IMG/VR virus record: IMGVR_UViG_3300023235_000008
Location: 124,001-188,000 of that record
DNA length: 64,000 nt
Direction: 5' to 3' (one strand)
The notes below the pieces were generated by a model that was given only the letters and a program-made list of their open reading frames with translations, was not told the origin of the DNA and did not search any database. The position numbers and the translations under genes were made by a program. Below are positions 1-64,000 of this stretch, piece after piece; positions within the stretch are counted from its first letter, which is position 1, and each line of letters opens with the position of its first letter.

Positions 1-74
1 TGTTGGACTGCTTTGACGAGTTGTATGAAAAGTTGGGCAAGTCAGTCGCCAAGGCGATGCGTCTGGAAAAGTAA
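1..74 (+). CDS. 3' end of a gene entering the window (…LDCFDELYEKLGKSVAKAMRLEK*), possibly the MoxR-like AAA ATPase partner of the vWA protein
   Basis: Frame open from nt 3 to TAA at 72-74 and followed by a terminator. Identity is inferred only from the C-terminal pattern and the vWA gene 2.3 kb downstream. Confidence 0.3.
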   Translation, partial: LDCFDELYEKLGKSVAKAMRLEK

Positions 75-92
75 TCAACAGCGACAAACTGG

Positions 93-120
93 GGCGGGGG
101 AAATCCCCCCGTCACTTTTT
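93..120 (+). terminator. Rho-independent terminator
   Basis: GGCGGGGG-AAAT-CCCCCCGTC hairpin followed by a T tract. Confidence 0.75.
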
Positions 121-131
121 CAAATGGAACC

Positions 132-160
132 TTGACAATGAATGATAAACCTCTTAATAT
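132..160 (+). promoter_or_regulatory. sigma70-type early promoter
   Basis: TTGACA-N17-TAATAT. Confidence 0.7.
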
Positions 161-174
161 AAACGAACTGATTA

Positions 175-846
175 ATGGCTACGGTTTTATCGAACTTGAT
201 ACCGATAGCTTTTGGAATACAACCGAAGAGGATGAAGACTATGAGCAAGACTAAATCAACCGAAGAAGTTGCCGATGATATCCGCAACAAAGTCAAAGAT
301 CACGTGACGCAAGCAACGCAATCAAATGACGAAGACGAGCGTGAGCCTCGTTTCAAAATCGCAATCACGGTATTAAATCCAGAAATGCTTCAAGAAGGTG
401 CCGAAACGGAAATGACCCAAACCGCACCAGACGAAGAAGGTGTCAAAAGTCTTTTACAGTCACTGAATAGTTATCGTGCCCGTGGTATTGATATTGAAAC
501 CGATATCGAAGATATGGAAGGCAATAAGTTTGAGCCTTGGGATTTTGGAATGCCAAAGCCAAGTGCATATCAGCGCCGTATCGCCAAAGCAATCGGCAAA
601 GCAATGGATAACCCAAGCCGTGATACATTCGAAACCCTATGCGAGATTATGGCTTCTAAGCAGTGGCAGACGTGGGATATCATCGAGTCGCTAGACGAAG
701 TGTTTGGTGAATGGAATGCCGATACTGGCACAATGGATAAGGCCGTTTATGATTTCAGCGACGAGAAAGTTGAAACGGCAATGACCAAAGACAAACTTTC
801 CAAAGAAGAGTTCTTGGAAGGTCTTTCGCAGAAGGTGAACAACTAA
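175..846 (+). CDS. Hypothetical acidic protein (start may be 232 or 241); ends in LSKEEFLEGL, resembling the FW tag
   Basis: 223-aa ORF coupled to the next gene by TAATG. Confidence 0.75.
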   Translation: MATVLSNLIPIAFGIQPKRMKTMSKTKSTEEVADDIRNKVKDHVTQATQSNDEDEREPRFKIAITVLNPEMLQEGAETEMTQTAPDEEGVKSLLQSLNSYRARGIDIETDIEDMEGNKFEPWDFGMPKPSAYQRRIAKAIGKAMDNPSRDTFETLCEIMASKQWQTWDIIESLDEVFGEWNADTGTMDKAVYDFSDEKVETAMTKDKLSKEEFLEGLSQKVNN

Positions 847-1043
847 TGGCAAGTTCTATTATGTTACATTGGCAAGAACGACTTGACCGTGATTTGGTTG
901 GTCGTGCTGAAGAGATTATGAACGATCTTGAACACGGCGTCATTGATGAAGACGAAGCATATGAAGAACTTATGTGCAACGAACTCACATGTGACGAAGC
1001 CGAAGACGCCGTTAATCAAGCTGTTTCTTGGAGGGATTCCTGA
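846..1043 (+). CDS. Hypothetical acidic microprotein
   Basis: Coupled stop/start at both ends. Confidence 0.65.
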   Translation: MASSIMLHWQERLDRDLVGRAEEIMNDLEHGVIDEDEAYEELMCNELTCDEAEDAVNQAVSWRDS

Positions 1044-1363
1044 TGCGAGAGAATCGTCGTAAAGTAACAATCCGTGAAGATGCCACTGGCATTTACTTTA
1101 ACGCCATGGGAGTTACGTGGCGTCCTGATCCTTGGTTCAAAAAGGATAGTGCATTTTGCAATGAAGCAAGAGAGTTTCGGAAAAGCCATGGCGGTATAGT
1201 CGAAGGGTCATATACCCCTGACTATCCAAATACGGGCGACAAAATCTTTGCTGAACCCGATCCAGCCAAAGGCTCTTCGATGGTCGAAGTTCCAATATTG
1301 ATCAATGGTGATGAAGGTTATAGCACCAATAACTGGTCAGATGAAACACTAAAGGATATTTGA
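1043..1363 (+). CDS. Hypothetical protein
   Basis: TGATG overlap with the upstream gene. Confidence 0.65.
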   Translation: MRENRRKVTIREDATGIYFNAMGVTWRPDPWFKKDSAFCNEAREFRKSHGGIVEGSYTPDYPNTGDKIFAEPDPAKGSSMVEVPILINGDEGYSTNNWSDETLKDI

Positions 1364-1635
1364 ATATGTTGATGCCGTATGAAGAGTTTGTCCAGTTGAT
1401 GGTGGACCGTGGCTTTGGCTACTCGTTTACCGATCACGATGGTAAACTACAGCTTGAGTTGGAATACCTGATGGTGTTGGCGCACGAAGATCACTACGAG
1501 TTATTCGTAACCCAAACCGCTGGTGACACCTATCTCATTAAAAAGTTGACGCAATCACTGAACGATATTGACGGTGTTGTAATTAACCAAACCCCTGCGG
1601 AACCTTTCACTCTTGAAGACGAATGGACTTTATGA
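1360..1635 (+). CDS. Hypothetical protein
   Basis: ORF within a coupled run. Confidence 0.6.
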   Translation: MNMLMPYEEFVQLMVDRGFGYSFTDHDGKLQLELEYLMVLAHEDHYELFVTQTAGDTYLIKKLTQSLNDIDGVVINQTPAEPFTLEDEWTL

Positions 1636-1999
1636 TGGACTTATCACTTTTTGACGTTTACCTGATTATGCAAGCCGATACTTTCAATGAGGGTATCACT
1701 GTATTATTGGTAATATTTGCCGCAGGAACGGTTGGTTCATTAATGCTTATGGGATTAGCGTCGTTCGATACAGATAATCCAGTTAAAAACCCGTGGGGTA
1801 CGCGACCAGCGTGGTTGATTGCAGTGGGGGTTTTCATTCTATTGAATATTACCTTCCCATCAACCAAAACATCCAGATTTCCAAAGACCTTGCCAATAAC
1901 GAGAACGTGCAAGAAATCGGCGGACTTGCTAACGACGCCCTTAAAAAGCTTCTGAAAGAATACATTGAAGAAGATAAATCAAACGAAGGAAACAAATAA
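1623..1999 (+). pseudogene. Two-TM membrane protein gene, frameshifted near 1870
   Basis: Frame 1 gives TM helices up to FPSTKT. The plausible helical C-terminus (LANNENVQEIGGLANDALKKLLKEY) is in another frame that ends in TAATG coupled to the gene at 1999. Confidence 0.6.
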
Positions 2000-2271
2000 T
2001 GCAAACGCTTAACGAAGATTTCGAAACGTGGTGGAAAATGGCTAAGTATCGTAAACGGGATATTGAAGCACGTGACAAATATGGCGAACTTGAAGTTATC
2101 GAACGGATTGCCGATAGTCGGTGTCGTGACTGGCCCGGAACAGAAACTGATGTCAAATACTTTGTTCGTCTTGAAAATCAGGTGTATGTAGGCTTTCGCG
2201 AGCCACGAACAGAAACAGGCCGTCGTGCAAAATATTGCGAGTTTCCGGTATTCGTTAAAGAAAACACTTGA
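1999..2271 (+). CDS. Hypothetical protein
   Basis: 90-aa ORF with AAGGA SD. Confidence 0.65.
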   Translation: MQTLNEDFETWWKMAKYRKRDIEARDKYGELEVIERIADSRCRDWPGTETDVKYFVRLENQVYVGFREPRTETGRRAKYCEFPVFVKENT

Positions 2272-2295
2272 CTTATACACCGACTAGTATATAAT
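2268..2295 (+). promoter_or_regulatory. sigma70-type promoter
   Basis: TTGACT-N16-TATAAT; AGGAG SD before 2324. Confidence 0.65.
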
Positions 2296-2323
2296 CAAAG
2301 AATAAATCAATAGGAGTTACCAA

Positions 2324-3655
2324 ATGTCAAACACAACTACCCAAGCCGATAAGAAAGATAAGCGTGTCGGTCTAGAAATCGATCCAGTGATTGATGCAGA
2401 CTCACGTGAACGACTTGTCGATGCAAAAGTAATGCTGCTTTTCAAATCGCCGTTTTTCGGTCAGCTTTGCTCACGTCTTGCGATTGTCAACGCCGATGCT
2501 TGGTGCCCGACAGCCGCCACCGATGGAAAGCATTTCTATTACAATAGCCGCTTTATCAAACTATTGACCGACGAAGAACTGGTGTTCTTGTTTGGTCACG
2601 AAGTGTTACACTGCGTCTATGATCACATGGGACGGACGAAAGATAACCAGTCTGATCCGCAACTTTCAAACATTGCACAGGATTATATCATTAATAGTGA
2701 TTTGATTGATCAGCGAGTTGGCGATAAAATCACAACCGTTCCTGTCTTGTATGATCCAAAGTTCAAGGGTTGGTCGTCGGAAGAAGTTTATGACTATCTT
2801 TACGAAAACGCCGATAAGATTGATATGCAGTCACTTATTGATCAGTTGCTTGATGAACACATGGATGGCGACGAAGACGACGGCGATGGCGATGGCGATA
2901 TGGAAACTGATGCCGATGGCAACAAAACTTCCAAGTCCAAGCCTAAAATGTCAGATGACGAACGCCAGAAAATCCGTGACGAAATCAAGAAAGCGGTTAT
3001 CAACGGTGCGAAAGCCGAAGGTTCAGCCGGTAACTTGCCAGCGGGTGTCCAGCGTATTCTCAAAGACCTGACCGAGCCTAAGTTGAACTGGCGTGAACTG
3101 ATCCAGCAGCAGATTCAAAGCACGATCAAGTCAGATTTTAGCTTTATGAAGCCTTCACGGAAAGCTTGGCACACAGGCGCTTGCTTGCCGGGTATGATCG
3201 TAGATACCACAATCGACGTGGTTGTTGCGATTGATTTGTCGGGTTCAATCGGCGAAGATCAAATGCGGGATTTCATCAGCGAAATCAAAGGCATCATGGA
3301 CTTGTATCCTTCATTCAAGTTGAAGTTGTTCACGTTTGATACAAACGTATATAACGATGAAGACTTTGACGAAATGAATGCCGATGACCTTTTCGAGTAT
3401 CCGTTTAAAGGTGGTGGCGGTACAGACTTTATGTGTTGCTGGGATCATATGAAAGAAACCGATTGTCAGCCTAAGAAGTTCATCATGTTCACGGATGGTT
3501 ATCCGTGCGGTTCTTGGGGCGATGAAATGTATTGCGATACAGTATTCGTTATCCATAACAACGGATACGGCGACAATCCAGTAGCACCTTGGGGCATTTC
3601 TTGCGACTATGATGAAATGACCAAGAGGCAGCATAAAAAAGATGGTGGGTGTTAG
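2324..3655 (+). CDS. Metallopeptidase-like (HExxH) plus vWA domain protein (DUF2201-type)
   Basis: TAATDG, GHEVLHC, acidic linker, MIDAS DLSGS, GGGGTDF, MFTDGY. Confidence 0.85.
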   Translation: MSNTTTQADKKDKRVGLEIDPVIDADSRERLVDAKVMLLFKSPFFGQLCSRLAIVNADAWCPTAATDGKHFYYNSRFIKLLTDEELVFLFGHEVLHCVYDHMGRTKDNQSDPQLSNIAQDYIINSDLIDQRVGDKITTVPVLYDPKFKGWSSEEVYDYLYENADKIDMQSLIDQLLDEHMDGDEDDGDGDGDMETDADGNKTSKSKPKMSDDERQKIRDEIKKAVINGAKAEGSAGNLPAGVQRILKDLTEPKLNWRELIQQQIQSTIKSDFSFMKPSRKAWHTGACLPGMIVDTTIDVVVAIDLSGSIGEDQMRDFISEIKGIMDLYPSFKLKLFTFDTNVYNDEDFDEMNADDLFEYPFKGGGGTDFMCCWDHMKETDCQPKKFIMFTDGYPCGSWGDEMYCDTVFVIHNNGYGDNPVAPWGISCDYDEMTKRQHKKDGGC

Positions 3656-3687
3656 CGCACTCACCATTTACTTTTAAGGAAAGTATA

Positions 3688-3957
3688 ATGGAAAAACCAA
3701 AACTTACAGTAACAGTAAAGCCTCGTCCACGTAACGATGTTGACGAACTTGAAAAGAAAGTAAATGATTATATCGGCGAGACAACGATGCAAAGCGATGA
3801 ACTTATTGTATTGCTTAGTGACTTCCTTTCAGATTATAATGCGATGAAGGAAGAAAATGTCAAAGTGAAAGAACTCCTACTTGGTATGCTTTCGAATCCG
3901 CTGATGGGCAGTGTTGTAGATAACGTGAAACAAAAATTGAAAGACCAGTTGAAATGA
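3688..3957 (+). CDS. Hypothetical coiled-coil protein
   Basis: AAGGA SD, ATG at 3688. Confidence 0.6.
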   Translation: MEKPKLTVTVKPRPRNDVDELEKKVNDYIGETTMQSDELIVLLSDFLSDYNAMKEENVKVKELLLGMLSNPLMGSVVDNVKQKLKDQLK

Positions 3958-4091
3958 TTTCAAAAGAGAAGATTCGGTCAGCAGCCGCTGATATGAAAAT
4001 GGCTGTAACTTCAATGGAGTTTTGGTTTATGATGTCGTTGGCTGGATTGTATTTCAGCCTGTGTATGTTGAAAGTAGCAGGGGCATTCTGA
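3954..4091 (+). CDS. Small membrane protein (45 aa, not in ORF track)
   Basis: ATGA overlap; hydrophobic C-terminal half FWFMMSLAGLYFSLCML. Confidence 0.5.
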   Translation: MISKEKIRSAAADMKMAVTSMEFWFMMSLAGLYFSLCMLKVAGAF

Positions 4092-4270
4092 TGACACAAC
4101 CTTGCCCGAAGATTTTGACGAAAGAAGAATGGATTGCTACACGATTAAAAGCATTTCCGAATGAAACCCGTTTTGAAGCAGAAAATCTTCATAACGATAT
4201 CCACCAGTTGATTCATAATCAAAGTAGTAGGCAGCAACTTCGTAAAATGATTAAAGATGGAGATTACTAA
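4091..4270 (+). CDS. Hypothetical microprotein (MTQPCPKILTKEEW…)
   Basis: TGATG and TAATG coupling. Confidence 0.55.
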   Translation: MTQPCPKILTKEEWIATRLKAFPNETRFEAENLHNDIHQLIHNQSSRQQLRKMIKDGDY

Positions 4271-4392
4271 TGGAAGTATATTGGGTAGTTGGGTTCGGGC
4301 TATTTGGACTTGCCGCTTTTGCGTGGGCTATCAAATGCACAGGCGACCAAGCGGTTGCTGAAATCAAAGAAATGAAAGAAGAAGATAAATGA
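4270..4392 (+). CDS. Small membrane protein (40 aa, not in ORF track)
   Basis: MEVYWVVGFGLFGLAAFAWAI…; GGAG SD; coupled at both ends. Confidence 0.55.
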   Translation: MEVYWVVGFGLFGLAAFAWAIKCTGDQAVAEIKEMKEEDK

Positions 4393-4607
4393 ATACAGTT
4401 TTATATATTGCCGGGATGATTATTTTGATTATACTCGTCCTTGCTGGATCGTTTTGGATGAGTAAGAACAACGTAGGTGCGTGGACAGCCGTTAATCCAT
4501 CGCAGTTGATTTATTCAAAAGATATTCGGACGGATATTTGTTATGCACAGGGTTCCAAACTGTTGGCAACGGTGCCGTGCGAAAAAGTTGAAAAATATTT
4601 AGAATAG
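4389..4607 (+). CDS. Small membrane-anchored protein with two Cys
   Basis: N-terminal TM helix; DIRTDICY…VPCEKV. Confidence 0.65.
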   Translation: MNTVLYIAGMIILIILVLAGSFWMSKNNVGAWTAVNPSQLIYSKDIRTDICYAQGSKLLATVPCEKVEKYLE

Positions 4608-4672
4608 CATTTACATACCCCTTCAACTATGATAGGGTTCACTTACTTAATATTAACAATGGAGAAAATACA

Positions 4673-5104
4673 ATGAAACGATTTATTACCGCTATCGCAG
4701 CCGTCGCAATGGTTGGATCACTGAGTGCTTGTTTCGACCAAGCCGCAGACGTGGCTTCAAAGAACCTATCCAAAGCTGCTGACAACTTCGAAGTGCCACG
4801 TCGCATTTCAGTCGTAAATGGTATCACGGACAAAATCGTGATGAAGATGGAAGGTTTCTGTTCCCTACAACAAAGTACAACGGCGGGACGTATCGCAGTT
4901 GTATGTAAGGAAGATGGTAAGTTTATCAAAAACTTCCTTGATAAAAGCGACAACGTATTTGTACTAACCGAACAGTTGGCGGCGGTTGACGTATCAACAT
5001 TCCATTATCGTGTTATGTTCCGTCCACAATCGCTTATTCCTGATATTGACTTTTCGGGCGATGCTGGCGAAGTTCTTCAAAACAGTAACACTGATTCAAA
5101 ATAA
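4673..5104 (+). CDS. Phage lipoprotein
   Basis: Signal peptide with lipobox LSAC; GGAG SD; upstream TTTACA-N17-TAGGGT. Confidence 0.75.
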   Translation: MKRFITAIAAVAMVGSLSACFDQAADVASKNLSKAADNFEVPRRISVVNGITDKIVMKMEGFCSLQQSTTAGRIAVVCKEDGKFIKNFLDKSDNVFVLTEQLAAVDVSTFHYRVMFRPQSLIPDIDFSGDAGEVLQNSNTDSK

Positions 5105-5373
5105 TGCAAACTATTAAAACAGTGTTTGCAGTCACGGCATTGTTCGCAGTGACTGCGTGTTCCAATACAATGCATGGTTTTATTGACGACTTTGCTGACA
5201 ACGGGCATAAGACGATTGAGTTTACCGGCGATGCTGTCATAAAGATTGTTGATTGGTCGGGAAATGCCGTAAGCACCATTGGCGAAGATGCAGTGAAATC
5301 AGGTTACGAGATTGGCAAAGATACTAAGCTACCCGATGTTCCAAATACGTCCAAAGGCAAGTCTACTTTATAA
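5104..5373 (+). CDS. Small lipoprotein (entericidin-like N-terminus)
   Basis: Lipobox VTAC followed by SNTMHG. Confidence 0.6.
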   Translation: MQTIKTVFAVTALFAVTACSNTMHGFIDDFADNGHKTIEFTGDAVIKIVDWSGNAVSTIGEDAVKSGYEIGKDTKLPDVPNTSKGKSTL

Positions 5374-5848
5374 AAGACTCAATAAGCCAGTCAGCTTTGT
5401 CAACGCATTGATTGACGAAACCAAATATAACATCAACATACTGCCCCCTCTTTTGACGGGGCAGTTTTTGTATTTCATCCCTATATCTATTTTTCCACAT
5501 AGCAAACATCATAGCTTCGTTCTGCATTATATTTGATTCGGACAATCCATTGTCACTAAAGAACTTCCGTACCACTGGCATTTTCGCTTCAATGGTTTCG
5601 AAATCTGCTTTCAACTTATTAATAATCATTACAATATCGGGGTCAGGCTTCTTCATCATAATGATTTGAATGTCAAGCGCATAAGCAAACTGACCGTGTA
5701 AAAAACTCAATGCCGCCTGACATTGATTCAAACTTCCCGTAATCACGGAATGTGTGTAAGCAGTTTTTCTTTCTTCGTCAGATAAAATATTTGCATGGGC
5801 TTGTGACATAATAAATAATGACAGAAAGAGGGATACTAATAGTTTCAT
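5363..5848 (-). CDS. Secreted hypothetical protein
   Basis: Signal peptide ending AHA; AAGGA SD. Confidence 0.7.
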   Translation of the reverse strand: MKLLVSLFLSLFIMSQAHANILSDEERKTAYTHSVITGSLNQCQAALSFLHGQFAYALDIQIIMMKKPDPDIVMIINKLKADFETIEAKMPVVRKFFSDNGLSESNIMQNEAMMFAMWKNRYRDEIQKLPRQKRGQYVDVIFGFVNQCVDKADWLIESFIK

Positions 5849-5877
5849 TTGTTTTCCTTAAAAATATTATATACACA

Positions 5878-5894
5878 TATTTATACTATAAATA
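5878..5894. promoter_or_regulatory. Back-to-back T4-type late promoters
   Basis: TATAAATA on the - strand (5885-5878) and + strand (5887-5894), between divergent genes. Confidence 0.7.
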
Positions 5895-5912
5895 TTAGTC
5901 AGGAGATTAGTA

Positions 5913-6149
5913 ATGACCGAAGAAGTTACACAAGAAGTAGAAGCACTAAACGTAGGTGACCTACAAGTTATGGTTCAAGTTATCGCAGCTGGTTCACAGC
6001 GTGGTGCATTTAAACCAGAAGAAATGGCAGTTGTTGGTGCAACATACAATAAACTAACCAATATCCTACAGGCACAAGGGGTAGAAACACCCGAGCAAAA
6101 GGCTCAAGCCGAAAAAGCACCAAAAGAAGAAGAAAAAGGTAAAAAATAA
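5913..6149 (+). CDS. Phage hypothetical protein (RGAFKPEEM motif)
   Basis: AGGAG SD, late promoter. Confidence 0.75.
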   Translation: MTEEVTQEVEALNVGDLQVMVQVIAAGSQRGAFKPEEMAVVGATYNKLTNILQAQGVETPEQKAQAEKAPKEEEKGKK

Positions 6150-6835
6150 TGATTAAACACATTGGACGACACAATAACGATAAGGTAATCTTGGTATTTC
6201 GCCAACTTCCTTCCCCACAAGAACATATGGCGTTGGTTCTGTATACAGGACGACTAGGCGCAGCCTATCACGATTCAATGATGAAGGTGCTAGAAAGTAA
6301 TGCTGGTCAAACGTCAAACGATTTCGCAGATGTTCTACACCGCAATCTATTCCCCGATGGTCGCAATATGCTTAATGCTTTGCACCACGAAGGATGGTTG
6401 AAAAAGGTTCCTACAAGCCAAGTGATTGTTGAAGCAAATGCTAAATCACACATTCGTTTGGATGAACTGAATAACATCATTAATGAAATGGCGACAGGCG
6501 CAGAGGCGCAAAAGCGTCTGGAAGACCTTGATACAAGTTCTGGTCTACAAACAGCACCACAGAAGAATATTCCACAAGAGCGTATTAGCGCAATGGATAT
6601 GGCAGCTGCTGCCGACCTTGGTATCGCAGATCAAAACCCTGTCGATGAGGTAGTTGTCGATGAGGCTATGGCTGGAGATGGCGTTCTAAGTGATGTTGAT
6701 ATTGCACAAAACACCATTAACCAAGCGGCGCAAATGGAAGCGGAAGCAACCCGACTCCGCGAAGAAGCATATGCAATGGCACCTTCACTGAAGCCTACCA
6801 CAAAAACAGCCGCAAAAAGGAAAAAAGTTGCATAA
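6149..6835 (+). CDS. Phage hypothetical protein
   Basis: 228-aa coupled ORF. Confidence 0.75.
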   Translation: MIKHIGRHNNDKVILVFRQLPSPQEHMALVLYTGRLGAAYHDSMMKVLESNAGQTSNDFADVLHRNLFPDGRNMLNALHHEGWLKKVPTSQVIVEANAKSHIRLDELNNIINEMATGAEAQKRLEDLDTSSGLQTAPQKNIPQERISAMDMAAAADLGIADQNPVDEVVVDEAMAGDGVLSDVDIAQNTINQAAQMEAEATRLREEAYAMAPSLKPTTKTAAKRKKVA

Positions 6836-7139
6836 TAAAAAATTCAGTAAAGAGTTCATTGAAAAATGGAGTCATTTAATTGAAGATATTGATATGGATG
6901 ATGTGCCGATTCAGTTCGTTGATCGTTTAGAGTTATACTTTAACAACGGACAGAATCCGGCGTTCATCGATATCACACTATTACTAGAAGATGAAAAGCC
7001 GCGGAAAGTTGAAAAGAGAATCACGATGGAGTTAGATGCCATCGATGATATTCTGGATCGGGTTGACTTTCATCTCAACTTAGAAAAAGTAGTCGAAACC
7101 GTAGACATAGCAACTAAAGATACCCTTAAAAAACTATAA
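6828..7139 (+). CDS. Hypothetical protein
   Basis: Coupled ORF, TTG start. Confidence 0.7.
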   Translation: MHNKKFSKEFIEKWSHLIEDIDMDDVPIQFVDRLELYFNNGQNPAFIDITLLLEDEKPRKVEKRITMELDAIDDILDRVDFHLNLEKVVETVDIATKDTLKKL

Positions 7140-7567
7140 TGGAAAATCGTTTTTATATATACATAGGGGATGGAAATACGGTAAAATATACTATACCAGC
7201 TTACGTATGGAAAGAACTATGTTATGTAAATGGATGTATAATGAACCAAAATACTGATTACACGGTTACGGGGAATACAGTAACCTTCGATACGGCACCC
7301 GCCGATGGCATGGAAGTGAGACTTGATATTTACGGATACGATGAAAAAGAACTGCACGGCATCGGATACGATGTAAGGCACGAATACGAAGTTCCAATAA
7401 ATAAGCACGGTGTCCCATTTTTTTACGTTACATGGTGCAGTGAAAACTGCAAAGAACCTTGGGGCTGGTATTTTAAAGACAATGATGACGATTTACCTAT
7501 TATGACATTCAAAAATGAAAAAGACGCATTTATGTTTTCAATCACACACGGAGTAGCACCAACTTGA
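7139..7567 (+). CDS. Chimeric protein: baseplate-type GDG-x-T beta module plus an FKNEKDAFMF C-terminal module
   Basis: N-terminal half resembles repeats in the 4367-aa protein of this window. Confidence 0.65.
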   Translation: MENRFYIYIGDGNTVKYTIPAYVWKELCYVNGCIMNQNTDYTVTGNTVTFDTAPADGMEVRLDIYGYDEKELHGIGYDVRHEYEVPINKHGVPFFYVTWCSENCKEPWGWYFKDNDDDLPIMTFKNEKDAFMFSITHGVAPT

Positions 7568-8013
7568 AGATTTTGATTATGGGTCTTGCTGGAACAGGCA
7601 AGACAACACTAGGACGCCGCCTACAAGAAAAACTAAAGGCAGCATATTTTAACGCAGACGAAGTTCGCACAATGTTTAACGATTGGGAGTTCAGCCCAAA
7701 GGCACGGGATCGCCAAGCAACACGCATGGCTGCATTAGCCACCATTGCAGAGAATGATTATGTGATTGCAGACTTTATTTGTCCTACTAAAAACACACGT
7801 GATCTTTTTGATCCTGATTATATCGTGTGGATGAATACTGAAAAAGAATCCAACTCAGCAAATGGTCCAGCAGCCGCAGGATCAACATTTAAACAAACAG
7901 ATAAAATGTTTGAAGCACCTACCGATTATGACGTAATGGTTACCGAAAAAGATGTTGACAAATGGACAGAGATTGTCTATACTGATGTATTGAATCAACT
8001 ACCGAGGTTCTAA
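7564..8013 (+). CDS. Adenylyl-sulfate kinase-like P-loop kinase
   Basis: GLAGTGKTT, NADEVR, ADFICP, FEAP. Confidence 0.8.
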   Translation: MKILIMGLAGTGKTTLGRRLQEKLKAAYFNADEVRTMFNDWEFSPKARDRQATRMAALATIAENDYVIADFICPTKNTRDLFDPDYIVWMNTEKESNSANGPAAAGSTFKQTDKMFEAPTDYDVMVTEKDVDKWTEIVYTDVLNQLPRF

Positions 8014-8930
8014 TGAAGATATTAATCGTAGGTATGGGCTTTATTGGTCAATATCTCGCCGTACATTTTTTAAAAGAAAATCATACAGTTGATGGTATTG
8101 ATAAAGATAATCGTGACCATAACTTTATTCATCCCTTAAAAGACTATCATAACTTCACTTTCAAAAGGACTTTCAAAAATGATGAAAATATATTTCTCGA
8201 TGAGAATAATCAGCGATATGACGTTATCATTTACACGGCAGCAATGTCGAATGCTCGGGAGTTTGCTATCAACTATTGTCCCGAATATGTATATACTATG
8301 ATGAACGGTCCAAGCGATATCATCGGTTCTCTATATACTGACGAAAAACCACACTTCATTTACCTAAGTTCAAGTATGGTATACGGAAACTTTGGCGAAT
8401 CCAATCCAAATGAAGAAACGTATTGTGCGCCGATTGAACCATACGGCATTACCAAGTTGGCTTCCGAAGGTATTTTAAAACACAAAGCGAAAAGTTATAA
8501 TATTCCACTGTCAATCGTTCGCCCAAGTGCAGTATATGGATTTGGCGATGGCATTGCAGGAATACAGCGGGTAATCGAAACATTTGTTAGCACGGCAAAA
8601 GATGGCGGTGTTTTGACTGTTAAGGGCAACAATAGGCTGGACTTCACATACATTGATGATATAGTAGATGGCATTGATCTTATCGTTAAAAATAAAGAAG
8701 CAGCAACCGATCAAACGTTTAATATAACTGGCGGAAACCCACGTTCATTGCTGGATGCGGCAGCTATCGCAGTTCGTACATATGGCGGCGAGATTGACAT
8801 TCAAGACCACGATGAACTATATCCAGTGCGGGGTGGATTAGATATAACCAAGGCACGTGACCTACTTGGGTATAATCCAAGATTTACACTTGAAAAAGGG
8901 ATTGAAGCGTATGCCAAAAGCATTGATTGA
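8013..8930 (+). CDS. NAD-dependent epimerase/dehydratase
   Basis: GMGFIG, SSSMVYG, YGITK, DFTYIDD. Confidence 0.9.
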   Translation: MKILIVGMGFIGQYLAVHFLKENHTVDGIDKDNRDHNFIHPLKDYHNFTFKRTFKNDENIFLDENNQRYDVIIYTAAMSNAREFAINYCPEYVYTMMNGPSDIIGSLYTDEKPHFIYLSSSMVYGNFGESNPNEETYCAPIEPYGITKLASEGILKHKAKSYNIPLSIVRPSAVYGFGDGIAGIQRVIETFVSTAKDGGVLTVKGNNRLDFTYIDDIVDGIDLIVKNKEAATDQTFNITGGNPRSLLDAAAIAVRTYGGEIDIQDHDELYPVRGGLDITKARDLLGYNPRFTLEKGIEAYAKSID

Positions 8931-10023
8931 TGTTCCATTCACTGGAAACAAAATACATTGGGATACACATAAAAACGAGTATCTTCAAGTATTTGATGAA
9001 GTGTTGTCTACAGGCAAGTGGCAAGGCAATGACACCAGCGAAGCCCTTGAGAGTGCCCTAGTATCGATCACAGGGCGTAACCACGCTATCTTAGTAGGTA
9101 GTGGCACCGAAGCATTATATTTGGCTACGAGGGCGCTTGACGATGGTAAACCAGACGTTATCCTTCCAGCATATAGTTTTTCAGCAACAGCATCGGCGGT
9201 AGTTAGGGCTGGTAAGAATCCTGTGTTTATTGACGTGAACTTGTACGGGTTGATGACTCCGCCACGTCCATCACAAATCAATAGCGACACCAGTATTATT
9301 ATGCCAGTACATATGTATGGTAGAAATACACAAGGAAACACTTATAATATCAACACGATTATTGATAATGCCCAAGGGTTTCGTCGCAATCAATACGCAT
9401 TTAAAAATGGCACCATACAATGCCTGAGTTTTGATCCAATGAAAACGCTGCCCGCATTTGGTAGTGCGGGTGCTATACTTTGTGACGATCCTGTGCTGGC
9501 ATTTTTGATTAAAGGTCTGCGAAACAATAGTCCGTATTCACCGTTGCCAAGCCAAAACAGCCAAGTTCCCGCAATCATTTCAGCAGGATTATTAGTATCC
9601 CTTAACAAATATTTCAATGAATGGAATGCACGTAGAGGAACTATTTCAAAAATGTATATTGATCATATTCCCCTTGCGTATCAAGATATGTATCCTGACT
9701 TAACATCATATCACAAGTTTCCTATCTATTCTTCTAATCGTGATGAAATGGCAGAATATTTAAAAGAACGTGGTATTGAAACAAAAGTCCATTACTCCTA
9801 TACCTTGCCAGAACTCGATCAGTTTGGCGGGATGCCAGCAGAAGAAGCGAAAGAAAAGTTTCCTAATGCGTATTTGTTATCACGTAACGAGTTGTCATTG
9901 CCGATTTATCCGCAAATGACGAATGAACAAGTATGGTATGTTATTGAATGCGTCAATGACTTTATGCGGCTAACGATTTCCGAAGATGTTCATCAACCCA
10001 ATCCCATTCGTAACTTAGTTTAA
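8911..10023 (+). CDS. DegT/DnrJ/EryC1/StrS sugar aminotransferase
   Basis: SGTEAL, PVHMYG, DNAQG, SFDPMKTL (PLP lysine), LSLPIYP. Confidence 0.9.
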   Translation: MPKALIDVPFTGNKIHWDTHKNEYLQVFDEVLSTGKWQGNDTSEALESALVSITGRNHAILVGSGTEALYLATRALDDGKPDVILPAYSFSATASAVVRAGKNPVFIDVNLYGLMTPPRPSQINSDTSIIMPVHMYGRNTQGNTYNINTIIDNAQGFRRNQYAFKNGTIQCLSFDPMKTLPAFGSAGAILCDDPVLAFLIKGLRNNSPYSPLPSQNSQVPAIISAGLLVSLNKYFNEWNARRGTISKMYIDHIPLAYQDMYPDLTSYHKFPIYSSNRDEMAEYLKERGIETKVHYSYTLPELDQFGGMPAEEAKEKFPNAYLLSRNELSLPIYPQMTNEQVWYVIECVNDFMRLTISEDVHQPNPIRNLV

Positions 10024-11290
10024 GCATTTCGGGGTCACCGTTTACTTCATTGTAAAAACGCACGGCTTCCTTTGCACCACTAACACTCATTTCACCGTTT
10101 TCCCCATTGCCAATCGTTGTCCAACAATGCAAACGATATTCTGTTTCTACAGTGTAGTTTGTATCCATTGCTTGCCGTAGTTTCAATGCTTCTCGGAATG
10201 CAGTACGCCAAGTTACTTCAGGTTCGGTATCGAAACGTGCTACACAACTTAACTCTGGAATCACCGCATGTGGGGCGGAAAGGGTAAAGTCAATACCAAT
10301 GGGATTAGGTGGATTCAGAACAAGATCACGATTATAGGCAATAACGCCCATATGCCCGTATTCAAGACCGTTAACTGGATTCTTTGCGTGAAAGATATAA
10401 TGCTTCGGCGCTTGCATATAATCAGGTTGCCAATCAAAATCAAAATCATCATCGATTTCACACTTAGCAAACACCGCAAAAAACCATGCGGTCGATGCAA
10501 GCGAAGCAGCACGTTGATATGCTTCTGTCCGTCCTTTTATTCCATCTATTCGCTGCAATGAGTTTCCACGAACCAATGCCTCTATGCGTAGCTTCTCGTA
10601 GTTTTCATCAGCAATCTTTTCGCCATTAGAAATAAAAACGATATCCAGCATTTCATCGCACTGTATGTTACTGTAACGATAATCGATATGGGGATAATCA
10701 TATATCTGTTCTTTGATTTTACCACGACATTGGCGGGGAACCAATAATACTGACCCGGATTTATTTAATGGATAAACATATTTCGCATCCCATAAAGTAG
10801 GCATTCCTTCGCCAAATCGGTGCGGCATTTCAGTAATAGAACTCACAACTGAATAGTAATCCGTGACTTCGTTGGCTACTGTAACAGGGTCACTCGTGTC
10901 AATACTACTCAATGGAAAACGTGACACGCCGGGATAATGATAATGAACGTCTTTAAACCATTCTAGCTTTTCTAATGGAACATCTTGTGCCAAAAACTCT
11001 CTCACTGGAATAAGAAATGTATCACCTTGTTGTTGTTCGCCCGATGCCCAGCAATGTATTTGGGAAGCTTCCCAAGGTGCGGAACGATAGTTAAAGTCAA
11101 AGAAAGAATAATCACACACAGACGAAACAATCCATACGTAGTCAGTTGTCGCCTTACTCACACAACGACGAATAGTTTCTAAATGTGTTCCAAAATATCG
11201 GGTGTGTGTCGAGTGCATAGGCACACCGTAGTTAAACATATCATTTCGCTGTTCTTGATTGCCAAAATCCATTACGAAAACGTCATACAT
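9962..11290 (-). CDS. Glycosyltransferase-like protein (two GT-A-like halves)
   Basis: DIVFISNGE…NPVNGLEYGH…WRTAFRE; paralogous to 24139..25053. Confidence 0.65.
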   Translation of the reverse strand: MYDVFVMDFGNQEQRNDMFNYGVPMHSTHTRYFGTHLETIRRCVSKATTDYVWIVSSVCDYSFFDFNYRSAPWEASQIHCWASGEQQQGDTFLIPVREFLAQDVPLEKLEWFKDVHYHYPGVSRFPLSSIDTSDPVTVANEVTDYYSVVSSITEMPHRFGEGMPTLWDAKYVYPLNKSGSVLLVPRQCRGKIKEQIYDYPHIDYRYSNIQCDEMLDIVFISNGEKIADENYEKLRIEALVRGNSLQRIDGIKGRTEAYQRAASLASTAWFFAVFAKCEIDDDFDFDWQPDYMQAPKHYIFHAKNPVNGLEYGHMGVIAYNRDLVLNPPNPIGIDFTLSAPHAVIPELSCVARFDTEPEVTWRTAFREALKLRQAMDTNYTVETEYRLHCWTTIGNGENGEMSVSGAKEAVRFYNEVNGDPEMLKLSYEWDWVDEHLRKSLAA

Positions 11291-12912
11291 TATAATACTC
11301 TTACACCATATTCTTTTTCAAAGCGGTCTGCATCATTTCGATCATTGACCATCGGTTCGCCTCTTATGTTCAATGAAGTATTTAGAAGCATAGGGCATCC
11401 ACCGCTATAAAAATACCATTGCTCTAATAACTGTCTGATACCAGACTTACAATCCTTCGGAACAGTTTGAACTCGTGCAGTGTTATCAACGTGCTGAATG
11501 GCAGGATAATCTGCATAATATTTAGGTTTAAGTTTAGATACGTATTGCATATACTCCGAACTACCGTATGCCATTTCAAAATACTCTTCTGCATATTCTT
11601 CAAGTATGACAGGGGCAAAAGGACGGAACTTCTGTCTGCGTTTGATTTCGTTTACTTTGTCTTTAATATCGATTCCACGTGGGTCTGCAAGCAATGAACG
11701 GTTACCAAGCGCACGTGGTCCGAACTCGGCTCGTCCATTAGCAATGCCCACTATTTTAGTTGACATCAACTCTTTTATAAGGTTAGCCACTGGATATTCA
11801 CCGGGGATATCTGTTCCTAAGAATGGGCTTTCCCATTTAAGCTTTTTACCAAGTGACAATGCAGCTGCGCCCAAACTGGAACCAGCATCGCCGGGATTTG
11901 GCATAATCCACAGATAGTCACACTCACGCTTCTCACCGTTATAAAAAGATCGCAGTTCAATGTCAAGAATGGAAGGATATATACGATTGTTGGCAACACA
12001 GTTTAGCGCAACGCCGCCCATATAAACAAAGTTGGCAGTTTTATACTTGGTAGCTAATACAACAGCATAATCGAATACTCGTCTAATAACACGTTCCACC
12101 ACATACTGACCAGCAGCAGCAATATCTTCAGATGCCATTGCATTTTTAACAATACCATCGGGCATCCCGATGTGAAAGTTATGTTCCGATTTGAAATGAA
12201 AATCATGACCGTGTATGGAAATATCTACCAACTCATCACTGAAAGTTTTATTCCAGTTACTGGGATTTCCGTATGCAGCCATTCCCATCGTAATGTATTC
12301 TTCTTCGTTAGGCTTTAACCCACACGCTTTAGTAATGGCTGAATAATATAATCCTAATGAATGTGGATATTTAACTGAATCAAGTTTAGTATATTTGATT
12401 TCCTGTCTTCCCATATGAAAACGGTCACACTCTGCCAACCAGAATGAAAAACAATCCCATTCGCCAATGGCATCAATCACTACACATATAGCACGGTCAA
12501 ATCCGCTTGTTTGGAAACCTGCGGCGGCATGTGATTTATGATGTGAATAAGTTTTAATTGGAATTTTATCAAAGTCGTTGCCTACATAATCACGTAAGTA
12601 TTTACGTGGACTGAAAGGCATACTGAATAAACTCTTTTCACCCGAATAGATTTGGCGGGTATGTTTAAGCAATGGCTTTTCATACCACGCAATCTCGGTA
12701 ATAGGTTCGTCGGTATACGAACATGCTTCGGCAAGCAACTCCATATTCAAATCGGGGTCGTTCTTTTTGCGTGAATATCGTTCTGCATGTCCTGCAAACA
12801 CGATTTCACCATCTTTGTTTACTACTGATGCAGATGCATCATGATATCCAGCACTAAGCCCTAAAATAGAAATATTTTTCTTCCCATTCTGGTATGTAAT
12901 CTCTGCGATCAA
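11290..12912 (-). CDS. O-carbamoyltransferase (NodU/CmcH family)
   Basis: YHDAS, ERYSRKKND, HHKSHAA, DAIGE, GGVALNC, EFGPRALGNRS, FRPFAP, LLNTSLN. Confidence 0.95.
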   Translation of the reverse strand: MIAEITYQNGKKNISILGLSAGYHDASASVVNKDGEIVFAGHAERYSRKKNDPDLNMELLAEACSYTDEPITEIAWYEKPLLKHTRQIYSGEKSLFSMPFSPRKYLRDYVGNDFDKIPIKTYSHHKSHAAAGFQTSGFDRAICVVIDAIGEWDCFSFWLAECDRFHMGRQEIKYTKLDSVKYPHSLGLYYSAITKACGLKPNEEEYITMGMAAYGNPSNWNKTFSDELVDISIHGHDFHFKSEHNFHIGMPDGIVKNAMASEDIAAAGQYVVERVIRRVFDYAVVLATKYKTANFVYMGGVALNCVANNRIYPSILDIELRSFYNGEKRECDYLWIMPNPGDAGSSLGAAALSLGKKLKWESPFLGTDIPGEYPVANLIKELMSTKIVGIANGRAEFGPRALGNRSLLADPRGIDIKDKVNEIKRRQKFRPFAPVILEEYAEEYFEMAYGSSEYMQYVSKLKPKYYADYPAIQHVDNTARVQTVPKDCKSGIRQLLEQWYFYSGGCPMLLNTSLNIRGEPMVNDRNDADRFEKEYGVRVL

Positions 12913-13012
12913 TACCTTTTAATTTATCTTGAAAATCAAGCTGATTGATTGTTTCGGCGGTAACTTCCCGCCCGTACCAAGGCTGTACACAAAATGTGTC
13001 AGAGTTTTTCAT
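12854..13012 (-). pseudogene. Internally deleted radical SAM gene remnant (52 aa)
   Basis: MKNSDTFCVQPW joined to QDKLKGIDRRDYIPEW, matching the N- and C-termini of the neighbouring rSAM paralogs with the core missing. Confidence 0.7.
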
Positions 13013-13628
13013 ACAGTTTCTCCGCTACCTTTAAATGTCCTTCTGGTCCGGGATGACCTTTCGGCATAAGCGGGGTTCCATATATCCACTCTACCATGCC
13101 TTCATCTGGCCACCCTAGAAATCGTGTAGTATTAATGTATTCATATTCAGGCAAATCGTATTTCTTTATAAGTTCCTGATTACCGAACCCATTTATCATA
13201 ATATACGGCATATTATAGTTTTCAAGAAAGCTTTGCAATGATATTACTTGCCATATCCATTTAGTAAAAGCAAACTGCTCATCCCACCATACCTTATAAT
13301 ATTCATCTATGAACTTTACACCCTGATTTGTCCAGCGTATGTTGGTCTGCAAAGGACCAGTGTAGTTTTTATAACCGGGCGTATTTACTGGTAAATTCGC
13401 ATGAAGTTCAAGTCTATTTGTCTCCGACCATTGGACAACTACCATATCTGGCTTATATATCAAACATTGTTCCATTGTCGTGCGTTGAATATAATCATTG
13501 CTCGCTCCCATCATTCCAGCATTGATGACTGCTTGTTTCATCATTAGACCAAGCTGCGATGGATAAGATTGGTGGCGATATTCAAGTTCTTCACCATACG
13601 TGAAGCTACATCCTGTGCATAAAATCAT
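12999..13628 (-). CDS. SGNH/GDSL-like hydrolase or acyltransferase
   Basis: GCSFTYG, GASND, QWS, HPGPEGH. Confidence 0.8.
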   Translation of the reverse strand: MILCTGCSFTYGEELEYRHQSYPSQLGLMMKQAVINAGMMGASNDYIQRTTMEQCLIYKPDMVVVQWSETNRLELHANLPVNTPGYKNYTGPLQTNIRWTNQGVKFIDEYYKVWWDEQFAFTKWIWQVISLQSFLENYNMPYIMINGFGNQELIKKYDLPEYEYINTTRFLGWPDEGMVEWIYGTPLMPKGHPGPEGHLKVAEKLYEKL

Positions 13629-13729
13629 TTATACAGGAAAGGATCACGACGTTTAAGCTCTTTTAAACGTTTACGATATCTGATTTCAAGCTTGATTTTA
13701 TTCCAAAGGTTTTTAAAAATGTTCATCAT
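13625..13729 (-). CDS. Basic 34-aa microprotein MMNIFKNLWNKIKLEIRYRKRLKELKRRDPFLYK (not in ORF track)
   Basis: ATGA overlap with the SGNH gene; ATAAATA immediately upstream. Confidence 0.7.
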   Translation of the reverse strand: MMNIFKNLWNKIKLEIRYRKRLKELKRRDPFLYK

Positions 13730-13733
13730 ATAT

Positions 13734-14756
13734 TTATTCCCAAGTATAATCGTATATATATTCTTTATCATCTACCGCAATCTTGTATACATCAAAATGA
13801 TTACCAATAGTATTCCATAAATCTTCAGGAGTTCCGCTATAATCTATTTTAGCGATAGGAAGATATCCTAAACTTAGTTTTGGGTCAGTATAAGATAAAT
13901 TGTTTTGTAGTATCCAAGATTTAAATCTATCAATTTCGCCAGTATGCCATTCGTGTTGTCCATAACGTACGTCACGACCAAATTCAATATCAAATTCACC
14001 TGAATAATATTCCAGTTGCGTGATAGCATCACATACCGTTTTGGTAAGTTCGGGGGCTTCTTCATCACGCCATACTTCAAATAATGTCTTGCCAATTTGT
14101 GCCCAATGCATATAAACATATCCAAATTTACGGTCGTAACCATTTTGAACAAATAACTTTCGGTGTTCATCGGTTAATTTATATCTTGGTGCATTTTTAA
14201 ACGATGTAATTTGGCTTGGTCTTATCCATTCGGGGCTTCTAATAGCTTTGCGTTGCGACAATACCAGACTTTCTACTTCATGACATAATAAATTTAATTG
14301 CTGTATAGCCCGTTTTGTTTTTTCTTGTGCTTCATTATATAACGGACTTATTTTACCCACTGTTCCTTGTAGGATTTCAAAATGATTATGTAAGCGATTC
14401 ATAATAAGATGTTTAATCGTAAGACCGAGCATCCATTCGCCCAACGGATACCCGTCATTAAAACGCACGGTGTCGGGCGTAAAGTAATCTTCGATTACAT
14501 AATCAATTGGATCGTTATTGATTGTTTGTATATGTGTGTTAAGCTCGTTACATAGATAATCCAAATCACGTGGCGTATTTGGGAATCCATGAAAACAAAA
14601 CCCTTTTTCAATACGATTCTTGTTTATCAATAGTTCTTTTAATGCGTGTTTCCAATCATGTGCCAATGGATTGTCCAATATAACAATAGGGAATGTTACT
14701 GTATTGCCATTGGATATATTCCTGTATGTTATTTCAATCATTTCTTCCATATCCAT
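13734..14756 (-). CDS. Hypothetical protein of the glycan-modification operon
   Basis: 340-aa ORF; LNLLCHEVE, YMHWAQIGKT. Confidence 0.75.
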   Translation of the reverse strand: MDMEEMIEITYRNISNGNTVTFPIVILDNPLAHDWKHALKELLINKNRIEKGFCFHGFPNTPRDLDYLCNELNTHIQTINNDPIDYVIEDYFTPDTVRFNDGYPLGEWMLGLTIKHLIMNRLHNHFEILQGTVGKISPLYNEAQEKTKRAIQQLNLLCHEVESLVLSQRKAIRSPEWIRPSQITSFKNAPRYKLTDEHRKLFVQNGYDRKFGYVYMHWAQIGKTLFEVWRDEEAPELTKTVCDAITQLEYYSGEFDIEFGRDVRYGQHEWHTGEIDRFKSWILQNNLSYTDPKLSLGYLPIAKIDYSGTPEDLWNTIGNHFDVYKIAVDDKEYIYDYTWE

Positions 14757-15049
14757 TTATCAGGTATTTCAGTTGCGCCATCTATCGGCGCTGGTTTATG
14801 GACTTTGCCAAACAATATCGGCGGCATAGCTGGATATTCTGCACCCCGCACCATTCCTGCGCAACGATAACCAAAACTTATGATATGTGGGCCTGCGTTT
14901 AACCCAACGCTTGAACCGTAGTAGTTATAATCTATCTTCGCAAATCGACAAGTTCGCTGCATATCGTCACGGGCACAGTTTTCGCACGTCCGATCCTTCA
15001 ACTCTGGTTGGGATAACATATCCCAAAACTCTTTTTTATTCTTTTTCAT
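14738..15049 (-). CDS. FW-tag microprotein, CxxC/WxW class
   Basis: NKKEFWDMLSQP…CENC…WIWKK. Confidence 0.75.
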   Translation of the reverse strand: MKKNKKEFWDMLSQPELKDRTCENCARDDMQRTCRFAKIDYNYYGSSVGLNAGPHIISFGYRCAGMVRGAEYPAMPPILFGKVHKPAPIDGATEIPDKWIWKK

Positions 15050-15611
15050 TAATCATATTAATACCTAAGATGGCTTGACCTCTTGCATCAGTTAATGCAG
15101 TGTGATCGTGTGGAAACTTTTCAAACCAATTCTTTGGGTAATTCCTCTTTGCACTTTTTCTATAATCTAGACCTAATTTACCCGCTGCATAGCTTTTTAG
15201 ATCAAGTCCAGAAAAACCACACGGGTCTTCGCCAGCATACTTTATCAAATACCAATGATGAAACATAAAATCAAAACACGCTGGATACCCCATAAAAATA
15301 GGACGCTTTGGTAATACTTTTAAAAACTCCAAATACAGCTTCATACCACCTTCTGGCGATACGATGTTATGTCGGTGATGCGCCCACGCCTCTGGTTGTG
15401 TATCATTCAAGAACCACTCAAATGTTCCATCTTCACTTTCAATAGCAGGACCATCTTCTCTATGTCGTTCGCCATTCAAGTACCAAACTTTGGTGCCAGA
15501 TGTATATTCAATAGCAGGACCATCTTCTCTATGTAGTTCGCCATTCAAGAACCATTGTTTGTTACCATTTGCATCGGTATGAATTCCATTTTTCATGATT
15601 TTAACTTCCAC
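15036..15611 (-). CDS. Fusion of HREDGPA repeats to an N-truncated DEDDh 3'-5' exonuclease-like domain
   Basis: Two NGE(L/R)HREDGPAIE repeats, then GYPACFDFMF, LDLKSY, HTALTDA; the N-terminal DxE motif is absent. Confidence 0.7.
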   Translation of the reverse strand: MEVKIMKNGIHTDANGNKQWFLNGELHREDGPAIEYTSGTKVWYLNGERHREDGPAIESEDGTFEWFLNDTQPEAWAHHRHNIVSPEGGMKLYLEFLKVLPKRPIFMGYPACFDFMFHHWYLIKYAGEDPCGFSGLDLKSYAAGKLGLDYRKSAKRNYPKNWFEKFPHDHTALTDARGQAILGINMINEKE

Positions 15612-15802
15612 CAGAACTGTTGTTCTTTAGTTAGCACATCTTCCATTTTTACTTTATTGTCATTCAAGTACCAATATTTGTCGCCATCTGCATATTCAAT
15701 CGCAGGACCATCTTCGCGATGTCGTTCGCCATTCATGTACCAATGTTTGTCGCCATCTGCATCGGTATGCATCCCATCTGTTCTCATGATTTCAAATCTC
15801 AT
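15593..15802 (-). CDS. HREDGPA-repeat microprotein with a C-terminal FW tag
   Basis: NGERHREDGPAIEY; ends LTKEQQFWWKLKS. Confidence 0.75.
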   Translation of the reverse strand: MRFEIMRTDGMHTDADGDKHWYMNGERHREDGPAIEYADGDKYWYLNDNKVKMEDVLTKEQQFWWKLKS

Positions 15803-16024
15803 CTATTGGTTTCCACATGGGTAGTGATAATCCCGCTCGGTTCGCATATAGAGGATCGTGTCCGGGATTTTCTATACGAAAATAGCAAGTAGCAGTTCTT
15901 TTATTACTCACATGATAGGGTTCACCACATAGCGCGGCATGATACATGCGCAATTATCACAAGTTCTATCCAATACAGGAATAGACTTTAATGCTTCCCA
16001 AAACTGTTCTTTATTTAATGTCAT
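15792..16024 (-). pseudogene. FW-tag CxxC microgene with a 2-bp frameshift
   Basis: MTLNKEQFWEALKSIPVLDRTCDNC; removing one GC at ~15948-15951 continues MYHAALC…C…MWKPIDEI*, coupled to the start at 15802. Confidence 0.7.
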
Positions 16025-17360
16025 TCCAAAAATCCAAGGCGGCATCGTTATGTTTACCGAATATTTCAATCATAGTGATGGGTTGCATGCGAATACTTTC
16101 AAGATACTCAATACGCTTCTTACCTTTTCTACGACCTTCTTCAAAATCGTCTGGATACTTATTTTCCATAGTATCACGAGCAAGGAGATTTGTCAACACG
16201 TCAATGAGTGGTTTTTGATTACGGTCGGCTAATGGGGTCAACTCGTCTATCAACTCGTGGAGTATAGGATGCAGAACATCTTTTGGCAACCATAATGGAC
16301 ACATTGCCACACTGCTATCAAACTCAAAACAGACTTTAGACAAGATTTGGGTGTTATATTTTTTGGATAGGTGAAACATATTACGAACCTCGAATAAGCC
16401 GGGTGTTGTTAATGTGAAATCCAGTCTCATTTGGTTTGGTTTTTGTTGTGAAGTCAATCCTTCTTCAAAGTGTTTAATGAACTTTTGGTAGTCAAGTCCT
16501 GTTCGTATATATTCACCAATGACTCCTGTACCATCAATGCTCGCACACACTTGCCAATCCCTAAATGATTTCAACACGGTGAACAATGAAGCGTTTTTCG
16601 ATATACCGTGTCCTGACTTATTATAAATCTCACTTAGATTAGTGTTATAACGGGCATACACCTTTGACGAATGACCTGTGCGGACAAGAATCTCCATTGT
16701 TTCCCAATGCTCTTTGAACATAAGCGGTTCGCCACCAACCCAGTATATTTCTTCTAATGATTTATTAACTATGGCGTCACGTAACTCACCATACATATCA
16801 GATTGATTGTTTGCTAACTCTTTTTTATATTTCATCCAAGGGTGAAACTGGCCAGCATACTCGTCATTTTTTTTAACTTCTGATTCCCAAGATGAACTAA
16901 GCATCGGTCCACACATACGACATTTGAAGTTGCATAAGTTGCTGAACCGATAGTCAAAGCTTACAGGCTGGCCGTTGTAGTGCCCGTCTGGGTCCGTGTT
17001 TGCAATAACCTCATCCCACTTATCACCAAACAGGTGCTCAAAGTAATCGCGGTATACACTTGTGTTTAGAAGCTTACCAGTGCACACTTCACACTCAGGC
17101 AGAACTTCGTTGTTCATCATACGAAGCCTCACGCTTTTCATATGATCACTATTCCAATGTTCTTTGAGACTAGGTATAGAGAAAGTTTGCTGCTTTTCAA
17201 AAAAAGCCATTACTTCTTCTTTGGATTTGTTCTCCATGCTATCGTTAGTATCTATGTATTGTTTAAAGTTAGTAGATGGTTCGCGACTAGCACAACAGAG
17301 TCTGCGTTCACCTTGCGGTGAACAATAGCTGTGTACCCACGGGGCAATGCATTTGGTCAT
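16011..17360 (-). CDS. Radical SAM enzyme with N-terminal twitch/SPASM-like Cys domain
   Basis: CIAPW…CC…CEVC; CNFKCRMC; GGEPL; SIDG; EYIR. Confidence 0.9.
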   Translation of the reverse strand: MTKCIAPWVHSYCSPQGERRLCCASREPSTNFKQYIDTNDSMENKSKEEVMAFFEKQQTFSIPSLKEHWNSDHMKSVRLRMMNNEVLPECEVCTGKLLNTSVYRDYFEHLFGDKWDEVIANTDPDGHYNGQPVSFDYRFSNLCNFKCRMCGPMLSSSWESEVKKNDEYAGQFHPWMKYKKELANNQSDMYGELRDAIVNKSLEEIYWVGGEPLMFKEHWETMEILVRTGHSSKVYARYNTNLSEIYNKSGHGISKNASLFTVLKSFRDWQVCASIDGTGVIGEYIRTGLDYQKFIKHFEEGLTSQQKPNQMRLDFTLTTPGLFEVRNMFHLSKKYNTQILSKVCFEFDSSVAMCPLWLPKDVLHPILHELIDELTPLADRNQKPLIDVLTNLLARDTMENKYPDDFEEGRRKGKKRIEYLESIRMQPITMIEIFGKHNDAALDFWNDIK

Positions 17361-17716
17361 AGATTTGCGACAATCCTTTTCAATTCTGCAATTTTAGGCT
17401 TATTCTTCTCTATCATGAAGTCGTGAAACCCATTATGAAACCACTTATAATTATTATAACATACATCGGTTACATTTTCCATACAAAGTTTTTGTATGCT
17501 ATCCAATATACCAATAAATCTTAAATCATCTTCGGTTTCTGATCGCAACTTACTTTCAAGGTCGCGGATTGGTACTATAAAATCGCCATCATAATCTGAT
17601 AACAGAATGCTTTCCCATCCCATCGCATACAGCATATTGCGGGTGGCGGTCGATGCAGATTTAGCTATCGGGACAACGCCAAGGTCTTTTTTCGGAGACA
17701 CTATTACTTCAATCAT
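17357..17716 (-). CDS. Sulfotransferase-family-like short protein (possibly truncated)
   Basis: PIAKSAST (5'-PSB-like) and IRDLESKLRS (3'-PB-like). Confidence 0.45.
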   Translation of the reverse strand: MIEVIVSPKKDLGVVPIAKSASTATRNMLYAMGWESILLSDYDGDFIVPIRDLESKLRSETEDDLRFIGILDSIQKLCMENVTDVCYNNYKWFHNGFHDFMIEKNKPKIAELKRIVANL

Positions 17717-17925
17717 ATCGGTTTTCTACTTGTGATTTTTTTCGCTATCAAAATGACCTCGTAATCTTCTGCTTCTTTTCTTCTTTTGAAATCTGCTGGG
17801 TCTTCACACAAACTATCAAAGAAATCTTTTTTATCACGGCATTCTATTTCTTCGGGGGTTATTTCTACCGCCGCTTCATCAATGCGTGTTAATAAATCTT
17901 TAAAAAAATCGCTATCGTCAGTCAT
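17713..17925 (-). CDS. Microprotein with two FF variants of the tag
   Basis: DSDFFKDLL and DKKDFFDSLCEDP. Confidence 0.55.
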   Translation of the reverse strand: MTDDSDFFKDLLTRIDEAAVEITPEEIECRDKKDFFDSLCEDPADFKRRKEAEDYEVILIAKKITSRKPI

Positions 17926-18121
17926 TATATTTCCATTCCCATTTACTTCCAAGTTGTTGAAGTTGAAGTTTACACATAGTTCTTGCGTATTTGTTATCCG
18001 TTATCGGAAAGTCACAGTGCGACAAGTCATATGGATTGCCGTCCTCGGGCAAATACTTGCAACTTTCGCAAGACTTTACGCCATCCCATTCCAAGGCTTT
18101 CCAAAACTTATCTTTATTCAT
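17918..18121 (-). CDS. FW-tag microprotein, CxxC/WxW class
   Basis: MNKDKFWKAL…CESC…C…C…WEWKYND. Confidence 0.8.
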   Translation of the reverse strand: MNKDKFWKALEWDGVKSCESCKYLPEDGNPYDLSHCDFPITDNKYARTMCKLQLQQLGSKWEWKYND

Positions 18122-19298
18122 ATCCCATCGCTTTTGCTATGTGTGGATAAATGTCCGCAAAATCTTGCTTGCGTAATCTATCAGTTGCCTTCATATAGTT
18201 ACAAAATACTTTACCATCGCTGCCCGAACCTGCCTCAATGAAGTTAATAAGTTGTTGCCAGTTTTCATTGTATTGTGGCATGATATGCATACAATGATAC
18301 TTAATGTTATCAACCACTAGCCGTTTGCATTCCGGTGTCATATACTGGACATTCATATGCCATGGGTCGTGCAAATAGTTCCAATGGATTGAATCAAACT
18401 TACCCTCTTCTTCTGCCCACATCAATAACTGGTCAAGATAGAATACGTTTTGTATATTTATAGTGAAACAAAGTTGTCTGGTAAAAGTTGTGCTGTTAAT
18501 CCATGCTTTTTTAATAATAAATGAACGCACTTCATCCCATTTGGCACCATACCGTTCGTATTCAAATCGCTCACCAATATTATCAACAGAATATGCAAAC
18601 TCTACACTCTTAAAATCATATAGAAAATCATAATGGTGGACTTGTGTGCCATTAGTATTATAGTGCAACTCAATCGTATTTTTTACTTCGGTAGGAATAT
18701 TTGACAAGAAATCAATATGTTCTTTAATCATAAATGGTTCACCGCCAGTGAACTCAATGTACTTGATTTGTTCTACCTCAGTCATATTAATAAGGTTATC
18801 CCAAAAATGATGATTATCTTCTGGCCAGCGTCCTAGCTGAAGTTGCTTATATGCTAGATGTTCTTTGCCGCCGCCGTCACGTTCCATTTCTTCTTTAGCC
18901 CATTTCGAACTTGACCAAGAACCACAAATACGACATTTTAGATTACATTTGTTTCCAAGTTTCAAATCAAGAAACCACAAGCTATCGGGTTCAATGTCAG
19001 TGTAATCAATCTTATCCATAAGATGTTTTAGGCGAAATTGGGTATTCATACGCTTAGACATTTTGCCAGCAGATTCTTCTTCCCAACATCTCGAACACGT
19101 TTCGGGTTTCTCGCCATTCAAAAACTGTTGGCGTAGGTCTTTCATATAATCAGATTTATATGCGTCTTCGATAGTGTGTTTACGTAGGTCAATCCCCGGC
19201 ACTTCGTCACGAGCAAGACAGCACGGACGGCATCCGCCCATCGGCGTTGTTTCCATACTAATCCACGGTAACGGGCAAATATTTGGTAGTTTATTCAT
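18114..19298 (-). CDS. Radical SAM enzyme with N-terminal twitch/SPASM-like domain
   Basis: CPLPW…PCC…CSRC; CNLKCRIC; GGEPF. Confidence 0.9.
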   Translation of the reverse strand: MNKLPNICPLPWISMETTPMGGCRPCCLARDEVPGIDLRKHTIEDAYKSDYMKDLRQQFLNGEKPETCSRCWEEESAGKMSKRMNTQFRLKHLMDKIDYTDIEPDSLWFLDLKLGNKCNLKCRICGSWSSSKWAKEEMERDGGGKEHLAYKQLQLGRWPEDNHHFWDNLINMTEVEQIKYIEFTGGEPFMIKEHIDFLSNIPTEVKNTIELHYNTNGTQVHHYDFLYDFKSVEFAYSVDNIGERFEYERYGAKWDEVRSFIIKKAWINSTTFTRQLCFTINIQNVFYLDQLLMWAEEEGKFDSIHWNYLHDPWHMNVQYMTPECKRLVVDNIKYHCMHIMPQYNENWQQLINFIEAGSGSDGKVFCNYMKATDRLRKQDFADIYPHIAKAMGYE

Positions 19299-19531
19299 TT
19301 ATTAAGGTATCCCAAAACGCTGCCTTCTTTGATTTCTTCTTGCGGTCTATGTATATTTTTTTCATAAAAAATCTTCCTGCATTCACAACACGCTATTTCT
19401 TGTTCAATAATCATATATGGTTCTGAATCTTTGATTTTGACTTCTTTGGTTTCTCGGTTTACAACGAAACCGGCACCGCACCCACATCGCAACGGATTAC
19501 TTAAAGCATTCCAAAACTCGTCTTTATTTAT
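19295..19531 (-). CDS. FW-tag zinc-ribbon microprotein with ATA at the expected start
   Basis: ATA-NKDEFWNALSNPLRCGCG…CCEC. Confidence 0.65.
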   Translation of the reverse strand: MNKDEFWNALSNPLRCGCGAGFVVNRETKEVKIKDSEPYMIIEQEIACCECRKIFYEKNIHRPQEEIKEGSVLGYLNK

Positions 19532-20838
19532 TTCCAGTCTTTTAATCTCATTAACTCAGGAAACACATCATAAAAGTGTTCATTTCTTAGTGTATCTAGT
19601 TTACCAATCGTTTCGTTAAACTTGGGGATTAAATATGTATTATCTGTCCCATTCATAAAGTTCAATGCCGATTTAAAACCATTTGTCGCACGATGAAAAT
19701 CATCGCTCGGCTCAATGAATGCGATATGTTCATTGTATATTTCTTCGACTTCCTTCTTCATATCCTGTGGCAAAATATCCATACGGTATTCGTCTGGACC
19801 TTGTAGTATATTGACGTTCCAATCCTTGCCACGTACCAATCCAAGTTTAATCCACTCTCGATGAAAATCAGGAATATGATATGCGTTCATAACACTCATT
19901 GTCGAACTAACATAAAAATCCACATCAGGACAAACCCGCATCATTTCCTCACGATTAAGAACAACCTGTTTCCATTTTGTACCATACCGCATAAGCTCGC
20001 CTCGTTCATACGAAGCATCAAGACTTGCTCCAATACTCACACTGTCAAACTCTTTCCACATTTCAAGAACGTTTTCGCTCTTGTATTTCAACTCAGTAAA
20101 GTTAGTATTATATGATAGTTTAACATCATTTCGCCCTTGGCGCAATAGTTCTTTTAACACCTTATAATGTTCTTCCATCATTAGGGGTTCGCCACCAGCA
20201 AAATATACCTCCTGAATATACGGAATATGTGGCAATAGTTGTTCCCACGCATCGGTTTGATATCGACCAGCGTAAGTAACATTTTCCGCATCCTTTGGCA
20301 ACCAGTTATATTTCTTCTTTTCTTTAACCCATTTCGAACTAAAGATATCACCACACGAACGACATGCTAAGTTACATAGATTTGAAAATCGTATGTCATA
20401 ATAGCGTAGTTTAAAATCACCCGTCGTCCCATCGTTATTAATATCAACGTCTTTAATATTATGACCGAATGACTGATTGGCTGTATTGCGCATACTAAAG
20501 AAACCATTGCGTTCTTGTTCGTAGCATTTAGTGCATTCGTCGCATGATTTTTCATTTACCATATTGCTCCGAATGGTATTCATTTTATCATTATGGAAAA
20601 TCTCTTCCATTGTATTATCTCGCATTGAACCAACAGGGTTTTCGTATGTTGCTAGACAACAAGGATAAGCCTTACCATCTGGATATGCGTGTAGGTGTAC
20701 CCATGGCAACATACAAAACGTCTTACTATCCATAAGTAGCTCACGCTCGGTATCGGTTAACTCTTCTATTTTTATGTTAATAGGGGCACGATTACCATAA
20801 TCGTATTTTGTGTAATAATCGTCCTCGTCTTTACTCAT
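19528..20838 (-). CDS. Radical SAM enzyme with N-terminal twitch/SPASM-like domain
   Basis: FCMLPW…PCC…CTKC; CNLACRSC; GGEPL. Confidence 0.9.
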   Translation of the reverse strand: MSKDEDDYYTKYDYGNRAPINIKIEELTDTERELLMDSKTFCMLPWVHLHAYPDGKAYPCCLATYENPVGSMRDNTMEEIFHNDKMNTIRSNMVNEKSCDECTKCYEQERNGFFSMRNTANQSFGHNIKDVDINNDGTTGDFKLRYYDIRFSNLCNLACRSCGDIFSSKWVKEKKKYNWLPKDAENVTYAGRYQTDAWEQLLPHIPYIQEVYFAGGEPLMMEEHYKVLKELLRQGRNDVKLSYNTNFTELKYKSENVLEMWKEFDSVSIGASLDASYERGELMRYGTKWKQVVLNREEMMRVCPDVDFYVSSTMSVMNAYHIPDFHREWIKLGLVRGKDWNVNILQGPDEYRMDILPQDMKKEVEEIYNEHIAFIEPSDDFHRATNGFKSALNFMNGTDNTYLIPKFNETIGKLDTLRNEHFYDVFPELMRLKDWK

Positions 20839-21113
20839 CTAAACTTTCCATTTATTCTAAACTTATAATCATTATACCATTTACTCCCACACCGCTCACA
20901 TGTTGGCTGAAGGGTGCCCATGTCAGGTTGTTTTTGATGCCACGTCCAATCATTCGGGTATTTTGGTTGTGCTTTGTATACAGTATACGGAAAAGTAAAT
21001 ATCGGATGACCGTTTTCGCACTCAGCCGTTTCACCACCATACGCATATACCTTACTATGGTCTATTGACAATGCTTCAATAAAAGATTCTTTGCTTATAG
21101 CGTTTTGTACCAC
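20835..21113 (-). CDS. Tag-variant zinc-ribbon microprotein (start GTG 21113 or ATA 21098)
   Basis: SKESFIEAL…CENGH…CERCG. Confidence 0.65.
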   Translation of the reverse strand: MVQNAISKESFIEALSIDHSKVYAYGGETAECENGHPIFTFPYTVYKAQPKYPNDWTWHQKQPDMGTLQPTCERCGSKWYNDYKFRINGKFR

Positions 21114-22432
21114 GTGACAAGTTCCTCTGGAAATGTTTCTTCAAATAGTTTACCGCGGCGAATGTCATACTGTGTATAAAACTGTTTGAAATCGTGCTGC
21201 CTTGCTTCTACATCAATGGGGGCTGGTTCTCGTAGATAATCAATCAATCGTTCAATGTGATCTATTTCATGTGCGTGTAATAGTTTTGGGTCTTGTTTCA
21301 TTAACCATCCACCAAGGGCTGCACGGCGGGTTGAACGGATTTCTTCGGGAAGAACCAAGCAAGATTGAAAGCTCGGGAATCTAAGTATATTTAGTGTAAA
21401 ACTAGGTTGTTTACCCACAATCCAATGCTTTTGTCTTAACATAATAAGATGGTCAAGCATATCAGTTAGTGTCCACAAACACAATGCATTAACCGTGCAC
21501 ATAACACTGACATCATTGAATGTGCCATCGGCAAGAAGCGCATCCAAGCGTGATGTCCACTGATCGTAATCCAATCCATCACGAATATATTCGGCGTGTG
21601 CGTCTGTCGCTTCGCAACTAGTATACAATGTGCCGAAGTTAATAACATAATCATTGATAAGTCTATTAAATAATACGTCCGAACATCCAAGGTTTGAGTT
21701 CATTGAAATAGGTGGATACTTGAAAACGCTATCAGCACTATTTTTATAATCAGCATAAATCATATCAAGCAGTTTCCAAAAGTCCTGCGACATGGTTGGT
21801 TCACCGCCCGTAATACGCAACTCCTGCAACGATCCCTTTAAGTCGCTTTCCCACCACTTAAAGAACGCATCGACATATTGATTTGGTTCACCTACCTTGA
21901 AAGGTTGTGAAGCAGCATGTGTATGCGTAAAGTGATTGCGTCCGTCAGTTACTAAGCCTTCGTATGGACCGTTTTCTTTGATATCTTTTGCCCACGTTGT
22001 AGAAAACGCAGGGTTACAATACGAACAAGCAAAGTTACAAGTACGATCAAATGATATCTCTAGCGTCTTTAAGTCAACGTCTTGTTGTGGATTTGTTTTG
22101 TATGCAGTAAGGTTTTCCGACCAATCATAAATCTTTGATTTGTATACACGGTCAGGAACAGCATCAGTTTCCATATCCATCACTTTCCAACAGTAGTCGC
22201 AACCTTTAGGACGTTCACCACGCACCATTAACTCACGGTCGTGTTTCTTTTCCTTGGTGTTATGTAATAGCTTTGGATTGTTTACAACATCGTCAGATAT
22301 TTGATGTGCAGGGGGATGGTGACACGATGTAGTTTGACCGCTGCCTAACCATATAGTAGCGTTATACCATTTCGCCGAACAAAAGCTTGGCGATAGTTTA
22401 TCCAATACTTTTTTGTAATCTTTATCGTTCAC
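21095..22432 (-). CDS. Radical SAM enzyme with N-terminal twitch/SPASM-like domain
   Basis: FCSAKW…SCHHP…CDYCW; CNFACSYC; GGEPT. Confidence 0.9.
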   Translation of the reverse strand: MNDKDYKKVLDKLSPSFCSAKWYNATIWLGSGQTTSCHHPPAHQISDDVVNNPKLLHNTKEKKHDRELMVRGERPKGCDYCWKVMDMETDAVPDRVYKSKIYDWSENLTAYKTNPQQDVDLKTLEISFDRTCNFACSYCNPAFSTTWAKDIKENGPYEGLVTDGRNHFTHTHAASQPFKVGEPNQYVDAFFKWWESDLKGSLQELRITGGEPTMSQDFWKLLDMIYADYKNSADSVFKYPPISMNSNLGCSDVLFNRLINDYVINFGTLYTSCEATDAHAEYIRDGLDYDQWTSRLDALLADGTFNDVSVMCTVNALCLWTLTDMLDHLIMLRQKHWIVGKQPSFTLNILRFPSFQSCLVLPEEIRSTRRAALGGWLMKQDPKLLHAHEIDHIERLIDYLREPAPIDVEARQHDFKQFYTQYDIRRGKLFEETFPEELVTWYKTL

Positions 22433-22679
22433 TGAACATTATTCCAATCCGTTTCTGTTCTTTTTTGTATTGTAGAACGCTATGAAAATGGCTTTTCCAC
22501 GATTCTTGTTTTTCAGGATCGCTTACAATCTCGTCACAATCCTTACAAACTTCACATAACTTATAAATCATATACAGCTTTTTTTGTTTGCCTACCGTAA
22601 CTGTTGTGTTGGCGGCTTTGATGAGGATTGTAGGATGAATGCATTTAGTCAAACCATTCCAAAACTGTTCCTTATCCAT
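22422..22679 (-). CDS. FW-tag Cys-containing microprotein
   Basis: MDKEQFWNGLTKCIH…CEVCKDC. Confidence 0.75.
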   Translation of the reverse strand: MDKEQFWNGLTKCIHPTILIKAANTTVTVGKQKKLYMIYKLCEVCKDCDEIVSDPEKQESWKSHFHSVLQYKKEQKRIGIMFSER

Positions 22680-22788
22680 AAGGTTCCCATTCTTCACCAG
22701 TGAAAATCAACAATCCTTTTTCTTCGTCGTGGATTATTTCACCTTCAAATGGCACTACTGGCGGTGGCGAGGGCGTATCATCTGTCAT
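22672..22788 (-). CDS. 38-aa microprotein consisting of one tail-fibre-type motif (not in ORF track)
   Basis: MTDDTPSPPPVVPFEGEIIHDEEKGLLIFTGEEWEPYG; overlaps both neighbours. Confidence 0.65.
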   Translation of the reverse strand: MTDDTPSPPPVVPFEGEIIHDEEKGLLIFTGEEWEPYG

Positions 22789-24142
22789 ATTTGTTGCTCC
22801 TATACATACAATCATCCCAGAACTCAATCATCTCTGGAAACGTTTCTAAGAAGTTAGTGCCCCTACGGTTATCGTGTTCATTGAAGAATCGATAGAAGTT
22901 AACACGTGCTTCATTTAAATCTTTCTCGCCCATAGGAGTTTTCATATGGTCAAGGTTTCTCACCATCTTGGCAGCTTCGTAATCCTTGAATCCATCATAA
23001 CAAGTAGGACAAGACTCTGGACTATTACCTAAGTATTTTACCATATTTTCAAGCTGAAATCTATATGATTCGGGCAATATTTGAATCGATTGCCATACTG
23101 GATCAGTAAGAACTGGGATGTCAAACCACACACGCTGATAATCGTTGCTGTAAATCTTACGAAGACCAAGGATAGCGGTAAACAACTCAGGGAGACTAGT
23201 GATACTAAGGTTATTTAGGGTAATAATAAATGTAACACTATTCCTATGTGGAATGTCGTGTAAGAATGTATTGACGTTATCCCATAAACGATTGAAGTCA
23301 AGCCCGTGTCGAATATACTCAGCCTTTGAACCAAATGCATCCAATGAAACAAACTGCATAAAATGTTCTACATTCTCGCCGTCGCAAATACGTTTCGTAT
23401 AATCCATATACTTGTCAAAGATTTTAGGCTCTACACTAAAGTTGCTCGTTACGTTTAAGTGAAGGTCTGGTTTTGGATTTTCTAAAACATAGTCAAATAC
23501 TTTATAGGTGTTCGGGTCCATTAATGGTTCACCTCCTGTCATTCTGAAATGACGCAATGTTGGATACATTGCTGCCCAATCTTCCCAAAACTTTTCTACA
23601 TATGGATTATGTTCACGTTGTGGGATTGGGCGACGGTCACCAGCAAAATGCGCAGGATGGTTGTGCGGGGTAATGGTTGGCCACGCACCTTGTGATTTTG
23701 TTTCTGCCATCCATGATGAACTATATTGTGGCGAACAATAGCTACACTTTAAGTTACAGGCGTTATTAAAGTTCACCTCAACATACGATGGATTGACAAC
23801 GCCGCCCGCAACAACCTTATCAAAGTTATCCATTGCCCAAGGCTCACCACTACGATAGTGACGGTCTGACAGATTTCCTTGGTCTTCCATCTTCCAGCAA
23901 TAATCACAACCAGTAGGTCGCTTACCCGCAACCATCATTTGCTTTTGGATATCTTTTTCGGATGTTTCGTTTAACGTTTCACGTTTCAAATCCATCTTGT
24001 GCGGTGGCGGATGATAACATGAGTTAGTATGACCTGTTGTTAGGTGAAGGCTGGTTTGTAACCATTTAGCCAAGCAGAATGTTTCGGAAACATCGTCCAG
24101 TTTCTTCTTGGCGTGTAATGCATCGTCGTTATAGTTACTCAC
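22778..24142 (-). CDS. Radical SAM enzyme with N-terminal twitch/SPASM-like domain
   Basis: FCLAKW…SCYHP…CDYCW; CNLKCSYC; GGEPL. Confidence 0.9.
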   Translation of the reverse strand: MSNYNDDALHAKKKLDDVSETFCLAKWLQTSLHLTTGHTNSCYHPPPHKMDLKRETLNETSEKDIQKQMMVAGKRPTGCDYCWKMEDQGNLSDRHYRSGEPWAMDNFDKVVAGGVVNPSYVEVNFNNACNLKCSYCSPQYSSSWMAETKSQGAWPTITPHNHPAHFAGDRRPIPQREHNPYVEKFWEDWAAMYPTLRHFRMTGGEPLMDPNTYKVFDYVLENPKPDLHLNVTSNFSVEPKIFDKYMDYTKRICDGENVEHFMQFVSLDAFGSKAEYIRHGLDFNRLWDNVNTFLHDIPHRNSVTFIITLNNLSITSLPELFTAILGLRKIYSNDYQRVWFDIPVLTDPVWQSIQILPESYRFQLENMVKYLGNSPESCPTCYDGFKDYEAAKMVRNLDHMKTPMGEKDLNEARVNFYRFFNEHDNRRGTNFLETFPEMIEFWDDCMYRSNKYDR

Positions 24143-25053
24143 CAGTTCTCCCGCTTTCTGATTATATCAATCTCGGTTGTCATAAAGTCTTCCTGTACGT
24201 GATTCTTTTTATAGAAGTGTTTAAAAAACTTTGATTGGTCACTATCATATCGCACCAATGGGATATTCAATCGTGACTTAACAATATCAATGGTTGCTTT
24301 GATATATCTATCATCGTTATTATTCGCATAACCATCGTATTGCATTTTCAATACGTCGAAGTCTTGAACGCCCGTATAATCCCAATCGGTTAGCATAACG
24401 GCGTGTAATCCGAATAAAGCACCATCCATTGCTGAAACACCAAACTCGGCGTCGGCTCCTGTATTCAACCATACCATAAGATTATCAAGGTTCTTATCGT
24501 GAACCATTTGCTCAAACTCTGGTAGTGTAGGACGAACACCTTTATTCAGACACATCTTTACGCCTTCACGAAACCCTGCTCTCCAAGCATTGAACTCACT
24601 TTGATTGGGATGCGTAGTTCCGTAAACATTCCACATAGCGTGATAGTTAGGGTCATAGCAAAACTCTACGTTGTTTTCATCTGACCCATCACTATTTTCG
24701 TGCGTTCGCATATTCATAATGAAATCACGATGCCAAATACTAATACCGCCGTTGCCGTATCTCAATCCATTTATTGCATTGATTGCCTTCCAACGATATG
24801 CACTTGGTACATCAGGTGCTTCAAATGTTTGATTAAAGAAGTTTGGATCAGGCATATGGTCACCATCAATCAACACAAACCATTCGGTTTCACTGATTTC
24901 AGCTGCCGCTTTGTGTGCGGAATCACTGCCTTTTACACCATCGACACGATTTGCCCATGGCACCATATTCTGGATTTCTACCCAAAACTCTTCTTTTTTT
25001 GGTTCGTCAAATGTTAGATAGACCACATCAAGGTCTGCAACATCAATCTTCAT
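24139..25053 (-). CDS. GT-A fold glycosyltransferase-like protein
   Basis: GVKGSDSAHKAAA, DxD motif IDGD, NGLRYGNGG, AWRAGFREGVKM. Confidence 0.7.
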   Translation of the reverse strand: MKIDVADLDVVYLTFDEPKKEEFWVEIQNMVPWANRVDGVKGSDSAHKAAAEISETEWFVLIDGDHMPDPNFFNQTFEAPDVPSAYRWKAINAINGLRYGNGGISIWHRDFIMNMRTHENSDGSDENNVEFCYDPNYHAMWNVYGTTHPNQSEFNAWRAGFREGVKMCLNKGVRPTLPEFEQMVHDKNLDNLMVWLNTGADAEFGVSAMDGALFGLHAVMLTDWDYTGVQDFDVLKMQYDGYANNNDDRYIKATIDIVKSRLNIPLVRYDSDQSKFFKHFYKKNHVQEDFMTTEIDIIRKRENW

Positions 25054-25222
25054 ATTCTACCCAAAAGTCTTTTTCAAAATCAAACGTATATTGAATGTCG
25101 GTAGTAGTATCTCGGTATACGTGAATACCAATGCCGATATTCTTGTCTGCCTGTAAATAACTCTTATTAGGCTGCGGTGGCATTTGTAATACTTGCCAAA
25201 ACTTATCTCTGCTTATGTTCAA
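25043..25222 (-). CDS. FW-tag microprotein (PPQP class)
   Basis: SRDKFWQVLQMPPQP…FEKDFWVE; TTG start assumed. Confidence 0.7.
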   Translation of the reverse strand: MNISRDKFWQVLQMPPQPNKSYLQADKNIGIGIHVYRDTTTDIQYTFDFEKDFWVEYED

Positions 25223-25400
25223 TCCATTTATCCTTTTCATAATTAAAAACCCATTTTAAACCCGTCTGTATATCTACCCAAATAGTAACCATAGGAAGTT
25301 CTTTATTATATATACCGAGCTGATATACCGTCAACATACTTTCTTCGCTCGGCTGTGGGGGTTCGCCTAACCCTTCCCAAAAATCTTCTTTACTTAACAC
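25203..25400 (-). CDS. FW-tag microprotein (PPQP class)
   Basis: GTG-LSKEDFWEGLGEPPQP…YEKDKWIE. Confidence 0.7.
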   Translation of the reverse strand: MLSKEDFWEGLGEPPQPSEESMLTVYQLGIYNKELPMVTIWVDIQTGLKWVFNYEKDKWIEHKQR

Positions 25401-25539
25401 AAATCCATTCTTTTCCATTCCAAATCTCCAATCCACCTGTGTCGTTGTTATAAAATACGGAACCCACTGGGCGGGTCGGCGGTGGTGCCTTCAATGCTTC
25501 CCAAAAATCTTCTTTATTCAAAGTCTTTTCGGTATTCAT
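25390..25539 (-). CDS. FW-tag microprotein carrying a tail-fibre-type motif
   Basis: LNKEDFWEALKAPPPTRPVGSVFYNNDTGGLEIWNGKEW. Confidence 0.75.
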   Translation of the reverse strand: MNTEKTLNKEDFWEALKAPPPTRPVGSVFYNNDTGGLEIWNGKEWICVK

Positions 25540-25861
25540 AGAAGTCTTCGGTGCCGATGAAGTATGGGTTATTTTTTCTAGTGCCATACATTCCAGTCTC
25601 CGATTTGACAAGGTTGTATGTTTGTGGCTTAGATGGCGTTTTAATCTCGCCATCAATGATTTTATTATCACTTCTTATACTTTCCCATACGCTGCGCTCA
25701 ACGATAATGAAATCACCTTCGGGTGGTTCAACATTGTATTCAATAGCGACTTGTTTAAGGATATCGCCAGTTTCCTTGTTATAGTATAACCTATATTCAG
25801 GCGTAAAGTCAATAACTGGTTCAGCATCAAATAGAACTAATCCTTCTAAAAAGTTACTCAA
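25514..25861 (-). CDS. Hypothetical protein (EYRLYYNKETG motif)
   Basis: ORF in operon; TTG start at 25861 assumed from overlap. Confidence 0.65.
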   Translation of the reverse strand: MSNFLEGLVLFDAEPVIDFTPEYRLYYNKETGDILKQVAIEYNVEPPEGDFIIVERSVWESIRSDNKIIDGEIKTPSKPQTYNLVKSETGMYGTRKNNPYFIGTEDFYEYRKDFE

Positions 25862-25997
25862 AATCTTCCTCTCTATATTCTTCTCCAAATATCTCTTTTA
25901 ATCCCGGCATTAACTGTCGCAATACAGCAGCACGGCGAATAGCCTCTTTACTTTTCACTGGATTTTTTAAAGTTTTCCAAAACTCATGTTTATTCAT
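25854..25997 (-). CDS. FW-tag microprotein carrying a capsid-N-terminus-like peptide (47 aa, not in ORF track)
   Basis: MNKHEFWKTLKNPVKSKEAIRRAAVLRQLMPGLKEIFGEEYREEDFE. Confidence 0.75.
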   Translation of the reverse strand: MNKHEFWKTLKNPVKSKEAIRRAAVLRQLMPGLKEIFGEEYREEDFE

Positions 25998-26185
25998 TTC
26001 TTGTTCCATTCCCAGTGCTTACGATCTCCCGTTGCACTCACTAATATACTCACACAATCCACGTGTCCCGGCGCTGTTGCGTGTTTACAACTAAAACACG
26101 TTTTATCGTTTCCTAATAGAAACCAAAACTAGTTATCGTTTCCTAATAGAAACCAAAACTCTTCTTTACTACAATCGTTGTTCGT
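25994..26185 (-). pseudogene. Inactivated FW-tag CxxC/WxW microgene
   Basis: ACG-NNDCSKEEFWFLLGNDN*FWFLLGNDKTCFSCKH…C…WEWNKK; ACG at the start position and a TAG created by a duplication. Confidence 0.75.
26103..26160. repeat. 28-bp exact tandem duplication (period 30)
   Basis: ttatcgtttcctaatagaaaccaaaact at 26103-26130 and 26133-26160. Confidence 0.95.
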
Positions 26186-27020
26186 ATCGTCTGATGAGTT
26201 CGTCACTGCAAAAATCCTTCTGTTGATAATGGAATGGAAACATTTGATAGTATCCTCCCACAATAAAATCCATATCTTCCGTCAACGCCCAACTCACCAT
26301 ATCCGTCCACTGATTGGAATGAAAGCCCTGTAGTTCTGGCTTCATATGAACAAAGGTCGGTTGAACACCCGGCATATAACAACGTTCTTCACCAATCATC
26401 AATGCAGCTAACGCATATACTTCATCGGTTGTTGGGCGTTCAATACGGCAGTTCTTTAAAATATTATCCCGATACATTGACCAGTTCTCAAATATTTCTT
26501 TAGCCGCCATAAAAAAGTCAGCCATTGTCTTTGAATATCTGAAATAACTAAAACCATTATATGTATTTAGAAGGCTGTTATCATCGAATACTTTTCGGAA
26601 TCGGCGGTCAGTAATAAGGTTGCCACGATAATCAACTACGTCCGTAGTTATACAAATATCCTTGGCTCTCATATGATCCCACCAATGTGAAACATCACGT
26701 GTGAAAATCATATCAACATCAAGGTTAACTGTCTCTTTAAATGGCGTAGCGTGGTACAGTTTCCAAGCATTAGCCAACTTCCATTCATCGCCAGCAGCGG
26801 CGTCACCGAAAGGTATATCAACAATGTAATCAAATACTTTGCGATGTTTATCGGTGATTTGCGCTTTAGTCTTTTCATCAACGGCGATAGCATACTTGTT
26901 AATGCGTTGTGTTGCCTTGATAGAAAGGGCTTGTAAATATGCTATACGCAAGTAATCAACATCGCTGTTCTGAACAAAAGCAAAATATCCTTGCTGGTCT
27001 TTGAACTGTTCTTTATTCAT
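26169..27020 (-). CDS. GT8-like glycosyltransferase
   Basis: TPFKETVNLDVDMIF (DxD), TTDEVYALA, FVHMK, FHYQQK. Confidence 0.75.
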   Translation of the reverse strand: MNKEQFKDQQGYFAFVQNSDVDYLRIAYLQALSIKATQRINKYAIAVDEKTKAQITDKHRKVFDYIVDIPFGDAAAGDEWKLANAWKLYHATPFKETVNLDVDMIFTRDVSHWWDHMRAKDICITTDVVDYRGNLITDRRFRKVFDDNSLLNTYNGFSYFRYSKTMADFFMAAKEIFENWSMYRDNILKNCRIERPTTDEVYALAALMIGEERCYMPGVQPTFVHMKPELQGFHSNQWTDMVSWALTEDMDFIVGGYYQMFPFHYQQKDFCSDELIRRYEQRL

Positions 27021-27216
27021 TGTTCCATTCCCATTTATCATTGCCGCCAGCTTGACGTTGATCTACCATACCGCATCTAGTGCATCTATCGCACACGTCA
27101 AGATCATTGTAGTCCGCATCCCTCCCGATAATATGCAAAGTATCTTCCCATTTACAGTTGCCGCATACTCTTTCAGCAGGTTCACATAAAGTTTTCCAAA
27201 ACTCCTGTTTATTCAT
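27013..27216 (-). CDS. FW-tag microprotein, CxxC/WxW class
   Basis: MNKQEFWKTLCEP…CGNC…CDRCTRC…WEWNNE. Confidence 0.8.
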   Translation of the reverse strand: MNKQEFWKTLCEPAERVCGNCKWEDTLHIIGRDADYNDLDVCDRCTRCGMVDQRQAGGNDKWEWNNE

Positions 27217-27424
27217 TTTCACCATCCCAATGCCAATGGTCAGCTGCTCGTCTGATTTCCCGCGGGGGTATACCCGATATAGCACGAACGCAAGTATACT
27301 TAACGTGTAGACTACATTCCATGCCAAGGCTAGGTCCAGCGTCCATCATATGCGAACAGTTATTACACGTATGTGTCGATGGTTCACGCAGTGTGTCCCA
27401 AAACTTTTCTTTATCTTTATTCAT
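27209..27424 (-). CDS. FW-tag microprotein, CxxC/WxW class
   Basis: MNKDKEKFWDTLREP…CNNC…C…C…WHWDGENE. Confidence 0.8.
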   Translation of the reverse strand: MNKDKEKFWDTLREPSTHTCNNCSHMMDAGPSLGMECSLHVKYTCVRAISGIPPREIRRAADHWHWDGENE

Positions 27425-27632
27425 ATTTTCCATTCCATTCATATATACTATAATGACGGACGTATGTGTAATCGCCGTTTTCTTTTTCTCGTTTTAACGC
27501 CATCATAGCATCATTAAAGTTACAGGAAAAACAAGGTGACGGTGCATTTTTTGATTTTCCTTCATGAATACAAGTGTTACAACTCGGCTTTGGGCTTTTT
27601 AATGTTTCCCAAAACTTTTCTTTATCGTTCAT
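27417..27632 (-). CDS. FW-tag microprotein, CxxC/WxW class
   Basis: MNDKEKFWETLKSP…CNTC…CFSC…YEWNGKYE. Confidence 0.8.
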   Translation of the reverse strand: MNDKEKFWETLKSPKPSCNTCIHEGKSKNAPSPCFSCNFNDAMMALKREKENGDYTYVRHYSIYEWNGKYE

Positions 27633-27819
27633 CGACACCATTCCATTCCCAATAATCTTCAGTAATAAAGAAACCTTCAGTAAAGAAACGAAACCTACGA
27701 TGCTTAATACAATCTGCGTCCAGTGAACACCCTTGGTCTACCAAATGAATACAGTTTCGGCAGTTATGGTGTGTTGGTTCACGCAATGCTTTCCAAAACT
27801 TTTCTTTATCTTTATTCAT
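27622..27819 (-). CDS. FW-tag microprotein, CxxC/WxW class
   Basis: MNKDKEKFWKALREP…CRNC…C…C…WEWNGVDER. Confidence 0.8.
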   Translation of the reverse strand: MNKDKEKFWKALREPTHHNCRNCIHLVDQGCSLDADCIKHRRFRFFTEGFFITEDYWEWNGVDER

Positions 27820-27825
27820 ATAAGA

Positions 27826-28086
27826 TTATGGAAAGACAGGCAGGGGTTCATCGTCGTCGGTGTCGTCTTTGCCATTCCATTTCCAATAACTGTATTCGCC
27901 GTGCTGTTCACTCACGTGTGCGCTTTTACAACGACCACAAAATGCACTACCATTCACATTACCAAAATCGTGATACGAATATCTTTCGGGAGAATAGAAA
28001 CCGGGACGTGTACAAGTACCACATGATTTTGCAGGTGTTTTTAAATCTTGCCAGAACTTTTCTTTATCATCGAGGTTTTTATACAT
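27826..28086 (-). CDS. FW-tag microprotein, CxxC/WxW class
   Basis: DDKEKFWQDLKTP…CGTC…CGRC…WKWNGK. Confidence 0.8.
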   Translation of the reverse strand: MYKNLDDKEKFWQDLKTPAKSCGTCTRPGFYSPERYSYHDFGNVNGSAFCGRCKSAHVSEQHGEYSYWKWNGKDDTDDDEPLPVFP

Positions 28087-28088
28087 TA

Positions 28089-28970
28089 TTATTTTTTCTT
28101 TCCGGTGCCTGATAACTGCGTCGGTATATATGGACAGTAATAAAATCCTTCATCCATCACTTCCGTTTTACCACGTAACCCATCCCAAAACAGTTTCTTT
28201 CTATTAAGAATATCAATCTGTTTTATAAGCGAAGGTTTATTCATAACGTGTAAATCAAGACCATTTACTTTGGTTTGATATTCCTTGCCATTATTATCAT
28301 ATTCAATGACGACCGTGCCATCCTGCCTAATATCTACCACTTCTTCTTGTGTTCCGACCGAAGCCAATGGAAACGTGAAATGGTTTTCTGTATCATTATA
28401 TCCCGAAAGCAACTGTAATGCAATACTTAATGCAAAATCATTTCGATATGGGGTGGGTCTGAAGTTGAATAAATGCCCGTAATAATGATAGTTTTGGCGA
28501 ACTTCTTGCATCATATCAAATACCGACTTGGAAAACTCAGTCTTTTTAAAATAGATACACGTTGCCCAACGCATAGGAAAACTTGTCTTGCTCATCATTC
28601 TATCAGATGCAAATGTATTTGTGCCCGTAACGTCATATACCTTATCGGCGCATTGAAACTCATGCGCTGAACCGAAATATTTCTTCAAGTTATCTGACAT
28701 AATCAAATAGTCAGCATCAAGTAATAATGTTTCATCATACGGCGAAAGGGAATATGCGGTCATGCGATCCGTATTATGCCAATCCACTTGTTCATACGTA
28801 TTATCACGCCATATAAATGTTCGACTGTTAGCGTTTGTCGGATTTCCAGTGATAATCGTGGTCGGAATATTCAAATGATGAAGTATTAGCTGGCGATTAA
28901 ACTCGGCAATCTTTTCATAATCAATCTGATCATTATTGTAAGCGAAGATTAATGCGCCCTTTGTTGTCAT
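28089..28970 (-). CDS. GT8-like glycosyltransferase with a fused FW-tag/capsid-like C-terminal tail
   Basis: SPYDETLLLDADY (DxD), YRNDFALSIA, DLHVMNK; tail RKKLFWDGLRGKTEVMDEGFYYCPYIPTQL. Confidence 0.75.
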   Translation of the reverse strand: MTTKGALIFAYNNDQIDYEKIAEFNRQLILHHLNIPTTIITGNPTNANSRTFIWRDNTYEQVDWHNTDRMTAYSLSPYDETLLLDADYLIMSDNLKKYFGSAHEFQCADKVYDVTGTNTFASDRMMSKTSFPMRWATCIYFKKTEFSKSVFDMMQEVRQNYHYYGHLFNFRPTPYRNDFALSIALQLLSGYNDTENHFTFPLASVGTQEEVVDIRQDGTVVIEYDNNGKEYQTKVNGLDLHVMNKPSLIKQIDILNRKKLFWDGLRGKTEVMDEGFYYCPYIPTQLSGTGKKK

Positions 28971-29191
28971 TGTTTATGCTCAATCATAGATTTATGATAT
29001 TTGTGAGACATATTGAAAAAGAATAAATCCTTTTCACTCTTGAACTTTAAATAATACATTCCGCCCCAATGACCTTCAATATCAAATGACCATTTAAAAC
29101 GATCAAACGTTTGAAGGTTCACAAGCGTTATGTGCCACTCGTCTATATCGTTAAGGGCTGAAAAGAACTCAAGTTTATGCCATTTGCTCAT
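28967..29191 (-). CDS. Microprotein with C-terminal FKSEKDLFFF module
   Basis: ATGA-coupled at both ends. Confidence 0.65.
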   Translation of the reverse strand: MSKWHKLEFFSALNDIDEWHITLVNLQTFDRFKWSFDIEGHWGGMYYLKFKSEKDLFFFNMSHKYHKSMIEHKQ

Positions 29192-29490
29192 TTAGGAAAG
29201 TTCCTTAAAATGTTCGCCATATCTTTAATCGTGTCGTGTTTTTCTTTTGCCTCTACTTCTTCGGGACGAATGATACGATAGGTTTCAAGCTGAATACGAT
29301 AATATTCTAAGACTTCACTGTTTGAATATCGCCCCGAATAGTCGTAACCATCGGGGTCCAGCTTTTCAAGTTCGGCAATATGCTTTAGAATATTTTCTTT
29401 TGCTCGTTCTTCAATCAACGAATAAGGCGGTGGCAATGGACACTGTAATGCATTCCAGAACTCTTCTTTAGATAAATCATCTTCAATCAT
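29188..29490 (-). CDS. FW-tag microprotein, helical payload
   Basis: LSKEEFWNALQCP. Confidence 0.7.
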   Translation of the reverse strand: MIEDDLSKEEFWNALQCPLPPPYSLIEERAKENILKHIAELEKLDPDGYDYSGRYSNSEVLEYYRIQLETYRIIRPEEVEAKEKHDTIKDMANILRNFPK

Positions 29491-29822
29491 AGTTGGTCAG
29501 TCTTTCGAATCTTACGTAGTTGTTCGTATTCGTTATGCCAATCGTTCATTACTTCATTGTATTTTGTGATTAAACCATGAAGAAAATGGTGGACATCATC
29601 TATTTTGATTGGGTTGTTGTACGAATCTTTTAGAAAATATTCATCTGGGTAGGTTCCAGTATATTCATCAAACCGCATTAATGTCTCAGCGAATGATATC
29701 AACTCAGGGGTGACTTTGAATAAGCCGCCATTATACGCAAGCGTAAGAGCTTGTTCTGCTCTTTCCGCTGCGGTTTGTTTTAATACTTTATGATCTAGAT
29801 GTTTCTTAGCAATACTTTCCAT
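29487..29822 (-). CDS. Hypothetical protein, first gene after a consensus promoter
   Basis: YNGGLFKVTPELISF, DSYNNPIKI. Confidence 0.75.
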   Translation of the reverse strand: MESIAKKHLDHKVLKQTAAERAEQALTLAYNGGLFKVTPELISFAETLMRFDEYTGTYPDEYFLKDSYNNPIKIDDVHHFLHGLITKYNEVMNDWHNEYEQLRKIRKTDQL

Positions 29823-29827
29823 AGGTG

Positions 29828-29856
29828 ATTATATCACGTATTGGAATATATGTCAA
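29828..29856 (-). promoter_or_regulatory. Perfect sigma70 promoter
   Basis: TTGACA-N17-TATAAT with extended TG; ATG only 5 nt downstream. Confidence 0.85.
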
Positions 29857-29858
29857 TA

Positions 29859-30812
29859 TTAAATACCAGATGTTTGTGCAGCACCGACTGGTGTTACTAC
29901 TGCGGTTCCCCAAACAGGAGTTCCCCAAGTATTTGTAAGATATGTGGTTTCCGGTGGATAATACGAGAATGTGGTGGTTGTTGTTCCAGTCACGTTATCT
30001 TCAAGCGTGTATACCTGTTTATTGAAGGCTTGGTCGGCTGCATCATCCTGAAGCAAAACGGTAATGGTAATAACCGTTCCGTTGTTTCCAAGACCATCGG
30101 TAGCGTCATCCGTGTTTGATTGCATACTAACACGGTAATAGTTTGCTGTATATGGTGCGGTATCCGCAGCTTGCTGGAACATTATCGTATCCGAGTTATC
30201 TAATAAATCATAATAACCAGTGGCAGTAAGGTTGGTTACAGGTGTACCGGTTCCGCCAGACTTTCCGCCAGATTGTGCGTTCAATAGATAGTTTGCTGCC
30301 TTCGTGCAAAGGTCGTTCCATTCGTTGTCTTTTGCATTACCAGCACCATGAACCGTCGAAATATCGATATATCCACCAGCGTTGAAGAAATAACGAGCTT
30401 CGTTTCCGCCAGCAAATGTAAGAGTATTTGAGATTGTAAGTGATGTAATCCAATCGGTGGTATTGGCACCAGTTGAGCTAGATACAGTGCCATTCGATAC
30501 TTTATTAAGACGACTAGCACCGATAGATGTAATGTTACCCGACAGTGCGGCATAAGCAGCGATAGGGTCAGTTGCAACAGGACTAGTAATAGCAGTAATA
30601 CCAGTGGCTTGATGACTAGCAGAACTTGATATTCTTGCTAATAATGTTGACCATTGCGTAGCGGTAACCGTATTTCCAGCCGTGACAGATGATAAAGTCG
30701 TTGATTGACCATAACCAGTGTCGCCAGTTCCTGTTCCCCATACGCTATTAACATCGGTTGCAAACCCATTATAATGAGTGTCTAGAATAACGTCGCCTGA
30801 AGTATATGCCAT
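29859..30812 (-). CDS. Virion structural protein (Thr/Gly-rich, tail-associated)
   Basis: MAYTSG…GYGQ…ARYFFNAGG; located in the structural module. Confidence 0.7.
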   Translation of the reverse strand: MAYTSGDVILDTHYNGFATDVNSVWGTGTGDTGYGQSTTLSSVTAGNTVTATQWSTLLARISSSASHQATGITAITSPVATDPIAAYAALSGNITSIGASRLNKVSNGTVSSSTGANTTDWITSLTISNTLTFAGGNEARYFFNAGGYIDISTVHGAGNAKDNEWNDLCTKAANYLLNAQSGGKSGGTGTPVTNLTATGYYDLLDNSDTIMFQQAADTAPYTANYYRVSMQSNTDDATDGLGNNGTVITITVLLQDDAADQAFNKQVYTLEDNVTGTTTTTFSYYPPETTYLTNTWGTPVWGTAVVTPVGAAQTSGI

Positions 30813-30837
30813 GTTTAGTAAGTTCCTTTTCTTTTAT

Positions 30838-32169
30838 TTAGTTTACAGTAACGAAGGCTTCAATATTTCCATCAGCGCCATCTTCTAGTGCACGTCCAAC
30901 CACATTGAATGCAGTTGCTTCACCCGCCTGTGCGGCACGTGCAACGCCATTACCAGCAGAAACCAAACGGTCACCTTTACGAACTTGTCCAACTACACAT
31001 ACTGGGCAACGTCCTGTTAACGCTACGGCTGTTCCGCCTTCTAATCCAGCGTTCATAAGGTGGGCTGGGTTTGTTGAAACAACACCAAATACCGTATCTG
31101 AAAGTTCTTCATTCGCTAATGTAATCTCGTCAATGCCGCCGAGAGCAACCAATGTTCCCGGAGCATATACTGAATCAGCGGCGAAGTTTTCCGCAACGTC
31201 GGCGTATTGTGCCTGTGTTGATGTTCCGTTAAATGTCGTCGCATAAATCGTAGCGAATACATTACCAGAAGCACCAATGTTATGTGTATTTGTTGTTCCC
31301 GGCAAGATTGCCGAGGTAGCACCGTCAATAAGTGCAACAGTAGTGTTAACACCGCCGTCATTAATATTGAACTTGAGGTCACCATCTAGTGTCGTGTTAC
31401 GAACTGTTACATCCGATCCAGCAACACCAATCGTTAAATCACTGTCTGCGCCGATAGTAATACCGCTATCATTTAGAACACCAAATGTGCCCGATGTGGT
31501 ATCAGCTTCGTCAGAACGTAAAAACTGCGTTGAGTTGATTGTGTCTAATGTGTCTGCGTTTGATACGGTTCCGATGAACTGTGCACCAGCAACTGTCGTG
31601 CTTAGATTGTAACCCGGCTTAACCGTAGCAAATCCTGAGATAGCAACCTGTGGAGTGAATTCGCTATCTTTAGAAATGATTGCTACAATAGCATCAGATA
31701 CAAACATCTTAACAACAACGTGGTCCGATGCAAGGGAGTCGGTAATAGTATCAATGACTGGTCCAGACTGACCCGTGCCTGTTGTAAACGCTGGTCCAAT
31801 AAGTGTGAATGACGTGCCGTTATAAACTTTCAACTGGCTGTTCGTCGTATCCCACCAAAGGTCACCAGTAACAACTGGCGTTGGCTCAGTTGCAGATGAT
31901 GTTGAACTTGAAATCGTTTTCCAAGCCGTTCCGGTGTAAACTTGCATCAAACTTGATGTAGTATTCCAGAATAACTGACCCGCAATAGGTGCACTTGGTG
32001 CTGATGTATTCGCAAAGTTTTCAAGAAGCTTAACGAAATCTTCGTTTAGAATCTCCCCATAACCTGCGTAGTTCTTACCGATAAGTGTAATATCAGTCGT
32101 TGTATCAATAGTACCGTCTGCGACTGTAGTTAGCACGGCACCTGTTGTTTTATTTATTGTGTAGGCGAT
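30838..32169 (-). CDS. Tail fibre/baseplate-associated protein with apparent ATC start
   Basis: GGAGA SD 6 nt before ATC-AYTINKTTG; LIGKNYAGYGE, LLENFA, GQLFWN/GDLWWD repeats, AQYADVAE, VALTGRCPV. Confidence 0.8.
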   Translation of the reverse strand: MAYTINKTTGAVLTTVADGTIDTTTDITLIGKNYAGYGEILNEDFVKLLENFANTSAPSAPIAGQLFWNTTSSLMQVYTGTAWKTISSSTSSATEPTPVVTGDLWWDTTNSQLKVYNGTSFTLIGPAFTTGTGQSGPVIDTITDSLASDHVVVKMFVSDAIVAIISKDSEFTPQVAISGFATVKPGYNLSTTVAGAQFIGTVSNADTLDTINSTQFLRSDEADTTSGTFGVLNDSGITIGADSDLTIGVAGSDVTVRNTTLDGDLKFNINDGGVNTTVALIDGATSAILPGTTNTHNIGASGNVFATIYATTFNGTSTQAQYADVAENFAADSVYAPGTLVALGGIDEITLANEELSDTVFGVVSTNPAHLMNAGLEGGTAVALTGRCPVCVVGQVRKGDRLVSAGNGVARAAQAGEATAFNVVGRALEDGADGNIEAFVTVN

Positions 32170-32250
32170 TGTTTTTCTCCACTATGCATATACACCTCTC
32201 AGCACATACGACTTATCATTTCTTATATATGTATTTATGCTTGTTGATTA

Positions 32251-32258
32251 TATTTATA
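32251..32258 (-). promoter_or_regulatory. T4-type late promoter
   Basis: TATAAATA in intergenic space; related TAAATA boxes precede starts at 32937, 49550 and 49987. Confidence 0.65.
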
Positions 32259-32268
32259 CATAATGTTT

Positions 32269-32937
32269 TTATATACTCGTTAATGCTGTCAAAGTTTGAA
32301 CACGAATCGTGTAATCGATACGAATCAATCTGTTCAATGATTTTTGAACTGGGTGAAACACAACGTGGGTAAGTAGTTTTCCCGTATTAACTGTTCCATT
32401 CCAAGCTTTCAAACCTAGTTCATCAAAAACATATGTTCCATCAAAGTTCTCAGTGTTATCAAATGCTTGCTGTCCACTTGGTTCACCATAATCAAGTAAG
32501 CATGAAATAACGATATCCGTGTATACTTGTCCAGTCGTATGTCTAATCTCCATATCATTTCGGGTAGAATCCGTATTCAATGATGAGTTGTCATCTACCA
32601 CTTTATAATATGTCTGGTTGTACAATGCTGCGTTAACGCCACTGCTGTTTGCTGGCAAATAAGTGATAACACCAGTCGGGTCAACGGATGTTCCGCCGTT
32701 TCCAAAAGCCATTTCGTGAATAAAACCTGTCGTCTTATTACCAACACTAAGTGCTAATGCTTCACTGAAATTTTCGAAATGGATAGCATTACGCTTGTTA
32801 ACGTAATCTTCGCCCGTTTCTGGGTCATATATACGAATGTGCCCTTCAAGCATAAGACGCCCCTCGTCTTTAATAGCGGATTCTCGTCTTTCTTCAACAG
32901 GTTTTTGATCGTCGTTCATTGGTTGATCCTTATTCAT
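32269..32937 (-). CDS. Virion structural (baseplate/tail-associated) protein
   Basis: NAIHFENFS, FGNGGT, FDELGL, THVVFHPVQKSLNR. Confidence 0.7.
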   Translation of the reverse strand: MNKDQPMNDDQKPVEERRESAIKDEGRLMLEGHIRIYDPETGEDYVNKRNAIHFENFSEALALSVGNKTTGFIHEMAFGNGGTSVDPTGVITYLPANSSGVNAALYNQTYYKVVDDNSSLNTDSTRNDMEIRHTTGQVYTDIVISCLLDYGEPSGQQAFDNTENFDGTYVFDELGLKAWNGTVNTGKLLTHVVFHPVQKSLNRLIRIDYTIRVQTLTALTSI

Positions 32938-32955
32938 TTGTAGTATTTATCATTC

Positions 32956-35900
32956 TTATTCCGCTAACAAAGTTCTTTTAGCAACAAGATATTGTGCCTG
33001 AAGCGTGCTGCTATTCTGTAATCCCTGACCGTCAGCTGCTGTGCCGTCACCACTTGTATACCATACTTGGGTATGGGTATTGCCGGGGATTTGCTGTCCA
33101 CTTACGTCAAAAACATTGCTACCTAATGCGTGAACGCTTTTAGCACCAGTTCCTTGTGTTCCACGACGAAGGCGACTGACTGTATTCGCATCAGTATCTC
33201 TTTCCCAATACGTAATACGCTCACCCGCAATCATTAAGAAACCGGGAACGCCAGAATCAGTATCAGGTGGTGCAAGACTTGTGGCATTTTCCACATAAAT
33301 CACATCATCTTCAAGTGTAAACTCTTGAACAAGGGTAGTTGTATTGTCTTGTGTGATACGATAATATTCAGTGTTACCAAGCATATCGTTGAAAATACGG
33401 AAGCCTGTTGACGGCTGTGATATTTTTTCACTAAATCCAGACACTACGATAATACTACTTGCGGTTAACGTTGTTGAATCGGCGATGATAATCTCACTAC
33501 CAAGAACACTGTAATCTACCGCACTATGCAGCTTTGTCCCGTCCACTGTAACCCATAGGTAATCGGTGTTAGTAACTGGACGGTCTAGAGTAAAGCGTTG
33601 TTCTGTGCCGACACCCTTAAACACATTGGTTTGAATACGCTGTGGATCGTGATTTGCAAACTGAACAATACGAATAATATCATCTGCCGCAAGTGTAACG
33701 CCAGCATCAATAGTAAGGGTTGTTCCATCACTGCTTACAGTATATTCTGCATCGGTAGTAATGCCGATAACAACCGTATCCTGCGTGGTTGGTGTTCTAG
33801 CCGCAGAATCATCGCCGATAAAGGTTATTGAACGAATAGAACTGCCATCATATGCATTGGTTGTATAATCCTGCCCAGCCACCAAGTTTCTATATTGATC
33901 TACAGATTGGTCATATATGCCAACAATGATATCACTATTTTGAACCAAAGCTTGAGTTTCTTGTGCGGATGTAGGAACATTAAACGTAATGGTGTTACCA
34001 TCGCCGCTATAATAAACCGCATTTGCTGGCCGCAATCTCGAACCATTTACTTCAACAATCATATTTGCTTCAAATGGTTTTGCATACAGTGAAGTATTAT
34101 CAAGAGTAATAACTCGGGTTGAACCGTCGCTTGTTTCAAGCTGTTCAGTAACTTCGGAGAATGCCTGACGTACATCAGGATCAACATCATATAGAACAAT
34201 ATGAACGTGCTGACCTGCTGTCGGGGTAGATGAAAGAACAACGTCAATAAAGTTTCCATTGACAACGATATTCGGGTTAAGACTTCTAACGCCATCTACC
34301 AGAACATATCCCTGTTCTACAACATCGGGATCAATAGGAACCGTAAAGGTATCCGTTATGCCATCTGCGGTAAAGCTTTTTTCAGCTACTGGATTTTCAC
34401 CCGTGTTACTAAACGAATATATATAAATAGTGTCATTTGATACGGGCACTGACACGAAGGTAACAATGCCGTTCGTGTAATCCACCGTAAAGTCGATGTC
34501 TTGGTATTGAACGCCACCAAGCGCAGTCCACACAAATATATTATCAACATCTTCAACCGATGAGCTGCCTTTGTAACCAAATGAGGCTGTTGAACCGTCA
34601 CTCACGTGAAATTCTGTATATATACGGGCTGCATTGCCGTCAAATTCTTGATCTTGCCCCGGTAACGTAAACACTTTAAGGTCGAGCGTATCGAACATTA
34701 TGCCCGGAACAAATTCCTCTGGAGAGTGTGAGTTATATACATCGATGTATTTTCCACCAACAATATCAATATCTTCTGGCGCAACACCCAATGCTGCATC
34801 GGAATAAGTTGAACGGATAATACTATCAATTGAACTTGCGCCACTGATAACGGCAATACCATTCTCGTCAATTTCAAATGCGTCAAATTCCTCAACATCA
34901 AATGCCCCCACATCAAAACCGGGATTTGCATTGAAATCTGGACCATATACTCGGACACCGGGGTAGTCTGTTCCGATTTGTAGCTGGGTTATATCGTTGC
35001 CGATCATTCCTTCAGTCGGTGTGTAATAAGCGGCTATTCTATCTGCTGCGCTAGTAAAGTCGCCATCTGCATAAACCGTGAGATTAGATGCATCGAAAGT
35101 GGCACTACTTGTGTAATCAGCAACAACTTCATACGCTTCACCAAGATAAGAAATAATCTGTGCGGCAGTATAAGCAGTATTTGCTTCCCATTCGACGATA
35201 TCGGATGAATATGCAATTCGATCAAACTTCAATATTGAATCAAATTCACGTACTTTGCCGTTAGTTAGTTGCAGATATATTTCAAGCCCTGTGCCCACGC
35301 CATCTATTTCAACGGTAGGAGTAGTTGTATACCCATTACCCTCATTGATAACTGTTAGCTGCGTAATCACACTGCCGTTGGTTTTTGCTTCAATTATAGC
35401 ACCTGAACCGCCGCCGCCAGTAACTGTTAATACGGGCGGAATTGTATACCCAATACCACTATTAAGAAGGATTGTAGACCCGACTGAATACCCATAGTTA
35501 TCGCCCCAAGGAACATTAAGACCTTGTTCCCAAAGTGCAAAATCGCTTGCTTTTTCACCAGATGGTTTGCGATAATAACCAAGGTCTGAATCGAAATAAC
35601 TGTGTACGTCGAAATCTGTCACATCACCATTCCACGGATCATCCTTGGTATATTCTAAAATATATTCACGAACATTTGTACGATACGGTTTGGCTTCGGC
35701 AATATAATCACTGATGTAATCTTGGTTATCACGCTGATAACTAGGATATTGATCAAGACCACGCAGTTTTTGCACAACCTTGATAAACGATGTCTTGATT
35801 AACCAGTCAGCATAAGGCTGTTCGGTTAGTAGATATTCAACCATAGTGAACCACAGACGATTCCATTCAACACGAATGTCTTCAACGAAGATATCGTTTT

Positions 35901-38900
35901 TAACTGCCTCAACTATTTGTCTAATCTCAGTGGTAGGTAGTTTATCAAACAATGAATTATCGAACGCCGAATTGTCAAAACCGATAACTTCAACCGTATT
36001 ATCATATAGTGAAGGAAGAAATTCAATAGTTCCATCTTCAACGACAACTTCTTCAAAACTTCCGTCTTCGTTAAATTGCACGATGCTTTCAACGCCCAGA
36101 TCGTTACTCTTAATCTTTACTAGCTCTCCCGCACTTAAAGTATCGGAAATAGCATTTAAGTCTTGTTCAGTCTCGACCGCAAATGTTACCACGGTGTTTT
36201 CATTAAATCCATCTGCATACCAAGTCGTTTTCTGCCAATAATTGTTGGTATCATATGCCTGAATGCGAGTTAAAATCCATGTATTATCGCTTTGTTTTTC
36301 ATATATTGACCATAAGTTATCATAATTTTCATCGCCCAAGACGAGAACCTTATATCCATTTGCGTAAATTGCAGGATTTAAATATGATAACTCAGCAAAA
36401 GTATCAACGCTTTCTGCCCAAGCACCACTGCGTTCACCGGGAATAGGGTCAGCCGATTCAATTCGGGATAGATCAAATTGATTAGCAATCTGATATTTTC
36501 CGAATACTTCATTACAGAATGTAACAAATAATTCCAATGCAGTGGTTCTATCAACAAACATTGTTTGGCGTGGACGATATAGAACACCATAGCGTTCAGC
36601 CACACTCAAGCCTCGCTGCGGCACTGAATCGCCATTGGAGTTCGTTGCTGCAAGACTGTCAACAAATTTGTTATAAATTTTATCAGCGATAACACTGGTC
36701 GAATCGCCTTCAGCCACTAACTGATATTCACTATGCAGAACGTTGCTGTTCTTAATAACATCATAATTTATATGGAGAACAGTGTTATTGTCTTCAATAT
36801 TTTCAGCGAGGTTATATGCAATAATTGAATTGCTTTTAATAACTGAAAGGAATTTTAACCCGTAAGTTTTTGGATTATCAATAATACGTGCGACTGTAGA
36901 AGAATCCAACTTGCGGAACCCAACATTAGGCGCACTTGTTTTATCTTTTACCCAGAAATAATATTTAGTTGTAGCAATTCCCGTGTTATTATTAAATGAC
37001 ACTCTTTCAGTATAACTAGAGTCATCTGCAAATTTAGGTGTTCCGTCGCCCGAATACACGCTCGGTAATGTGTTACTTTCTACCCATTCATAAACATCGG
37101 TCGATGAGCCGGGGAATTTAGCGGCCCATTGAGATGCACGATAGTCTAACTCACCTTGCTCATAATCTACGTATCGAACAGTAGATACATCCCACCATAG
37201 CTTACCAACGTGATTAATGCCCCAAGGTGAACGAGTATTAAGAATATTAGTCGTGATTGTATTAACATTATATGATGCGGGATCACGCTCGGTAGTATAT
37301 GCTAATTCTTGTTGAGCCAATCCAGATACCTTACCCTTTGCAGGATCAATCCAGTCAAGATACTCAATAATTTCGTTGTTTCGGCGACTATAAATGAATG
37401 CTTTGTTAAACAAACTTACATCAATCTTATCATCCTCGCCTCGAATATCTACCCATCCCTTATTAAGTGTTGGGTTTTCATACTCGTAAAATATACCAGA
37501 GTTTGTTAAGGTTGCTGTGTCATATTTCGGCGAACCGACAATAATCTTAGTATCACGTATATGAACAGAAGTGCCGAACTCATCGAACGATTCAATCGTT
37601 TCAGATTGTAACTGTTGCGTAAATCCAAACTGCGATGGATTATCGATGGTTTCATTCCAACTTGCCAATAAGTCATAAACATAAACCGCACCGCTTTGAA
37701 GTTCACGATCAAAGAAATACGTGCTATTATTATCAAACACTGTTGTCGCCAAATCATCAGCATCAACATCGAAACGTAATGTATTAATAGTAGATGCAAT
37801 CTTTGACCCAACAACAAGTGTATCACCAGCAGCATTTAAGTCTATTGCTAAACCAAAAGTTTCATTTTCTGCATTACGTGGATGTGAAATCTCCTGAATC
37901 TTAGTATAAGGCTCGATGCCAAGAGTTCCATACGTATTTCCCGTAAGTGGCATAACACGTAGTTTGTTATTTTCTATTTTACTTTCGGATACAATGGTTA
38001 ACCCATTGGTATCGGCAGCGGTAATGCCAGAAATACCTGCGTTATTAATATCAGAAACCAATGTGGTTAAGGTTGTTCCGGTCGTAGTAACCACAATGTC
38101 ATTGATTCTAATCTTGTCACCCGACGATATTGTTGGGCTTGATGTGCCTGTTACTGTTCCAAACTTCTTAGAACGATCCAAATACACAAAAACTGATCCC
38201 GTATTTGTCGTCACTCGGTCTTCGCCGGGGGAACCAATGGCAATCCAGTTGCCAGTAGTGTCGCTATTTATAACAACACTCGAACCATACAAATCAGAGT
38301 CGGTAGGATCGGTGCTTTGTAGTCGCTGAACTTGGACAAAGTTATTAACATCTATTTTCACAATAACATTTTCACTCGGTGCATTTCTAAACTCTACCGT
38401 ATTTCCAGTCAATGTATATTGACCGAACTGGGAATCATCCGATGTTAACGTCAAATCCACAGTATACGTTTGTATTTCATTATCAATATACACGCTTAAT
38501 GTGTTAACAGGCGGCAATGTTCCGCTAGGCGTAAATGTATCAGTCGTTCCGTCGCCGATGAAACTTTCTTTTGTTCTTTCGAATATATATGCAGCACCAG
38601 CGTTTGATAACACTGCGCTATCTGTGCCAAAGTATCTGCGATTAGGTGCGCCCGTCACTATAATAGTTCCGTCGCCATTCGTATCAATATTAGTTCCCAT
38701 AGCATCAGCCGCACGATCTTCGACATCAGCATTTCGTTCAATCGTTGAAATGTGGCGATACATTGGTATACGGCGCATAACATAATCGACACTATTTGTT
38801 AGTGTGAATGTGAAGTTTACTGTATTGCCAGAAACTGTAAAGTCTACATACGGAACAAGAATGCGTCCGTTACTATCAATAATTTGTAGATTGTCTTCGC

Positions 38901-41900
38901 TTTCTGGGAACCAGAATATAGACGCACTAGTTTTAATACCATCTCCGGCTTCAGTCTGAACAACTTCGTTTGATGATATAACGTCTTGCAGATTGTAAGC
39001 ATATATTTCACTACTGCCAGAAGCTCCGATATAAATCCATTTTTCGTCATTGCTAATAGCAACTGACTGACCGAACTTATCACCAGATGTTATGTTACTC
39101 GGACGCAATACCTGATTGATACTGAAAACGTTTCCAGTGCCTTTCTTATAGATAACCGCCATGCCTGTTTCAGAACTGGACAATGGCGCACCAACAACAA
39201 TATATTGCTCATCGCCAACATCCACACTTGTTCCAAAGCCATTAATACCAGTGACATCACTTGGATCAAATAATGCATTTTCAGTGAGGTCGTCGGTCGC
39301 TGTCTTAACGCAGTTTATTGCTTTACCTGTGCCGCTATTCGGAAGTCCTGCTACCGCCCATAGATTTTTTTCAGACGATGCAAAGCTTGTGCCGAGATTG
39401 TCATTACCAGATACGCCACCGTATGTAATATTATTACTGAAATCCCACGGAGATTGCTTCTCTAAGACTTGCCATTTACCATCGGCGTCATTTTCAAGCC
39501 ACACTTTTTCTTTAGTCTGCCATCCGTATATTGGATTAAATGATGCGATATCTTTCGGCTCATCATATTTAATAGATTCAAGCGTGAACAATAGTCCATC
39601 AATATTTTCTAAGTCTATTCCGCTTGCATCTACCGTAACAACAAATTCCACATTCGATACAATACTGTCTACACGATAGAATCCATCTACCGAAGAAGTA
39701 TTACGCATTACAACAAAATCATTCGTTGTTAAGTTGTGTGATTTTGATGTTGTTACTTTAATCTGGTTATCCAGAATATCGATCACATTAGTAACCCTAT
39801 TAGCTGTTTCGGAAACACGATAAACATCCCATACACCAGCGGTATTTCGGGCGGTCCATATCGTATATCCAGAACCGACAAACTCCGCATTCAAATCAGC
39901 AACATTGGCGATATCGAAAATGGTTACATCAATGTCTGAAAGACGAGGGAATCCAGCATACGTTATATCTTTCTTAGTATCAGTGCTGCCTGAACGGGTC
40001 GTAAACATATCCTTCGAATATTCATTAGGGGTTTTGTATAAGTCGTCTTCAATATAACTAATGTGCTGCGGGCGTGTATCACCATTGTCTAAAAATTCAA
40101 TAAGTTCTGGGTTAGAAACAAACTCATTCTCGTTAAGTTCAATTTCAATAACTTGGTTGGCATCAATCGCACCATATTCACCAACACGAAATCCCCATTC
40201 TTCGAAGAAATTAATATCGGAATCTTGGTTGTCAAGCTGGGCACGAATTAGTTTATCGATAGATGACGCCGTTCCTTTTTGTTTAATCATTCCCTGATAA
40301 AACTTAACCTGTGAAACATCATCGAGTTCTAGATTTTCAAGATAGTCTCGTTTTTGGTATCCGATAAGACCCTTACCGTATCTATCAAAGATTCCTTCGT
40401 TGTTAACGGAATCCATATTATAAAAATCACCAAAAATAGATGCAGCCGTATCAAGGTTAGGTCTTAACCCAGTCTTTATATTATCAGCAATGCGCCAAAA
40501 CTCTTGTTCAAATGTCTGTCTAGCATCTTGTGCCTTGATAGCAACCCACGTTTTCTTACGGAAGATTGCGAAATCGCCTCGCTTATAATCAACGCCCGGT
40601 GACCACGTTTTAGTAACAGGTTGATTGAAAATATATCCCGGTGCCTGAAATGATCCATCCCAGTTACTCGTCTTTGTACCGATAAGCTTTAAACGGAATT
40701 GACGTGAACCCAACTCTGGAAGATAGATAATGTCATTGAATACTGTGCGATTATTGAAAACAATCGTGTGTTCATATTGGACAGGATTAACTTCAAGTAA
40801 GTAAATAGGTCCAGCCGTATCGGTTGCTTGAACTGTAAATAAGTTATCAATACGCGATACTTTAAGTTGGGTGAATCGAATAGGCTTCAAGTTTTGATTC
40901 AATACTTTATACTGAAGTCCATCGCCGGCAAGATCATCAGGAACTGTTCCGAATAAATTAAACGTCACTTTATCGGATACGGGGTTAAGCGTAATAGTTG
41001 CACCGTTTTCCCAACCCTGCGATTGCCAGAAAAGGTATTCTTTTGCAGACAAAATCCAGTCTTTGGATAATGCACCATTCGTTTCTTCTAGTTGTTCATT
41101 AAATACAAACCCACGTAATTCTAAATATCGCTGATACGATACAAAGAAATCAACTACCTGCTGTGTGTTAGTAAATTCTGTGTTGTACGGTACACGAATT
41201 ACTTCATTGCGGAAATCGTTATAAACGATGGCTCGCACACCGCCGGTATTAATCTGATAGTTATTATCGGTAATGCTACTCGGAATAATATCAAAGTATG
41301 GATTCTCGATATCGTAGCCACGAACTGCCCAACCGTTATTTGTTTTTTCAATGATAACACCGCTCAATGATACCCTCGCTATCGGGGCAGATTTTGTCAG
41401 TTCAATATCGAAGTCATCGTCTGGCACAAATATGCCTTTGTTTGTTGAAGTCGGCGAAACCTGTTCAGCCAGAACTTTCAAGAAACGCTTGTCAGTATAT
41501 CCACCCACTCGATAAACAAGCTGAAGTTCAAGTGCACGAATAACTTTAATAATGTTATCTAACGAAACGTTTTTATGTCTTGCCCAATCTGATACAAACT
41601 GCGAAATACCATTCACTCGATTGACAGTTCCATTAGTTTCTGTTCCGTGAAGAACGATATCTGAACTAGTAATGCGCTTCAATGTATGACGATCAACAAT
41701 CTGATCAAGCGATTTATCACGAACAATATTACCAGAATCGAAACGGGTGGCTGCAAATTTACTTGGTCGTGTCAATGCAGATAGTTTCATTATCGCATAT
41801 GGATACTCACTTGATCTTCTCCAAGCCGCTTCGGCTGGACCAACATCGCCAAATACAAAGCTTTCCTCGACATAGGTGGTATTGTATGCACCTACGACTG

Positions 41901-44900
41901 ATTGTAACGGATCGGCAAGATTACCAGTGGCATCTACGGGTATAAAGCTTTTCAAATCAGGTCGGACGAAATCTGCTAAAATAGTAAAGTCGGTGCCCGC
42001 AACATCTTGATATAGCTTTCCATCACGTAGGTCTTCCCACATAACTTCGTTGCCCTTTGTGTAAGGCGCAATACCGTAACGATCATCCCACCAAGTAGGC
42101 TTTTCGCTTTGCCCCAGCATTTCCCAAGGGTGACTATGTGGGCGGTCAGTATCGTAGAAATAACGATAAATTCCACGCCAGTGACCCGGTAACAAATCAC
42201 CATCTATTTTATCTTGAAAATTAGACCAATTCCACGTAAACTTGTCAGCAACGTCAAATCCAATTTGTGCCGAGTAATCAACCTTATTGACAATCGCCCA
42301 ATTTAAGAAACCAAGACTTAAAATACTATCAACTTCTTCACGAGTATAATCACTGTCACGGAATTTACCGGGAAGAAGTTCATTGACATCGAATACATCT
42401 GTGGTATAAGTTGTCTTAATATTGTTATAAATTCTTTTTTCAAATTCAAGTATAATGTCGTCGCGACTATCGTTGAATGCCACAAAAATACTACCATCGT
42501 GTCCTTGGATAACTGTCTTCGGCGTGCGGTATGTATCGTCAGTGTAAATCTCTGGTCTAAACTTCGGATATAACCCCATTTTTGTAGGCGTAGGCGGAAT
42601 AAAACTTCCGTCCGTATTTGAATAATCAATAATCTCAATGATATCGTCTACTGCCAACACAAATCCATCATCAAAGGTAATATTTGCGCCAACGGTATCA
42701 AATACAAAATCCGTGCCAACATAAATCTGAACACCGTTATGATATACTAATACAGAGCGATTGCTGATATCATTGATATCAAAGAATAGTCCGTAGTCAT
42801 ATGTTCTAATATCTGGGTTCTCGATTGCATATATAGCAGTCGCGGCATCTTCACCATATCCAAGCATATCACTATAAAAGAACGGGAATGTTTCCGATTT
42901 GCCAATTTTTAGTTCATTGATAACTGCATCCAGTGCGGCGGGGATATCATCAAAATTTAAATCCATCGTGCTAATAGCATCATATAATTTTTGTTTATAC
43001 TTACTATATTCACGGCGGGAATAATCAATTGATCTGATTATACTCGAATCATGAACGTGGGTATTGTTATCCTTATTAATACTGCCGTTGTTTAGCAGAA
43101 ATGCGCCTAAATGTGCGCCCGCACTATGCTGAAGAATATTACCAGCATAACTTTTTAAATTAGTAACATCACGCAGATTACTATTACCCGGCGAATTACC
43201 AAAGAATGTAGTTGAGTTATTACTAGCGATGGTAATGTGATTGCGGATTTGTCCAAGTGTAAGCGTAGTAAACTCGGTGTTTGTTGCGTTATTTTCCAAG
43301 TTTGATGGAATTTCATAGTAACCGAAATCAGGCTGAACATCAGAATATGCACGAATAACAATGTAATCATCCACGTCAGCCGGTGCAGCTAATACAACAA
43401 AAAAGTTCCCATCCTGCTCCAACGTAGTATATTCAGGTTCAATAAAGTTAGTGACATTTTGTGTAGTATCACGTTTCAGTAGTTTGCTATTTTTATATAC
43501 GAATAGATTAACCACATCGTTCTCATTCTTAGGAATGGTGGGTGATTGAAATACCTGTGTCTCATCGGCAGTTACGAGGTATTCCTGAATAGAGAACTGG
43601 CGGGTATTTCTATTAACTTTCGTCCAGTCGTTCTTGATTTCATCCGTATCTCTGTCAATAATTTTATGAACAAAGCCATCATTAATCTTGGTTGTTTCAA
43701 TAATATTGCTTGGTGAATAAGTGAACGCATCACGAACGTAGTTGTTTTCAAAAATTATATCGCCGACATTTTCGAAGTTTTTGTAGCTTAATCCAAATCC
43801 AAGAACAGGGTCTTCCACTGCGGCTGGCTGTTGCTGATAGCTAAACAATCTAGTTCCAGTGAAACCTGTTCCAAAATATACGCTTTCATCACCAAAACTA
43901 TTTCCAGACGTATCGAAAATATCGAAATATGGGGTTTGATTAATATTGGTTTTTTGCTGGGATTCTAACCACACATCATCATTATAATAAAACACAATAC
44001 CCTGTCTTGTGGCACCATTGGAAATAAGAATAACATCGTCGTTGGTGGCATCACCAACTTCTGTCAAATGAAGTTGAAATTCATCGTCTGAATCAGTATC
44101 AATAAAGGATACCTCATATATTTTACTACGCACCAATGGATCACGGTCAGCACCAAAGATAACGGTTGTTCCACCTAATAACGGAATACCATCCACGAAG
44201 TAACCTGACTGACCTTCAACATTTGACAATGCATCAATCTGCGTTTCGTCAAATACATTAACAACTCGATTAAAAATCTTACCATAGTTGAATAGTTGTA
44301 AATCTGGTTCAAATTCAATGATAGGACGATTAGCTCGTTTGTCTTGATCGACAATAAAATTAAAGTCATTATATGCAGCTGTTTTTTCAATCACATCAAT
44401 GTGGAACCAACGGTTTGAACGTGACCAAGCATTGCGGTCAACGGATGAACGATTTATTGTGAAATAATCAACCTCTAGTGGCGCATTAGCAGAGCCAGCC
44501 CAACCAGCACTGTCAAACGTTTCTGTATCAAATCCTTCTTCTTCGGTGGTCGTAAACGGCTCTGGAACAACCAAATCATCCACTGATACTAATCGAATGC
44601 CTCCTGTTTGACCGACTCCTTCTACGTAATATTCGTTACCCGCATATGAAACTGGGGTGACATCACTATTAAAATCAATCTTCATTCCATTCGTAAGTTC
44701 TACAGCATTTGGTGAAATATACTCGTTGCGTCCAATGATATCTTCGTCCACATTAATCGCAGGGACTTCATCCTGCTCAACCACATCAATAATACCGAAA
44801 CGCAACGGGTCAATGCCATCAGCATAAAAGAAGCGGGTTAATGGCGCAGTGATTACGGGAACAAGTTCAAGTTGCTGAACTGCATTTTTCCAAAGTTCTT

Positions 44901-46059
44901 TATTGCCAAATTCGCTACCTTTAAGAATAAAAATCTTTTCATCCTGCGGTATATTCAGAACACGAACAACAGTCATAATATCATTGGCATCAATGCTTAT
45001 TCTGTAAACGTCGTGTCGGTCTTCTAGGGAAATCGTATTTGTAGGATCAAAGGTACTTCCGTTAGCATCAAAGCCAACACCCTGCGTATCAAATAGTCCG
45101 CCCGCTTCCCAAATCTCTTCGTTTTGGTTTTCGTCAACATTATAAAAAACGATAGTAGCATTTTCAATTTCACGCTGATCAGTAATACCGTCAATACCAT
45201 CAGGATTATTAGCAATGAACGTAGTGAATACTTGGTTATGTATTTCTGTATAAGAAAAGCGAGTTGCAAAATCAACGTCATCGGTTTTTGTCATTCCAAT
45301 CCATTTATTTTGCGCATTTGCTGCTGGTACATTAAACGTTACTACGCCCACATCCTCGCCATTATTTTCAATACCTAGAATGTCACGGGTCGAAATGTTA
45401 TCTTGGATGTCTTTAAGACCATCTAATCCCGGCTCAGTCTGAATATAAAATGGAAACCCAAGTTGATCTACTGTGAACGTATATGAACCACCACGTGCAA
45501 TCTTAATAGTAGGGTTATTAACCGAGTTGCGATCATTTATAAAATACGAAGGTTCAATATCCACACGAGTTATGTCAAAATTTTCTTCGGAATCAATAAC
45601 GGAACTGAATACAGGAATAGAATCGGGTCCATTTGGTAACCAATAATATTGTGAAAAGTTAACAAACTTATCAAAATCAAAGAATGAAGACCAAGAATAA
45701 TATTCATTTTCAAATAGACGGTCGTGATTATTAGTATCACCGCCTTCTGCCTCAATGGCGTTGACCATATCAACATAATTTGTCAAAAACTCAACACGAT
45801 CACCACTCGTACCAGTTTCTGGAATTTCTTTAAATACTACACCCGGCTCAAGTTGATAATTCTGACGAGTATCAGATACTTCATTTACGTATTGGTCACC
45901 CGCAGAGAAAGACGGTGCAAATTTTCTACCGACAAAGGCATTAATCTTTTCTTGAACACTAGGTGTTACAAGTTGGTCAATGGTTGCATTAAGAAATTTC
46001 TCGTTTTTTTCAGTTCTGAAAATCTCAGGTAATAATCCGATGGTTTTACGCAAAGCCAT
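32956..46059 (-). CDS. Giant (4367 aa) baseplate wedge/tail-associated structural protein
   Basis: RQNYQLEP, DKFVNFSQYYW, FG-x-SV propeller-like repeats, GDG-x-T-x-x-F repeats, KPYRT, LRRGTQGT; follows the gp6-like gene. Confidence 0.8.
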   Translation of the reverse strand: MALRKTIGLLPEIFRTEKNEKFLNATIDQLVTPSVQEKINAFVGRKFAPSFSAGDQYVNEVSDTRQNYQLEPGVVFKEIPETGTSGDRVEFLTNYVDMVNAIEAEGGDTNNHDRLFENEYYSWSSFFDFDKFVNFSQYYWLPNGPDSIPVFSSVIDSEENFDITRVDIEPSYFINDRNSVNNPTIKIARGGSYTFTVDQLGFPFYIQTEPGLDGLKDIQDNISTRDILGIENNGEDVGVVTFNVPAANAQNKWIGMTKTDDVDFATRFSYTEIHNQVFTTFIANNPDGIDGITDQREIENATIVFYNVDENQNEEIWEAGGLFDTQGVGFDANGSTFDPTNTISLEDRHDVYRISIDANDIMTVVRVLNIPQDEKIFILKGSEFGNKELWKNAVQQLELVPVITAPLTRFFYADGIDPLRFGIIDVVEQDEVPAINVDEDIIGRNEYISPNAVELTNGMKIDFNSDVTPVSYAGNEYYVEGVGQTGGIRLVSVDDLVVPEPFTTTEEEGFDTETFDSAGWAGSANAPLEVDYFTINRSSVDRNAWSRSNRWFHIDVIEKTAAYNDFNFIVDQDKRANRPIIEFEPDLQLFNYGKIFNRVVNVFDETQIDALSNVEGQSGYFVDGIPLLGGTTVIFGADRDPLVRSKIYEVSFIDTDSDDEFQLHLTEVGDATNDDVILISNGATRQGIVFYYNDDVWLESQQKTNINQTPYFDIFDTSGNSFGDESVYFGTGFTGTRLFSYQQQPAAVEDPVLGFGLSYKNFENVGDIIFENNYVRDAFTYSPSNIIETTKINDGFVHKIIDRDTDEIKNDWTKVNRNTRQFSIQEYLVTADETQVFQSPTIPKNENDVVNLFVYKNSKLLKRDTTQNVTNFIEPEYTTLEQDGNFFVVLAAPADVDDYIVIRAYSDVQPDFGYYEIPSNLENNATNTEFTTLTLGQIRNHITIASNNSTTFFGNSPGNSNLRDVTNLKSYAGNILQHSAGAHLGAFLLNNGSINKDNNTHVHDSSIIRSIDYSRREYSKYKQKLYDAISTMDLNFDDIPAALDAVINELKIGKSETFPFFYSDMLGYGEDAATAIYAIENPDIRTYDYGLFFDINDISNRSVLVYHNGVQIYVGTDFVFDTVGANITFDDGFVLAVDDIIEIIDYSNTDGSFIPPTPTKMGLYPKFRPEIYTDDTYRTPKTVIQGHDGSIFVAFNDSRDDIILEFEKRIYNNIKTTYTTDVFDVNELLPGKFRDSDYTREEVDSILSLGFLNWAIVNKVDYSAQIGFDVADKFTWNWSNFQDKIDGDLLPGHWRGIYRYFYDTDRPHSHPWEMLGQSEKPTWWDDRYGIAPYTKGNEVMWEDLRDGKLYQDVAGTDFTILADFVRPDLKSFIPVDATGNLADPLQSVVGAYNTTYVEESFVFGDVGPAEAAWRRSSEYPYAIMKLSALTRPSKFAATRFDSGNIVRDKSLDQIVDRHTLKRITSSDIVLHGTETNGTVNRVNGISQFVSDWARHKNVSLDNIIKVIRALELQLVYRVGGYTDKRFLKVLAEQVSPTSTNKGIFVPDDDFDIELTKSAPIARVSLSGVIIEKTNNGWAVRGYDIENPYFDIIPSSITDNNYQINTGGVRAIVYNDFRNEVIRVPYNTEFTNTQQVVDFFVSYQRYLELRGFVFNEQLEETNGALSKDWILSAKEYLFWQSQGWENGATITLNPVSDKVTFNLFGTVPDDLAGDGLQYKVLNQNLKPIRFTQLKVSRIDNLFTVQATDTAGPIYLLEVNPVQYEHTIVFNNRTVFNDIIYLPELGSRQFRLKLIGTKTSNWDGSFQAPGYIFNQPVTKTWSPGVDYKRGDFAIFRKKTWVAIKAQDARQTFEQEFWRIADNIKTGLRPNLDTAASIFGDFYNMDSVNNEGIFDRYGKGLIGYQKRDYLENLELDDVSQVKFYQGMIKQKGTASSIDKLIRAQLDNQDSDINFFEEWGFRVGEYGAIDANQVIEIELNENEFVSNPELIEFLDNGDTRPQHISYIEDDLYKTPNEYSKDMFTTRSGSTDTKKDITYAGFPRLSDIDVTIFDIANVADLNAEFVGSGYTIWTARNTAGVWDVYRVSETANRVTNVIDILDNQIKVTTSKSHNLTTNDFVVMRNTSSVDGFYRVDSIVSNVEFVVTVDASGIDLENIDGLLFTLESIKYDEPKDIASFNPIYGWQTKEKVWLENDADGKWQVLEKQSPWDFSNNITYGGVSGNDNLGTSFASSEKNLWAVAGLPNSGTGKAINCVKTATDDLTENALFDPSDVTGINGFGTSVDVGDEQYIVVGAPLSSSETGMAVIYKKGTGNVFSINQVLRPSNITSGDKFGQSVAISNDEKWIYIGASGSSEIYAYNLQDVISSNEVVQTEAGDGIKTSASIFWFPESEDNLQIIDSNGRILVPYVDFTVSGNTVNFTFTLTNSVDYVMRRIPMYRHISTIERNADVEDRAADAMGTNIDTNGDGTIIVTGAPNRRYFGTDSAVLSNAGAAYIFERTKESFIGDGTTDTFTPSGTLPPVNTLSVYIDNEIQTYTVDLTLTSDDSQFGQYTLTGNTVEFRNAPSENVIVKIDVNNFVQVQRLQSTDPTDSDLYGSSVVINSDTTGNWIAIGSPGEDRVTTNTGSVFVYLDRSKKFGTVTGTSSPTISSGDKIRINDIVVTTTGTTLTTLVSDINNAGISGITAADTNGLTIVSESKIENNKLRVMPLTGNTYGTLGIEPYTKIQEISHPRNAENETFGLAIDLNAAGDTLVVGSKIASTINTLRFDVDADDLATTVFDNNSTYFFDRELQSGAVYVYDLLASWNETIDNPSQFGFTQQLQSETIESFDEFGTSVHIRDTKIIVGSPKYDTATLTNSGIFYEYENPTLNKGWVDIRGEDDKIDVSLFNKAFIYSRRNNEIIEYLDWIDPAKGKVSGLAQQELAYTTERDPASYNVNTITTNILNTRSPWGINHVGKLWWDVSTVRYVDYEQGELDYRASQWAAKFPGSSTDVYEWVESNTLPSVYSGDGTPKFADDSSYTERVSFNNNTGIATTKYYFWVKDKTSAPNVGFRKLDSSTVARIIDNPKTYGLKFLSVIKSNSIIAYNLAENIEDNNTVLHINYDVIKNSNVLHSEYQLVAEGDSTSVIADKIYNKFVDSLAATNSNGDSVPQRGLSVAERYGVLYRPRQTMFVDRTTALELFVTFCNEVFGKYQIANQFDLSRIESADPIPGERSGAWAESVDTFAELSYLNPAIYANGYKVLVLGDENYDNLWSIYEKQSDNTWILTRIQAYDTNNYWQKTTWYADGFNENTVVTFAVETEQDLNAISDTLSAGELVKIKSNDLGVESIVQFNEDGSFEEVVVEDGTIEFLPSLYDNTVEVIGFDNSAFDNSLFDKLPTTEIRQIVEAVKNDIFVEDIRVEWNRLWFTMVEYLLTEQPYADWLIKTSFIKVVQKLRGLDQYPSYQRDNQDYISDYIAEAKPYRTNVREYILEYTKDDPWNGDVTDFDVHSYFDSDLGYYRKPSGEKASDFALWEQGLNVPWGDNYGYSVGSTILLNSGIGYTIPPVLTVTGGGGSGAIIEAKTNGSVITQLTVINEGNGYTTTPTVEIDGVGTGLEIYLQLTNGKVREFDSILKFDRIAYSSDIVEWEANTAYTAAQIISYLGEAYEVVADYTSSATFDASNLTVYADGDFTSAADRIAAYYTPTEGMIGNDITQLQIGTDYPGVRVYGPDFNANPGFDVGAFDVEEFDAFEIDENGIAVISGASSIDSIIRSTYSDAALGVAPEDIDIVGGKYIDVYNSHSPEEFVPGIMFDTLDLKVFTLPGQDQEFDGNAARIYTEFHVSDGSTASFGYKGSSSVEDVDNIFVWTALGGVQYQDIDFTVDYTNGIVTFVSVPVSNDTIYIYSFSNTGENPVAEKSFTADGITDTFTVPIDPDVVEQGYVLVDGVRSLNPNIVVNGNFIDVVLSSTPTAGQHVHIVLYDVDPDVRQAFSEVTEQLETSDGSTRVITLDNTSLYAKPFEANMIVEVNGSRLRPANAVYYSGDGNTITFNVPTSAQETQALVQNSDIIVGIYDQSVDQYRNLVAGQDYTTNAYDGSSIRSITFIGDDSAARTPTTQDTVVIGITTDAEYTVSSDGTTLTIDAGVTLAADDIIRIVQFANHDPQRIQTNVFKGVGTEQRFTLDRPVTNTDYLWVTVDGTKLHSAVDYSVLGSEIIIADSTTLTASSIIVVSGFSEKISQPSTGFRIFNDMLGNTEYYRITQDNTTTLVQEFTLEDDVIYVENATSLAPPDTDSGVPGFLMIAGERITYWERDTDANTVSRLRRGTQGTGAKSVHALGSNVFDVSGQQIPGNTHTQVWYTSGDGTAADGQGLQNSSTLQAQYLVAKRTLLAE

Positions 46060-49000
46060 TAACTTGTACTCCCTACATTAGTATTTTCGATAGTGGTAGT
46101 AGTGGCGAATGAACTAGTGATTGTATCGTCGGTGGAAGAGGACGATACTACATTGCCGCTTGCTTTTAGTCTACTTGCCGTAATTCCGTCAATAATATCA
46201 ACATCACTTACTGTTGCTGACGATATAAAGATTTCATCACGCTGGGCAGTGATTTGAAATAACGATCCAAATACTTGGTCGCCGCTATTAGGAACAATCA
46301 ATACCGTTTCGATATCAGGCACAAGCTCTTGGTGAATATATCCTGCAAGTTCACTGAAGAAGAATGTGTCACCAAAATCCCAGTTATCCACTGCAAAGAA
46401 TTCATTAATTGCATTAATAACACGAACGTTTATTTCACTATCAGTTTTTAGTGTTGCTGAATTTTTGATAACCTTGAAGGTTGACTGCAATGATGGATCG
46501 GATTTTTCACCAAATAATGGTCTATATTTGACACTGTTGAAAATAATCGTATCGCTGATTGCCTTAAATGCTTCCAGACCACCAAAACTATTACGTAATT
46601 CAAAACTGGTTGGCTTAGTCGGCTCAGTCAATGTGTTGGTAGTATCAGCAATATATGCACGATAATCCTCATCGTATGCACGTGTTAACAAGAACATATC
46701 AACGAAGTTCGAAGGCGATGGGTCAATACGGCGGCCGTTCGGACTGTTGTGCGTGTACTGGAAGTTAAGTAGGTCACGTCCAATACGAACACGATATTCT
46801 GTAGATTCGGCGACAGTACGTGTTCCTGCCGAACTAATGCTCATCACAAAGAATTTTTCTTCGGTCGTGGCATAAAATATCTGACCATCATTATACAATG
46901 ATAAATCTTGACTTATATCAATTTCTGCGGCATAATCAACATTAACAGTGGTGGATGAAATAGGACGATATCTTTCAAAGTTATCAACATCCAATACTTT
47001 TTCAAAAAATACCAATTTAGTTGTTACATTTGTTTCAGGGGCAACCACAATATCAAAAATCTCGGGGTTATCTGGAATACCGTCATCATCACGATCAGGA
47101 TAGGTCACTTTAATTTTAGTGCTATCAACATATCCATCACTTTCCTGAACATTCGCATACACAGAAAGATTATAGTTTGACGGGAAAGCCTCGTTTGCAT
47201 CAGGCTGGGCATTGATTTTTAAAATATTGATATTATCTTTGATTGTTTGTCCTGTACGTGGATCAAATATTTTCTGACCCGGCTCAAAGTAGAAGCGAGT
47301 TTGCAATGTGCTTTCAAAGAAATAATCCAATGAACGATACTTCACGGTATATGTTTCGCCATCTGTCTCAAACATAATAAACCAACTATTGTCTATGCCA
47401 GTTGAAGACGTGTCGCCCGCATTGCCAAGATTGAACGTTTCTGATTTATCCAAATCAACCCCATCGATAACAACCCATTCCTGCGTTTCTTGATCAAAGC
47501 GCAATCCAAACTCTTTAAATAGTTTAACACGTGAAATAATATCGCTTTCTACAACCGCAGGGAAATCATTCGTAAATGGAACAATAATCTCAGTGGGGAT
47601 TGCGGCACTTGGAAGTATATCATTCAATGATACCGGACCCGTGCCATCAGTCAATGCACCCGTTCCTTGATTCGAACCATCATCCACCACGTTAGTGACG
47701 GCGCTCCATATAAAATCACGGGTTCCCGGCGCACCACTTGTTCCTGCCTCAAGCGTTCCATTTTCACGGAAAAAGAAACCATCGGGGGCAACAAACTTAA
47801 CAAGCGAACTTGTTTTTAAAAACTTCAGGTTGGATGTTACAAAACTACCAATACTTAATGGATCACCGGATGCGTTAGCAAAATATCCAGTTGTTAGGTT
47901 GGTTCCTGTTGTTAACTGAATCCACTGAACGTCATTAACAGTAATATCATATGGTGAATAATTCTTAAAGTAGAAATGCAACGCTGGTTTATCAGCAATA
48001 ATAGGTTCCAATGTATTAATAACAACGTTCAAAATGTCGTTATCATTGATAAACTCAAAGGTAAAGGTTTCAATGCTTTCAAACTCATACAATAATCCGT
48101 CATCGGCAAAGATATTGGTTGAACTATACTTACCAGTGGTATCACGAACATCCAAGTATCGTGAAATACCAGAACTTGCTCGGTTCACACTCTTAACTTT
48201 CAAGATATCATTGTATTGCGTTAACGGAAATGCATTATAATCTTCACCATTTATCATTCTATTTTGCGAATAGTAACTCAATGGTGCATTTGCACGAACA
48301 CTGTTTATGCTTTCACGAGAAGACGCATTTGAAACCGTTGCTTCAAGGCTCAACTCAAGTGATACTGTCTCCAACTGATTGTTACGACTTAGATACGGAA
48401 TATCAACAACAATACCTTGCATATTATCTGGTGTTATTTTATAATCAAGCGCATTACCAGCACGGAAAATTACCCGAAAGTCGCCAACTGGAATATCTGA
48501 AAATACACCATCACCAAATGCAATATCAATCTGATCATTAGTACGACTATTCACCGAATAAAGTGTACGGGTGCTTGCCGCAAGATCGTTGTAAATAATG
48601 TTTGTACCTGAAATCGCAGGAACTTTAGTCCACTCGCTTTCCACATTGCCATCTGCATCCAATTTGTAAAGCCATACATCAGTATTATCAACATTCGAAA
48701 CATTAATAGATACAATGCGGTTTTCAATAGATTCATCAATAGTAAAATCAGCCTGTTGAACCACGCCCTGCTTAAAGTACGTAAAGAAACCAGTGTTATT
48801 TGAACCGTTACCACGTCCATCATTGCGATAGATTAGATTAAACCCACTGCCCGGAACAGGTGGTTGCTCATATACATAACTTTGTCCAGAAAATGAACCA
48901 TTCACCAATTCAAAGTTCATATCGATGCCGTTCACGTTATTACTGAAAGAATAGATAGGAACGGTGTTCGGCACCAAGTTCAATGTATATTCTTCAACCT

Positions 49001-49550
49001 TAATACCGTTTATGTCGCCCGCATACGCTGGCTTGCCAAATCGCTGCGAACGTTGTAATGACGCATTCATAACAATAGTAAACTGTTCTAAGAAATCGCT
49101 GTTGGTATTGTCGTCCCAAATAATAGGGGTATCAGCAAGATTAAAACCGTTGCTGTCAAAAATGTTTTCAGTAGTAGAAATAGATTGAATCTTTAAAAAA
49201 CCACGTGCAGTAGAACTACGCTTCGGATGATAGTTAAGCATACGTGCAAGTTGCAATACGCTGTCACGGCGTTCTGCTGTTTCAAGAAAGTTTTCACGTG
49301 CATTCATATCGGTGCGGAACGCAAGGCTCTGTCCCATAAACGCAATCAAATCAATAAGTGCAATATATTCGGAGGATTCAATGAAATCGTTGAAATCTTC
49401 AGGATAATAAATCCGAAGATAATCAATCATCGTCTTTCTTAATGTCTCGTAATCATATGACTGGAAGTCCGCTTCACGAAATGTTTCATAAACTTTCTTC
49501 CAATCCTCATTGATAAATAAATTAAACCCACGTGTTGATGTTGCTGTCAT
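46059..49550 (-). CDS. Baseplate wedge protein (T4 gp6-like)
   Basis: NARENFLETAERRDSV, FGDGVF, QNRMINGEDY. Confidence 0.85.
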   Translation of the reverse strand: MTATSTRGFNLFINEDWKKVYETFREADFQSYDYETLRKTMIDYLRIYYPEDFNDFIESSEYIALIDLIAFMGQSLAFRTDMNARENFLETAERRDSVLQLARMLNYHPKRSSTARGFLKIQSISTTENIFDSNGFNLADTPIIWDDNTNSDFLEQFTIVMNASLQRSQRFGKPAYAGDINGIKVEEYTLNLVPNTVPIYSFSNNVNGIDMNFELVNGSFSGQSYVYEQPPVPGSGFNLIYRNDGRGNGSNNTGFFTYFKQGVVQQADFTIDESIENRIVSINVSNVDNTDVWLYKLDADGNVESEWTKVPAISGTNIIYNDLAASTRTLYSVNSRTNDQIDIAFGDGVFSDIPVGDFRVIFRAGNALDYKITPDNMQGIVVDIPYLSRNNQLETVSLELSLEATVSNASSRESINSVRANAPLSYYSQNRMINGEDYNAFPLTQYNDILKVKSVNRASSGISRYLDVRDTTGKYSSTNIFADDGLLYEFESIETFTFEFINDNDILNVVINTLEPIIADKPALHFYFKNYSPYDITVNDVQWIQLTTGTNLTTGYFANASGDPLSIGSFVTSNLKFLKTSSLVKFVAPDGFFFRENGTLEAGTSGAPGTRDFIWSAVTNVVDDGSNQGTGALTDGTGPVSLNDILPSAAIPTEIIVPFTNDFPAVVESDIISRVKLFKEFGLRFDQETQEWVVIDGVDLDKSETFNLGNAGDTSSTGIDNSWFIMFETDGETYTVKYRSLDYFFESTLQTRFYFEPGQKIFDPRTGQTIKDNINILKINAQPDANEAFPSNYNLSVYANVQESDGYVDSTKIKVTYPDRDDDGIPDNPEIFDIVVAPETNVTTKLVFFEKVLDVDNFERYRPISSTTVNVDYAAEIDISQDLSLYNDGQIFYATTEEKFFVMSISSAGTRTVAESTEYRVRIGRDLLNFQYTHNSPNGRRIDPSPSNFVDMFLLTRAYDEDYRAYIADTTNTLTEPTKPTSFELRNSFGGLEAFKAISDTIIFNSVKYRPLFGEKSDPSLQSTFKVIKNSATLKTDSEINVRVINAINEFFAVDNWDFGDTFFFSELAGYIHQELVPDIETVLIVPNSGDQVFGSLFQITAQRDEIFISSATVSDVDIIDGITASRLKASGNVVSSSSTDDTITSSFATTTTIENTNVGSTS

Positions 49551-49603
49551 ACTATTTGAATCCTACTGTTAATGTATTTATGATTTATAATAAAGTGTGC
49601 ATA

Positions 49604-49987
49604 TTATAGTATTGACGTACTGATTTGCTGTGTTTCGCCGTTAAACTGCAATAATAACTCTTCAGAAAGGTCTAACTCACGATAAAATAACTCTACTTCT
49701 ACTTGTAACCCAAGCTCATATTCCGTTAGGATTACATTCGATACTTGTGTTCGTGGGTCGCTGTTGACAATAGTGGTTACATCGTCTACTATAGATTGCT
49801 TGACATCTTCGGTCATGGGATCGTATATATGATCCCAAATGATTGTGCCGAAATCAGGACGCATTAACTTCTCGCCTTTACGGATTTGAAAATGATTAAG
49901 TAAATCACGCTTGATTAACTCTTTATCTTCCAAACGGGTTGACCCAAAGACCGTATCGACCGTGTTATAACCTCTATAAAAACTCAT
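49604..49987 (-). CDS. Baseplate gp25-like protein
   Basis: RKGEKLMRPDFGT, DPR. Confidence 0.85.
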   Translation of the reverse strand: MSFYRGYNTVDTVFGSTRLEDKELIKRDLLNHFQIRKGEKLMRPDFGTIIWDHIYDPMTEDVKQSIVDDVTTIVNSDPRTQVSNVILTEYELGLQVEVELFYRELDLSEELLLQFNGETQQISTSIL

Positions 49988-50015
49988 ATTATTATCTCCT
50001 TGTGGTATTTAGTCG

Positions 50016-50044
50016 TTGACAATAGGCAATGCTTAATGTATATT
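50016..50044 (+). promoter_or_regulatory. sigma70-type early promoter
   Basis: TTGACA-N17-TATATT; GGAG SD before 50069. Confidence 0.7.
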
Positions 50045-50068
50045 GAACGAAATAGATGGAGAAATACG

Positions 50069-50230
50069 ATGGCTAAGAAAGTCTACAAGTTTGTAAATCA
50101 CGACGAGATTCCAGCAATCACCGCCGAATATGTATTAAGCGTTGCTGATGCTGATAGCATCTGGTCCATACCTATTGACGAAATCAATGAGTTCCTTAAC
50201 GACTTGGAAGAATATGATGGATTATCGTAA
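50069..50230 (+). CDS. Acidic microprotein MAKKVYKFVNHDEIP…
   Basis: Promoter plus GGAG SD. Confidence 0.65.
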   Translation: MAKKVYKFVNHDEIPAITAEYVLSVADADSIWSIPIDEINEFLNDLEEYDGLS

Positions 50231-50744
50231 AAGTGGGTCAACATGTACGCATTCCAATTGGGATGGTAAATGGTATAGTTCGTCACATACAGTAAGTATT
50301 GACAAACTGCGGAATCACCAAGGGGATACTCTACCAGATTGGGAACGCCTTATCATAATGAAAGAAGTTCTATCACCAGAACAATATGAGTTCAATAAAA
50401 ATTTCGACGGATTTGCCCATTTAACAGATACAGAAATGCGTAATATATCTATGCGTTCGTTCCCAACATTACGTTCTGAAGTATTTCAATGGTTGCGTGA
50501 AAATGTTGCGGATTCAACCGATATCAATCGCAAAGACCGACCAGAAGGATGGTGCATTGGTTCAGCCGAATATCGTGTAAGTGGCGCATCGGGTTACCTA
50601 ACCATCTGGTTTTTACGGCGTCTTGATGCAATGAAGTTTATCAAAAAGTGGAGTGTTTACAATCAGCCAGAAGAATACTCGAATGATGACGGTATGTGGA
50701 AACGTCTTATTGACGGCATACTTGTAGATGTAGAGCAAAACTGA
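50214..50744 (+). CDS. Hypothetical protein, paralog A
   Basis: WFLRRLDAMKFIKKWS; paralog of the next gene. Confidence 0.75.
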   Translation: MMDYRKSGSTCTHSNWDGKWYSSSHTVSIDKLRNHQGDTLPDWERLIIMKEVLSPEQYEFNKNFDGFAHLTDTEMRNISMRSFPTLRSEVFQWLRENVADSTDINRKDRPEGWCIGSAEYRVSGASGYLTIWFLRRLDAMKFIKKWSVYNQPEEYSNDDGMWKRLIDGILVDVEQN

Positions 50745-51081
50745 TGAGATATTTAAAAGGTTGGTATTTTTGTAGCGATTCGAATTGGGGCACTTCATTT
50801 GACTCAGGACATAGGGTGTCAGTTGAAACGCATGAAGATTTTAAGCATGGTTCAGTTGAGTGCGATGATTGGAAACGTCTAATCATTATGAAAAGCGCCA
50901 TTAATAAAGTAAGATATGATATGTATGCACGTTTGAACCCCGAATGGACCGATTCTGAGTTAATAAGGTTAGCAGTAGAAGAGTTCCCAACATTACGTTC
51001 TGAAGTATTTCAATGGTTGCGTGAAAATGTTGCGGATTCAACCGATATCAATCGCAAAGACCGACCAGAAGGATGGTGCAT
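50459..51081. repeat. 99-bp exact direct repeat between paralogs
   Basis: 50459-50557 is identical to 50983-51081. Confidence 0.9.
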
Positions 51082-51259
51082 CGGAGATACACAACGCCGC
51101 ATGAAAGAAATGGTTGAGTTAAATATATGGTTTTTACGGCGGCGGGACGCACTGAAGTTTATCAAAACGTGGAGTGTTCACAAACAACCAACCGAAACCT
51201 TCAGCGACGACATAAAGAAGGTGTTGATTGATGGAAAACTTGTAGAAATAGAACGATAG
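50744..51259 (+). CDS. Hypothetical protein, paralog B
   Basis: WFLRRRDALKFIKTWS. Confidence 0.75.
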   Translation: MRYLKGWYFCSDSNWGTSFDSGHRVSVETHEDFKHGSVECDDWKRLIIMKSAINKVRYDMYARLNPEWTDSELIRLAVEEFPTLRSEVFQWLRENVADSTDINRKDRPEGWCIGDTQRRMKEMVELNIWFLRRRDALKFIKTWSVHKQPTETFSDDIKKVLIDGKLVEIER

Positions 51260-51269
51260 GAAAAAGTTC

Positions 51270-51539
51270 ATGAATGAAGAAAAAGAGTATTACAGTCACT
51301 ATCCAGACCGTTACGTATGTAGTGTGATTGACGAAATGCGGAAGTGTCATGAAACCCGCAACTATGCCATTCTACCTAGTCTCATTGAAGAAATGCAGAC
51401 GATGGTTAATCGTATGGAAGCCGGTCTTAGTGAACAAAAAAGTATGAATAAACTTAGCGAAGATTTCAAGAAACTGCGTGTAGAATATAACGAACTTGTT
51501 ACCGAATACAACGACCTCAATGATAAAGGTAAGAAATAA
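51270..51539 (+). CDS. Coiled-coil hypothetical protein
   Basis: 89-aa ORF with AGGA SD. Confidence 0.7.
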   Translation: MNEEKEYYSHYPDRYVCSVIDEMRKCHETRNYAILPSLIEEMQTMVNRMEAGLSEQKSMNKLSEDFKKLRVEYNELVTEYNDLNDKGKK

Positions 51540-51871
51540 TGTTCGGATTTAAGAAAGTTATTGATGAAACTATTTCCCGTGAAGAGTTCTGGGAAACGTT
51601 ATCAACCGACCACGGCATCAAGGCGGGCGATATTGTCCAGACACGAGATATCAGCCGTGGAAGCAAGTTAGTTTCTGGTGGATGGTCGTATGATTGTGCG
51701 GTTGTAATGTCAGTAAATCCTTTTATTATGGTTTCTGAAGAAACTGATATGAAATGGTCGTGTGCAAAAGCAGAAGATTTTGAACCAGTCGGTGTTCGGG
51801 CTTCGCAACGGTGGTTCAAACACTGTTGGAAAAAACGTATGGACGGTAAACCCCCAAAATATAGGAGATAA
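51539..51871 (+). CDS. Hypothetical protein with FW tag near the N-terminus
   Basis: ISREEFWETL. Confidence 0.7.
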   Translation: MFGFKKVIDETISREEFWETLSTDHGIKAGDIVQTRDISRGSKLVSGGWSYDCAVVMSVNPFIMVSEETDMKWSCAKAEDFEPVGVRASQRWFKHCWKKRMDGKPPKYRR

Positions 51872-51872
51872 T

Positions 51873-52619
51873 ATGAGAATTCACAGTAAGTTTCAAGACT
51901 ATTACGACTCTGCACTCGGATTTGGTATTGACGAACAATGCCATTATTCCCGACAGACTGAATACATCAATGATAATCCGCTTAATGGATTGAAGCAGAT
52001 CGGGTTCTATGAAGAACTGTTCGAAAGTATACCCCACGAACATGGTACTTGGACAACTAGCTTTGATGGTGTGAAAACTCATATCTTTTTGTTCTGTGGT
52101 AAGATGTATATTTGTATTCAATTCACAATTGAAGAAGAACAGCAATACAAAGATATATGGTGTTACTCGCCCGATGATATTGCTGAAGTGATTAACGAAT
52201 ACGGTTCCGATAATGATAAAAGTCGTTGGAATAGGAAAAAATACGACAAGGAAAAGCGGCGCATCGGTTTCCGTTATAGTATAACCAATAAGCGGCACAT
52301 GGAAGAAATGTTCACAAAATATAGCGGCGTTGAGCGTGATGATATCGATGACTTCCATCACGAGACTGGCATTCCTGTTATAGTTATTAAGCCCTCTAGA
52401 ATGGCAAATGGCGATGTGTTGACTTACAATCCAGTCCTAAAGGATTATCAATTCTACAAAGTATTGGATGCCTTTACTGCCTTTCAAGAATTGAGCATGT
52501 ATATTTCTGGTGTGCTTGGTGGTCATTCACCAAAGATGATAGAAGTAAGTAACGAAGTCAAAATCCACAAAGCTGGGTTTGACAAGTTTTCATTCAGAAA
52601 AGATAAGGAAGAGAAATAA
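51873..52619 (+). CDS. Phage hypothetical protein (MRIHSKFQDYYD…)
   Basis: AGGAG SD; NPVLKDYQFYK, AFQELSMYI. Confidence 0.75.
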   Translation: MRIHSKFQDYYDSALGFGIDEQCHYSRQTEYINDNPLNGLKQIGFYEELFESIPHEHGTWTTSFDGVKTHIFLFCGKMYICIQFTIEEEQQYKDIWCYSPDDIAEVINEYGSDNDKSRWNRKKYDKEKRRIGFRYSITNKRHMEEMFTKYSGVERDDIDDFHHETGIPVIVIKPSRMANGDVLTYNPVLKDYQFYKVLDAFTAFQELSMYISGVLGGHSPKMIEVSNEVKIHKAGFDKFSFRKDKEEK

Positions 52620-52804
52620 TGGATAAAATCACGTTGATAGAAAAAGACTATTGTTCAGAAGAACTATGCGACCTTGACCGTGACGTGTCGGAATGTTTAG
52701 ACCCGTTATTCACGCCCGGTGCAAAACATATACCAGTCGATGAACATGGATTTCATCCCGGCGTATTCAAAGTGTCGATTACATGGGTGAATGATAATGG
52801 TTAA
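52619..52804 (+). CDS. Hypothetical microprotein
   Basis: TAATG coupling. Confidence 0.6.
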   Translation: MDKITLIEKDYCSEELCDLDRDVSECLDPLFTPGAKHIPVDEHGFHPGVFKVSITWVNDNG

Positions 52805-53033
52805 AAAACCCACACCTAAAAAAGCTGTGCCTAAAAAAGCTGCACCAGTAAAGAAAGCACCACCTAAAAAGGTCAAGAATACTGACCCATTCGAAATACC
52901 AAGGTTTTTGAATCGGTGGATTGGTAAGACTGAAATCGTAAAACTTATTAGCGATGACAAAGGCAATCTTATCAAAGTTGACAAAAAAGGTAATAAGTAT
53001 GATGCTGCAACCGATAAAGTAATAAAAAAATGA
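52791..53033 (+). CDS. Lys/Pro/Ala-rich basic protein (histone-H1-like N-terminus)
   Basis: KKPTPKKAVPKKAAPVKKAPPKK. Confidence 0.6.
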   Translation: MIMVKKPTPKKAVPKKAAPVKKAPPKKVKNTDPFEIPRFLNRWIGKTEIVKLISDDKGNLIKVDKKGNKYDAATDKVIKK

Positions 53034-53656
53034 TGCCGGATTTTAAATATAATATAAGCCGTGTGTGGTCCACCGCCGAAGCAAAGGCGAAGCCGTGGTC
53101 AACCGCAGGGTATATTGCGGTAATTATTGTTAGTTTTTTTGCGTACGTATTATTTGTTAATGTATGGTTATTTACACTCAGTGATATGATGTGGTACGGC
53201 GATGCATCTTTTGGTCCGCATCCTATGGACGAAAGGTTTCAGGTGTTCACTGCGATTTTGTCTACGGTGTCATTCGTGGTGTTCTGTGCAACATGGATGT
53301 TTACAACAGATAGAGCAAAATTCATCGTTAATCGATTTTCGGCATTTGCAGTCCATTACGGAAAACGGGCAATGAAAGATATCAAAAAGGAATGCACGGT
53401 GGGTTATGCTAATAACACATTTACATCTCATCATAATCCCCTTTTAGAAAAAATGGCAGGTATTACAAACATCAACTGCCACCTATTACTTACTCATAAT
53501 AATACATCACACATGACTATTTTTAAGAAAGATGCGGTTGACGATTATATGATATACGGATTTCCAATCGATGGTAAGCTAGAGTTTTGTGTAGAAGGTG
53601 AAAAAAATATGTTCTTTTTACAACTTTCCAGTGATATTTTCATTGACAATGGCTAA
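53030..53656 (+). CDS. Two-TM membrane protein with C-terminal EKNMFFLQL tag variant
   Basis: Two hydrophobic segments. Confidence 0.7.
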   Translation: MMPDFKYNISRVWSTAEAKAKPWSTAGYIAVIIVSFFAYVLFVNVWLFTLSDMMWYGDASFGPHPMDERFQVFTAILSTVSFVVFCATWMFTTDRAKFIVNRFSAFAVHYGKRAMKDIKKECTVGYANNTFTSHHNPLLEKMAGITNINCHLLLTHNNTSHMTIFKKDAVDDYMIYGFPIDGKLEFCVEGEKNMFFLQLSSDIFIDNG

Positions 53657-53677
53657 TATTATGATATTATATAAATA
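53643..53677 (+). promoter_or_regulatory. Overlapping sigma70-type and late promoters
   Basis: TTGACA-N16-TATTAT and TATAAATA (53670-53677). Confidence 0.7.
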
Positions 53678-53697
53678 TCAAACATTGGAGAAGAACT

Positions 53698-53868
53698 ATG
53701 GCAAAGAAAACAATCAAGTATGTATCGAAAGACGAAATCCCTACACTACGTAGCGGAATCAATCTTGGCTTGCCTATGTTCCGTAAACGTGTTGAAGCCA
53801 AAAAAACTGGCAAAGCAAGCTACACCCGCAATACTAAACATAAGGGTGATGGCAGAAATGGCGTTTGA
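53698..53868 (+). CDS. arfA: Alternative ribosome-rescue factor A homolog (56 aa, not in ORF track)
   Basis: PMFRKRVEAKKTGKASYTRNTKH matches the ArfA core as recalled for E. coli ([23 protein letters not shown]); GGAG SD and its own promoters. Confidence 0.85.
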   Translation: MAKKTIKYVSKDEIPTLRSGINLGLPMFRKRVEAKKTGKASYTRNTKHKGDGRNGV

Positions 53869-54034
53869 AAAAGAAGACTTTTGGAAAGCGTTATGCCAAC
53901 CCGAAAAACGAACGTGCTTTAACTGCATAAACAAAGAACAATATTCGGCACGTAGAGCGCCGTGTAATGGTTGTATGAAACAATACCCGAAAACCGTGTT
54001 GTGGGAATGGGATGGAAAAACCCATGACATTTAA
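53858..54034 (+). CDS. FW-tag microprotein, CxxC/WxW class
   Basis: MAFEKEDFWKALCQP…CFNC…CNGC…WEWDGK. Confidence 0.8.
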   Translation: MAFEKEDFWKALCQPEKRTCFNCINKEQYSARRAPCNGCMKQYPKTVLWEWDGKTHDI

Positions 54035-54359
54035 ACCATCAAAGGCAATAATCAAAAAAGAAGCAGCGTATATGAATACGGTGCTTTTTGCCGACGAAAT
54101 ACCCAAGTTCGATATTACAATAAAATACTTGACAGGCGCTTGGGCATATTGTATAAAGTATACAGATAATACATTCGAGATAGAAATGAATAACAGTTTT
54201 CCTACGAAAGAGTTATTCGCAAATGTTCTCGGACATGAAATGGTGCACATATATCAAATGACAAACGGCGATTCTGGTAATCACAATAGTTTGTTTTATT
54301 CGTTCCGTGATGCATTTTCTGAAAATGGATACCAACTGAAAAGAGTTTACAATGAGTAA
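54012..54359 (+). CDS. SprT-like zinc metalloprotease domain protein
   Basis: LGHEMVHIYQ…H…F. Confidence 0.75.
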   Translation: MEKPMTFKPSKAIIKKEAAYMNTVLFADEIPKFDITIKYLTGAWAYCIKYTDNTFEIEMNNSFPTKELFANVLGHEMVHIYQMTNGDSGNHNSLFYSFRDAFSENGYQLKRVYNE

Positions 54360-54750
54360 TACGTTTGGCGTCGATACAAAAGCTGTTATGTCCGGTATGC
54401 GCTTTGTTCGTGCATTGAATAGTGCATATGGTCCTGACCGTGGCATGGAAGTTTTTGATAAAATCCGTGAAGTGATGGGCGAAGATGTTGCCCGTGCCAT
54501 TTTCTTTGCACAACTTTCCTCAAATGTTGGCAACGATATTCGTATCACTAATCCCGGTCGAGAAAAAATCCAACTTATTAAAGAACTTCGCAACACACTC
54601 GGGTGTGGATTGAAAGATGCCAAAGATTATAGTGAAGGCACGAATCGTATCTTGGAATCATATTACGAAAAATATGTGGATATGGACAAAGTTATCAATA
54701 TTCTTGAAACAGCCGCCGACAGTTGGGGCGTCGAGTTCGAATACATATAA
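54352..54750 (+). CDS. Protein with ribosomal L7/L12 C-terminal-like domain
   Basis: KIQLIKELRNTLGCGLKDAKDYSE. Confidence 0.7.
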   Translation: MSNTFGVDTKAVMSGMRFVRALNSAYGPDRGMEVFDKIREVMGEDVARAIFFAQLSSNVGNDIRITNPGREKIQLIKELRNTLGCGLKDAKDYSEGTNRILESYYEKYVDMDKVINILETAADSWGVEFEYI

Positions 54751-54756
54751 TAAGCA

Positions 54757-54784
54757 TTGACAAACAAAATGATTGGTGTATAAT
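54757..54784 (+). promoter_or_regulatory. sigma70 promoter, probably leaderless transcript
   Basis: TTGACA-N16-TATAAT; ATG 6 nt later; no SD. Confidence 0.75.
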
Positions 54785-54790
54785 ACTCCT

Positions 54791-55504
54791 ATGATCAAGT
54801 TTACAGACATTCCAAATACAACGTTTAAAGGTTTCCGAGTATTCGGTGACGTGCATGGCGAGTTCGACGATATGGTTGAAATCGTTACAGGCGCACTTAA
54901 CGAAGACTTGTTTCCGATTGGACTAGGCGACTTTACTGATCGTGGTCCAGAATCAGACAAAGTTATGGCTTATGTATTGATGATGGCACGTAACGGTTTG
55001 TTCGCCAGCATCATTGGTAACCACGACGACAAGTTGTGGCGGGCTTTGAACGGCAACAATGTTAAAATCAACAACGGGTTGGAATTGACATTAGAGCAGT
55101 TGAACAACAACGATGACCGTGAAGGCATCGTTAATGAGTGGTTAACTGCAATGCCCAATATGCCATTGTTTGCTACATTTGACAAATATACTTTTGTTCA
55201 CGGTTCATTTCATCCTGCGATGTTGACGGCTGACGAGTTGGCATACAAAGATAAAAAAGGATGGGGCAAAGTTGTTTCCCGTGCAATGTATGGTCAAGTT
55301 GATGGATTTCAAGAAAACGGTTACCCTAATCGTATCCACGATTGGGTTGATACTATTCCCGCTGGACATACAGTGTTCGTCGGTCACGAGGTTGTAGGCG
55401 ATGTGCCAATAACCAAAACAGGTGCCTTGGGTGGCACGGCGCACTTCTTGGACACTGGTTCGGGCAAGGGCGGTTCAATCTCATTTATGGACGTGGAGTT
55501 TTAA
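54791..55504 (+). CDS. Calcineurin-like metallophosphoesterase (Pnkp-phosphatase-like)
   Basis: GDVHG, GDFTDRGP, GNHD, FVHG, GH, LDTG. Confidence 0.9.
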   Translation: MIKFTDIPNTTFKGFRVFGDVHGEFDDMVEIVTGALNEDLFPIGLGDFTDRGPESDKVMAYVLMMARNGLFASIIGNHDDKLWRALNGNNVKINNGLELTLEQLNNNDDREGIVNEWLTAMPNMPLFATFDKYTFVHGSFHPAMLTADELAYKDKKGWGKVVSRAMYGQVDGFQENGYPNRIHDWVDTIPAGHTVFVGHEVVGDVPITKTGALGGTAHFLDTGSGKGGSISFMDVEF

Positions 55505-55509
55505 AAACA

Positions 55510-55707
55510 ATGAAAGACAACTATAGCGGAGAACTTGCTTTCTTAGGATTGATTGCTTTCGCATTCGTAATCCTTGCAGTCGCTGGGTGGTTCACACACT
55601 TGTATGTGTGCTTTACCACGGCGGCTTGGGGCTTCCTTATCGCAGGGGCAATCTTCTTTCCAATCGGGGTATTCCACGGTTGGGGTAGTTGGTTCGGAAT
55701 CTGGTAA
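55510..55707 (+). CDS. Small membrane protein
   Basis: Two hydrophobic segments. Confidence 0.7.
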   Translation: MKDNYSGELAFLGLIAFAFVILAVAGWFTHLYVCFTTAAWGFLIAGAIFFPIGVFHGWGSWFGIW

Positions 55708-56111
55708 TGGCAATAATACATTTCTTTTTCGTATGGGGTATTCTATATGCCGCATCAAACAACTACTACGACAATCCCGAGAACTACTATATGTATGTAG
55801 CAGTATTGGGTGCGTATGCTATCTCAATGATCGGCATATATATATGGCGTATCATTAAGCCGCAGGATATAACCGAAATCAAAGAAAAGTTGGTTACGAT
55901 TACAATTGAGACAAATAATGATATGTTTATGCCCGAACTCTTTAAATGGATGACTACATTTATTACTGTTCATCACGCTGCGGTTATAATGGCGACGGTG
56001 TATTTGTTGCCCGAACCAAACGTAATCCTTGCCATGTTGTTTATGGCGGCATATACACTTTGTGGTATTATTACCGACAAAACATTAGACCGTCTTTACC
56101 AAAAAGGATAA
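55707..56111 (+). CDS. Multi-pass membrane protein
   Basis: Four hydrophobic segments; TAATG coupling. Confidence 0.65.
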   Translation: MAIIHFFFVWGILYAASNNYYDNPENYYMYVAVLGAYAISMIGIYIWRIIKPQDITEIKEKLVTITIETNNDMFMPELFKWMTTFITVHHAAVIMATVYLLPEPNVILAMLFMAAYTLCGIITDKTLDRLYQKG

Positions 56112-56120
56112 CCAATATAT

Positions 56121-56306
56121 ATGTTAATATCATCAGATTCCGACCAAACCCAAGAAACATCAGAAAAACTCGAAGGTTATATTCTCGGATATATACAGCT
56201 TGGGTTTGGCGAAGATGCAGCTGCGCAGTGGCGAGTCAGTCGCATAACATTCTGTACTAACGACGAGTTTGAAAAATATATGTTTTGGCAACAACTTTCT
56301 GCTTGA
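56121..56306 (+). CDS. Microprotein (or fragment) with C-terminal FW tag
   Basis: Ends FEKYMFWQQLSA. Confidence 0.55.
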   Translation: MLISSDSDQTQETSEKLEGYILGYIQLGFGEDAAAQWRVSRITFCTNDEFEKYMFWQQLSA

Positions 56307-56330
56307 CATTCATCTAACTTAGGGTATAAT
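56303..56330 (+). promoter_or_regulatory. sigma70 promoter, probably leaderless transcript
   Basis: TTGACA-N16-TATAAT; ATG 7 nt later; no SD. Confidence 0.75.
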
Positions 56331-56337
56331 ACTTATT

Positions 56338-57543
56338 ATGAAATATAACTTTCCACATATCAATCACATCAATGATGTCCTTCCACATATCGAAGGTCGT
56401 AAAGAGTTCGTTGTGGCAGAACGAGATGGATTTACGGTTATCAACTATGTCGTAATGACGCCTGACCTGTTCCCACCAGTTGTTACTGAAGCAGATGCAA
56501 TACTGCGTGAATGTCGTGGCATCACTTTCTGCAATGAAACGGGCAAAGTCGTAGCTCGAAAGTTTCACAAGTTCTTTAACGTTGGCGAACGCATGGAAAC
56601 CGAGTTCCGTAAACTGGATTTAAGTCAGCCACACGTTATTCTTGAAAAGCTTGATGGCTCAATGATTACGCCGTATCTGCGTGATGGTAAAGTTGAATGG
56701 CATACCAAAATGGGCAAGACTGATGTTGCCGATATGGTTATTCCTTTCGTTGAAGCAAATCCACAGTATGCTGAACTGGCAGATTTCATATTGCGTAATA
56801 ATAACGCTACGCCAATATTTGAGTTCTGTTCACGCAAGAATCGTGTTGTGATTGACCATCCAGAAGACCGTATGGTATTACTGGCGGTGCGTGATAACGT
56901 AACTGGAAAGTATTGGGAATACGAGCTTGGTCTTGAAATCCCAGCTGTAGAATTTAATGTCGAGTTGGTCGGACAGCATAAAGCAACGTTTGACAAGGAT
57001 TTCCTTGAATATGTTCGTGGCTTGGTCGGAACTGAAGGGTTCGTTGTGCGCTTTGATGATGGGCATATGTTGAAAATCAAAGCAGAGGATTACTTACAGT
57101 TACATCGTGCCAAAGAAGGTATCTCTCATGAGAAGAATGTTTGGTCAATGGTCCTCAATGAGTCAGTAGATGATTTGAAGTCATTCTTAGATGATGATGA
57201 CCGTATGCGTGTTGAAGATTTTGAAGTGAAGTTATGGCGTGAAGTTGATTACGCTGTTCAGCACTTGGAAATGTTCTTCGGATTTGCAATGGATGATTTG
57301 AACAAGCGTGACCTATCAATGTTTGAAGATGCTGACCGTGAACGTAAGAAGATGTTTGCCATGGAATACGCTAATAACTACCGTAAAGAGTTCAAAGGTG
57401 TCTTGTTCAGCATGTTTGATGGTGGCGATGTGCGTGACTTGGTTATACAGTTCATTAAGAGCAACGTATCAACTGGAACTAAGTTGGATGGAATACGTCC
57501 GTTGTTTAACAACATTCAGTTTGATGAAAGGGAGTATGAATAA
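56338..57543 (+). CDS. RNA ligase, T4 Rnl1 family
   Basis: ECRG, KFFNVGE, motif I EKLDGS, FEF, EGFVV, LKIK. Confidence 0.9.
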   Translation: MKYNFPHINHINDVLPHIEGRKEFVVAERDGFTVINYVVMTPDLFPPVVTEADAILRECRGITFCNETGKVVARKFHKFFNVGERMETEFRKLDLSQPHVILEKLDGSMITPYLRDGKVEWHTKMGKTDVADMVIPFVEANPQYAELADFILRNNNATPIFEFCSRKNRVVIDHPEDRMVLLAVRDNVTGKYWEYELGLEIPAVEFNVELVGQHKATFDKDFLEYVRGLVGTEGFVVRFDDGHMLKIKAEDYLQLHRAKEGISHEKNVWSMVLNESVDDLKSFLDDDDRMRVEDFEVKLWREVDYAVQHLEMFFGFAMDDLNKRDLSMFEDADRERKKMFAMEYANNYRKEFKGVLFSMFDGGDVRDLVIQFIKSNVSTGTKLDGIRPLFNNIQFDEREYE

Positions 57544-57749
57544 TGGCAATACTAATATGTAATGATTGTCGCTTTCATTTTGAAGATAAATGGTCCACAA
57601 ATCATAAGTGTTGTATTGAACCACAAACGACAGACAGGTTTCCTAGTATGACAGCGTGTCATAGGTTTGAACCAGAGTTTTGTTCAGACCCAGAACTGAA
57701 AAAACAATACGACAAGTTTATGTTTGGCATACACTTGCAAAAGGAGTAG
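57543..57749 (+). CDS. Cys-rich microprotein with C-terminal DKFMFGIHL
   Basis: CNDC…CC…C. Confidence 0.6.
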   Translation: MAILICNDCRFHFEDKWSTNHKCCIEPQTTDRFPSMTACHRFEPEFCSDPELKKQYDKFMFGIHLQKE

Positions 57750-57755
57750 AGACAG

Positions 57756-58055
57756 ATGTTTAAAATAATAGAAAAAGCCGAATCATATGGAAAACGGCTA
57801 GATGAGAAGATAGAAGCAAATAAGTTAACTAGCGAAAGTCAATCCCATTTCTGTCTTTACTATATCCTAAACCAGATTTCCTTTGAAATGTGTTTTAGCG
57901 TAGGAACGATGCTAGGATTCATATTCGCAGCGATTGTGCTAATCGGTTTGATTAGCTTCTTCCCATGGTTGCTTATCGTTATTGCGGTAGCACTAGGTTG
58001 GGCGATTAAACAACACTGTAATAAAAACTGGAAGAAACACAATGCCAAACAATGA
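57756..58055 (+). CDS. Membrane protein
   Basis: AAGGAG SD; hydrophobic C-terminal half. Confidence 0.65.
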   Translation: MFKIIEKAESYGKRLDEKIEANKLTSESQSHFCLYYILNQISFEMCFSVGTMLGFIFAAIVLIGLISFFPWLLIVIAVALGWAIKQHCNKNWKKHNAKQ

Positions 58056-58230
58056 AGATCGAGTTCCTACTACTGCACCCTATGGCGGGATAACTGACGG
58101 AAGTGTCTACTGTACTCGATGTGGCGAAGAGAGAACAGGGTGCAGTATGTGTGCTGGTGAACTCAGGAGTTTGAAAGCAGGGCGATCAACCGCCTACAGA
58201 TTTTGTATAGGAGATGAAAATGCTAAATAA
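58042..58230 (+). CDS. Zinc-finger-like microprotein
   Basis: CTRC…CSMC. Confidence 0.5.
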   Translation: MPNNEDRVPTTAPYGGITDGSVYCTRCGEERTGCSMCAGELRSLKAGRSTAYRFCIGDENAK

Positions 58231-58654
58231 ATTGAAAGATGATGCGTTACAAGCGAGGAAAGATCGTGATCTTTTTGCTAGTTCACTCAACACGCTTTTG
58301 TCTGAAGTAAAGATGAGAGCAAAGAACGATGGCAACCGTGAGCCTAACGACGAAGATGTGTATAAGATAGCACAGACTACAATGGCTTCGTTGCTCGGTA
58401 ATCGTGACCTATTGGACACTGCAGGACGTGACACGACTGAAGTAGAACAAGAGATGAAAGTGATTTCTGCTTACGTTCCTACTGTTATGCCGAAGGAAGA
58501 AGTCGAAGGTAAAGTTCAACTTGCTATGCATGAAATCAAACCAGAAGGCATGCAAGATATGGGCAAAGTGATGTCATGGCTTAAAGAAAAGTATGGAGCT
58601 CGTATTGATATGAAACTGGCCTCTCAGCTTTTCCGGGAGCGATTGAATGGATAA
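58214..58654 (+). CDS. GatB/YqeY domain protein
   Basis: LLSEVK, AYVP, QDMGKVMSWLK…DMKLASQ. Confidence 0.85.
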   Translation: MKMLNKLKDDALQARKDRDLFASSLNTLLSEVKMRAKNDGNREPNDEDVYKIAQTTMASLLGNRDLLDTAGRDTTEVEQEMKVISAYVPTVMPKEEVEGKVQLAMHEIKPEGMQDMGKVMSWLKEKYGARIDMKLASQLFRERLNG

Positions 58655-58916
58655 CATTGCCCAATCAGAGGATGAACTGATCGAAGACTTTGCTGGAATC
58701 ATCGGCAAAATCATTGTCGCCCGAAAAGCATGTGATGATTATCTGGAATCTGGAACAGCATCAACCTTCCGCGGTGATGTTGTGGTTGAAACCGACGCAA
58801 AGATTGCGGCACTATCACGTGAAGCCGATGTCATTATTGCAATGATTGATGATATTGCAGAAAACAAAGGCTTTGTGAACCGTATGAAAAAAATGTATAA
58901 GGAGTTAATGGAATGA
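58647..58916 (+). CDS. Hypothetical protein
   Basis: Coupled ORF. Confidence 0.6.
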   Translation: MDNIAQSEDELIEDFAGIIGKIIVARKACDDYLESGTASTFRGDVVVETDAKIAALSREADVIIAMIDDIAENKGFVNRMKKMYKELME

Positions 58917-59167
58917 CGAATGAAACGTGGAAAGAAGCTATTACCGACACATTAGGCGATCTTGGCGATACAATCGTGTTGGCTACATTGGTTGAAGCTT
59001 ACGTTGCAAATGAGCGTGACATTTACAATCTCGAAAGCAACGAAGAACTCGAAGATTATCAAACAGAGGATTTAGAATATAATAAGAAGCTTCGTGAATC
59101 TGTAAAGTTTGTAATCAAATATTATTCAACAGATTCTGAACGTGTAAGATTGGGATTGGATTTTTAA
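58913..59167 (+). CDS. Hypothetical protein
   Basis: AAGGAG SD, ATGA overlap. Confidence 0.65.
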   Translation: MTNETWKEAITDTLGDLGDTIVLATLVEAYVANERDIYNLESNEELEDYQTEDLEYNKKLRESVKFVIKYYSTDSERVRLGLDF

Positions 59168-59626
59168 ATGCCTATGTTATATATGCTAATCGGTGTTCCA
59201 GCAAGCGGCAAGTCAACTTGGCTTGAACAAAATGCTGATAGTGGTGTAGTTTTAAGCACGGACGCACATATTGACAATGTTGCCGCACAACAGGGCAAGT
59301 CATATAACGATGTGTTTGGCGATGCGATTAAAAAAGCCACTGTGAAAATGAATAACGATTTAAAGCAAGCGGTTAATCGTGGCGAAGATATCCATTGGGA
59401 TCAAACCAATCTTACGGTTAAATCTCGTCGTGGCAAGCTACAGAAGGTGCCTGATACGTATGAAAAGATTGCGGTAGTATTTCCAACACCCGATGCCGAC
59501 GAACATCAGCGGCGACTGGATTCACGCCCCGGCAAAACTATTCCACCACATATTTTGAAGAATATGATGGCAACTTTCCAAATGCCTACCACCGATGAAG
59601 GATTTGATAGGATAGTAGTAATATGA
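59168..59626 (+). CDS. Polynucleotide-kinase-like P-loop kinase
   Basis: GVPASGKST, LSTD, DQTN, R…R lid, EGFD. Confidence 0.85.
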   Translation: MPMLYMLIGVPASGKSTWLEQNADSGVVLSTDAHIDNVAAQQGKSYNDVFGDAIKKATVKMNNDLKQAVNRGEDIHWDQTNLTVKSRRGKLQKVPDTYEKIAVVFPTPDADEHQRRLDSRPGKTIPPHILKNMMATFQMPTTDEGFDRIVVI

Positions 59627-59943
59627 AAACACCAGACAACTGGGTTGTAATCTTCTTTAATAGTGATGATCCTCATTATCGTGTCTTGGCTGGTTGGTCC
59701 GGTGGATATACCACAGGCGATGGCTGGCAGATGAACAGTGGCATCACTCGCATCGAACAAGACGAAGATTATTATAACGTGCATGGTTCATCGGGCAGCG
59801 TTTATCGTTGTCACAAAGATTCATATTGCCTACGGATGAACAATGGGCATATATGGAACCAGTTGAAAGAACTCCATGGCGATAAAGTCCAAATGATGGA
59901 CGAAGACACAAACTGGTTAGAAATGGATTGGATAATTGAGTAG
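59623..59943 (+). CDS. Phage hypothetical protein (WSGGY…NSGIT)
   Basis: ATGA overlap. Confidence 0.75.
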   Translation: MKTPDNWVVIFFNSDDPHYRVLAGWSGGYTTGDGWQMNSGITRIEQDEDYYNVHGSSGSVYRCHKDSYCLRMNNGHIWNQLKELHGDKVQMMDEDTNWLEMDWIIE

Positions 59944-60310
59944 CAATATAGTTCAACTTGGGGCGGCGGCACGTTTAAAAACACCGATGTCTCAATCGGA
60001 ATATGAAGATTTTTCCGAAGAAGCCGATGATATGGGTTTCAATATCGGTGCGGGTTATATTAATGAAACCATTGATATGATTTTTATCAGGGAAGAAAGT
60101 TTTGATATTTTCGAACAGTTTCACGAACACGATATCACTGGTGTATTCGCATCAGCACGTGAAAGTCTAATCGAGATGGTTGAACATTTTAAACTTGATG
60201 CCGACCTTGACGATATCCGAGACTTTATGGATATGTATTATAATGGGGCAGACGATACCATGTCGTATGCCAGTTGGGAAAACTTCGGAACAGGAAAGGG
60301 CGCATTATGA
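59936..60310 (+). CDS. Hypothetical acidic protein
   Basis: Coupled ORF. Confidence 0.65.
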   Translation: MSSNIVQLGAAARLKTPMSQSEYEDFSEEADDMGFNIGAGYINETIDMIFIREESFDIFEQFHEHDITGVFASARESLIEMVEHFKLDADLDDIRDFMDMYYNGADDTMSYASWENFGTGKGAL

Positions 60311-60618
60311 ATGATAAAGATTATGTTGTGGTTACGTGTGTTTCGTCTTATCGTATGCGGTATGTTATGCATAAAGATGACCTACAAAAACTCAACACAG
60401 AAAAACCAGTTAATCCGATTGAGTGGGCTAACGACATCGTAACATTGGACCAATGCGAAGAGTTTTCACAAGAGCATATGGGTGAATATATCCTAGACAC
60501 GGTTGAAATGGCAGAAGATGATGTCATTGAACTATTCGATAAAGATAATGATTATCTTAGTTCATGGACGAAAGAGCAAAAGATTGAATCTATTAGAAAA
60601 TCATTAGATGATGAATGA
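60307..60618 (+). CDS. Phage hypothetical protein (EFSQEHMGE)
   Basis: ATGA overlap. Confidence 0.7.
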   Translation: MNDKDYVVVTCVSSYRMRYVMHKDDLQKLNTEKPVNPIEWANDIVTLDQCEEFSQEHMGEYILDTVEMAEDDVIELFDKDNDYLSSWTKEQKIESIRKSLDDE

Positions 60619-60754
60619 ACGTCTACAAAAGAGTATAATAAGGCTTATCAAATTTGCATCAACGTAGATACAAATGGACCAACGGATGTATACCTAAACG
60701 ATGCCGAGGTAAATGCAGTATTAAAAACTTTTTTATAAAAAATGCAAAAAAGGC

Positions 60755-60792
60755 TTGACTTATTAATATATATGTGATAGAATGTATAAATA
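60755..60792 (+). promoter_or_regulatory. Tandem sigma70 and late promoters
   Basis: TTGACT-N17-TAGAAT (extended TG), then TATAAATA at 60785-60792. Confidence 0.8.
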
Positions 60793-60839
60793 GAATAACA
60801 GCACAGAATACTTCAGTGCACAATATAGAAAGAGATACA

Positions 60840-61034
60840 ATGACTTCAACACTTTTAACACAACCAATAACACTCAGCTTATCAGATTATCGACCGATTA
60901 TCCGTGCGTGTATTGCCGTGCTTAAAGGTTGGGGTAGTATTCAATCAGAACATACAGCGCTACCCGTATATACACGATTTAATATGGATAAAAGCGCAAC
61001 GAGGGTTCAAGGAGATGGTGGAAGTTCATTCTAA
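60840..61034 (+). CDS. Putative leader peptide (64 aa) of the tRNA array
   Basis: Lies between promoters and a terminator; GAAAGAGA before the ATG; contains a complement of the terminator 5' arm. Confidence 0.55.
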   Translation: MTSTLLTQPITLSLSDYRPIIRACIAVLKGWGSIQSEHTALPVYTRFNMDKSATRVQGDGGSSF

Positions 61035-61063
61035 CACAAAATCTTAAAAACGAAAGTTTTACG

Positions 61064-61096
61064 AACCCTCTAAACCGCAAGTTTAGGGGGTTTTTT
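61064..61096 (+). terminator. Rho-independent terminator (candidate attenuator)
   Basis: AACCCTCTAAAC-CGCAA-GTTTAGGGGGTT followed by a T tract. Confidence 0.85.
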
Positions 61097-61115
61097 AATG
61101 AGCGTAAAAAAGATG

Positions 61116-61144
61116 TTGACAAAAAGATATAGGTAGAGTAATCT
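61116..61144 (+). promoter_or_regulatory. Possible sigma70 promoter
   Basis: TTGACA-N17-TAATCT. Confidence 0.5.
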
Positions 61145-61209
61145 ACTGAAGATAAGCAGTCAAGACCGGCGAACAACAAAGGTTGTTCAGATATATGGTA
61201 AGGCTGGCA

Positions 61210-61282
61210 CAGTAAAGAATAGCCCGTAAGGATACTAACTTTACTGCAGTAAAGAATAGCCCGTAAGGATACTAACTTTACT
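61210..61282. repeat. 36-bp exact tandem duplication of a hairpin
   Basis: cagtaaagaatagcccgtaaggatactaactttact at 61210-61245 and 61247-61282. Confidence 0.95.
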
Positions 61283-61341
61283 AAGCAGAGGTTCGAAGCG
61301 TTTACGTGGATTGCCAATCTAAAATGTTATGTGTGTTTTGT

Positions 61342-61416
61342 CAGGGTGTAGCTCAGTCTGGCCAGAGTGTCGGTCTTGGAGTCCGAAAGTCGCAGGTTCG
61401 AGTCCTGCCACCCTGA
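61342..61416 (+). tRNA. tRNA-Pro(TGG)
   Basis: Cloverleaf CAGGGTG/CACCCTG, TTCGAGT T-loop; no encoded CCA. Confidence 0.9.
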
Positions 61417-61435
61417 CAGAATACATATAGAGAGA

Positions 61436-61658
61436 ATATGGGCGGGTACGCAACACCGTAAGTCCCAGAGATTACGTGAGTTAACGGTCCACGCTGACAA
61501 TCGGGTTCACAGCATGAAATAGGGCAATCGGAATCAACCGTTATCGTCTTTATCTGTTATATTATAATAAATGTGAAGACCAATGGAAATCGGTATCACA
61601 GATAATATTGCAATAAACTTAATAGTTTCCCAATCGAAGGTGACGATAATATCCATAT
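61436..61658 (+). ncRNA. Unknown structured RNA, copy 1
   Basis: Closing stem ATATGGG/TCCATAT; 18-nt motif shared with copy 2. Confidence 0.45.
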
Positions 61659-61667
61659 AGATATTTA

Positions 61668-61833
61668 TACTAGGGGCAGCTTAAAGCGTAAGTCCCAGAG
61701 ATTAGTTACCCCGGTGGTCCTACGGTACGTTGTTTAACCGCTTCGTTATCATGGTCTAGCGTGGTCGCTAGGGTGAAACAGGCTGGGTAGTAAAATAGTG
61801 TGGTAACTATTTGAACCCCGTCCCTAGTAGCCA
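61668..61833 (+). ncRNA. Unknown structured RNA, copy 2, with GCCA 3' end
   Basis: Closing stem TACTAGGGG/TCCCTAGTA followed by GCCA. Confidence 0.55.
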
Positions 61834-61841
61834 AAAGTTTA

Positions 61842-61974
61842 GGATTGGTAGCTGAGAGGCACAGCGGCACCTTAATGGGTGTGTCGAAACATAAGCACGT
61901 AACAAACTCGCCGAGGACGCTCGAACGATAAGGTTACGCCTGTTACGTTGGTTCAAATCCAACCCAATCCACCA
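61842..61974 (+). ncRNA. tRNA-like RNA with ~64-nt variable region (Leu-TAA-like loop)
   Basis: GGATTGG/CCAATCC-ACCA, D arm, GTTGG-TTCAAAT-CCAAC T arm. Confidence 0.7.
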
Positions 61975-62058
61975 TTTCGCCAAGCGTATCTCGATACTGT
62001 CCGAATGCAGTACATAAGCAACGAATGTCGTTGATATTGGGACCGCTACTTTTTTTAA

Positions 62059-62134
62059 TCCCTACGGGCGAGCAAGCGAACGCACTGGTCTGTTAAACCA
62101 GCATTGCCTCGGGCGGTACGAGGGTAGGGAGCCA
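62059..62134 (+). tRNA. tRNA-Asn(GTT), atypical T-loop
   Basis: TCCCTAC/GTAGGGA-GCCA; CTGGT-CTGTTAA-ACCAG; T-loop GGCGGTA. Confidence 0.8.
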
Positions 62135-62344
62135 ATATATATTATCGTGGATGTCAGAAGCGTTTAAGCTTCGGGTATATTACAACTTTCGTCCCATGGG
62201 ATGGGTGCCGAAGTGATATATCTGCTGGTGTAAGCCCAGTGCCCACGCCTATTTAGTGACCGTTACAGACAGGTTTTGGCAACCTCTCATAAGCAATACT
62301 AGTAAAAGCTTTGGATGGGGAAACACCAAACGGCACTAATCCAG

Positions 62345-62476
62345 TTTGCGATAGCTTAATAACTCTTGGATAAGCGCACTAAGAGTAAAGCGTCTGGTAT
62401 TTCGCCAGAAGATGGTAAACGAAAGGAATAATGCATTATTCCAAGTAGTTGCGGCACTGACCACCTCGCAAAGCCA
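62345..62476 (+). ncRNA. tRNA-like RNA with hairpin insertions in the D- and T-loops
   Basis: TTTGCGA/TCGCAAA-GCCA; TCTGG-TATTTCG-CCAGA arm. Confidence 0.6.
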
Positions 62477-62641
62477 AACTTAGGGTAGAAGCAGCATTAT
62501 GCTCCCCTCCTTTATTAGCGTGAAAAACGGAGGTATTGCAGTTCGATTCTGCTGATCTTGTTCGTAAGAAAAATAGTGGTCTGTTGTGGGTAGCACCCAG
62601 CCTATGGTTTCGAATCCTTCACGCTATAGTAAATACCCACA

Positions 62642-62729
62642 CCAGAAGTTGGGCAGGTGGTGAGCCTCGGGGATTGTAAATCCCTCGCGTATGTATGCTT
62701 TAGAAGTTCGATTCTTCTCTTCTGGACCA
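62642..62729 (+). tRNA. tRNA-Tyr(GTA)
   Basis: CCAGAAG/CTTCTGG-ACCA; long variable arm. Confidence 0.9.
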
Positions 62730-62757
62730 ATTTTATTTAACAGACTAATTCAAATAA

Positions 62758-62835
62758 CTTCCCATCGTCTAGTCTGGTTTAGGACGCTGCCCTTTCAAGG
62801 CGGAAACACGAGTTCAAATCTCGTTGGGAAGACCA
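62758..62835 (+). tRNA. tRNA-Glu(TTC)
   Basis: CTTCCCA/TGGGAAG-ACCA; CTGCC-CTTTCAA-GGCGG. Confidence 0.9.
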
Positions 62836-62840
62836 ATTAA

Positions 62841-62920
62841 GGGGGCAGTGGTCTAAGTCAGGTTCAAGACGCCGGTATTCCATCATCGGAAACAGTGGTT
62901 CAAATCCACTCACCCCGCCA
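62841..62920 (+). tRNA. Degenerate or atypical tRNA (8-nt anticodon loop ATTCCATC, imperfect acceptor stem)
   Basis: D arm, AGTGG-TTCAAAT-CCACT T arm, GCCA end. Confidence 0.55.
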
Positions 62921-62996
62921 TATTTTGCGGAGCGTTTCCGTGTACCCGCTCCATTTTATATAGAGTTTCTTTGATTGTTTGTGATATAATCAAAGT

Positions 62997-63613
62997 ATGA
63001 ACACATGTAAAATATGCAATACACAGTTTATCAATAAACCTAAAACAACAGGTCTATACTGTTCAATCTCCTGTGGAAATCGCAGTAGAGGAAATAAACT
63101 AAGAGAACAAAATAAGACAATCTATGTTCCGTCATCTTGCAAACGCTGCGGTGATGACATTCCATATGAAAAAAGACGCAACACATTTTGCTCTAGTAAA
63201 TGTGCTGCTACAGGAAATACAAACAGAAGGTATCTTCATACATCATATGCAAAGAATGCAACGAGGCATACAAACCAAGACATTCGGTTTCATACTTTTG
63301 TAGCAAGGCATGTGAGATTGAGAATAGGCGAGGGGCTACTGAAAAGAAAATTAAAAAAGGGGCAGTCAGAGGTCGCCCGACATTAAAAAGATATCTTCTA
63401 CGAAAGAATGGACACTGCTGTGAAATGTGCAACGGGACGGAATGGATGGGCGAACCTATTCCACTCGAACTTGACCATATTAATGGCGATGCGGGTAACA
63501 ATATGCCCGACAACTTGCGATTATTATGCCCTAACTGCCATACTATAACACCATACTCAAATGGAAAAAATAGAGGCAATGGTAGAAAATCTCGTGGTGT
63601 CCCGCTAAACTAA
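62997..63613 (+). pseudogene. HNH homing-endonuclease-like gene split by a frameshift near 63220-63240
   Basis: CxxC/FCSxxC repeats in frame 1 continue in frame 2 into LELDHINGD…NLRLLCPNCH. Confidence 0.75.
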
Positions 63614-63617
63614 TAAA

Positions 63618-63692
63618 GCCTCGGTAGCTCAATGGTAGAGCGATGGTGTGAAGTACCATGCGTAGGGAGTTCGATTCTCTTTCGAGGCACCA
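63618..63692 (+). tRNA. tRNA-Phe(GAA)
   Basis: GCCTCGG/TCGAGGC-ACCA; loop GTGAAGT. Confidence 0.9.
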
Positions 63693-63714
63693 TTTCAAAA
63701 CTATGTTCTTAGGT

Positions 63715-63787
63715 GTGGTCGAAGGCAAACTGGTGAGCCGACAGATTGTGGTTCTGTTGTTATTGGATTCGAGTTCCAGCGGCCACC
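63715..63787 (+). tRNA. tRNA-His(GTG)
   Basis: GTGGTCG/CGGCCAC-C; ACAGA-TTGTGGT-TCTGT. Confidence 0.85.
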
Positions 63788-63802
63788 CCTAATAACATAT
63801 AT

Positions 63803-63879
63803 GCATAGGTGGCGGAAATAGGTACGCACAAGATTGCAAATCTTGACAGATGCTGGTGCAAGTCCAGTCCTATGCTCCA
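63803..63879 (+). tRNA. tRNA-Cys(GCA)
   Basis: GCATAGG/CCTATGC-TCCA; CAAGA-TTGCAAA-TCTTG. Confidence 0.9.
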
Positions 63880-63928
63880 AAAATTTATCTTGTTGCCGGA
63901 ACTGGTATACTTGGTATAATAATAATAA

Positions 63929-64000
63929 GGGTATGTAGCTCAAAGGAAGAGCGCCGCTCTGTCGAAGCGGAGGTTGGGATATCGTAATTCCTCATACTCG
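63929..64000 (+). tRNA. tRNA-Asp(GTC), at the window edge
   Basis: GGGTATG/CATACTC-G; CCGCT-CTGTCGA-AGCGG. Confidence 0.85.

What the first reader, a model, noticed from the sequence alone, without database searches (positions are those of the whole stretch)
61436..61833. Two paralogous unknown ncRNAs in the tRNA array
Seen: two non-coding blocks, each with a closing stem, share CGTAAGTCCCAGAGATTA exactly (61457-61474 and 61687-61704), followed by a GGTCC-containing hairpin and TGAAA(T/C)AGG (61515 and 61774). In copy 2, CCCAG can pair with CTGGG at 61783, and the RNA ends in GCCA like a tRNA. Inference: a structured RNA class with a conserved core and variable peripheral stems, processed by tRNA machinery; possibly a ribozyme or a protein decoy. 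I do not recognise it.
Basis: partly seen in the sequence, partly recalled or inferred. Interest (0 to 1): 0.7.

Follow-up and report, generated by a model that had tools for sequence, protein, structure and literature searches.

The report
Unknown small RNA in phage tRNA operon
A large T4-like phage from a salt lake carries, among its tRNA genes, a roughly 166-base gene for an unknown folded RNA that ends like a tRNA, plus a truncated second copy of its first part; this resembles the unexplained small RNAs of phage T4, and there is no expression data or known function.

Summary
The sequence features are real. The 18-mer CGTAAGTCCCAGAGATTA occurs exactly twice in the window and in the whole 230-kb phage contig. 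Both copies lie in an ORF-free stretch of a same-strand tRNA array.

Only copy 2 (X2, 61668-61833) looks like a discrete RNA gene. It has a 10-bp terminal helix followed directly by G-CCA, 8 nt before the next tRNA. This arrangement appeared in 4 of 300 shuffles.

Copy 1 shares only a ~75-nt 5' module with X2, in exact 230-nt register. It has no tRNA-like end and folds no better than shuffled sequence. It looks like a partial, probably decaying paralog.

One related phage lineage (RNA ligase 1 60% identical) has a single copy of the module, with 17 of 18 core bases identical. An unrelated 350-aa ORF replaces the rest.

No Rfam family matches, and there is no significant similarity to T4 RNAC/RNAD. 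No copy was found in eight other relatives or in cellular genomes. No RNA sequencing run was listed.

Two other non-tRNA RNAs in the same operon (W0 and Z) show compensatory changes against the relative, so such RNAs are credible here.

Best reading: X2 is a new family of small RNA embedded in a tRNA operon and cut out by tRNA-processing enzymes. Its function is unknown. A ribozyme role has no support.

The parts
61066..61098 (+). Intrinsic terminator-like hairpin (CCCTCTAAAC...GTTTAGGGGG followed by a T run). It ends the upstream small-ORF unit and marks the start of the RNA operon.
   Evidence: Read by eye. It is nearly identical in the relative L214. The consensus scan did not list it.
61118..61145 (+). 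Probable sigma-70-type promoter of the RNA operon: TTGACA, then AGTAAT 16 nt later. This is inferred.
   Evidence: Read by eye. L214 has TTAACA-16-TATACT at the aligned place. The scan did not list it.
61140..61316 (+). W0, the first non-tRNA structured RNA of the operon. It contains a 36-nt unit repeated in tandem (start-to-start spacing 37 nt) and ends in GTGGATTGCCA.
   Evidence: Repeat D1. 12 of 33 predicted pairs keep pairing through changes on both sides against L214.
61342..61417 (+). tRNA-Pro(UGG). Its 3' trailer leads into the first copy of the module.
   Evidence: Leader and trailer pair with each other (inverted repeat I1).
61419..61491 (+). X1 5' module, the stretch homologous to X2. 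It comprises the trailer box ATACATATAGA (61421-61431), GGG (61444-61446) pairing with CCC (61464-61466), the 18-mer, and GGTCC.
   Evidence: In-register ungapped alignment at offset 230. Repeats D3 and D10. nhmmer E 6e-13. Covariance model R1 scored 41.9 bits.
61457..61474 (+). 18-nt core, copy 1.
61436..61530 (+). X1 GC-rich block (48-57% GC). It has no CCA end and no supported closing stem.
61531..61660 (.). AT-rich spacer (27-35% GC) between X1 and X2. It has no counterpart in X2 or in L214.
61534..61669 (-). Minus-strand T4-late-promoter-like TATAAATA (61662-61669), 5 nt upstream of a 40-aa ORF with one hydrophobic segment (61534-61656). This may be a small inserted gene. It is unverified.
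61668..61833 (+). X2, a candidate 166-nt structured RNA with a four-way-junction (cloverleaf-like) predicted fold.
61668..61677 (+). 5' strand of the X2 terminal helix (TACTAGGGGC). The part ACTAGG-GC is conserved in L214.
61687..61704 (+). 18-nt core, copy 2. In the minimum-energy fold, CCCAG (61694-61698) pairs with CTGGG (61783-61787). Alternatively, CCC (61694-61696) pairs with GGG (61674-61676).
61774..61787 (+). TGAAACAGG followed by CTGGG. This is the 3' side of the internal loop and helix that face the core in the X2 fold.
61793..61812 (+). 7-bp hairpin (AAATAGT / ACTATTT, loop GTGGTA) in the position of a T-arm, but without T-loop sequence.
   Evidence: Pair probabilities 0.89-1.0.
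61820..61833 (+). 3' strand of the terminal helix (GTCCCTAGTA), then discriminator-like G61830 and the encoded CCA at 61831-61833.
61842..61974 (+). The next gene, 8 nt downstream: a tRNA-like gene carrying an insertion of about 55 nt.
   Evidence: Rfam tRNA model 40.8 bits. ARAGORN intron mode.

Best explanation
X2 (61668-61833) is a gene for a discrete, roughly 166-nt structured RNA that is not a tRNA.

Proposed route to the mature RNA (inferred):
- It is transcribed as part of a long polycistronic tRNA/RNA operon of a T4-like jumbo phage.
- Its 10-bp terminal helix followed by G-CCA mimics a tRNA acceptor end.
- RNase P would therefore cut at its 5' end, and 3' trimming would stop at CCA, releasing a stable RNA as happens for the neighbouring tRNAs.

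The conserved element:
- It is an 18-nt core, GUAAGUC(C/G)CAGAGAUU, within a ~45-75-nt 5' module.
- In X2 the core forms one face of an internal loop or junction, or alternatively a small local hairpin.
- It is most likely a binding surface for a partner, protein or RNA. The partner is unknown.

X1 is a partial paralog that keeps only the 5' module and is probably decaying.

The nearest functional analogy is T4 RNAC/RNAD: stable non-tRNA RNAs of the tRNA cluster whose role is still unknown.

Shown versus inferred:
- Shown: the sequence features, the genomic context, conservation in one other lineage, and the lack of any match to a known family.
- Inferred: transcription, processing, stability and function.
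For: - The 18-mer is exact in two copies, against 0.04 expected by chance.
- The region has no plausible ORFs and sits inside a same-strand array of tRNAs with no terminator.
- Most tRNAs of the array encode their own CCA, several as GCCA.
- X2's 10-bp terminal helix plus G-CCA has pair probability about 1.0. A comparable feature arose in only 4 of 300 shuffles of the ORF-free region.
- X2 ends 8 nt before the next tRNA, which is the usual spacing in this array.
- GC content is raised over X1 and X2 compared with the spacer.
- The syntenic relative L214 keeps the module right after its tRNA-Pro. It matches X2 at 84% over 45 nt, against about 65% for the flanks, and the core matches at 17 of 18.
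- The single core change (C to G) is matched by G to C in the upstream GGG. This is one compensatory pair.
- Two other non-tRNA RNAs of the same operon covary with their L214 homologs. W0 has 12 of 33 pairs changed on both sides. The block containing Z has 21 of 46, and Z has a conserved closing stem plus GCCA. Processed non-tRNA RNAs are therefore a feature of this operon.
Against: - No RNA sequencing run was listed, so transcripts and their ends are unknown.
- X2's folding energy is only marginally better than shuffles (z -1.4, with 17 of 200 shuffles as good).
- There are only three copies in two lineages. One compensatory pair is not significant (172 of 500 shuffles reach it).
- That pair supports a local GGG/CCC helix, which competes with both the CCCAG/CUGGG helix and the inner part of the terminal helix in the minimum-energy fold. 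Forcing it costs about 5 kcal/mol.
- L214 lacks the whole 3' two-thirds of X2, where an unrelated 350-aa ORF sits. The full X2 fold is therefore dispensable in that lineage, or the module works on its own.
- Helices of 7 bp followed by NCCA are common by chance in this array.
- DNA from several lake samples showed no variants inside X1 or X2, so population data add nothing.
Confidence: 0.42

Rival explanations
1. The functional unit is only the ~45-75-nt 5' module, made of the trailer box, a small hairpin and AGAGAUU. It would act in cis as a processing or spacer signal in the polycistronic precursor, for instance an RNase E-type cut next to a hairpin that separates the upstream unit from what follows. 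On this view the larger X2 fold is incidental.
For: - All three copies sit directly after the 3' trailer of the preceding unit: ATACATATA after tRNA-Pro in G000 and in L214, and ATCCATATAGA after X1.
- In L214 the module stands alone, in front of an ORF.
- The only compensatory change supports a local 3-bp helix inside the module.
- The invariant AG/AUU fits the RN|WUU RNase E preference. This comes from my own knowledge and was not tested here.
Against: - Processing sites rarely need 18 invariant bases.
- No such module follows any other tRNA of the 12-kb array or of eight related phages.
- X2's 10-bp helix plus G-CCA is unlikely by chance.
Confidence: 0.25
2. The repeat is a relic of DNA rearrangement. 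A partial tandem duplication or a mobile-DNA insertion into an ancestral X gene left a dead 5' fragment (X1) beside X2. The exact 18-mer would then reflect gene conversion, or a homing-endonuclease target kept by selection on DNA rather than by an RNA function of X1.
For: - The two copies are in exact 230-nt register, including the upstream trailer box.
- An AT-rich insert with its own late-promoter-like box and a small ORF separates them.
- In L214 an unrelated AT-rich ORF with TATAAATA is inserted about 20 nt after the core.
- The array carries HNH endonuclease genes, one of them broken, at 62997-63613.
- A strain variant in the lake samples appears to skip 61361-62139.
Against: - Outside the core the copies are too diverged for a recent duplication, yet the core is perfect.
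- The 350-aa ORF of L214 has no endonuclease domain in Pfam or PHROGs.
- This account explains X1. It does not explain X2's tRNA-like end.
Confidence: 0.15
3. X2 is a very derived tRNA gene that keeps the acceptor stem, the CCA and a four-way junction but has lost the D-loop and T-loop and gained a giant anticodon arm. It would be one of several degenerate tRNAs in this array.
For: - The predicted fold is a four-way junction with a terminal helix plus G-CCA.
- The array holds other aberrant tRNA-like genes. One is a pseudo-tRNA-Asn (62059-62134) with T-loop GGCGGUA, whose L214 homolog is a normal tRNA-Asn. Others are tRNAs with insertions of 35-80 nt.
Against: - The Rfam tRNA model gives no match even at E up to 10 on 424 bases, and ARAGORN with introns finds nothing.
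- X2 has no significant similarity to any tRNA or other sequence of the genome.
- The helix is 10 bp rather than 7, and 7 unpaired bases precede its 3' strand.
Confidence: 0.1
4. X1 and X2 are self-cleaving ribozymes.
For: None beyond a conserved core in a structured context. There is a superficial likeness of CCCAG-AGA...CUGGG to domain B of the hairpin ribozyme, which I recalled from memory.
Against: - No ribozyme family of Rfam matches at any threshold.
- X1 cannot form the helices that X2 forms.
Confidence: 0.03

Closest known systems
Phage T4 RNAC (species 1) and RNAD (species 2) RNAs
   Same: - They are small non-tRNA RNAs (139 and 119 nt) encoded inside the tRNA gene cluster of a T4-type phage, on the same strand as the tRNAs and next to a tRNA.
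- RNAD is followed by CCA-like ACCA.
- Their function was still unknown in the 2010 and 2022 literature (PMC3014915; PMC9697503).
   Different: - X1 and X2 have no significant sequence similarity to them. The shuffle test gives p values from 0.02 to 0.58 over four comparisons, none surviving correction for multiple tests.
- The shared GUAAGUC 7-mer is at chance level.
- RNAC has a canonical T-arm and X2 has none.
- Expression of X1 and X2 has not been shown.
tRNA
   Same: - Terminal helix followed by one base and CCA.
- Four-way-junction fold.
- Position and spacing within a tRNA array.
   Different: - X2 has no D-loop or T-loop signature and no 7-nt anticodon loop.
- It is 166 nt long, with a 10-bp helix.
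- Neither the Rfam tRNA model nor ARAGORN detects it.
Bacterial and phage Y RNA-like YrlA
   Same: A non-coding RNA with a tRNA-like part that RNase P can cut, found in some phages (PMC4201824). X1 and X2 contain GGUCC, reminiscent of the metazoan GGUCCGA motif.
   Different: - YrlA is defined by GNCGAAN0-1G near its 5' end, by near-invariant T and D stem-loops, and by a neighbouring Ro60 gene.
- None of these is present in X1 or X2. No TROVE gene was found in the 230 kb held, which is estimated 65% complete.
GOLLD and ROOL large RNAs
   Same: Unknown-function structured RNAs that often lie beside tRNAs in phages and prophages (PMC5737381).
   Different: - They are much larger, about 600-800 nt.
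- They did not match in Rfam.

Membership tests
Any Rfam 15 family | A covariance-model score at or above the family's gathering threshold | tested here: not met
   There were no hits in 61418-61841 at gathering thresholds. At E up to 10 the only hits were mir-2209 (14.1 bits against 70) and Ocean-VII (12.6 and 10.5 bits against 53.5). Ocean-VII hits of this size occur in every control genome.
tRNA | Cloverleaf with conserved D-loop and T-loop, detectable by the tRNA covariance model or ARAGORN | tested here: not met
tRNA | Acceptor helix followed by a discriminator base and CCA | tested here: met
   This holds for X2 only: helix 61668-61677 with 61820-61829, then G61830 and CCA at 61831-61833. 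X1 has no such end.
T4 RNAC/RNAD | Encoded in the tRNA cluster of a T4-type phage, on the same strand, non-coding | tested here: met
   The contig has T4-type capsid, baseplate and Rnl1 genes. X1 and X2 lie within the array.
T4 RNAC/RNAD | Sequence homology to T4 rnaC or rnaD | tested here: not met
   Local alignment against shuffles. MAFFT alignment A1.
T4 RNAC/RNAD | Accumulates as a stable processed RNA during infection | not testable with these tools
   No RNA run was listed.
YrlA / Y RNA | GNCGAAN0-1G motif, conserved T and D stem-loops, and an adjacent Ro60 (TROVE) gene | tested here: not met
   The motif and stem-loops are absent on reading the sequence. PF05731 is absent from the contig. 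There is no Rfam Y RNA hit.
tmRNA (standard or permuted) | tRNA-Ala-like domain plus a tag reading frame | tested here: not met
   ARAGORN finds none in G000, and Rfam gives no hit. The relative G002 does have a permuted tmRNA.
RNase P RNA | Conserved regions CR-I to CR-V and the P4 helix, detectable by the Rfam models | tested here: not met
   There are no RNase P hits at E up to 10. The AAGUCC likeness to CR-I was recalled from memory only.

The most novel reading that the evidence does not exclude
X2 may belong to a previously undescribed set of RNAs in the tRNA operons of environmental jumbo T4-like phages. The set would also include the covarying W0 and Z RNAs and the degenerate tRNA-Asn of the same operon. 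These RNAs keep a CCA tail and a cloverleaf-like topology, but no longer work in translation. They would keep the ends that tRNA enzymes recognise and serve another purpose, for example as decoys or sponges for host tRNA-targeting defence nucleases or for tRNA-binding proteins. The 18-nt core would be the recognition surface.
Probability: 0.1. Interest if true: 0.7.

Novelty: new variant of a known kind. Interest (0 to 1): 0.35.

Why it matters
T4's small RNAs from its tRNA cluster have had no known function for about fifty years. A second, unrelated family in the same kind of location would show that such RNAs recur among T4-like phages and are not a quirk of T4. It would also provide a new sequence to test, built around a short invariant core.

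The operon as a whole is the more useful lead. It carries at least three non-tRNA structured RNAs and several aberrant tRNAs, at a time when phage tRNA arrays are being linked to escape from host nucleases that cut tRNAs.

The evidence for X itself is thin: two lineages, no transcripts and no function.

Tried and rejected
- **Rfam.** I ran it at gathering and permissive thresholds on the window, on the 424-nt region alone and on the relative. Nothing matched; the Ocean-VII and mir-2209 hits are noise.
- **Exact and degenerate motif scans.**
  - IMG/VR, five scans of core motifs plus two of flanking-sequence anchors.
  - JGI metagenome contigs.
  - One genome for each of 185,579 prokaryote species.
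  - Only the contig itself and the L214 contig are true hits. All the rest are coding or chance matches, inspected.
- **blastn against 50,697 phage records.** Only tRNA-Pro matched.
- **Relatives found through the major capsid protein (75-78% identical), eight large contigs.** Neither BLAST nor the covariance model R1 found the module in any of them. The arrays of the two near-complete jumbo genomes, with 32-33 tRNAs each, were also checked by motif search and nhmmer.
- **Relatives found through Rnl1.** Only the P0002 lineage (L214-L216) is syntenic. The others had no DNA served or no tRNA array nearby.
- **T4 RNAC/RNAD homology.** Rejected.
- **Y RNA idea.** Rejected.
- **A base-pairing target for the core within either phage genome.** Nothing stood above background.
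- **Derivation from a tRNA, from another genome segment, or from W0, Z or the pseudo-tRNA.** No significant similarity.
- **Remnant of the L214 350-aa ORF in X1 or X2.** None found.
- **Population variation.** No variants inside X1 or X2.
- **RNA runs.** None was listed.
- **Ideas recalled from memory.** The likenesses to RNase P CR-I, the T-box, the K-turn and the hairpin ribozyme have no tool support.

Full report
**Where the window lies**

The window is bases 124001-188000 of a 230,059-base IMG/VR viral contig, which CheckV estimates to be 65% complete. DNA runs that hold the sequence are all salt-lake metagenomes.

The phage is T4-like. It has a Gp23-type major capsid protein, a baseplate wedge protein, an Rnl1/gp63-type RNA ligase and several radical-SAM genes.

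All tRNA genes of the contig lie in one same-strand array, at contig positions 185.3-197.6 kb. The finding sits at the start of this array.

Window 61030-63000 has no credible ORF on either strand. A terminator-like hairpin at 61066-61098 and a promoter-like TTGACA box at 61118 precede it. I read both by eye, and both are conserved in a relative. No terminator was found inside the array. The array is therefore most simply read as one polycistronic RNA operon, which is an inference.

**Checking the observation**

- The 18-mer is exact at 61457 and 61687. It has no other match in the window with up to 3 mismatches, against 0.04 expected, and none elsewhere in the contig.
- An ungapped comparison at offset 230 shows that the paralogy is limited to about 61419-61491 against 61649-61721.
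  - This stretch includes an 11-nt box, AT(A/C)CATATAGA, 36 nt upstream of the core, and GGTCC 13 nt downstream of it.
  - Beyond it, identity falls to the random level.
  - TGAAAYAGG is out of this register.
- Copy 2 (X2) has a 10-bp terminal helix (61668-61677 with 61820-61829) followed directly by G-CCA, with pair probabilities near 1.
  - A helix of at least 10 bp followed by NCCA arose in 4 of 300 shuffles of the ORF-free region.
  - Helices of 7-9 bp followed by NCCA are common by chance.
- X2 ends 8 nt before the next tRNA-like gene, at 61842.
- Copy 1 (X1) has no CCA and no supported closing stem. It folds no better than shuffled sequence.
- X1 is a GC-rich block (61436-61530) followed by an AT-rich spacer.
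- X2's total folding energy is only mildly better than shuffles (z -1.4).

**Comparison with known RNAs**

- Rfam gives nothing at gathering thresholds. At permissive thresholds there are only noise-level hits. The Ocean-VII hits of 10-13 bits recur in every control genome.
- ARAGORN finds no tRNA or tmRNA in the region, even with introns allowed.
- T4's RNAC and RNAD are the obvious precedent. They are small RNAs of unknown function inside the T4 tRNA cluster (PMC3014915; PMC9697503). X1 and X2 show no significant similarity to them.
- The Y RNA-like idea fails on its defining motif, on its stem-loops and on the absence of a Ro60 gene.

**Search for homologs**

- Exact and degenerate scans of IMG/VR, JGI metagenome contigs and 185,579 prokaryote genomes returned only chance or coding matches, plus one real relative.
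- A blastn search of the phage record collection found only tRNA-Pro.
- Phages with 75-78% identical capsid protein lack the element. Two of them are near-complete jumbo genomes (318 and 374 kb) with 32-33 tRNAs each.
- The one relative came through the neighbouring Rnl1 gene. Protein P0002 (60% identical) lies on a 45-kb JGI contig, L214. Two ENA contigs, L215 and L216, are identical to it in this region.
- L214 shares gene order with the window. Downstream of Rnl1 it has, in order:
  - the same terminator;
  - a promoter;
  - a W0 homolog;
  - a tRNA-Pro-like gene;
  - a single copy of the module, ATACATATACTAGGCGCAGCTTTCAAAGTGTAAGTCGCAGAGATT.
- The L214 module is 84% identical to the 5' end of X2 over 45 nt. 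The surrounding alignment is about 65% identical. Its core matches at 17 of 18.
- About 20 nt after the core in L214 come a T4-late-promoter-like TATAAATA and a 350-aa ORF. The ORF has no family match and no remnant in our contig.
- After that ORF the shared order resumes with tRNA-Asn, a conserved non-coding block and tRNA-Tyr. No 3' partner for the ACTAGG strand exists in L214.
- It follows that the X2-type 5' end adjacent to tRNA-Pro is ancestral to both lineages. L214 has lost or replaced the 3' two-thirds. In our phage the module is duplicated.

**Evidence on structure**

- The one substitution in the core (CCC to CGC) is matched by GGG to GCG upstream. This keeps a 3-bp helix that all three copies can form.
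- This is a single event. With three sequences, 172 of 500 shuffles reach it, so it is suggestive only.
- The helix competes with the CCCAG/CUGGG helix and with the inner terminal helix of the X2 minimum-energy fold. Forcing it costs about 5 kcal/mol.
- No complementary target for the core stands out in either phage genome.

**Context that makes X2 credible as an RNA gene**

- W0 (61140-61316) keeps 12 of 33 predicted pairs through changes on both sides against L214.
- The block 62135-62480 keeps 21 of 46 pairs in the same way. It includes Z (62345-62476), a 132-nt four-way-junction RNA. Its closing stem, TTTGCGA with TCGCAAA, is followed by GCCA, and the stem is conserved with one compensatory pair.
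- This operon therefore does encode CCA-tailed non-tRNA RNAs that are under structural selection.

**Interpretation**

- My best reading (confidence about 0.4): X2 is a discrete RNA released by tRNA-processing enzymes, and X1 is a partial paralog. The core is the constrained part and is probably a binding surface. The function is unknown.
- Main rival (about 0.25): the module alone is a cis-acting processing or spacer signal.
- Second rival (about 0.15): the repeat is a scar of duplication or mobile-DNA insertion. AT-rich ORF-bearing DNA lies just after the module in both lineages.
- A very derived tRNA (about 0.1) and a ribozyme (about 0.03) are less likely.
- No RNA run was listed. DNA runs from the lake show no variation inside X1 or X2.

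**Verdict**

This is a new, narrowly distributed family of a known kind, namely small non-tRNA RNAs in T4-type tRNA clusters. The evidence is thin and the interest moderate to low. The operon as a whole is more interesting than X alone.

Noticed in passing
window 61140-61316; L214 15419-15553: W0 is a roughly 177-nt non-tRNA RNA at the head of the operon, ending in GTGGATTGCCA. It holds a perfect tandem duplication of a 36-nt hairpin unit (61210-61245 and 61247-61282), of which L214 has one copy. 12 of 33 predicted pairs keep pairing through changes on both sides. It has no Rfam match.
   Followed up: partly
window 62135-62480, especially 62345-62476; L214 16851-17316: This conserved non-coding block contains Z, a 132-nt four-way-junction RNA with a 7-bp closing stem plus GCCA and many compensatory changes against L214. 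It has no Rfam match. A strain variant in two lake samples lacks 62256-62342.
   Followed up: partly
window 62059-62134: A tRNA-Asn(GUU)-like gene has a normal acceptor stem, anticodon loop (CUGUUAA) and GCCA end. Its T-loop is aberrant (GGCGGUA) and its D-loop lacks GG. Both ARAGORN and Rfam miss it. Its positional homolog in L214 (16773-16850) is a normal tRNA-Asn.
   Followed up: partly
window 61842-61974; contig G000 193816-193982, 195734-195889 and 197509-197627 (beyond the window end): Several tRNA genes carry insertions of 35-80 nt. Two tRNA-Ile(UAU) genes have homologous insertions of about 80 nt in the anticodon loop, too short for a group I intron. The gene at 197509-197627 has a homolog with a similar insertion in relative G002 (L210 19680-19812).
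   Followed up: no
window 61534-61669, minus strand: An exact T4-late-promoter consensus, TATAAATA, lies 5 nt upstream of a 40-aa ORF (MDIIVTFDWETIKF...) with one hydrophobic segment. It sits in the AT-rich spacer between X1 and X2. There is no Shine-Dalgarno sequence.
   Followed up: no
window 62997-63613: An HNH endonuclease gene inside the array is broken into two overlapping ORFs (62997-63386 and 63200-63613). Read in one frame, it has three stop codons.
   Followed up: no
L214 15714-16782: In the relative, a 350-aa AT-rich ORF with no family match sits behind TATAAATA. It takes the place of X2's 3' part and the following tRNA. The G000 contig has only very weak paralogs of it (E about 0.01).
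   Followed up: partly
L210 13482-13915 (relative G002, 318 kb): ARAGORN calls a permuted tmRNA (tag AANADSYELVA) inside the tRNA array of a related jumbo phage. None is found in the window's contig.
   Followed up: no
window 62477-62641: About 165 nt between Z and tRNA-Tyr have no counterpart in L214. They contain T-arm-like pieces (GCAGTTCGATTCTGC and GGTTTCGAATCC) without a full tRNA, and may be tRNA remnants.
   Followed up: no
window 32956-46059, minus strand: A 4367-aa ORF lies next to the baseplate wedge gene. Its L214 homolog (4541 aa) has FG-GAP and carbohydrate-binding hits.
   Followed up: no
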